A stretch of 30,370 nt of DNA, from positions 1-30,370 of the IMG/VR virus record IMGVR_UViG_3300031861_000378; one strand, given 5' to 3'. Each line of letters opens with the position of its first letter. Position 1 is the first letter of the stretch. The notes beneath the pieces are model-generated. The model did not search any database, had not been told where the DNA came from, and saw only the letters and a list, made by a program, of their open reading frames with translations. The position numbers were made by a program, and so were the translations under genes. Origin of the DNA: a virus (Duplodnaviria; Caudoviricetes). Of the stretch, positions 1 through 30,370 are shown piece by piece.

Positions 1-1113
1 TTACTGGCTTACGCCGTTTGGCACAGCACTATCACTGGCGCGAATCTCTTTCACAGCGTCCACAAAGTGTCCACGGCCTTCCGCTATGGGGTTTAGGTTG
101 ACCACTTCGGCCAGGTGGCCAGGGCTGAAATGGGCATAGCGAGAAGTCATTTCCAGGGAAGAGTGACCAAGCACACGCTGCAAAGTCAGAATATCCCCGC
201 CATTCATCATGTAATGGCTGGCGAACGTGTGGCGCAGCACGTGGGTCATTTGCCCCTTGGGCAGTGCAAAGCCTAGCTCTGCAACGGCCATGGCAAAGGC
301 ATTCCACGTGGTTTTATAAGCGGACTTGAACGGCATGCACTTGAGCAGGCGCGCTGACAGGCTGGCCGATATCGGCACAGCACGATTCTTAGCGGACTTG
401 GTACGGGTGAAGCTGATCCGGCCGTCACGCACCTGGCTAAGAGTTAGGCCCGCAGCCTCTGACCAACGCGCCCCAGTGGCCAAGCAAACCCGAGCGACAG
501 CGCCAACATCAGATGGGCAGTCGTCCAACTTCACCAGCAGTAGCTGGATCTGTTCGGTGGACAGATAAGCCATCTCGGTTTGATCAAACTTCAAGGCCCG
601 CACGTTGGCCAGCGGGTTGTCCCCGGCCCACTCACCAAGCCGGCCCAGCTCACTGAACACCGCACGCAGGTAACTCAATTCATGGTTCGCGGTATTGGCG
701 CTGACCGGCCTTGTGGTGCCGTCTTTTTTGCGGCCATTGCCAGTCCGTGGACGGCCCCACTTCCCGGCCAGGCGTTCGGCCCGATAGCGGGTGAAATCAC
801 CTGCCGTGAAGTCACTGGCGCGAGGGTCACCCATATTGGTAACCATGCGCAGCAGGAACGAACGACACGCCGCACCGCGCTTCAAGCTGCTGCCGTGCAG
901 GGTGAACCAAAGTTCCACCAGCTCAGACAGCCGACGATCATCGCGCTTGGCTTTCTTCTCAAACTCACCTTTGGCACCGTCGCCCAGAATACGGCGTTCG
1001 TAGACCATCGCCTCGTTTTTGCTTTTCAGTTTCTTACGGATCCGGGGGCCGCCGCGTCCCTCTGGCCGGCAATCTACCAACCATTGGCCGTCGTCCAGCT
1101 TCTTGATAGACAC
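1..1113 (-). CDS. int: Phage integrase (tyrosine recombinase, P2/HP1-like)
   Basis: Catalytic motifs LATGARWSE (R), [10 protein letters not shown] (HxxR), [14 protein letters not shown] (H, Y); GTG start 4 nt after the upstream gene's stop. Confidence 0.97.
57..75 (-). promoter_or_regulatory. Putative integrase arm-type binding sites (att-proximal)
   Basis: Minus strand reads CGTGGACA-ctt-TGTGGACG: two direct repeats 11 bp apart resembling the P2 Int arm consensus TGTGGACA, at the 3' end of int. Confidence 0.6.
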
Positions 1114-1117
1114 AGAT

Positions 1118-1675
1118 CTACCTGGCTACTCGACGCTTCACGCCGAGGGTCTGACGCAGGGTGCCGACCTCGCCCGTGGCGGTATCCACCACCTTGTTGC
1201 GCTGTCGCACGCGATCAAGGCGGAACGTCCGTGGCTCGCTGCGCAGATGGCAGAAGCCCATAAAGTAAATATCGTCGCTCCAGCCGCTGCCAGAACTGAC
1301 CACCTTATGCACCGTTACCTCTCGGTCAGAGTAGTCGCCATCGGAATTGCGATAGGCAAAGCGGATCTGCTTAGAACCCGTCCAGATCGTCTCGCCCTGC
1401 ACATGCTCGTCGTTGAAGTCACCGCGCGCAGGGGTGGCCGGCGCCTGCTGGCGAGAACGCACGAAATCAGTTTTAAAAGGCTCCGGTGAGCCGCTGCTCT
1501 TGTTGGCGCGGTAGACCTTCATCCCCTCAGAAAACCAACCGACAATAGCGATCACATAGACCACGGCGACGACAATCCAAGCCCAGCCGGCCCAGTCGAA
1601 GAACCACAGGAAAGGGACAGCAAGAATTGCGAGGCCCACCATAGGGCCTTTGAAATCGGGGTAATCCATGCTCAC
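1118..1675 (-). CDS. Membrane-anchored WYL-domain protein
   Basis: N-terminal hydrophobic segments ([15 protein letters not shown]; [18 protein letters not shown]), polar linker, then WYL signature [18 protein letters not shown]...[20 protein letters not shown]. Start reassigned to GTG 1675 (AAGGAG 6 nt upstream); ATG 1669 is the alternative. Confidence 0.85.
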
Positions 1676-1695
1676 GAAACGCTCCTTGTCAGTCG

Positions 1696-1935
1696 TTACA
1701 CAGGGCTGACTTGCCCAGCCGCTGGGGCGATCTGGTCGGCCATCATCCACAGCGTGTATTTGCTGAAACGTGGGTGGGTGGTGATTTTGATCAGCTCCAG
1801 GGCGCTGATATCCCTACGGCGGGCCAGCTCGTAGTTTTTGTAGGTATCCAGACTGATGGCCACGGTGCCGGCCATATCGGATTGGGTCAGCCGCTCGGCC
1901 CTGCGGATCTGGCGCAGCTTTTCGCCCAGGGTCAT
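1696..1935 (-). CDS. P2 C-like immunity repressor, paralog 2 (XRE HTH)
   Basis: MTLGEKLRQIRRAERLTQ...KYTLWMMADQIAPAAGQVSP resembles the P2 C C-terminal motif (KYTLWFMTNQIAPESGQIAP); ATGA overlap with the upstream paralog. Confidence 0.88.
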   Translation of the reverse strand: MTLGEKLRQIRRAERLTQSDMAGTVAISLDTYKNYELARRRDISALELIKITTHPRFSKYTLWMMADQIAPAAGQVSPV

Positions 1936-2180
1936 TGCCCTATCACCGGGCTGATTTGGCCGCACTCGGGGGCGGTTTCATCGGTGACCAACCACAGCGC
2001 GTACTTCTTAAAGCGCGGGTGCATGGTGATCTTGAGCAGCTCAACAGAACTGACCGACTTGCTTCGGCCGTACTCATATCCCTTCCACGTATTCAGATAA
2101 ACACCTGTGATTTCGCAGATCTCCGTCTGCGTCAGGCGCTCTGTCAGCCGCACTTCCTTGAGCTTGAGCCCGAGTTCCAT
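1932..2180 (-). CDS. C: P2 C-like immunity repressor, paralog 1 (XRE HTH)
   Basis: MELGLKLKEVRLTERLTQ...KYALWLVTDETAPECGQISP; divergent from cox; AAGGGG RBS before ATG 2180. Confidence 0.9.
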   Translation of the reverse strand: MELGLKLKEVRLTERLTQTEICEITGVYLNTWKGYEYGRSKSVSSVELLKITMHPRFKKYALWLVTDETAPECGQISPVIGQ

Positions 2181-2268
2181 TGTGTCCCCTTGACCGAAGT
2201 TATGTGTATGTGTACCTTTGTGATGTGCATGTGTACTTTTACTGCACATATACCTAGGAGCTTATCAA
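2181..2268. promoter_or_regulatory. Lysis/lysogeny switch: operator-like direct repeats and early promoter
   Basis: ATGTGTATGTGTACCTTT (2202-2219) and ATGTGCATGTGTACTTTT (2223-2240), 21-bp period. TTGACC (2190-2195), 17 bp, TACCTT (2213-2218) points toward cox and overlaps repeat 1. Confidence 0.75.
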
Positions 2269-2496
2269 ATGCAGATCGCAATCGACACGCCATACACCAC
2301 CGTGCGCGAACTTTCTCGCCGTACCGGGCAATCAGAACGGGCCATTCGGAATGAGATCGATCGTGGCCACTTCTTGATTCGTGAAAAGCGAGAAGGCTCG
2401 AAAGAAGCGGTACTGGTGAACATGGTCCACCTGGCGATGGAAGCCGCCGATCAGGCCGAGCGGGTGCGTGGCAACAGCACAGCCAGCGCACGCTAA
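2269..2496 (+). CDS. cox: Cox/Apl-like excisionase and transcriptional regulator
   Basis: 75-aa winged-HTH-like protein (TPYTTVRELSRRTGQSERAIRNEIDRG...VLVNM), divergent from C; AGGAG RBS. Confidence 0.82.
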   Translation: MQIAIDTPYTTVRELSRRTGQSERAIRNEIDRGHFLIREKREGSKEAVLVNMVHLAMEAADQAERVRGNSTASAR

Positions 2497-2505
2497 GGGG
2501 CTGTA

Positions 2506-5199
2506 ATGAACGCACCTATACGCATCACTCCGCAGCAGTTCGACGAGATCTACCGCCTGGACGTTATCCAGGCGTTGGAGAGCGATCGAGAGCTGGACTT
2601 CAAGGACATCGGCGCGAAGTACCTGCAGAAGGGAACCTGCCCTGGCTGCGGCAAAGAAAAGCTGTTTATCAGCCGCGACAAGCCGTACCAGTTGAAGTGC
2701 AACCGCGACAACGAATGCCAGTTCGAGCAGAAAACTCGCGAGCGCTACAGCTATCTGTTCGAGAACCTGAGCGAGCGCTTCCCCTCGACGCCGGAAAACC
2801 CGAACGCCACCGCCGACGCCTACCTCCAACGCAACCGCGGCTTCGACACCAGCAAGCTGGCCGGCTGGTACACCCAGGGCAAACGCAAGATGAAGCCGGG
2901 CGGCGAGTGGGCCGACACCGTGCGTTTCCCCCTCTGCGATGGCTACTGGGAGCGGATCATCGACGAACGCATGGTAGCGGCCAACAAGGGTGACAAGGCC
3001 GGCATCAAGTTCCAGATGAGTTACCAGAACAGCGGCTGGATGCCACCTGGCCAGACCATCGAAAAAAGCGATCGCATTTACATCGTGGAAGGAATCTTCC
3101 ACGCCATCGCCCTGCACCTAGCTGGATACAAGGCGATCGCCTCGATCAGTTGCGTGAACTTCCCCTGGGAGATCGTCGAGACCAACAAAGACAAGCTGGT
3201 GACCTGGTGCATCGGCCTGGATGACGACAAGGCCGGGCATAAGTACATCCCCAAATACCTCAAGATGCTGCGCGGCATGAACCAGATCGGATGGGTGGCA
3301 CTGGCCGGCGAACGCGACTGGGATGACGTGTATCGAGCTGGCCAGCTCGATGACAAGTTCCTAGAAGACGCCTGCTATCGGGGCCGGCTGTTCACCGCTG
3401 AGAACACGGCAAAGCTCGCCTACCTGTTGTACCTGCGCCGCCCGGCTGGCTTCTACCTGCTGGAGTTTCGCAACCAGCTCTACTCGGCCCGCGTGAACCA
3501 GGGCGATCTGAGCAAGGATCTGGGAGAGGAGAAAGTCGAGGGTAACCGCGAGATCTTCGCCAGGCATGTGCGGATTGCGCAGATCTCTAACTGCATCCCC
3601 AACCTGGACTACCTGGAAAAGGACATTGTCACCGGCGAGCAGCGCTATTACTTCGACTTCCAGTTCCCCGACCGCAGCCGCAGTTGCCAGGCACCGTTGC
3701 CTTCCAGCGCGATAGCCGAGCCGAGGGGCTTCGTGCGCGCAATGCTCGACTTCACACCTGGTGGCAACTTCGAGGGCGGTGCCCGCGAGCTGGCCATGCT
3801 TAAGGCCAAGTGGCTGAACGACCAGAACAGGCCGGTACCCACGGTACGTAGCATGCCCTTCCTGGGCTACGACGAAGACAGCGGCACCTACTGCTTTCCC
3901 CAGTTCGGCTTTCACGGCGGCCGCGAGCTGCCCGTCAACGCCCACGGCTTTATCGAGGTCAAAGGCGCCGGGGTGAAAACCGCCCTGGTCAACACTCGGT
4001 TCGAGCGCGGCCTAGACTTCGACCCCGAATGGTTCCCCGACTTCCTGGCAGTGCACAGCCTCAACGGCCTGGCGGCTCTGGCCTGGTGGACGGCCTCGCT
4101 GTTCGTCCAGCAGATCGGCAGCCAACAGGCGTCGTTTCACTTTCTGGAGCTGACTGGCGAACCGGGTGCGGGCAAGTCCACCTTGCTGCGTTTCCTGTGG
4201 CGCTTAATCGGCCGCGACAACATGGAGGGCATCAAACCCAGCGGTACCGGTGCCAGCGCCGTGGGTTTGTCCCGTGCCTTTGGAGAAGTCAGCAACCTGC
4301 CGGTGGTGCTGATCGAGTCCGACAAGACCTACACCGACGCCCAGGGTCGCACGATAACCGTGCAGTACACGTGGGGTGAGGTGAAAACCCTGTACGACTA
4401 CCACGCACCGTTGCGGGTGACCGGGGCGAAAACCACCGGCAACGAAACCCGGGTCAGCATCTGGCGCGGTGCCCTGGCCATCTCGCAGAACGCGAGCGTG
4501 GACGGCGACGAGGCCATCCTGTCGCGCATCGTCCACCTGCACTGCACTAAGGAACACCACAGCCTGGCGCTGAAACCGCTGGCCGACCGCCTCAAGACGA
4601 TGAAAGGAAAGGAACTGGGTGGCTACCTGCGTCGCGTCCTGGCCTTCGAGCAGCAGTGGCTGACCCGCTACTTCGAGGCCTTCCCGCGTTTCGAGCAGCG
4701 CCTGCAGGCAATCAGCGCACTGAGCGAAGCCCGGATTATCCAGGGGCACGCCCAGGTGCTGGCCGCTGCCTATGCCACCCAGGCGCTGTTCCCAGCCTGG
4801 AAGGATCGGGATACCGAGAACCTGGCCAGGCACCTTGAGGCGCGAGCGATCGACCGGCAACAGCGCTGCCGATCGGAGAACCCAAACGCCGCAAAGTTCT
4901 GGCAGATCTACCACTACCTGAACGAAAACGTGGTGACCATCACCGAGGAAGGCGAAACCCGCGAAGAGATCCGCGAAACGCTGAACCACAGCGTTGACCG
5001 CGAGCTGATCGCCATCAACATCGAGCACTTCCAGCAGGCCTGCCGCAAAGCAGGCCAGGAGGTCATTGCAGATTCCATTTTGCGCCGCGCCCTGCCGAGC
5101 AGCACCACCCACCGCTTTATCGAGATCCGCAAAGTCCGGTCACCTATTGAGAAGCGATCGATCTGGTGCTGGCTGTTCAGCAAGCGGGGGAATGTCTGA
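2506..5199 (+). CDS. Primase-helicase replication protein (Zn finger + TOPRIM + P-loop NTPase; P4 alpha-like architecture)
   Basis: CPGC...CNRDNEC Zn finger; TOPRIM motifs IVEGIFHAIAL, LDDDKAG, DWDD; Walker A GEPGAGKST; Walker B-like VVLIESD. Confidence 0.9.
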   Translation: MNAPIRITPQQFDEIYRLDVIQALESDRELDFKDIGAKYLQKGTCPGCGKEKLFISRDKPYQLKCNRDNECQFEQKTRERYSYLFENLSERFPSTPENPNATADAYLQRNRGFDTSKLAGWYTQGKRKMKPGGEWADTVRFPLCDGYWERIIDERMVAANKGDKAGIKFQMSYQNSGWMPPGQTIEKSDRIYIVEGIFHAIALHLAGYKAIASISCVNFPWEIVETNKDKLVTWCIGLDDDKAGHKYIPKYLKMLRGMNQIGWVALAGERDWDDVYRAGQLDDKFLEDACYRGRLFTAENTAKLAYLLYLRRPAGFYLLEFRNQLYSARVNQGDLSKDLGEEKVEGNREIFARHVRIAQISNCIPNLDYLEKDIVTGEQRYYFDFQFPDRSRSCQAPLPSSAIAEPRGFVRAMLDFTPGGNFEGGARELAMLKAKWLNDQNRPVPTVRSMPFLGYDEDSGTYCFPQFGFHGGRELPVNAHGFIEVKGAGVKTALVNTRFERGLDFDPEWFPDFLAVHSLNGLAALAWWTASLFVQQIGSQQASFHFLELTGEPGAGKSTLLRFLWRLIGRDNMEGIKPSGTGASAVGLSRAFGEVSNLPVVLIESDKTYTDAQGRTITVQYTWGEVKTLYDYHAPLRVTGAKTTGNETRVSIWRGALAISQNASVDGDEAILSRIVHLHCTKEHHSLALKPLADRLKTMKGKELGGYLRRVLAFEQQWLTRYFEAFPRFEQRLQAISALSEARIIQGHAQVLAAAYATQALFPAWKDRDTENLARHLEARAIDRQQRCRSENPNAAKFWQIYHYLNENVVTITEEGETREEIRETLNHSVDRELIAINIEHFQQACRKAGQEVIADSILRRALPSSTTHRFIEIRKVRSPIEKRSIWCWLFSKRGNV

Positions 5200-5272
5200 T
5201 GAAACGTATGGCCAGCGGTGTGTTGGGGGTGTTTTGGGCGTGCAGACTGGAGCCGTGCGCAAAGACACTAAG

Positions 5273-5598
5273 CGTCCGGAACATCCGGAACATTTATATT
5301 TATAAGAAAAATATTCAATTAATACAATTACTTACAAGAACAAATCTGTTCCGGTGCTGCCGGAACACACTGGAACGCACCGGAACAAATCTGTTCCGGC
5401 ATGTTCCGGCAATGTTCCGGCTGGGACTTTTCGCCGGAACAGGCTGCAGCCTTAGTACCACGTGGCTTACAGGCGACCATCAAGAAATCGTGTTCCGGTA
5501 TGTTCCGGTAGCACCGGAACATTTTCAAAAAATGGCAAGCCCCGAACGGCGCGGGTTCCAGCCACCCGCCTTTGTACGTGTTCCGGATGTTCCGGACG
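5273..5598. repeat. Putative replication origin with iterons and an AT-rich tract
   Basis: 14 exact TGTTCCGG/CCGGAACA octamers (starts 5276, 5285, 5347, 5360, 5380, 5392, 5402, 5413, 5434, 5491, 5501, 5514, 5579, 5588); AT-rich 5292-5345; directly downstream of the replication gene. Confidence 0.85.
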
Positions 5599-5638
5599 GC
5601 TTGAGCACCTGCGCACGTTTTGTTTTGAGGTCAGCCCT

Positions 5639-5818
5639 ATGACCTCACTCCACCCCGATGACGAGAACCGCCGCGAGTGCCTGGCGCGCCACATGTTCAG
5701 CAAGTGGACGCGCCAGGACATCGTGGATTGGCTGGCAAAACCCAAGCGCAGCGACGCCTATCGCGAGGACATGCGTAGCCGCTTGAACCGACTGAAACAG
5801 GAGACCCGCAAACGATGA
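5639..5818 (+). CDS. Small hypothetical early protein (59 aa)
   Basis: GAGG RBS before ATG 5639; MTSLHPDDENRRECLARH...; ATGA coupling to the next ORF. Confidence 0.7.
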   Translation: MTSLHPDDENRRECLARHMFSKWTRQDIVDWLAKPKRSDAYREDMRSRLNRLKQETRKR

Positions 5819-6183
5819 ACGCTCTGACCGCCCCACAGCGTTGCCCGCTGGATCTGGAAGCACAGAACCCTGCCCAGGACTATCCGCACTACTGGCAGCG
5901 CGCTGCCCTGCTGGTTGGCCTGCCGGCCGAAACCACCGCCTGCGATCTGAGCGTGGTCGGCGTCGGTTTGGCCTTGCTGCTCAAGCGGCTACACGCCCTT
6001 AACCCTGCCCGCCGCGCCTTGCTGTTGGCCATGGCCTGCCTGGCCAATCCGCCCCAAGCCCAGTGGTTGCAGCACGAACAGGATCTGCACTTCGGTCAGC
6101 TCACCGCCGCCGACCTTGGCCCCGAGGTGTTCCAGGTACTGGTCGGCCTGCTGGCCACCTTTCACACCACCCCCAGCAACTGA
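5815..6183 (+). CDS. Hypothetical protein
   Basis: 122-aa ORF, translationally coupled within the early operon. Confidence 0.72.
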   Translation: MNALTAPQRCPLDLEAQNPAQDYPHYWQRAALLVGLPAETTACDLSVVGVGLALLLKRLHALNPARRALLLAMACLANPPQAQWLQHEQDLHFGQLTAADLGPEVFQVLVGLLATFHTTPSN

Positions 6184-6196
6184 ATAGGAGCAACAC

Positions 6197-6583
6197 ATGG
6201 AAAACGAACTGCAAGACCTGGAGCAGCAACTGGCCATCGAAGCCTTCCGCGACTTCACCCGGGGGCGCATCGCGCTCCACCTGTTGGAGCGTGATGGCCA
6301 GCGCTTCACCCACACCACCGTCCAGTTGGTTTTCGAGGCCTTCTGCGCCGGCCGTGCACGCATCGTGGGCCAGCAGCTGTACGCGGGCATCAAGGGATCC
6401 AGCAAATACCACTCTCAGGTTGCCTTCGGTATCTCGCAAGGCTACGGCCACCCCTTCCCTGTGTGCTTCCAGACAGACCCGTGCGGCTTCGTGATCAAGG
6501 GTGGTGTGGGCGGCCAGTACCGCCTTGAGGACGTGAATCTGTACGTGATCGAGGACGGCGAAGCCAAGGCGGTGGTGGGGTGA
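6197..6583 (+). CDS. Hypothetical protein
   Basis: Strong AGGAG RBS; 128 aa; GTGA overlap with the next ORF. Confidence 0.78.
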   Translation: MENELQDLEQQLAIEAFRDFTRGRIALHLLERDGQRFTHTTVQLVFEAFCAGRARIVGQQLYAGIKGSSKYHSQVAFGISQGYGHPFPVCFQTDPCGFVIKGGVGGQYRLEDVNLYVIEDGEAKAVVG

Positions 6584-6834
6584 TCATTTATTACGGCGCC
6601 AATGGCATCAGCGGTGAGATCGGTTTGCCGTCTGTCTATATCGACAACTGCACGGCGGAGGATCTGGCCGAGTTAGTGGCCAGTGACTTCTGGCGCCACC
6701 GCCCGCAGGAACAGGCGTCCCTGGTGACATTGATTCACCTGATGGACGTGGACGGTAACGACCTGGGAATTTTTGAAGTGCGGCGCGATATGCGCCCGGT
6801 ATTCACGGCCAGCGCTCTGACCAGCGCGGGCTAA
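6580..6834 (+). CDS. Hypothetical protein
   Basis: 84 aa; GTG start overlapping the upstream stop. Confidence 0.72.
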   Translation: MIIYYGANGISGEIGLPSVYIDNCTAEDLAELVASDFWRHRPQEQASLVTLIHLMDVDGNDLGIFEVRRDMRPVFTASALTSAG

Positions 6835-6840
6835 AAGAAG

Positions 6841-6870
6841 GGTGTCGAGGAACGGCAATTCCCCGACACC
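6841..6870 (+). promoter_or_regulatory. Intergenic RNA hairpin upstream of an RBS
   Basis: GGTGTCG-A-GGAA / CGGCAA loop / TTCC-C-CGACACC; no U tract. Confidence 0.5.
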
Positions 6871-6894
6871 AACCACCAGCAAAGGAGCAACACC

Positions 6895-7143
6895 ATGCAA
6901 GCACAACACCCAAGCGGTAGCGCTGTGAAGGCTACCACAGCGCCACGTCACCTGCTGGCTACGGCCATCGTCGGCGCGGCACTGATCAGCTACCAGATCG
7001 CGAAAACCCCGGATGCACGGGCACACCTTGAGCAGTTGGCCAGCCAGACCGAGCTGACCGCCAGCGACGCGGCCGTGGTCGCCCAGTTGCTCGCCCGCCC
7101 AGTTACTACCACCACTTTGAATTGCAGGATGTGCAAACGATGA
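6895..7143 (+). CDS. Hypothetical protein
   Basis: AAGGAG RBS; 82 aa with one hydrophobic stretch (LLATAIVGAALISY). Confidence 0.75.
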   Translation: MQAQHPSGSAVKATTAPRHLLATAIVGAALISYQIAKTPDARAHLEQLASQTELTASDAAVVAQLLARPVTTTTLNCRMCKR

Positions 7144-7556
7144 ACATTAAGCGCTACACCGTGAAGGAAGACTGGAAGGGCTACAGCGTCACCCTGGAGG
7201 TGGATCTGGACGTGCTGACCGAGGATAGGGCCACCCTGATCAACGAGTTCTGGACTAGCTCCGAAGACCGCCTGGCCGAATGCGACGGTAACGTACAGCA
7301 CGCCGCTATCCGTCTTTTTGGCCAAGCCATGATTTGCATCATGCTGGAACAGGGTCAGGCCTATTTCGGCCCTGATTCAGCAGGTGTTGGTAGGTACTGG
7401 TCGAAAGATGTGTGGGCGTTAGAGGGCTGGGGCGGGAGCGGCCCAGAGGGCGAGGAAAACAACGTCTACGGATGGTGCGGCATCCGTTGCATCGGTGCCG
7501 ACGTCAGCGTGCCATCGTTCGATGAATTGGAGCTAGTGGAGGTGGCTAATGGATAA
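7140..7556 (+). CDS. DUF2528-like phage protein
   Basis: MNIKRYTVKEDWKGYSVTLEVD...INEFW...RL pattern recalled for DUF2528; ATGA overlap gives start 7140. Confidence 0.7.
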   Translation: MNIKRYTVKEDWKGYSVTLEVDLDVLTEDRATLINEFWTSSEDRLAECDGNVQHAAIRLFGQAMICIMLEQGQAYFGPDSAGVGRYWSKDVWALEGWGGSGPEGEENNVYGWCGIRCIGADVSVPSFDELELVEVANG

Positions 7557-8169
7557 CTGCGCAACGCCATCCAACAACAACCGCAACCTGCAGGCAAGCG
7601 ATTACAACCTGCGGATCCTTCATGTTGTTGATATGGCCAGCCAACTGGGCACGGAAGCCATTGATGGTTTTAGCCGCCTGGATGATCCGCTAGAAAGCTT
7701 CGTGGATGCACTGCTGGAGGACAAGCGACAGCACCCGAGCCTTGAACCCTTAGCTGAGGTATTTCGCGCTGTTAGCTACCCGTTTGAGGACTGGCAGGAC
7801 AAACGCGAATACGAAAGGGAGACTCTGGCGGAGAATGCCAGCACCGCCAACGCTCAAGAGTTCTTTGGTTTTGGCGTACAACTTGGGTCACCGGTCAGGG
7901 ACTATCACAGCCACACCAGCTATAGCTGCAGCTGGGGCTTCTACAACACCGTTTGGGTATATGCGGAGAGCCTGGACGATGCGTGGAAGCTGGGCATGGC
8001 CTGGTCAGAGCAAAAAAGGCAGAACGCCCTCAAGGCAGCAGGCTTTCCACTTATGTGTTCTGGCTGTGGATCGACCATGACCTCCACCGAGCTAGAGGAT
8101 GCCAAGCAGAAAGACCCCAAGTTGTTGTCCTGCTGCCCAGAGCGCCGCATGGAGGTGCCCCATGCTTAA
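7549..8169 (+). CDS. Hypothetical protein with Cys-containing C-terminus
   Basis: GGAGG RBS; 206 aa; CSGC...CC near the end. Confidence 0.72.
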   Translation: MDNCATPSNNNRNLQASDYNLRILHVVDMASQLGTEAIDGFSRLDDPLESFVDALLEDKRQHPSLEPLAEVFRAVSYPFEDWQDKREYERETLAENASTANAQEFFGFGVQLGSPVRDYHSHTSYSCSWGFYNTVWVYAESLDDAWKLGMAWSEQKRQNALKAAGFPLMCSGCGSTMTSTELEDAKQKDPKLLSCCPERRMEVPHA

Positions 8170-8380
8170 CACCGTTCAAGTGCCACGAACCCGCCCACCG
8201 TTGGCCGCTCAGCGCCTTGACTTGCCGAGCCTCTGCGATATCTGCGGAAAGACCCGTTCAACCCGTAAACACGCCAAGTGCAGCCGCATTCGCCAGCAAC
8301 ACAAAGCCATCGAGTGGGCCGCACTGCTGACCGCGAAAGCCACCGCCAAACAAGCCAAGGGGAAGCGTTATGCCCGTTGA
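8162..8380 (+). CDS. Small putative zinc-binding protein
   Basis: GGAGG RBS before ATG 8162; CDIC-x8-HAKC motif; basic. Confidence 0.72.
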   Translation: MLNTVQVPRTRPPLAAQRLDLPSLCDICGKTRSTRKHAKCSRIRQQHKAIEWAALLTAKATAKQAKGKRYAR

Positions 8381-8603
8381 AATCCTCGCCCGCTACACCA
8401 GCAACACCTATATGGCCCGAGCCAAGGGCTACAAACAGACAGCTACCAACACCATCGGCCCGCGTGACGCCGCTGCGGCCCTGGCTCGAAAGCTCGAGCT
8501 TGACCCTGTCGGCATGCGCTATGTCACCGACCATGGTGGAAAGCACTTCGACACCCACGTGTTTGATTTCCCAGCTGAGGATCTGGGGGAAACTCCGGTC
8601 TGA
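8370..8603 (+). CDS. Hypothetical protein
   Basis: 77 aa, overlaps the upstream stop; last gene before the terminator. Confidence 0.68.
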   Translation: MPVEILARYTSNTYMARAKGYKQTATNTIGPRDAAAALARKLELDPVGMRYVTDHGGKHFDTHVFDFPAEDLGETPV

Positions 8604-8627
8604 AATTTGGTTTTAACAGCTGTATTT

Positions 8628-8652
8628 AGGGGCGCAGATGCGCCCCTTTTTT
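8628..8652 (+). terminator. Intrinsic terminator of the early operon
   Basis: AGGGGCGC-AGAT-GCGCCCCT followed by a T tract. Confidence 0.85.
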
Positions 8653-9023
8653 ATTGCCGTAATTCCAAGATTAAAACACCATATTGGTGTTAAGCCGTCT
8701 CAATACAATATCAATGTACCGCGCAATAAATTGCACACCTAATAGTTGAACATCCAGCCGCAGGCCGCGAAAACACTGGAATGCTCTTTTGTACATTTGT
8801 GCTTATGTACTCGAAACCATAATTAAGTATTTATTTAATCACATAATTCGCGCTTTCGTTAATTAGCGAATTAACACAAAAAACCGAAGTGCAATATATT
8901 GCGCACTTTGCCATCACCTACCACGAAACCCACAGAACGCAAGGCCTCCCGCTTCCCACGCGGGGAAACGAAACCCTTCATTCCCGCACATCGGAATTGA
9001 AGAAAGAAAGATTCAAAAAGTGC

Positions 9024-9060
9024 TTGACCGCACAAATTTTAAATAAGTAAAGTCCGCCCC
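9024..9060 (+). promoter_or_regulatory. Putative sigma70 promoter
   Basis: A-rich UP-like tract, TTGACC, 18 bp, TAAAGT, then GC-rich CCGCCCC. Confidence 0.55.
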
Positions 9061-9091
9061 GTTGAATCTGCCCAGCATGGAGTAAGCGGCA

Positions 9092-9298
9092 ATGGACAAA
9101 CAAAAAAATAGCGTTATAGCCACACGTGATGAAGTTGATGAAGTGGCCCAAGTTCTAAGTTTTCTAGGGTGCGCGATTGGCGGTGTTGCACTGGGCGATT
9201 ATGAGCGGGGTGGTGCACAGGTGGTGGCTGAGTGGTCGGCCGAACGGCTACGGAATTGCTCCGCAGCGATGGGTCAGGCTGGCAGTGCGCCCAGCTGA
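9092..9298 (+). CDS. Hypothetical protein convergent with ogr
   Basis: GGAG RBS, own candidate promoter, 68 aa; 3' end overlaps ogr by 25 nt. Confidence 0.55.
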   Translation: MDKQKNSVIATRDEVDEVAQVLSFLGCAIGGVALGDYERGGAQVVAEWSAERLRNCSAAMGQAGSAPS

Positions 9299-9531
9299 TC
9301 AAACAATTGGCGCTGTTGCGCTGCTGGAAGCTGACGTAGGCGGTCGAACAGCAATTGATCGACCGCCCCGGCAGCAGGGCGAAGGGCGTGTGAGTAGGTG
9401 AGGTTCATTACAAAGGTGTGGCCACACACTGGGTTCAGGCACTGGCAATAAAGCCTGGCAAACTCCACGGACAGTTCGTCACGCGAAGCAATCCGAGCCT
9501 TACCGCTACATTCCTTGCAATGGATCCGCAC
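9274..9531 (-). CDS. ogr: Ogr/Delta-family zinc-finger late transcription activator
   Basis: CKEC...YCQCLNPVCGHTF signature; GGAGG RBS, GTG start. Confidence 0.93.
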   Translation of the reverse strand: MRIHCKECSGKARIASRDELSVEFARLYCQCLNPVCGHTFVMNLTYSHALRPAAGAVDQLLFDRLRQLPAAQQRQLFDQLGALPA

Positions 9532-9606
9532 TGTGCCCTCCCCCGAAGGTGTTCAATCGGACACTATTCTGCCACAACATCTAGTAACTAGAGCCTGCAA
9601 AATATA

Positions 9607-9813
9607 CTACGGGTAGTCCTCACCACCGTTGGGGATGCGACAACGATGTATCCGCCCCCACGCCATACGCGCCCCTCTCAGCGGCCCATGCTTTTGGATA
9701 GCAAGCATGGCGTAATTGGAACAGCTGGGCTCAAACCGACAAGCCCCCCGCAACCGTTGGGGGGCTATCGCTTGATAAAGGCGAATCAACGCCAGTAGCA
9801 AGCGGGTGATCAT
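9607..9813 (-). CDS. yidD: YidD-like membrane protein insertion efficiency factor (haemolytic domain)
   Basis: LIRLYQ...CRFEPSCSNYA...HG...G...RIHRC...GG-D: three-Cys YidD signature with an amphipathic N-helix. Confidence 0.9.
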   Translation of the reverse strand: MITRLLLALIRLYQAIAPQRLRGACRFEPSCSNYAMLAIQKHGPLRGARMAWGRIHRCRIPNGGEDYP

Positions 9814-10052
9814 CGTGGTTTGCGGAACGTAATGACGTAGTAAGCCGAGTTGCTGGCCTTTTTACCGGCCAGCGCATCAAAACAGCCGACCTGAACGGCC
9901 ACACCGACGGTATCCACCCGGTAGAACTCCCAACCCTGATCAGCGTACTGATTAGCGATGCTTTCCAGATACACGGCGGCTTCATTTCCCTTGTGTTTAC
10001 TGGCTTTGACTTCAATGTTTGGCGGAACCTGGACCATCTTGTATTCGTACAT
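9810..10052 (-). CDS. DUF4177-like protein
   Basis: MYEYKMV...LESIANQYADQGWEFY...ITFRKP pattern; AAGGA RBS; ATGA overlap with the yidD-like gene. Confidence 0.8.
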   Translation of the reverse strand: MYEYKMVQVPPNIEVKASKHKGNEAAVYLESIANQYADQGWEFYRVDTVGVAVQVGCFDALAGKKASNSAYYVITFRKPR

Positions 10053-10177
10053 CGGCTTTCCTTAAGGTCATCGTGGCCCCTTGCCACTCACCGATACTAA
10101 AACGGACGCAATCACCGCGCCATCCAAGTCAGGTGCGCAAACGCATAGTGGGCTGAACACGTAAATCGCTGACATTG

Positions 10178-11173
10178 CTAGGCCACATCAAACACTACCC
10201 GTCGATCTGCGCGCAGCACGTCGTTGATCTGCAGAAACAGCCGGCAGATCGGTCGGATCTCGTTGTTGGTGTACACCCGATCGATCTTTTCAATATCGCC
10301 AAAGCCGCCCGCGTTCTCCGGCATGATGCCGGCCAACGCCGGATTCATGCGCCAGGCTGCGATCACGTCCGCCCTGGTGATGTTTTTGATCCGTTCGAAT
10401 TCATCTTTTGTGGCCACGTCGCCCACGGGGATGATCTGAATCGCCTTCTCGCTGCCGCCTGGGATGTTGACGAACATAGAGCGGAAATTGCCCACCCCCT
10501 TGCTCGCGCTGATCTGTGATTTCAGCGCGTCTTCGTCCTCTTCGCTCAAGTCGGGATCGTTGGTGTAGAAGATGAAGCCCGCGTGCGCGCCGTTGTTGTA
10601 GTAGCGACGGCGGAACAGGGTGGCGGACTCGTTTAACAGCAGCGAGTGCATGCCGCCCAGGTAGTCGGGCACGCCGTACACGTCCTGTTCCACGTCGTAG
10701 TCCATCACGTGTTCTATCTCGTCTTCGGCAAAGTGCAGTTCCTGGCCGTTGGGTAGCAGCATCACGAAACCGCCCCCGACCTTGCGCCGCATGTTGATAG
10801 CCGGCAGGTGGCGCAGCTCTAGCACCTGGCCAATGATGTTGCGCAGGCGCTGAAAATACGCCTCACCAAACACCATGAAATCAAGCGCGGCACGGCCCAT
10901 GGTCTGCGCGCTGCAGCCGGCTGACGCCTGGAAGTCACGCAGCAGCAGGTTGCGCTTGAAGCGCGGAATGGTGCCGTGGTGGGCGTTGGCTCGCAGTAGC
11001 TTGGCCAGCCCGGTGCGCGATACCGGGGGCGTGTAAATGCGCCCGTCGTCGCTGGCGAACACGCCCAGGTACTCGCCCATGTTGCTGGCCAGCACGGATT
11101 CCGGCGCTCCGAATGAGAACATCCGAGGCGGCTTTGACTGCTGCTGTTGATCCTGCTGTGTGTGCTTTGCCAT
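10178..11173 (-). CDS. Q: Portal protein (P2 gpQ / PBSX-type)
   Basis: FSFGAPE, YGVPDYLG, LLNESATLFRRRYYNNGAHAGFI, GNFRSMFVNIP, GGFGDIEK; start set at ATG 11173. Confidence 0.95.
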   Translation of the reverse strand: MAKHTQQDQQQQSKPPRMFSFGAPESVLASNMGEYLGVFASDDGRIYTPPVSRTGLAKLLRANAHHGTIPRFKRNLLLRDFQASAGCSAQTMGRAALDFMVFGEAYFQRLRNIIGQVLELRHLPAINMRRKVGGGFVMLLPNGQELHFAEDEIEHVMDYDVEQDVYGVPDYLGGMHSLLLNESATLFRRRYYNNGAHAGFIFYTNDPDLSEEDEDALKSQISASKGVGNFRSMFVNIPGGSEKAIQIIPVGDVATKDEFERIKNITRADVIAAWRMNPALAGIMPENAGGFGDIEKIDRVYTNNEIRPICRLFLQINDVLRADRRVVFDVA

Positions 11174-12995
11174 GGCTACCCTGTGGAAGTGTTGACCAGC
11201 GGCTACGCCGCTTTTTGTTGGTGTTGAGGGGTTCGTGATGCAGCGCGTGCATGATTGCCCAGGCGATATCGGCATGCCCTGTGGCCTCGGTGCGTGACGC
11301 GCTGTAGGTGATCTGGCCGCTGGCTGTTGCGCCGCGTTTGATGGTCAGGAAGGCCGCTGCAATATCGTTCCAGCCGGCGTCCCATTCGATGCGGTTGCCC
11401 TGCACCGTGTCCTGGGCTTTGAGTACCAGTGTGTTTTTGGTTTCCAAGCTGTAGTGGATCGGCGTTGCACGCGGGTAGAAGTCGCGCACCAGATCGAACA
11501 CGCCATAGCCCACCCCGGTGATATCGATCCCGATGTGTTGCACGCTGAAGCGCTCGCAAAGCTTTTTGACCTGGGCGGCTTGGTAGGTGAACGAATGCCC
11601 GCGCCATGAATGCTTTTCAAGAATGCGGAACCGCGCCCCAGGCTCCAACGGCGGTGCCAGCACCACACAGGTGGCATCGTCGCGGGTGCGGCTTGGGTCA
11701 TAGCCGAGCCACACCGGGCTGTTACCGAACGGGCGGTCGGCTTTGGGATCTGGATCGTAGTCAGCCCACAGGGATTGGTCTGAGTAGCAGCGTTCAAGGT
11801 CTTTCAGTGCAAACACGGACTGGGTGCTGTCGATGAATTTGCACATATAGAGCTGAGCAAAGCGGTCTTCGTCGTTTTCCAACCGTAGCCGGTCGATATC
11901 GAACAGATCACAGCCCCCAGCGGCCGCGTCTTCGATGGTGATCATCTTGCGCCACTGGCCATCCGGGCACAGCGCGCCCTGGTGAATGGCGGTTTCGCTT
12001 GGCCAGTCCTGCCCCAACTTTTTGCCGCGCTTGCTGTTGCGGAATTCCTCGCCCGTCCAGAACGGGTACGCCTGGTGGGTAACCGCGCTGGGCGTGGAAA
12101 AGTAGGTTTTTCGCCACTTCTTGTGCGAGGCCATAGCCCCGGCCAGGTTGTTCAGTTTCTCGAAGTCGCGGATCCAGAAATATTCGTCAATGTAGACGTG
12201 GCCGTGGTGGCCCTGGGCGGTGCTGCTGTTGGTGGACAGAAAGCGCAGCTCGGCCCATGGCTTGCCGTCTTTGCTGAGCACAATGGGGTTACCGCTCAAC
12301 TGCAGGCCGAACCATTCAGCGGCAAAGGCGATGATGTAGCTACGGAAGATCTCGGACTGGGCGCGACTGGCAGACAGAAACATCTGGTTGTCACCGGTCA
12401 GCACCGCATCCATGAAGGCTTCGGCGGCGAAGTAGTAGGTCAGGCCCACCTGCCGGCTTTTGAGGATGTTGCGGATCCGCGCTGTGAGCGGGTTTTTCTT
12501 GGCCTCTAACAGCTCCAGCTGATAGCCAAACATCTTGCTGGTGAACTTCTCTAGGAAATCCAGTTCACCCAGCCCGGAAACGTCGTTTTTCGGTGCTTTC
12601 TCGCGGCGCTTGCCGCCCTTGTCGCCACGCTCACGGCGTTCACTGCGCTGCCCTTCCCGACTGTCGCCCGGCTCGCCTTGCGCTTCACTGGCGACCGGAT
12701 GGACTGGCTTGCTGCTTTGTTTCAGCAGGCGCTCGCGCAGGGTGGTTAGGCGGTCGAGTTCGTCCAGCTCGCCTTTAGCCAGGGTGCCCGGCTTTTCCAG
12801 CAGCAGTGTTATGCGCCGGCTAACGGCGTTCACCGGCTCTTCGTCCGTTAATAGATCGTCCCAACCGCCACGGGCGATCCAGTAGTAGACGATCCGCACG
12901 TTTGGCAGCTTTAGCTGTGCCTGAATTTCACGCGGCTTGGCACGGCGCAGATAAAGGCGTTTGGCGGCTTCTTTGACTTCGACTGAGTAAGGCAT
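10935..12995 (-). CDS. P: Terminase large (ATPase) subunit (P2 gpP)
   Basis: N-terminal HTH, LKSRQVGLT Walker A, YIDEYFW Walker B, YFSTPS, GYDPS nuclease motif, GHADIAWA. Confidence 0.96.
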   Translation of the reverse strand: MPYSVEVKEAAKRLYLRRAKPREIQAQLKLPNVRIVYYWIARGGWDDLLTDEEPVNAVSRRITLLLEKPGTLAKGELDELDRLTTLRERLLKQSSKPVHPVASEAQGEPGDSREGQRSERRERGDKGGKRREKAPKNDVSGLGELDFLEKFTSKMFGYQLELLEAKKNPLTARIRNILKSRQVGLTYYFAAEAFMDAVLTGDNQMFLSASRAQSEIFRSYIIAFAAEWFGLQLSGNPIVLSKDGKPWAELRFLSTNSSTAQGHHGHVYIDEYFWIRDFEKLNNLAGAMASHKKWRKTYFSTPSAVTHQAYPFWTGEEFRNSKRGKKLGQDWPSETAIHQGALCPDGQWRKMITIEDAAAGGCDLFDIDRLRLENDEDRFAQLYMCKFIDSTQSVFALKDLERCYSDQSLWADYDPDPKADRPFGNSPVWLGYDPSRTRDDATCVVLAPPLEPGARFRILEKHSWRGHSFTYQAAQVKKLCERFSVQHIGIDITGVGYGVFDLVRDFYPRATPIHYSLETKNTLVLKAQDTVQGNRIEWDAGWNDIAAAFLTIKRGATASGQITYSASRTEATGHADIAWAIMHALHHEPLNTNKKRRSRWSTLPQGSHGKAHTAGSTAAVKAASDVLIRSAGIRAGQQHGRVPGRVRQRRRAHLHAPGIAHRAGQATASQRPPRHHSALQAQPAAA

Positions 12996-13177
12996 GGGGC
13001 GCAGTCTATGCGCCGAAAACGCAGGAAACGCGCTGCTAAATTCCTACATATTCCTATTTTTATCAGATAGTTACAGAGCAAAAGCAAAGCGTTTGTTTGG
13101 CTGCTGATCGGTGCATAAGGTGGGGCCTCTGAACACGACTAGCCCCCGTCGCCACCCTCAGCCGAGCAGCCAGAACA
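12996..13177. promoter_or_regulatory. Divergent late promoter region (P/O)
   Basis: AT-richer spacer between divergent P and O as in P2; tandem TTCCTA; candidate -10 elements (TAGACT leftward, TAAGGT rightward) without good -35s. Confidence 0.55.
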
Positions 13178-14062
13178 ATGTCCCAGCCCCTGACCACCGG
13201 ATGGATTCAAGTCGCTACCAGCGGCGCGACCATCGACGGCCGCACCATCGACGCGCAGGACTTGCGCGACATGGCAGAAACCTATTCCACGGCGACCTAT
13301 ACCGCTGTGATCCGCTTCGAGCACATCCGTTATTTCGGCAACTTCGGCACGGTGGAAGCGCTCAAGGCCGAAGATCTGGACAACGGCAAGGTGGGTCTAT
13401 TTGCCCAACTGCGCCCCAACGCCCGACTGCTGGAGCTGAACAAGGAAGGCCAAGCGCTTTTCACCAGCGTGGAAATCACCCCGGACTATGACGGCAGCGG
13501 CAAGGCTTACATGAACGCCCTGGCAGTGACCGACGAGCCGGCCAGCCTTGGCACCGAGCGCCTGCACTTTTCCCGTCGCAAGGCCAACCCCGACAACTAC
13601 TTTGCAGCCCCTATGAGCTTGCCGGATCTGGCCGAGTGCCTGGCCGAAGACGACGCCGAAAGCGCCGGGCGTGCCTTCTTCGCCAGCCTGGGGCGCTTGC
13701 TGCCGGGCTTCAACAAATCCCCCGCAACCCCCCAAGACGAGAGCACCCCAATGGATCCGAAAACCGCACAGGCCTTCACGGCAGCGGTGGACAAACTCGA
13801 CACCGTGGCCACCAGCCTGGCGACGAGCGCGGCCACCTTTGCAGCCAAACCCGCCGCACCGGCAGCAGCCGCCCCAGCCGTTGAACCGGCCAAGGTCGAA
13901 GGCGAGCAGGTTCCGGGCGTCACCGCTGAGCAGTTCGCAAAGCTGCAGGAAGGCTTTGATTCCCTCACCAAAATGTTCAACACCGCGCTGAACCAAGGCC
14001 AGGGCAAAGATGTGCCCGTGACCACTGGTGCAGTAGACGCAGACAAAGAGGTTGTTTACTGA
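13178..14062 (+). CDS. O: Capsid scaffolding protein/protease (gpO)
   Basis: VATSGATIDGRTI...LAVTDEPASLGTERLHFS motifs; synteny. Confidence 0.95.
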   Translation: MSQPLTTGWIQVATSGATIDGRTIDAQDLRDMAETYSTATYTAVIRFEHIRYFGNFGTVEALKAEDLDNGKVGLFAQLRPNARLLELNKEGQALFTSVEITPDYDGSGKAYMNALAVTDEPASLGTERLHFSRRKANPDNYFAAPMSLPDLAECLAEDDAESAGRAFFASLGRLLPGFNKSPATPQDESTPMDPKTAQAFTAAVDKLDTVATSLATSAATFAAKPAAPAAAAPAVEPAKVEGEQVPGVTAEQFAKLQEGFDSLTKMFNTALNQGQGKDVPVTTGAVDADKEVVY

Positions 14063-15081
14063 TGAGCCTGAGCACAGCAGCGCGCTTGCGTTTTAGCACC
14101 CTGGCCCTGGCCATTGCTTCCACCTACGCCGTGGAAACCGTACGTGAAGAGTTCAACGTCACGCCCACTCATGCGCAGACCCTGAACGAAAAAATCACCC
14201 TGAGTTCGGCCTTCCTGCAGCGGATCAACGTGATCCCGGTCAGCGAGATCAAGGGCGAAAAGGTCATGCTGGGCGTCAATGGCTCAGTCACTGGCCGCAC
14301 CGACACCAGCAACACCGACCGCGTAGCACGCAACGTGCTGGGCCTGGACGGTAACGGCTATGAGCTGTTCGAAACCCACAGCGACGTGGGCCTGAAATAC
14401 GCCACCATCGACGCCTGGGCCAAGTTCAAAGACTTTGCTCAACGCTATGCCGCCGCCGTACAGAAACAGATCGGCCTAGACCGGATCATGATCGGCTGGA
14501 ACGGCACAAGCGTTGCCGCTACAACCGACCGCGTGGCCAACCCACTGCTGCAGGACGTGAACAAGGGCTGGATGCAGATTGCCCGCGAACAGGCCCCACA
14601 GCAGGTGCTGACACAGGGCACGGTGACTGCCGGCAAGATCAAGCTCGGTGCTACCGGCGATTACAAAAATCTCGACGCGCTGGTGTACGACGTGTCGCTG
14701 ATGATCGATGAAGAGTTCCGCGATGGTGGCGACCTAATTGCCATCGTAGGCCGCGATCTGTTGGCCAACGACAAGGGCAAACTGTACGCCGCCCAAGGCG
14801 GAACCCCGACCGAAAAAGAACGCCTGGAAATGGCCCAGGTGGTTTCCACCTACGGCGGCCTGCCGACGTTCACCTGCCCGCACTTCCCAAGCAAAGGCGT
14901 GGTGGTTACCAGCTGGGACAACCTGTCTATCTACTTTCAGGACAGCAGCTGGCGCCGCCAGATCGTAGAGAACCCGAAACGCTCACAGGTTGAGGATTAC
15001 AACGGCCGCAACGAAGGCTATGTGATCGAGCAGCTGGGCAAGTTCGCGGCTATCGAAGCCGGCAACGTGGAGTTCGTCTGA
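14062..15081 (+). CDS. N: Major capsid protein (gpN)
   Basis: LDRIMIGWNG, NPLLQDVNKGW, NLSIYFQ, NEGYVIE motifs. Confidence 0.97.
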   Translation: MSLSTAARLRFSTLALAIASTYAVETVREEFNVTPTHAQTLNEKITLSSAFLQRINVIPVSEIKGEKVMLGVNGSVTGRTDTSNTDRVARNVLGLDGNGYELFETHSDVGLKYATIDAWAKFKDFAQRYAAAVQKQIGLDRIMIGWNGTSVAATTDRVANPLLQDVNKGWMQIAREQAPQQVLTQGTVTAGKIKLGATGDYKNLDALVYDVSLMIDEEFRDGGDLIAIVGRDLLANDKGKLYAAQGGTPTEKERLEMAQVVSTYGGLPTFTCPHFPSKGVVVTSWDNLSIYFQDSSWRRQIVENPKRSQVEDYNGRNEGYVIEQLGKFAAIEAGNVEFV

Positions 15082-15083
15082 CT

Positions 15084-15830
15084 ATGAGCCTGGCCCTTGC
15101 CCACAAGCAGCGCATGCTTGAGCAAGGCCCGGCCGCCAGCGGTGCGGAGGTTTACACCTCCGCCACTGCCCTGGCAGGCCCGGCCAACGCACAGAAGCAC
15201 TTGGCGCTGATGACCACCGCGCTGGCCGAAGATCTGGCCCGCCTGTCTGACCTGAATTCGCTGGCCGACCGGCAACAGCTCAAGCGTGAAGAGCTGCTGC
15301 CCAAGTACCTGGAGTATGTGCAGCGCTACCGCGATTCAGGCCTGAGCCACCCCAACATGGTGTTGATGCAGGTGCTGGTATGGCTGTTCGACACTGAGCA
15401 GTTCGAAGCCGGCCTGGAACTGGCGCTGTTTGCCATCGATCAAGGCCAGGAAATGCCAGCCCGGTTCAAGCGCGACGTGCCCACCTTTGTGGCTGACGCG
15501 GTGATTGATTGGGCCGAAGCCGAGCAAAAGGCCAAACGCAGCCCTGAACCGTACCTGACGCAGCTGCTGCCCTACGTGGACGGCTACTGGGCAAAGATCA
15601 TGGCCGAAGACGACACCCAGCTGCCGACGCCTTGGAAGCTCTTCGAGCGCATTCCGGCGCGCTTCCACAAGCTGCTGGGCATCCTCGCCATGGAGCAGGA
15701 ACAGTGGGGTGATGCCGTCGATCACTTCGAGCGAGCCACCGCGCTTTACCCGGAAATCGGCGTGAAAACCCGTCAGGACGATGCCGCCAAGGCTCTGCGC
15801 AAGCAGCAAGCCACCAACTCCGAAACCTAA
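15084..15830 (+). CDS. M: Terminase small/endonuclease subunit (gpM)
   Basis: KREELLPKY, VWLFD, MPARFKRD, GVKT motifs; synteny after N. Confidence 0.92.
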   Translation: MSLALAHKQRMLEQGPAASGAEVYTSATALAGPANAQKHLALMTTALAEDLARLSDLNSLADRQQLKREELLPKYLEYVQRYRDSGLSHPNMVLMQVLVWLFDTEQFEAGLELALFAIDQGQEMPARFKRDVPTFVADAVIDWAEAEQKAKRSPEPYLTQLLPYVDGYWAKIMAEDDTQLPTPWKLFERIPARFHKLLGILAMEQEQWGDAVDHFERATALYPEIGVKTRQDDAAKALRKQQATNSET

Positions 15831-15929
15831 CCGACTACCCCCCTGCGGGGCCTGTCCTGGCGTTTGCTCTGCTTGCAGAACCAACCCCCCCAACGACAGC
15901 CACCCCGCCCTATTCTTGAGCGGCCAGCA

Positions 15930-16391
15930 ATGAGCTTTTCCGGCAAACCCACCACCCTGGTGGAACAAGCGATCACCAACGACGGCTTTTGGCCCGACTT
16001 GGGCGTGAGCGAGTTTCAGAAAGGCTACCGCCTGCCAGCGGAGTATTTGGTGGATCTGCTGGCCGACGGCATCACCAACGCCATGGGCGAAGTGAACCGC
16101 GATCTGGCCAAGCGCAAAGCCGCTTGGCAGGCTGCTGGCATCACCAACGTGGCAGCCGCTGACCCGCAGGTATTGCAGGAACGGGCGTTCTACGTGGCCA
16201 CCTACAAGCGGGCGGTTTACTGCCGCGCCAAGGCCTATCTGCTGCAGCAGTTCGCAACGGTTACCCGCCGCGAATCTGCCGCGAACATGGCCAAAGAAGC
16301 ACCCGAAACCCACGAAGCGTTTCTGGCATTCAGCCAGCAAGCCGTGCGCTTGATCCAGGGCCGTGGCCGCATTACGGCGGTGTTGCTGTGA
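15930..16391 (+). CDS. L: Head completion/stabilization protein (gpL)
   Basis: ITNDGFWPDL...YKRAVYCRAKA; start at ATG 15930. Confidence 0.92.
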   Translation: MSFSGKPTTLVEQAITNDGFWPDLGVSEFQKGYRLPAEYLVDLLADGITNAMGEVNRDLAKRKAAWQAAGITNVAAADPQVLQERAFYVATYKRAVYCRAKAYLLQQFATVTRRESAANMAKEAPETHEAFLAFSQQAVRLIQGRGRITAVLL

Positions 16392-16843
16392 TCAAACTCC
16401 GCGCCCTGACTGCCTTTCTGATCGAACGCCAGCTGGTTTCCCCTGAGCAGCTGGATAGCTGGACTGAACAGGTGACCCTGCCGCTGTACTGGAAGGAAAC
16501 CACCCAAGGCCTGCACATGGGCGACATGCGTTACCGCGCCGTGATCGTGCTGGAACGCTTCACCGACCACCCCGGCCGCCTGATGGCGCTGGTTGGATCG
16601 TGGCTGGAGAACAACGACACCAACCGCGAAGACGACGACCTGCCGCCCCCAACTTTCGAGATTGACCAGCTGGACGCCGACACCGCCGACGTGGAGCTGC
16701 AGCTGGATTTTGTGGAGCCGCAACACCTGGCAGAAGACGCCAATGGCGAGATTGAAGCCTTTGGCAAGCGCTTCGCCTTCGTGCCGTTTGACCTGTGGAT
16801 TGCCGACGAGGGAGGCGTGACCGATGGCCACACCGACCGTTGA
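16388..16843 (+). CDS. Tail completion protein (gpR-like)
   Basis: KLRALTAFL...LDSW...YRAVIVLERF; synteny. Confidence 0.78.
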   Translation: MIKLRALTAFLIERQLVSPEQLDSWTEQVTLPLYWKETTQGLHMGDMRYRAVIVLERFTDHPGRLMALVGSWLENNDTNREDDDLPPPTFEIDQLDADTADVELQLDFVEPQHLAEDANGEIEAFGKRFAFVPFDLWIADEGGVTDGHTDR

Positions 16844-17480
16844 TTTCGACGTGCGCGGCATGCTGGACGCGCAGCAAACCCTTGACCTGTTGGCCATGAA
16901 AGCGGGCAAGCGCCGCCGCCTGTTGAACACCGTGAGCAAGCGTGTGCGCACCCAAAACCGTAAGCGGATCCGCGCACAGCGCAACGTGGACGGCAGTGCA
17001 TACGCAGGCCGCAAGAACGGTGGCAATCGCAAGATGCTGAGTGGTTTAGGCAAAACCATGCAAGTGATCAGCTTATCGGCGGATGAGGCTGTGCTGGGCT
17101 GGAGCAGCCGCCTGGTGGCAGGCATTGCCGCTGAACACCAATACGGCCGCACCGAAACAATGAGCGCCGCCCGCATGCGCCGCCTGGGCAAAACCCCCGA
17201 CTACAACGGCCCAGCCAGTAAGCAGCAGGCCCGTGCCCTGTTGAAAGCCGGTTACCAGATCCGCAACGGCAAACGCTGGAAACGCCCATCACTGGGCTGG
17301 ATTCAGGAAAACCTGACCAACGGCCGCGCCGGTTTGATTTTGGCAAAGCTGGAAGGCGGCAGAAAAAAACAGCGCTGGCAGATCGAGCTGCCGGCCCGCC
17401 AAGTCCTGGGCGCTGATGCCGAGGACGTGCGCGAAATCACTCGCACCGTACTTCAACAAACCCTTAACGCACCCCGATAG
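16824..17480 (+). CDS. Virion morphogenesis protein (gpS-like)
   Basis: RIRAQRNVDGSAYAGRK, EHQYG, LPARQVLG motifs. Confidence 0.88.
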   Translation: MATPTVDFDVRGMLDAQQTLDLLAMKAGKRRRLLNTVSKRVRTQNRKRIRAQRNVDGSAYAGRKNGGNRKMLSGLGKTMQVISLSADEAVLGWSSRLVAGIAAEHQYGRTETMSAARMRRLGKTPDYNGPASKQQARALLKAGYQIRNGKRWKRPSLGWIQENLTNGRAGLILAKLEGGRKKQRWQIELPARQVLGADAEDVREITRTVLQQTLNAPR

Positions 17481-17492
17481 CGAGGCCCAGCA

Positions 17493-18608
17493 ATGGCTCA
17501 AGGCAAAGTAAGCGTCAATAACCTGAACCTGGGCCAAGGCCCAGTGACAGAGATTGAGCGCTATTTCCTCTTCATCGGCCCGGCCGCCTCGAACATTGGC
17601 GAGCTGATCCCTTTGAACACTGACAGCGATCTGGATAGCGCCTTTGGCGTGGCAGACAGTGACCTGAAAACTCAAGTGGCGGCTGCCCGTTTGAACGGTG
17701 GCGACCGCTGGGCGTGCATGGCTGCACCGCTGGCCGTCGCTGCTGACTGGGTAGCCGCGCTGAATATGGCGCAGCAGCAAGGTGTTTCAGTCGAGGCGGT
17801 GGTGATCACCGCCCCGGTGACCACGGCTGCAGAACTGACCGCGATGCACGACAAGGCCGTGACCATTAACAACCAGTACGGCCGCCGTGTGTTTTTCATG
17901 GCTGCCAGTGAAGGCATCGACCCGCTGCTGGACTGGAATGCTTACCTGACCGAGCAGCGCGCCATCTTGCAAGACCTTGCGGCACCACGTGTGCTGGTAG
18001 TGCCACAGCTGCACGGCAACGACCTGGGCGTGTTGGCTGGCCGCTTGGCCAATGCTGCCGTGAGCATCGCTGACAGCCCCATGCGCGTGGCCACCGGCCC
18101 GGTGTTGGGCCTCGGTGAAACCCCTGTGGATAGCGAAGATGTGCCGCTGCCGTCGGCCATTCTGAGCGAGCTGGACAAAGCCCGCTTTTCCGTCCCGCAG
18201 ACCTACCCAGACTACCCCGGCACGTTTTGGGGCGACGGCAACATGCTGGACGCCCCAGGCAGTGACTTTCAGGTGGTTGAGTACCTGCGCATCACCGACA
18301 AGGCCGCACGCCGCGTGCGCATCTTGCTGATCCAGCGCGTGGGCGACCGCAAGCTGAACAACACCGCCTACAGCATGGCCGCCAACAAATCCGCACTGAT
18401 GCGCCCCATGCGGCAAATGGCGCGCTCGGTGATCTTCGCCGGCCAGCAATTCCCCGGCGATATCGAACCGCCGAAAGACGGCGACATCGTGCTGGTGTGG
18501 CCAAGCAAAACCAAGGTGGAGGCCTACATCAAGTTGCGCCCCTACAACTGCCCCAAAGACCTGACCGCAAACATCGCCTTGGATCTTTCCAACGGCGACG
18601 AGGAGTAA
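17493..18608 (+). CDS. Tail sheath protein (HP1-type, DUF2586-like)
   Basis: VNNLNLGQG...IERYFLFIG, SIADSPMRVATG, YPDYPGTFWGDG. Confidence 0.9.
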   Translation: MAQGKVSVNNLNLGQGPVTEIERYFLFIGPAASNIGELIPLNTDSDLDSAFGVADSDLKTQVAAARLNGGDRWACMAAPLAVAADWVAALNMAQQQGVSVEAVVITAPVTTAAELTAMHDKAVTINNQYGRRVFFMAASEGIDPLLDWNAYLTEQRAILQDLAAPRVLVVPQLHGNDLGVLAGRLANAAVSIADSPMRVATGPVLGLGETPVDSEDVPLPSAILSELDKARFSVPQTYPDYPGTFWGDGNMLDAPGSDFQVVEYLRITDKAARRVRILLIQRVGDRKLNNTAYSMAANKSALMRPMRQMARSVIFAGQQFPGDIEPPKDGDIVLVWPSKTKVEAYIKLRPYNCPKDLTANIALDLSNGDEE

Positions 18609-18614
18609 GCACCC

Positions 18615-19064
18615 ATGGCCCGAATTAGCGGCATGAACTTCGACGTGAACCTGGGCGATCTGCAGGTGCATATCGAAAAAGCCACCCTGGATATCACCGA
18701 CAACAGCGCGGCCGTGCAAACCGGTGGCGTACCCGATGGCCATGTGGATGGCGACGTGAGTGCTAGCGGTGAGTTCGAACTGGACAGCGCCAACTTTGCG
18801 TTGCTGATCGAAGCCGCCAGCCGCGCCGGCAGCTTCCGCAAGCTGGAGCCATTCGACACGGTGTTTTTCGCCAAAGCGGGTGACGACGAACTGCGCGTGG
18901 AGGCCTTCGGCTGCAAGTTGAAGGTTTCCAGCCTGCTGGATATCGACCCCAAGGGCGGCAGCAAAACCAGCCACAAGGTGCCGTATGACGTGACCAGCCC
19001 GGACTTCATCCGCATTAACGGCGTGCCGTATCTGGACGCCAGCGAAATTGAAGGCCTGCGCTAA
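18615..19064 (+). CDS. Tail tube protein (HP1-type, DUF2597-like)
   Basis: RISGMNFD...GVPDGHVDGDVSASGE...VTSPDFIRINGVPYL. Confidence 0.9.
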   Translation: MARISGMNFDVNLGDLQVHIEKATLDITDNSAAVQTGGVPDGHVDGDVSASGEFELDSANFALLIEAASRAGSFRKLEPFDTVFFAKAGDDELRVEAFGCKLKVSSLLDIDPKGGSKTSHKVPYDVTSPDFIRINGVPYLDASEIEGLR

Positions 19065-19276
19065 TGGCTGACTGGGTAGACCGCGCCGTGGAACGTGAAG
19101 AACTGGAACTGGCGCGTGCCCTGGCTGCACAGCTGGCCAGCGCTAAACCGACCGGCCCGAGCCTGCCCAATTGCATCAGCTGTGACGGTGAGATCCCAAC
19201 CAAGCGCCAAGCGCTGGGCGGGATCACCCGCTGCACCCCCTGCCAAACCCTATTCGAGCAAGGAAACCGCCGATGA
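19064..19276 (+). CDS. TraR/DksA C4-type zinc finger protein
   Basis: MADWVDRA (DxxDxA motif); CISC...IPTKR...CTPCQ. Confidence 0.92.
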   Translation: MADWVDRAVEREELELARALAAQLASAKPTGPSLPNCISCDGEIPTKRQALGGITRCTPCQTLFEQGNRR

Positions 19277-19665
19277 AAGCCAGCCCATGGCCGAACTTTG
19301 CCTACTCCGAATTGCGCTGCAAGTGTGGCCGCTGTGACAGCGACGGCAGCGAGATCAACCCAGCGCTGATGGATGAGGTGCAGAAGCTGCGCACGTTGCA
19401 CGGTAAGCCAATGAGCCTGAGCAGCGCTGTGCGTTGCGCCAAGCACCCCAGCGAAGCCCGCAAGGCTACGCCGGGCGAGCATACCGACGGTAATGCCGTG
19501 GACGTGCGCTGTGATGGTGCCGAAGCGCTGCAGATCTTGCGCCTGGCACTGACGCTTGGCTTCACCCGCGTGGGCATCAACCAGAAAGGCAGCGGGCGGT
19601 TTATTCACCTGGGCATGGCCCCTGTGGGTGGCCGCCTGCCAAGCCCGATGATCTGGAGCTACTGA
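19273..19665 (+). CDS. Endolysin, peptidase M15A-like
   Basis: NFAYSELRCKCG, SSAVRCAKH, EHTDGNAVDV (Hx6D), FIHLG. Confidence 0.88.
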   Translation: MKASPWPNFAYSELRCKCGRCDSDGSEINPALMDEVQKLRTLHGKPMSLSSAVRCAKHPSEARKATPGEHTDGNAVDVRCDGAEALQILRLALTLGFTRVGINQKGSGRFIHLGMAPVGGRLPSPMIWSY

Positions 19666-20027
19666 TGCCTTTCAAAAGTGAATTGCATTTACGCACGCAC
19701 GCAAGCCAAGAAAAGTGGGAATTGACCGCGCCTCTGTTCTATCTGACGAAAGCCGATCAGATGATCGTAGTGCCCGTTGGCTACCGCACGGACTTGGCCA
19801 GCGTGCCTCGGTTGGCGTGGGTAATCGTGCCCCGTGACGACCCTATGGCCCGTCGCCCATCGGTGGTGCATGACTACATCTACACCGACCTGACCAAGCG
19901 TTTCACCAAGGCAGAGGCCGACCAGATTTTTTACCAAGCACTGCTGGAACAAGGAATGCACAAGCCCCTGGCTTGGCTGATGTGGTGCGCGGTGCGCATC
20001 GGTGGCCGTGGAAATTGGAGCAAGTAA
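19665..20027 (+). CDS. DUF1353-family protein
   Basis: VPVGYRTDLASVPR...VVHDYIY...EADQIF...AVRIGG signature. Confidence 0.88.
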   Translation: MPFKSELHLRTHASQEKWELTAPLFYLTKADQMIVVPVGYRTDLASVPRLAWVIVPRDDPMARRPSVVHDYIYTDLTKRFTKAEADQIFYQALLEQGMHKPLAWLMWCAVRIGGRGNWSK

Positions 20028-20284
20028 TGGAGCTTTCTGCCACGGCAGTGAACGTGCTGCTGATGCTGACCAATGCGGTGCTGACTGGCGTGGTGGGCTT
20101 TCAGGTTTACCTGTTCAAGCAGATCAGCGCCGCACGGCGTGAGCACCTGGAATTTCGCATTGAAGTAGCCGAGCGCTACGTGAAAACAGAGCACATCGAC
20201 AAGGCGCTGGAAAAGCTCGAAGAGCGATTCGACAAGCGCCTGGACGACTTTATCAACAACCTAAAACAGAGAAACCGAGCATGA
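20027..20284 (+). CDS. Single-TM coiled-coil protein, candidate holin/antiholin
   Basis: GGAG RBS, TAATG coupling; hydrophobic N-terminus then charged helical tail; lies in the lysis cluster. Confidence 0.55.
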   Translation: MELSATAVNVLLMLTNAVLTGVVGFQVYLFKQISAARREHLEFRIEVAERYVKTEHIDKALEKLEERFDKRLDDFINNLKQRNRA

Positions 20285-20568
20285 GCGAACATCGCGATAT
20301 CACCCTAGAACTGGGCGACAAAGAATTTACTTTCACCCTGACCCCGCAGGACGTGACCAAGTACTTCAACGCCATGACGCAGAACAACAAGGTGGCCCCG
20401 GCCAACAACCTGTTGACCACCACTGTTAAGCAGGAACAGCGCGCCACGCTGAAACCCATGCTGGGCAATCCGGTGCTGGTGATGAAGCTGGCCGGCGCGC
20501 TGATGGAGGAATACTCCCCAGACGTTGAGATCACCGTAAAAAAGCCCTCGCCCGAGCTGAACGACTGA
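20281..20568 (+). CDS. Tail assembly chaperone (gpE/G-like)
   Basis: YFNAMTQNNKVAPANNLL; upstream of the tape measure gene; slippery site near the 3' end. Confidence 0.85.
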   Translation: MSEHRDITLELGDKEFTFTLTPQDVTKYFNAMTQNNKVAPANNLLTTTVKQEQRATLKPMLGNPVLVMKLAGALMEEYSPDVEITVKKPSPELND

Positions 20569-20732
20569 CCGAAGACGGCCTGGGCCAACTGATGGCCCTG
20601 GTTGAACGCTGGCTACCTGGCGCAGATCCCACGGCAGACAATCTGGGAACCGCTAAGTGGTTGGAGGACGAGCACTGGCGACGCATGGAAATGGCCGTAG
20701 CCAACGGTATTGCCAAGGCCCTGAACGGCTAA
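20281..20732 (+). CDS. Extended tail chaperone via -1 frameshift (E+E'/GT-like)
   Basis: A-AAA-AAG at 20538-20544 in the correct frame; the -1 frame is open to TAA 20730-20732 (ALARAERLTEDGLGQLMALVERWLPG...MAVANGIAKALNG). Confidence 0.85.
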
Positions 20733-20748
20733 CCAAAGACGACCCAAA

Positions 20749-22746
20749 ATGACTGTAGCAGCCACCAATCATCTGGACTTTATCCTGCGCCTTGTCGATC
20801 AGGTGACAGCGCCTGCTGCGCGGGTAAGCCACCAGCTGATGGATGTGGCCGAGGTCGGCAAAACCGGCTTTATGCAGATGGGCGCAGGCGTGGCCGGCGT
20901 GATGGGTGCGGTCTACGGCTTGCAGGAGGCCATGGCCCCGGCACGGGATCAGATGGCAGCACTGGGCGAAGTGAAATCACTGGGCGTTGCCCAGGACTCC
21001 CTGGACGAACTAAACCGCAAGTCACTGGATTTTGCCGTGCGCTACGGCGAGAGCGCACAGGATTTTGTGCGTTCTGCGTATGACATACAGAGCGCGATTG
21101 CTGGGCTAACCGGTGAACAGCTTTCAGCCTTCACCAACGCTTCCAACGTACTGGCCAAGGCCACCAAGGCAGACGCCGCAACGGTGACCAGCTACGTGGG
21201 CACCATGTACGGGATCTTCAAAAGCCAAGCCGATGCCATGGGCAAAGCTGAGTGGGTGGAGAACCTAACCGGGCAAACCGCCCTGGCTGTGCAGATGTTC
21301 AAAACCACCGGCCAGCAGATGAGCGATGCCTTCACCGCCGTGGGTGCTAACGCTACATCGGCAGGTATCAATCTGAGCGAGCAGGTGGCGATCCTGGGAA
21401 CGCTGCAGGCCACCATGGGCGGCAGTGAAGCCGGCACCAAGTACAAGGCGTTTCTGTCGGGTGTGGGCACTGCCCAGGACAAGCTGGGGCTGTCGTTCAC
21501 TGACAGTCAAGGCCGCATGCTGCCCATGCTGCAGATCCTCGACAAGCTGAAAGGCAAGTTTGGCGACACCCTGGACGTGGCCGAATCTGACGCGCTGAAA
21601 AAGGCGTTCGGCTCCGATGAAGCCGTGGGTCTGATCAAGTTGCTGATGAACGACACCGACGGCCTGGCCAACAGCATGGATCAGCTGGGCAAGGTCAAAG
21701 GCATGGAGCAAGCCGAGCAAATGGCCAAGGACATGGTGGATCCGTGGGATCAGTTCGCCAGCGTGATTGAGTCGATCCGCATCGTCTTTGGGCAAACCCT
21801 GTTGCCGGTGCTAAACCCGCTGATTTCACGCCTGGTGGAAGGCGGGGCAACGCTGCAACGCTGGGTGCTGATGTTCCCGAATATCAGCCGGTGGCTGGGC
21901 TATATCACGCTGGGCGTGCTTGGCCTGGTGGCCGCTGCCGGTGCGCTGACCATCCTGGGCGGCCTGTTCACCGTGTTGTCGGTGCTGGCCAGCCCCATTG
22001 CGCTGATCGTGCTGGGTGTAGTCGCCCTGGTGGTTGCAGTGGGTGCGGCGATCATCTGGTGGGACGAGCTGAAAGCCGCGTTCGGTGACACCGCCTGGTT
22101 TCAGGCTCTGATGGTGATCATCACGCCTGTGGTGCTGCTGTTCAAAGTGATGGTGGCGGTGGTGCAGCTGTTGTGGGTAGGCATGCAACAGCTGTGGGCC
22201 GCTGGCGTGGAGTTTGTCACCTGGCTGGCCTCTTTCGAGGTGGCCGCCAACGGCGCGACAGCGGTATGGGAAGGCATTTTGTGGGCCTTCGCCAACCTGT
22301 CGCCTTTCGCCCTGCTGGGTAACGCCCTGCGCGGCCTGATCGACCTGCTGAACAAGATTCCCGGCGTGGAAATCGATACCAGCTTTGCTGATTTGCCGAG
22401 CGTGCCAGGCGGTGCCGAGGCAATGAGCGCCGCCAACCAAGCCAGCGCCGGAGTGCTCACAGATACCAGCATTGCCGATTTGCCGAGCGTGCCAGGTGGT
22501 GCCGAGGCAATGAGCGCCGCCGACCAAGCCAGCGCCGCGCAGAAGGCGCAACAGACCATCAATGCAGCGATTCCAAGCCTGTCGCCTTCCAGCGCCAGTG
22601 CGGTACCGCCTGGTGGCCTGCTAACCAGCATTCAGAACACCAGCAACCAGAACAAAGGCACTCACATTGAAAAAATGGAGATCCACAACAGCAAGCCCAT
22701 GACCCAACTGGAGCTGGAAAGCATGATTGAGATGAGCGCCGGATGA
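20749..22746 (+). CDS. Tail tape measure protein
   Basis: 665 aa, Ala-rich helical; TP901-type core (FVRSAYDIQSAIAGL, GSEAGTKYKAFL); hydrophobic C-terminal half. Confidence 0.93.
   Translation: MTVAATNHLDFILRLVDQVTAPAARVSHQLMDVAEVGKTGFMQMGAGVAGVMGAVYGLQEAMAPARDQMAALGEVKSLGVAQDSLDELNRKSLDFAVRYGESAQDFVRSAYDIQSAIAGLTGEQLSAFTNASNVLAKATKADAATVTSYVGTMYGIFKSQADAMGKAEWVENLTGQTALAVQMFKTTGQQMSDAFTAVGANATSAGINLSEQVAILGTLQATMGGSEAGTKYKAFLSGVGTAQDKLGLSFTDSQGRMLPMLQILDKLKGKFGDTLDVAESDALKKAFGSDEAVGLIKLLMNDTDGLANSMDQLGKVKGMEQAEQMAKDMVDPWDQFASVIESIRIVFGQTLLPVLNPLISRLVEGGATLQRWVLMFPNISRWLGYITLGVLGLVAAAGALTILGGLFTVLSVLASPIALIVLGVVALVVAVGAAIIWWDELKAAFGDTAWFQALMVIITPVVLLFKVMVAVVQLLWVGMQQLWAAGVEFVTWLASFEVAANGATAVWEGILWAFANLSPFALLGNALRGLIDLLNKIPGVEIDTSFADLPSVPGGAEAMSAANQASAGVLTDTSIADLPSVPGGAEAMSAADQASAAQKAQQTINAAIPSLSPSSASAVPPGGLLTSIQNTSNQNKGTHIEKMEIHNSKPMTQLELESMIEMSAG
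22375..22537 (+). repeat. 76-bp direct repeat (87-bp period) inside the tape measure gene
   Basis: 22375-22450 vs 22462-22537, 4 mismatches; encodes DTS(F/I)ADLPSVPGGAEAMSAA(N/D)QASA twice. Confidence 0.95.
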
Positions 22747-23060
22747 CGTTCTACATCGATCTTTTGATAGCTGGAAACGACCTGGCGCTGGATCCCTCGC
22801 GCCAGCCACGGCTGGTGGACGACCGCGCCAGTATCGCCCAGGACATTGCGCACATGATTCGTGAAAGCGGCCTGCTGGTGACCTTGGTTGCCGAGCGCGA
22901 CCGCTACCGCCAACGCGATTGCATCCAGCAGATGGAGCTGCTGGTGGAAGCCGACGCCCGCCTGGTGCCAGGCACCGCAAAAATCACCCAGCAAACGCCA
23001 GGGCAATACCTGATCACCGCGACCACTGTTGAATTTGGAGCTATTGAGGTGACCCTGTGA
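22743..23060 (+). CDS. Baseplate protein, DUF2590-like
   Basis: YIDLLI...SIAQDIAHMIRESGL...VEADARLVPGT. Confidence 0.85.
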   Translation: MTFYIDLLIAGNDLALDPSRQPRLVDDRASIAQDIAHMIRESGLLVTLVAERDRYRQRDCIQQMELLVEADARLVPGTAKITQQTPGQYLITATTVEFGAIEVTL

Positions 23061-24229
23061 CCGTAGATTTCAAGCAGGCGCTGAACGATGCCGGCATTCC
23101 GACCACCGAAGCCGGGCTGCGCCAAGCCTGGGAAAGTGAAGTAGCGGCCCAAGGCAGCGCACTGAGCAACACCAGCGCCTATTCGCCGTTCTGGCGCATC
23201 GTCACTGCACTGGTGACCAAGCCGGTGCTGTGGCTGATTAACTTCATCGCCGGCACTGTGCTGCCGAACTTTTTTGTGAAAACCGCTGTGGACGCCTGGC
23301 TGGATATGCTGGCGTGGGCGGTGAACGTGGAGCGCAAGGGCGCGACCAAGGCCAAGGGCGCGCTGCTGTTCACCCGTTTGGCCGCTGGTGGTGCGCTAGA
23401 AGTACCAGCCGGCACGGTGGTGCAGTCCGCCGCGATCAATGGTCACGTTTACCAACTGGTGACCACCGCTGTGGGCACCTTCACGGATGGTCTGATGCAG
23501 CTGGAGATCCCCGTGGAAGCGGTGGCCACCGGCAGCGGCTATAACTTGGCCCCCGGTTACTACGCAGTTTTGCCGCAACCGGTGCCAGGCATCGCCCAGG
23601 TGGCAAACGCCGACAGCTGGCTGACTGAGCCAGGCGCAGACCCTGAACCCAACGACCAGTTGCGCCTGCGCGTTCGCAACCAGTTTTCAGCGGTCAACCA
23701 GTACCACACCGACGCGGTATACCGCGCCATGATCACCACCTTCCCCGGTGTACGCCCCGATGGCGTGTACTTCGAACACGGCGCGCCGCGTGGCCCAGGC
23801 AGTGCCAATGCCTTTGTACTGTTTGAAGCGGATGTGCCAGGCGAAGTCTTTCTGGAGCAGATCAACGCCTATATCCGCGATGGTGGCAACCATGGCCACG
23901 GCGACGACCTGCTGGTGATGGTGATGCCGGAAACCTTGCACGCTATCAACGTGAATATCTGGCCGCGATCGACACTGACCAGCGAGCAACGAGCCACCCT
24001 GAAAGATGAGGTGGAGCTGTTTATTCGTGCAGCCTTCCGTGAGAGCACGCTACGCGATTTCCAGCCGACTTTGACCTATCCACAGTCGCGCTTTTCATTC
24101 AGCCGTCTGGGCGAAGAGCTGCACCAACAATTCACCGGCCTGGAGTCGCTGGACTTCGACAATGACGACATTTTGTCTGAGCTGAGCATTCCCCGGATCC
24201 AGAGCCTGGTGGTGGTGAGCAATGATTAA
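23057..24229 (+). CDS. Baseplate J/gp47 protein
   Basis: SAYSPFWRIV, GSGYNLAPGYY, PGADPEPNDQLRLR, APRGPGSANA. Confidence 0.92.
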   Translation: MTVDFKQALNDAGIPTTEAGLRQAWESEVAAQGSALSNTSAYSPFWRIVTALVTKPVLWLINFIAGTVLPNFFVKTAVDAWLDMLAWAVNVERKGATKAKGALLFTRLAAGGALEVPAGTVVQSAAINGHVYQLVTTAVGTFTDGLMQLEIPVEAVATGSGYNLAPGYYAVLPQPVPGIAQVANADSWLTEPGADPEPNDQLRLRVRNQFSAVNQYHTDAVYRAMITTFPGVRPDGVYFEHGAPRGPGSANAFVLFEADVPGEVFLEQINAYIRDGGNHGHGDDLLVMVMPETLHAINVNIWPRSTLTSEQRATLKDEVELFIRAAFRESTLRDFQPTLTYPQSRFSFSRLGEELHQQFTGLESLDFDNDDILSELSIPRIQSLVVVSND

Positions 24230-24746
24230 GCTCAGTTTGCCGTTCTGGCTGGACGGCCCCGAGCTGGCCAAGCTCAAGGCCGCTGCACAGGCCTGGTGGG
24301 CAAAAGTGGAAGGCTGGCTGCGCTGGCCGCTGCTGCAGATGGATGCCGACACGTGCCACATCACCATTCTGGATCTGCTGGCCTGGCAGCGCGATATCAC
24401 CCGTTTTAAGGGTGAACCCGAGGCGCTTTACCGCCTACGTGTGAAGTTCGCCTTTATCAACGCCGTGGAGGCCGGCAGTACAGCTGGCATGAAACGTATT
24501 TTGCAGCGCCTTGGCGTGGGCTATGTGGAGATTGAAGAGCGCCAACCCGACCGCGATTGGGACGTGGTGCTGCTGCAACTCACAGACGGCCAACTGGCGC
24601 AAAACCCAGAGTTGTTGCGCGTACTTATTCAACAGTACGGCCGCACCTGCCGCCGCTACGACTTCACCACGATCACCCCGGTGACGCTCCACGTCGCCCT
24701 GGTGGACTTCAACGACGACCAGCAAACGCTGGTTGCCAGCCTGTAG
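24222..24746 (+). CDS. Baseplate/tail protein (gpI-like)
   Basis: LDLLAWQRDITRF...AGSTAGMKRILQRLG...YGRTCRRY; follows J. Confidence 0.85.
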   Translation: MIKLSLPFWLDGPELAKLKAAAQAWWAKVEGWLRWPLLQMDADTCHITILDLLAWQRDITRFKGEPEALYRLRVKFAFINAVEAGSTAGMKRILQRLGVGYVEIEERQPDRDWDVVLLQLTDGQLAQNPELLRVLIQQYGRTCRRYDFTTITPVTLHVALVDFNDDQQTLVASL

Positions 24747-24758
24747 GAGAACAGCCCC

Positions 24759-26369
24759 ATGGGCGCAAGCATTACCCTGGCAGGTGAAAGCCTGAATGCA
24801 CAGAAGCAAGCCGCCCAGGAAATCCTGGTTGTGGAGCGCTTCATTTTCGCCAACGTGCCGGGCCTGGATCACAGCACCCCTGTAGATCGAGCCGCCGCCA
24901 AGCCAGCGCCGGCGCAGATCGTTTACAGCGCCGAGATCCCCGACGGAAATGCCGGATTCGTGAATCCCAACCAAGTGGTTTACAGCGTGCAAGCTGGCTC
25001 CGACGTGGGCGACTGGGACTTTAACTGGATCGGCCTGGAAACCGCAGAGGGTGTGCTGTACGCCGTGGCATACGTGCCGTTGCAGCAGAAGCGCCGCAAC
25101 ATTCCCCCGCTACAGATCGGCAACAACCTGACCCGCAATTTCTTGCTGGCCTTCGACGGCGCGCAAGCACTGACCGGTCTCACCATTGACGCCAGCACCT
25201 GGCAGCACGATTTCACCATTCGCCTGGCTGGAATCGACGAACGCGAACGCCAAAGCAACCGCGATATCTTCGGCCGTGCGTGCTTCTTTGGCAGTGCCCT
25301 GCAGCTGGAAAAAGTCGGGCCGGCGTACCAACTCAAAACCGGTACCGCCTACGTGGAAGGCATTCGCCTGCAGCGCACGGCTGTGCTGCCGGTGGTGCCG
25401 CCTGCGTTCCCTACCACAGCTTGGCTAGACGTGGCTCTGCAGCGCGAGCTAAACGACGTGGTGGCGAGTTGGAGCGTGGTGTGGGGCGCGGGGAAAGTGG
25501 ATTACGTGGACAGCGCAGGCGTGCAGCACTACTGCGTGGCCATCGCGGATCTGCCGAACAGCAACACCATCACCGACAACCGCCCAGTGGAGCCTGTCAG
25601 CGGGCCGCTAGTGAGTCAGTTTGCTTTCCGCGTGGGTGACTACGAGAACCTGCGCGCCCGCGCAACAACCAAGGTTGACGTAGGCCTGGGTAATTTGCCG
25701 AACGCGAAAACAGATAACCCACTGGTTGATTACAGCTCCGACGTTTTGGCATCAACAAAGGCCGCCTGTATGGCGGCCAAGCGCCAGATATTGGTGTTCA
25801 GCACTCCAGGCCTGCATGTGTGGCAAGTGCCTGATGAGCTAAAGACCGGAGCAAAGCGCGCGAAAATTACATTATTCGGCGCTGGTGGTGGAGCAGGGAG
25901 ATACGAGCGAGCCGCTGGTGGTGGTGGTGCCGGCGGTTGGGCAACCAAGATCATTGATCTTTTAGCAGTCCAGTCCGTTTCCATCACGGTAGGCGCTGGC
26001 GGAATCGGAAAAAAAGCGACCACCGGAGATGGTGCAGACGGCGGAGCAACATCGTTTGGAGCCTACTTTTCAGCGTATGGCGGCTACGGCGCTAGCAAAT
26101 GGTTTGGTGGTTTAGGCGGTACTGGCGTTGGCGGCGATGTAAACGGCTGTCTTGGAAATGGAAACCATGCGACCCGTCATGACAACGGGGCCGGTGGTTC
26201 CAATTACGGCGGTGGTCATGGTGGTGGCCCTGGTGGCATAGGCAGCGGTAGCGGCACTACAGGAAACCCAGGCTCGAACGCAGTCAAAGCCGGGGGTGGC
26301 GGTGGCGGTGGCAACGAGTATGGCGACGGAGGCAATGGAGCCTCTGGCATGGTCATTATCGAATTCTAA
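24759..26369 (+). CDS. Tail fibre protein with Gly-rich C-terminal domain
   Basis: Conserved N-terminal baseplate-binding region (GDWDFNWIGL, TWQHDFT), hinge RARATTKVDVGLGNLPN, poly-Gly C-terminal domain. Confidence 0.88.
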   Translation: MGASITLAGESLNAQKQAAQEILVVERFIFANVPGLDHSTPVDRAAAKPAPAQIVYSAEIPDGNAGFVNPNQVVYSVQAGSDVGDWDFNWIGLETAEGVLYAVAYVPLQQKRRNIPPLQIGNNLTRNFLLAFDGAQALTGLTIDASTWQHDFTIRLAGIDERERQSNRDIFGRACFFGSALQLEKVGPAYQLKTGTAYVEGIRLQRTAVLPVVPPAFPTTAWLDVALQRELNDVVASWSVVWGAGKVDYVDSAGVQHYCVAIADLPNSNTITDNRPVEPVSGPLVSQFAFRVGDYENLRARATTKVDVGLGNLPNAKTDNPLVDYSSDVLASTKAACMAAKRQILVFSTPGLHVWQVPDELKTGAKRAKITLFGAGGGAGRYERAAGGGGAGGWATKIIDLLAVQSVSITVGAGGIGKKATTGDGADGGATSFGAYFSAYGGYGASKWFGGLGGTGVGGDVNGCLGNGNHATRHDNGAGGSNYGGGHGGGPGGIGSGSGTTGNPGSNAVKAGGGGGGGNEYGDGGNGASGMVIIEF

Positions 26370-26381
26370 GGAGTGACACAA

Positions 26382-26912
26382 ATGTGGGCTTTAATCGTGG
26401 GCACCCGTGTGCGTGAAACCACCGACACGGATCCGAAGAACCGATTCCATCCAGACCTTCAGTGGGTTCCATGCAGCAGTGAAGTGGCCCCTGGCTGGAC
26501 TTTCCTCGCGGGCGAGTTTCTGAGACCAGCAGCACTAGATCTGCAGGATCGGCACACCACCCTTGCAAGTGTGTTGAACGCCAGCTGCGAGCGAGCAATC
26601 ACTGGTGGCTTCTACTCAGCAGCTCTTGGCGATCCGCACCAGTACAGCAGCCAGCTGGACGACCAACTGAACCTAACTGGGGCCATTCTGCGCGGCCTTG
26701 ACATGCCCTACGCCTGCCGCGACGAGCACGGTGTGAAGGATTACCGCCTGCACACAGCCGCGCAACTGCGCCAGGTGGGCGACGACTTCACCCTGTACAA
26801 GCTGCAGCTGCTGCAGCACACCAACGAGCTGAAACAGCAGCTGGATCTGGCGCTGGCAGCACGTGACGCCGAAGCCATGGAGCTGATCACCTGGGAGGCT
26901 CCACAGCCGTGA
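26382..26912 (+). CDS. Tail fibre assembly/accessory protein (DUF4376-like C-terminus)
   Basis: AAGGAG favours ATG 26382; RFHPDLQWVPC N-terminal motif; AITGGFYSAALG...DDQLNL...HTAAQL. Confidence 0.72.
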   Translation: MWALIVGTRVRETTDTDPKNRFHPDLQWVPCSSEVAPGWTFLAGEFLRPAALDLQDRHTTLASVLNASCERAITGGFYSAALGDPHQYSSQLDDQLNLTGAILRGLDMPYACRDEHGVKDYRLHTAAQLRQVGDDFTLYKLQLLQHTNELKQQLDLALAARDAEAMELITWEAPQP

Positions 26913-27832
26913 CCTGGGCACCCGTGACCATGCGCTGGCCCGAGCAGGCCACCCAGTGGCTTGGCGAGCTTTCAGCGGCCAAGGATCTAGCCGGTGGCGA
27001 ACTGGCCAGCACAGCGCTACGCCTGACCGGGCTGGACGGCCTCGCCACCACCAGCCCCGGCCCTGTGGGCGCTGCTGCGCTGGGCGCAATTGCGGCGGGG
27101 CGCGAGGCATTGGCGGGGCAATTGGGCCAGGCACCGGCCTGCATTGCCGTGACCCCGTTTCAGAGCGGCATTGGCCAAGGCCGGGGCCACCAGCGGTTTC
27201 TGTCAGCGCCGAATCTGATCGAGCACCTGGCCGGCAAGCTGATGGACAGCACCGACGCCGGCCGCCCAACCGGCCCCCGGTACGCATTAACCCTGCTATT
27301 TCTGGCCACCCGTTTTGATCAACTGGCCGACACGTTGTCGCGCTTCAATGCGCTGCTACCGGTGCCTGATCTGGTGCGTACAGAGCGCCGCGCACGTCAC
27401 CTGGCAAACCTTGAAGCTGAAAAGTGGGAAATGCCCAAGGCCGGCCCCCTGCCCCGCTGGCAGACCCTGCCGCTGGAGCGCTGCACGGTGACCAAAGCCG
27501 CGAAACAATCCATGGCCGGGCAACTGGCAGTTCTCGAGAGTTACGCCGCCGACAGTTCACCCATGACTGACCTGGCCGCACTGGCAACCCGTAAGGCCGC
27601 CCAGCAGCAAGGGCGTGACCAGCAGCTAGCAGATCTGCAGGCGCTGCTGACTGGCGGCAGCGCTGACAGCAGCATGCGCGCTCGCCTGATCGGCCCTGGC
27701 GATCCGTTCCAGCTGCGCAATGGTTTGCTGGAAGGTCAGCCTCCCGGCCATGAATGGGTGCTGAGCGCGGGCGTGGTGCTGGTTGGTTCCCTGGATGGTT
27801 TGAGCTTTGTACGTGAACTGGTGGGCCTATGA
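26909..27832 (+). CDS. Conserved tail-region protein
   Basis: 307 aa, coupled by GTGA/ATGA overlaps; HP1-like position after the fibre genes. Confidence 0.72.
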   Translation: MTWAPVTMRWPEQATQWLGELSAAKDLAGGELASTALRLTGLDGLATTSPGPVGAAALGAIAAGREALAGQLGQAPACIAVTPFQSGIGQGRGHQRFLSAPNLIEHLAGKLMDSTDAGRPTGPRYALTLLFLATRFDQLADTLSRFNALLPVPDLVRTERRARHLANLEAEKWEMPKAGPLPRWQTLPLERCTVTKAAKQSMAGQLAVLESYAADSSPMTDLAALATRKAAQQQGRDQQLADLQALLTGGSADSSMRARLIGPGDPFQLRNGLLEGQPPGHEWVLSAGVVLVGSLDGLSFVRELVGL

Positions 27833-28374
27833 CGCTGCTATTGGATGGGCTGAAGGTGCGCGGCAAGGGCCTGAAAGTGGCTGCAAACCTGCGCATCGAG
27901 TCCGACGATATGTCGGGCCAAACCAGCAACACAGACGCGGCGCACAAGGGCTTCAAGCCCAAGGTGCTGACCGTTTCGCTGATGATCCCCTACGTTGACC
28001 GCGAGCACCTGCCACAGCTGATGGGCTGGGCACAGGCGACCGCGCCAGGTGGTCAGCGCAAGACATACCGCATCGTCAACGACACGGCCGAAGCCTTCGG
28101 CATTCGCCAGGTGGAATTCAGCGACAACCTGAGCGCCCGCGAAGACGACAGCCTGGCCGCGTGGCGGGTGCAGTTCAGCCTGACAGAGAAGTTATCGACA
28201 GCGGAGCGGGTGGAAACCCGCCGCCCTAGTAACCTGGTAAAGCAACAGAGCGCGCCGGGTGAAGCCGTGGCCAGCACCGCAACGACCACCGAAAACAGCG
28301 AAACACCCGCAGCACCTGCCGAGCTGACCGGCTTTGAGGCAGTGCTGAAACGCCTGGACGAGTCGCTGGCATGA
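27829..28374 (+). CDS. Baseplate complex/tube initiator-like protein
   Basis: DMSGQTSNT...KGFKPKVLTVS...WRVQFSLTE; HP1-type synteny. Confidence 0.72.
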   Translation: MTLLLDGLKVRGKGLKVAANLRIESDDMSGQTSNTDAAHKGFKPKVLTVSLMIPYVDREHLPQLMGWAQATAPGGQRKTYRIVNDTAEAFGIRQVEFSDNLSAREDDSLAAWRVQFSLTEKLSTAERVETRRPSNLVKQQSAPGEAVASTATTTENSETPAAPAELTGFEAVLKRLDESLA

Positions 28375-29060
28375 AACTGCACAAACTGCTGAGCATCGCC
28401 GGCAAGCCTTATCCCCTTGTGCAAGACGACGTGCGGCTGGATCTACGCAGCCCAGGCCGGGCCAGCTTCACCATCAAGGCCACTGAATCGGTGCGCGGCC
28501 TGGTGGTGTTTGACCTGGGCTACAACGAACGCGCCTTGCAGCGGCACTTCATCGGCCACGTGGAGCGCTGCACCGCGGCTAATAGCCAACAGCAGGTGCT
28601 GTTCTGCCGTGAGCTGACCAGCGTGCTGGCCATGCCATTGCCTATGAGCCTGCGCCATGTGGATCTGCACCAAGTGCTGGGCGAAATCACCGCACGCACC
28701 GGGCTGCGTTTTCGCGTACCGGCGCAGGCTTATGCAAAGGTAAAAGCCCCGTTTTTCTACAGCCTGGCCACCGGCTTTCAGGCGCTGGACAGTCTCGCCC
28801 AGGTGTTCGAGATCCCCGACTTCATATGGCAGCAGCAGGGCGATGGCGAAGTATTTGTGGGCAGTTGGGCCGACAGCTACTGGGGCGAACGCGAGCCATT
28901 GCAACTACCCGTGGAGCTGTTCGACAGCTACCAAGGCAATCAGAGCGCGACCGTGGCGGCCCTTCCAGGCCTTCGCCCTGGTGCATCGATCAATCAAGGC
29001 GAACGGGTTACATCGGTAACGCTGAGCCAAACGCAGATGGCCATCCGATGGAAGAAGTAA
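28371..29060 (+). CDS. Baseplate hub-like protein
   Basis: 229 aa; FIWQQQGDGEVFVGSW motif; precedes the spike-like gene. Confidence 0.68.
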   Translation: MKLHKLLSIAGKPYPLVQDDVRLDLRSPGRASFTIKATESVRGLVVFDLGYNERALQRHFIGHVERCTAANSQQQVLFCRELTSVLAMPLPMSLRHVDLHQVLGEITARTGLRFRVPAQAYAKVKAPFFYSLATGFQALDSLAQVFEIPDFIWQQQGDGEVFVGSWADSYWGEREPLQLPVELFDSYQGNQSATVAALPGLRPGASINQGERVTSVTLSQTQMAIRWKK

Positions 29061-30049
29061 TTCAACGCACCGTAGAGCGCCGCTTTCCTGAGCTGACCGG
29101 TGGTTATCACCTGCCGCGCTTCGGCCGTGTGGTCGCCGTACCGGACGCCCCAAAAACGCAGGGACTGTGCGACGACTTTCGCCCGCGCTTTGCCGTGGAT
29201 GTGGAAGTGCTACTGCCAAACGGTGAGCCAGACCCGGCGCTGCCCATTCTGCAAAGCCTGCCACTGCCAGTGCCCAACGGTGGCCAGGAAGCGGGCATGT
29301 ATGGCTTCCCGGAGGAAGGCACCACCGTTGTGGTGGGCTTCGCCTATGGCCTGCCGCATAAACCGTTTATTCAGCAGATCCTCGCCCACGGTTTGAGCCT
29401 CCCCCGTGTGCCCAAGGGTGATCAGGTATGGCAGCACAGCGAGGCGTGCCAGCAGCGTGTTGACGCCGACGGCAATTGGCTAAGGCAGACAGATGGGCTT
29501 ATCCGCGATCAGGCCATAGACCGCGAAGTGGAAGCCCTGGAGAACGCCGAACGCTACCAAAGCAGCACCGTGGAAGTGGACGACCACAGCACCGAAACAG
29601 TGGGCGGCATCAAAAAAGTGGAAGCGCTGGGCGCGCTCAAACTGCTGTCGGGTGGATCTGCCAGTCTGGCCGCCGTGGACGACCTACATCAAGCCACCGG
29701 CCGCGACCTGAATCTAGTGGTGGGCCAGAAACACAACGTCACAGTGGGCGGCGACAAGCAGACGCAGATCCAGGGCAAGTTCACCGAACAGATCCAAGGC
29801 CTGCGCAAAAGCGTGAGCCAGGTTAGCCAACACCTAGAAGCGCCCAAAACCTGGGTAGGTTCCAGCGGTGTGAACGTGCTGCAGGTGCTGTGTGATCTGA
29901 TCGATCTGGTGGAGCAGATGAACACCCAGCTGGCAGGGCACACGCACATTCCAGGCCCAACCCCAAGCCCCACCGACGCCAACCAGTTCACCGCCAAGGC
30001 GGGCCAAGCATTGGCCCTGGCGGGACAGTTGAAGCCCATCACAGCATAG
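29048..30049 (+). CDS. Baseplate spike-like (gpV-like) protein
   Basis: FPELTGGYHLPR, OB-fold-like PEEGTTVVVGFAYG, beta-repeat region, C-terminal HTH (His-x-His) tip motif; start at ATG 29048. Confidence 0.75.
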   Translation: MEEVIQRTVERRFPELTGGYHLPRFGRVVAVPDAPKTQGLCDDFRPRFAVDVEVLLPNGEPDPALPILQSLPLPVPNGGQEAGMYGFPEEGTTVVVGFAYGLPHKPFIQQILAHGLSLPRVPKGDQVWQHSEACQQRVDADGNWLRQTDGLIRDQAIDREVEALENAERYQSSTVEVDDHSTETVGGIKKVEALGALKLLSGGSASLAAVDDLHQATGRDLNLVVGQKHNVTVGGDKQTQIQGKFTEQIQGLRKSVSQVSQHLEAPKTWVGSSGVNVLQVLCDLIDLVEQMNTQLAGHTHIPGPTPSPTDANQFTAKAGQALALAGQLKPITA

Positions 30050-30077
30050 AAAAAGCCCGCCAAATGGCGGGCTTTTT
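30050..30077. terminator. Bidirectional intrinsic terminator
   Basis: AAAAAGCCCGCC-AAAT-GGCGGGCTTTTT between convergent genes. Confidence 0.92.
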
Positions 30078-30370
30078 TAGTGTCTCAACGCAGCGATTAC
30101 ATTCGCCGGATCATTGTGAATAGCCCTGAGCAAGGCTTTAGCCGGCCCCTCAGGATCTCGCCGTCCCTGTTCCCAGTTCCGCAGTGTTCCAAGGGCTACG
30201 CCGATTGTCTCAGCAAATGCCGACTGCGCAAGCCCTGTGGCCTTACGGATGATTTTCACTTGTGCAGCATCGACGTGGAACTCACGGGACGGCTGGCGCT
30301 CGCCGCGTACAATCTCGTCCATCTGAGTCATGCTTTCAGCGAGACGATTGAAGAGATCTTTGTCCATCAT
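30077..30370 (-). CDS. higA: HigA/NadS-like XRE HTH antitoxin
   Basis: MDKDLFNRLAESM...IRKATGLAQSAFAETIGVALGTLRNWEQGRRDPEGPAKALL; a cognate toxin would lie beyond the window. Confidence 0.75.
   Translation of the reverse strand: MMDKDLFNRLAESMTQMDEIVRGERQPSREFHVDAAQVKIIRKATGLAQSAFAETIGVALGTLRNWEQGRRDPEGPAKALLRAIHNDPANVIAALRH

Follow-up and report, generated by a model that had tools for sequence, protein, structure and literature searches.

A mobile DUF4177–YidD gene pair in a P2-like provirus and a possible cysteine motif recognised by YidD

The cassette between portal and ogr

The window analysed here, 30,370 bases long, is the complete provirus record of a P2-like phage. Profile searches identified P2 head genes, a tail of the HP1 type, Cox and an integrase, while a Toprim primase (phrog_1139) replaces gpA. 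Between its portal and ogr genes lie two small genes with an ATGA overlap, whose coordinates and flanks agree with a preliminary description of this DNA (Table 1). The second gene encodes a member of the YidD family, scoring 70.6 bits against PF01809 (cut-off 27) and 75.2 bits against TIGR00278 (cut-off 40), and the three cysteines earlier ascribed to it are indeed retained. Its helix 2-16 is amphipathic with a moment of 0.62, and the model is helical. For the product of the first gene the assignment to DUF4177 stands with a qualification: the match to PF13783 over residues 2-45 is weak and below the cut-off (23.9 bits, E 5e-5; cut-off 25 bits), while phrog_12383 is matched strongly (E 9e-30), homologues carry the PF13783 annotation and partners further removed score above the Pfam threshold. 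No transmembrane segment is predicted in either protein. Sequence searches found no solved relative of either, the matches to cytochrome c3 being at chance level.

Table 1 Features of the cassette and its flanks (window coordinates)
Feature	Position	Strand	Basis or remark
DUF4177-like partner, 80 aa	9810..10052	-	ORF call, profile searches, predicted model, selection
YidD paralogue, 68 aa	9607..9813	-	Cys25/Cys31/Cys58, amphipathic helix 1, 0 transmembrane segments
Hairpin tip of DUF protein: Gly56-Cys57 with the short helix at residues 56-64	9861..9887	-	
ATGA stop/start overlap of DUF gene and YidD gene	9810..9813	-	putative translational coupling
TAAGGA ribosome-binding site of first (DUF) gene	10059..10064	-	
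Inverted repeat of 5 bp, conserved (putative hairpin of the 5' leader, or operator)	10073..10087	-	
TAGTAT candidate -10 hexamer, -35 not recognisable	10094..10099	-	
Whole inserted cassette (~0.6 kb)	9586..10177	none	composition and absence from relatives
ogr/Delta late activator (PF04606), downstream flank	9274..9531	-	
Portal protein (PF04860), upstream flank	10178..11173	-	

The cassette stands out by its composition (GC 54% vs. 60%; GC3 0.61-0.65 vs. 0.77-0.80). The three closest portal relatives are without it, and in the contig comparison the relatives jointly skip 9586-10188; one sequencing run that may be the source shows no difference from this DNA. Both genes are under purifying selection, with pN of 0.05-0.23 against pS of 0.69-0.99 in seven relatives, where synonymous sites are near saturation. 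The closest carriers of the cassette are Pseudomonadaceae.

The ribosome-binding site that had been attributed to the pair belongs to the DUF gene and recurs, weaker in one remnant, across eight aligned close relatives, while inspection of the YidD gene revealed no clear site of its own. Translation of the YidD gene thus probably depends on the ATGA overlap, and among 96 pairs the two genes are spaced by -4 or -1 in 57. The candidate -10 hexamer is placed correctly in the preliminary description and a TAnnnT hexamer stands there in 8/8 aligned close relatives, directly upstream of the 5-bp hairpin, but TAGTAT occurs in the window at chance level (2 matches vs. 1.6 expected) and was not called in a promoter scan of the window. 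The count of the inverted-repeat motif in the window alone is likewise at chance level, whereas the hairpin is kept in 8/8 close relatives and its outer pair is compensated in two. Since hexamer, hairpin and ribosome site recur together in the eight relatives, a leader belonging to the cassette itself is supported.

Some further features lie close by. A promoter-like TTGACC-18-TAAAGT (window 9024-9298, plus strand) precedes a 68-aa ORF without family match that converges on ogr, and a comparable short ORF occupies the same place near ogr in L003. The stretch at window 8600-9090, past a terminator at 8628-8647 and between the early genes and ogr, is AT-rich and non-coding.

In 80 portal relatives the gap between portal and ogr is empty in 66 cases, holds the DUF-YidD pair in seven, a remnant in one and other cargo in six; as an accessory slot it is real but modest. 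It falls inside the interval from the replication genes to the portal gene, which has been described as an antiviral hotspot (PMC9122126; PMC13586616). As in the gpA-gpQ hotspot of P2, we find accessory insertions at this place, and the cargo of relatives includes a retron I-C RT-Toprim and a DUF4145/PD-T7-4-like gene, in line with the hotspot of the preliminary description. Unlike the hotspot systems, the DUF-YidD pair has no entry in the supplements of these two papers, in which a single 'Haemolytic' row stands among the P2 pseudogene Pfams, and the PADLOC 2.0 models gave no match to either cassette protein at E up to 1. The cargo at L294:7724-9487, L284:6326-7195, L288:7664-9429 and L289:7554-10663 spans a retron I-C RT-Toprim, a DUF4145 protein, a nucleotidyltransferase with a pentapeptide protein, and a group of three genes of which most have no assignment.

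Distribution and ancestry of the pair

The two genes are linked far beyond this phage. YidD lies directly downstream of the DUF gene in 36/37 viral DUF loci and in 58/80 DUF loci from GTDB (58/79 if one unpublished genome lacking YidD is set aside). Viewed from the other gene, 80 viral YidD loci have a DUF gene directly upstream in 74 cases, directly downstream in three and about 220 bp upstream in one, the remaining two loci being at contig ends. A search of metagenomes with an alignment of membrane-anchored YidD proteins gave 80 further loci, of which 52 have a DUF neighbour, in both orders and down to ~25% identity. The viral loci include many near-copies and collapse to 30 lineages; in eight of these the pair follows a repressor-like gene at a distance of no more than one gene, seven have it beside an ogr-type gene, two carry it inside a lambdoid tail region, and the others in varied places. 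Phages, lambdoid tails, plasmids and islands all carry it, in both gene orders, and the GTDB neighbourhoods are diverse, many of the carrier loci being not evidently prophage. On a Klebsiella plasmid the pair adjoins ccdAB, and the DUF gene was matched in six Klebsiella records. In the sources searched, which did not extend to most subscription papers and bioRxiv supplements, we found no paper with DUF4177 and YidD together and nothing on the pair or on a cysteine activity of YidD; in PMC13118837, DUF4177 occurs in a Streptomyces cluster without YidD. The pair is real, mobile and undescribed in these sources, and consists of a YidD-family variant with a dedicated partner. The idea of a coupled, uncharacterised two-gene module, likely membrane-associated, is supported, as is the co-occurrence that had been proposed as its check.

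Phage HP1 carries the pair as orf3-orf2 (NP_043469 and NP_043468) in a cI-orf4-orf3-orf2-orf1-int run behind PL. Both genes are present there in equal order, with 47% and 57% identity, but they are located between cI and int and are annotated as hypothetical, and our searches found no function for them. HP1 DNA gave one partial match in 5426 E. coli genomes. In our window the place where HP1 keeps the cassette, between repressor and integrase, is taken by a gene for a WYL-domain protein (window 1118-1750, minus strand; Pfam E 1.4e-11), possibly an accessory regulator.

The two genes do not always persist together. In phage P88 (L040:383-617) a frameshifted, unannotated YidD paralogue follows an intact DUF gene, and the DUF gene is also intact with a broken YidD in L061 and L076. 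Moreover, at 22 of the 80 DUF loci from GTDB the neighbouring genes include no YidD, and all 22 genomes have at least one yidD elsewhere. If YidD acts on the DUF protein, these lone DUF genes would need the housekeeping copy.

In a sample of 301 Pseudomonadota genomes YidD was detected in 299. The protein is described as a helper in membrane insertion (PMC3573977; PMC8082313) and encoded in the order rpmH-rnpA-yidD-yidC (PMC4863248; PMC10502375). The cassette copy lies outside this cluster, away from rnpA and yidC. Like housekeeping YidD it has a domain above both family cut-offs, the three cysteines, the Tyr/Arg/Asp/Pro pattern and an amphipathic helix, and both are encoded next to a G-C-[LF] protein. 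In contrast to the housekeeping copy, which ends in HP-x-x-x-GG, the paralogue ends PNGG-type, is mobile and DUF4177-paired, and is a second copy in its host: another yidD was present in 22/22 carrier genomes checked, in 19 with an rpmH-like motif nearby. In a quick tree of 73 columns, 70 of 75 partnered YidDs and three tailed forms make up a clade of 73 rows (SH-aLRT support 97%) from which all 44 housekeeping rows are absent, so that the comparison with housekeeping YidD suggested earlier places the partnered copies apart. Since five partnered YidDs fall outside the main clade and the pair L256 is very divergent, the sequences suggest that the pairing arose more than once. Longer YidD relatives have N-terminal membrane helices in 112 of 120 cases. 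At L255:1312-1761 a YidD paralogue with a signal-like N-terminus adjoins a TPR-like gene.

No clear fold match to the YidD model was found in structure searches, and neither its sequence nor its fold gave a likeness to known acyltransferases. In profile comparison the DUF and YidD profiles are unrelated to each other, and no DUF-YidD fusion occurred among 351 proteins checked; the searches for longer proteins scored about 8000 candidates each. A complex prediction from the DUF and YidD alignments with Zn reached 0.24 against a mark of 0.32 and is counted neither for nor against a complex.

The partner protein and the Gly-Cys motif

With 868 representatives at the 50% identity level, the DUF family is a large one, and some members are fused to GYF_2, zinc-ribbon, FHA or TPM domains. 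The predicted model of the cassette protein (pLDDT 81) runs in the order strand-helix-strand-short helix-strand, the short helix (residues 57-61) being carried by a long hairpin that follows the first strand and helix. It has the core in common with DUF4177 but differs from it by the extended hairpin with a Gly-Cys helix and by the tie to YidD. Weak similarities recur to the KCTD H1 domain (KCTD16: Foldseek probability 0.90, E 0.45; Z 5.0, rmsd 4.9, 69 aligned) and to GFRP (Z 4.9, rmsd 4.1, 50 aligned), with scores at background level for the search and no Foldseek E below 0.001. KCTD H1/C-terminal domains and GFRP are ring-forming folds, and by this resemblance of the model the DUF protein might form a ring, although both are eukaryotic adaptors without a link to YidD.

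The family consensus at the hairpin tip is P-G-C-L-x-x-L-F-G. Of 354 non-redundant homologues, 339 retain Cys57, ten have another residue and five are gap rows; Phe or Trp accounts for eight of the ten substitutions, and Ser, Ala, His and Asp do not occur. In a homologue from L369 a hydrophobic Gly-zipper hairpin replaces the motif. The tip G-C-L-x-x-L-F-G is in register with the membrane-targeting sequence of MinD as printed in PMC5471200, and the Cys-free DUF variants resemble the MinD tag. It differs from that tag by its Cys, which replaces the first Phe, and in its position at an internal hairpin tip instead of the C-terminus; moreover, several lineages that retain Gly-Cys have a shorter helix.

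The motif G-C-[FLMIYW] was fixed on the DUF family before the neighbours of YidD were counted. Among the 52 DUF neighbours of the metagenome set, 49 have the Gly-Cys pattern, in two it is seen in incomplete rows and one has a hydrophobic hairpin. Eighteen of the 28 loci without a DUF gene have an adjacent upstream ORF, and 17 of these 18 contain the motif, often two or three times, compared to 18 of 177 other ORFs, a background that is crude because ORFs in housekeeping loci match in 27 of 132 cases. The sole exception is a housekeeping locus with an rnpA-like upstream gene; the remaining ten loci have no usable neighbour, mostly at contig ends. The 17 proteins form three families without similarity to the DUF profile in which Gly-Cys is conserved in alignment, and at family level the motif is found in 3/3 (p about 0.001). 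YidD proteins with long C-terminal tails, all of one family, have Gly-Cys before a hydrophobic helix in 5/5 cases. YidC was checked for the motif after the neighbour count: at housekeeping loci, G-C-[LF]-P is present in the YidC-type protein encoded downstream in 20/20 cases (18 found directly, two one gene further on), this Cys is the only one in nine of the 18 found directly, and 11 of the proteins were confirmed as PF02096. What these YidD neighbours have in common is a short cysteine motif and not a fold. Since most YidD genes examined adjoin a Gly-Cys protein, YidD likely acts on that cysteine.

Several of these neighbours deserve description on their own. An unnamed family of ~230 aa with one to three Gly-Cys motifs lies upstream of membrane-anchored YidD paralogues (L365:1624-2370, L372:1481-2188 and L392:964-2106) and gave no Pfam match above cut-off. 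A second family with a weak bacterial PH match and Gly-Cys is encoded directly upstream of a short YidD paralogue (L377:162-788, L380:399-1061 and L408:1724-2467). At L369:2240-3419 a membrane-anchored YidD is followed by a zinc-ribbon/TPR-like protein with Gly-Cys near its C-terminal helices and then by the Gly-zipper DUF4177-like protein.

Possible functions of the pair

We propose that YidD, located at the surface of the membrane, binds G-C-hydrophobic motifs and probably modifies Cys57 of its partner, most plausibly by attachment of a lipid, which would fix the putative ring-forming DUF protein to the cytoplasmic side of the inner membrane, where it would serve defence or exclusion and would be expressed in lysogens, as its position suggests. 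Recognition of the Gly-Cys motif by YidD is the step we consider rather probable. That the chemistry is lipid attachment is a tentative choice, made because the aromatic and hairpin replacements of Cys57 favour a hydrophobic anchor. An anti-phage outcome, to which the position of the pair points, is possible but somewhat doubtful. As a whole, a mobile pair in which YidD recognises the motif of its partner, probably lipidates the cysteine and anchors a predicted ring protein, probably for defence or exclusion by the lysogen, has in our estimate slightly less than an even chance. It is unlikely, though worth stating, that YidD is in general a motif-directed cysteine-lipidating enzyme at the cytoplasmic face of the membrane, with G-C-[LF] as sorting signal and YidC as its housekeeping substrate, phage copies being used to anchor a ring-shaped DUF4177 defence protein. 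The Lgt lipobox pathway and the eukaryotic zDHHC acyltransferases are cysteine lipidation systems, in which a short Cys motif gains a lipid anchor as would be the case here; however, the DUF partner has no signal peptide and a 68-aa YidD with a Cys triad is unrelated to either enzyme.

Some observations speak against this account: YidD has no likeness to a known acyltransferase, neither protein matches PADLOC, many carrier loci are not evidently prophage, the Cys-less DUF homologues L050 and L101 retain their YidD neighbour, the divergent YidD paralogues L252 and L254 have no Gly-Cys neighbour, 22 DUF genes stand without an adjacent YidD, and only three non-DUF families follow the motif rule. 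In addition, among nine genomes negative for yidD, of which YidC is also absent in four and two are affected by contig-end cuts, YidC retains Gly-Cys in 3/3 genomes without detected yidD at the locus or elsewhere (L446, L447 and L448; rnpA-yidC). Cys-free E. coli YidC is reportedly functional, and the YidC cysteine may be conserved for reasons of YidC itself.

Three conserved cysteines in YidD and one in its partner would also suit a shared metal or redox site, in which the triad holds Zn or Fe-S and the partner Cys provides the fourth ligand or a thiol relay, so that the pair would act as a redox switch or a clasp. The metalloprotein FPM13, a weak match among the fold neighbours of the DUF model (Z 5.2, rmsd 3.8, 65 aligned), fits this idea. 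It is nevertheless unlikely: where Cys57 is lost it becomes Phe or Trp and not His, Asp or Ser, the homologue in L369 substitutes a hydrophobic hairpin, and in-frame TGA, as expected for a selenocysteine YidD, was found in none of the 150 listed among 369 YidD matches in the 301-genome sample. Because Cys is replaced by aromatic residues or a hydrophobic hairpin, we favour a hydrophobic anchor over a metal ligand. YidD could also bind G-C-hydrophobic amphipathic segments as a chaperone without any chemistry, assisting the membrane docking or folding of the third helix of YidC and of the DUF ring alike, which agrees with its reported role as insertion helper (PMC3573977; PMC8082313), with its amphipathic helices and with the motif rule among its neighbours. 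This would leave unexplained the preference for Cys over a MinD-type Phe at position 57 (339 vs. 6 homologues) as well as the three conserved cysteines of YidD, and we consider it distinctly unlikely.

The preliminary description had offered as an example modulation of YidC against filamentous phage assembly or receptor biogenesis, which could be achieved if the DUF loop were a decoy of the YidC motif or the paralogue a dominant modifier, blocking YidC-dependent phage proteins or receptors. G-C-[LF] is indeed common to the DUF loop and YidC, insertion of the Pf3 coat is discussed with the holo-translocon (PMC8082313), and the portal-ogr slot carries defence genes in relatives. Against it, a decoy for housekeeping YidD would not travel with a YidD of its own, soluble Gly-Cys proteins of unrelated families are further partners of YidD paralogues, and no yidC, pilus or inovirus gene occurred among 133 immediate GTDB neighbours scanned; with the separate clade, the second yidD of the carriers and the evidence for the DUF protein or other Gly-Cys proteins as the partner of YidD, this earlier proposal becomes very improbable. 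The other proposal, an effector with an immunity protein or a membrane-acting toxin-antitoxin pair, would account for the small size and coupling of the two genes and their place in accessory slots, for the vicinity of ccdAB on the plasmid and for the reported lysis of cells by YtjA, the Bacillus YidD homologue (PMC3573977). It is weakened since the DUF gene persists beside broken YidD genes or with none adjacent, although a housekeeping yidD is present in these genomes; both proteins lack transmembrane segments, and the motif rule needs no toxicity. We regard it as the least probable of the four.

The main value of the pair, as we see it, lies in a testable hypothesis on what YidD does, a near-universal but little-understood protein for which the cassette offers a small soluble candidate substrate. 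The prediction is precise, concerning one cysteine in a G-C-hydrophobic motif common to the DUF protein and YidC. If the chemistry is lipid attachment, it would be an unrecognised membrane-anchoring modification in bacteria, and if YidD lipidates G-C-[LF], a cytoplasmic S-acylation pathway. The proposal also provides a testable function for orf2-orf3 of HP1 and a candidate prophage defence module across many phage types.

Among 109 proteins chosen by hand (107 neighbours and two window genes), a scan with PADLOC found Zorya II, PDC-M41, PDC-S06, PD-Lambda-5 and others; enrichment of defence genes near the pair is not claimed because the scan had no control. In another phage the pair adjoins zorA-zorB of Zorya II (L037:3-2548), and at L155:1964-4916 one run contains cI, the DUF-YidD pair and a HipA-like kinase with its partner.
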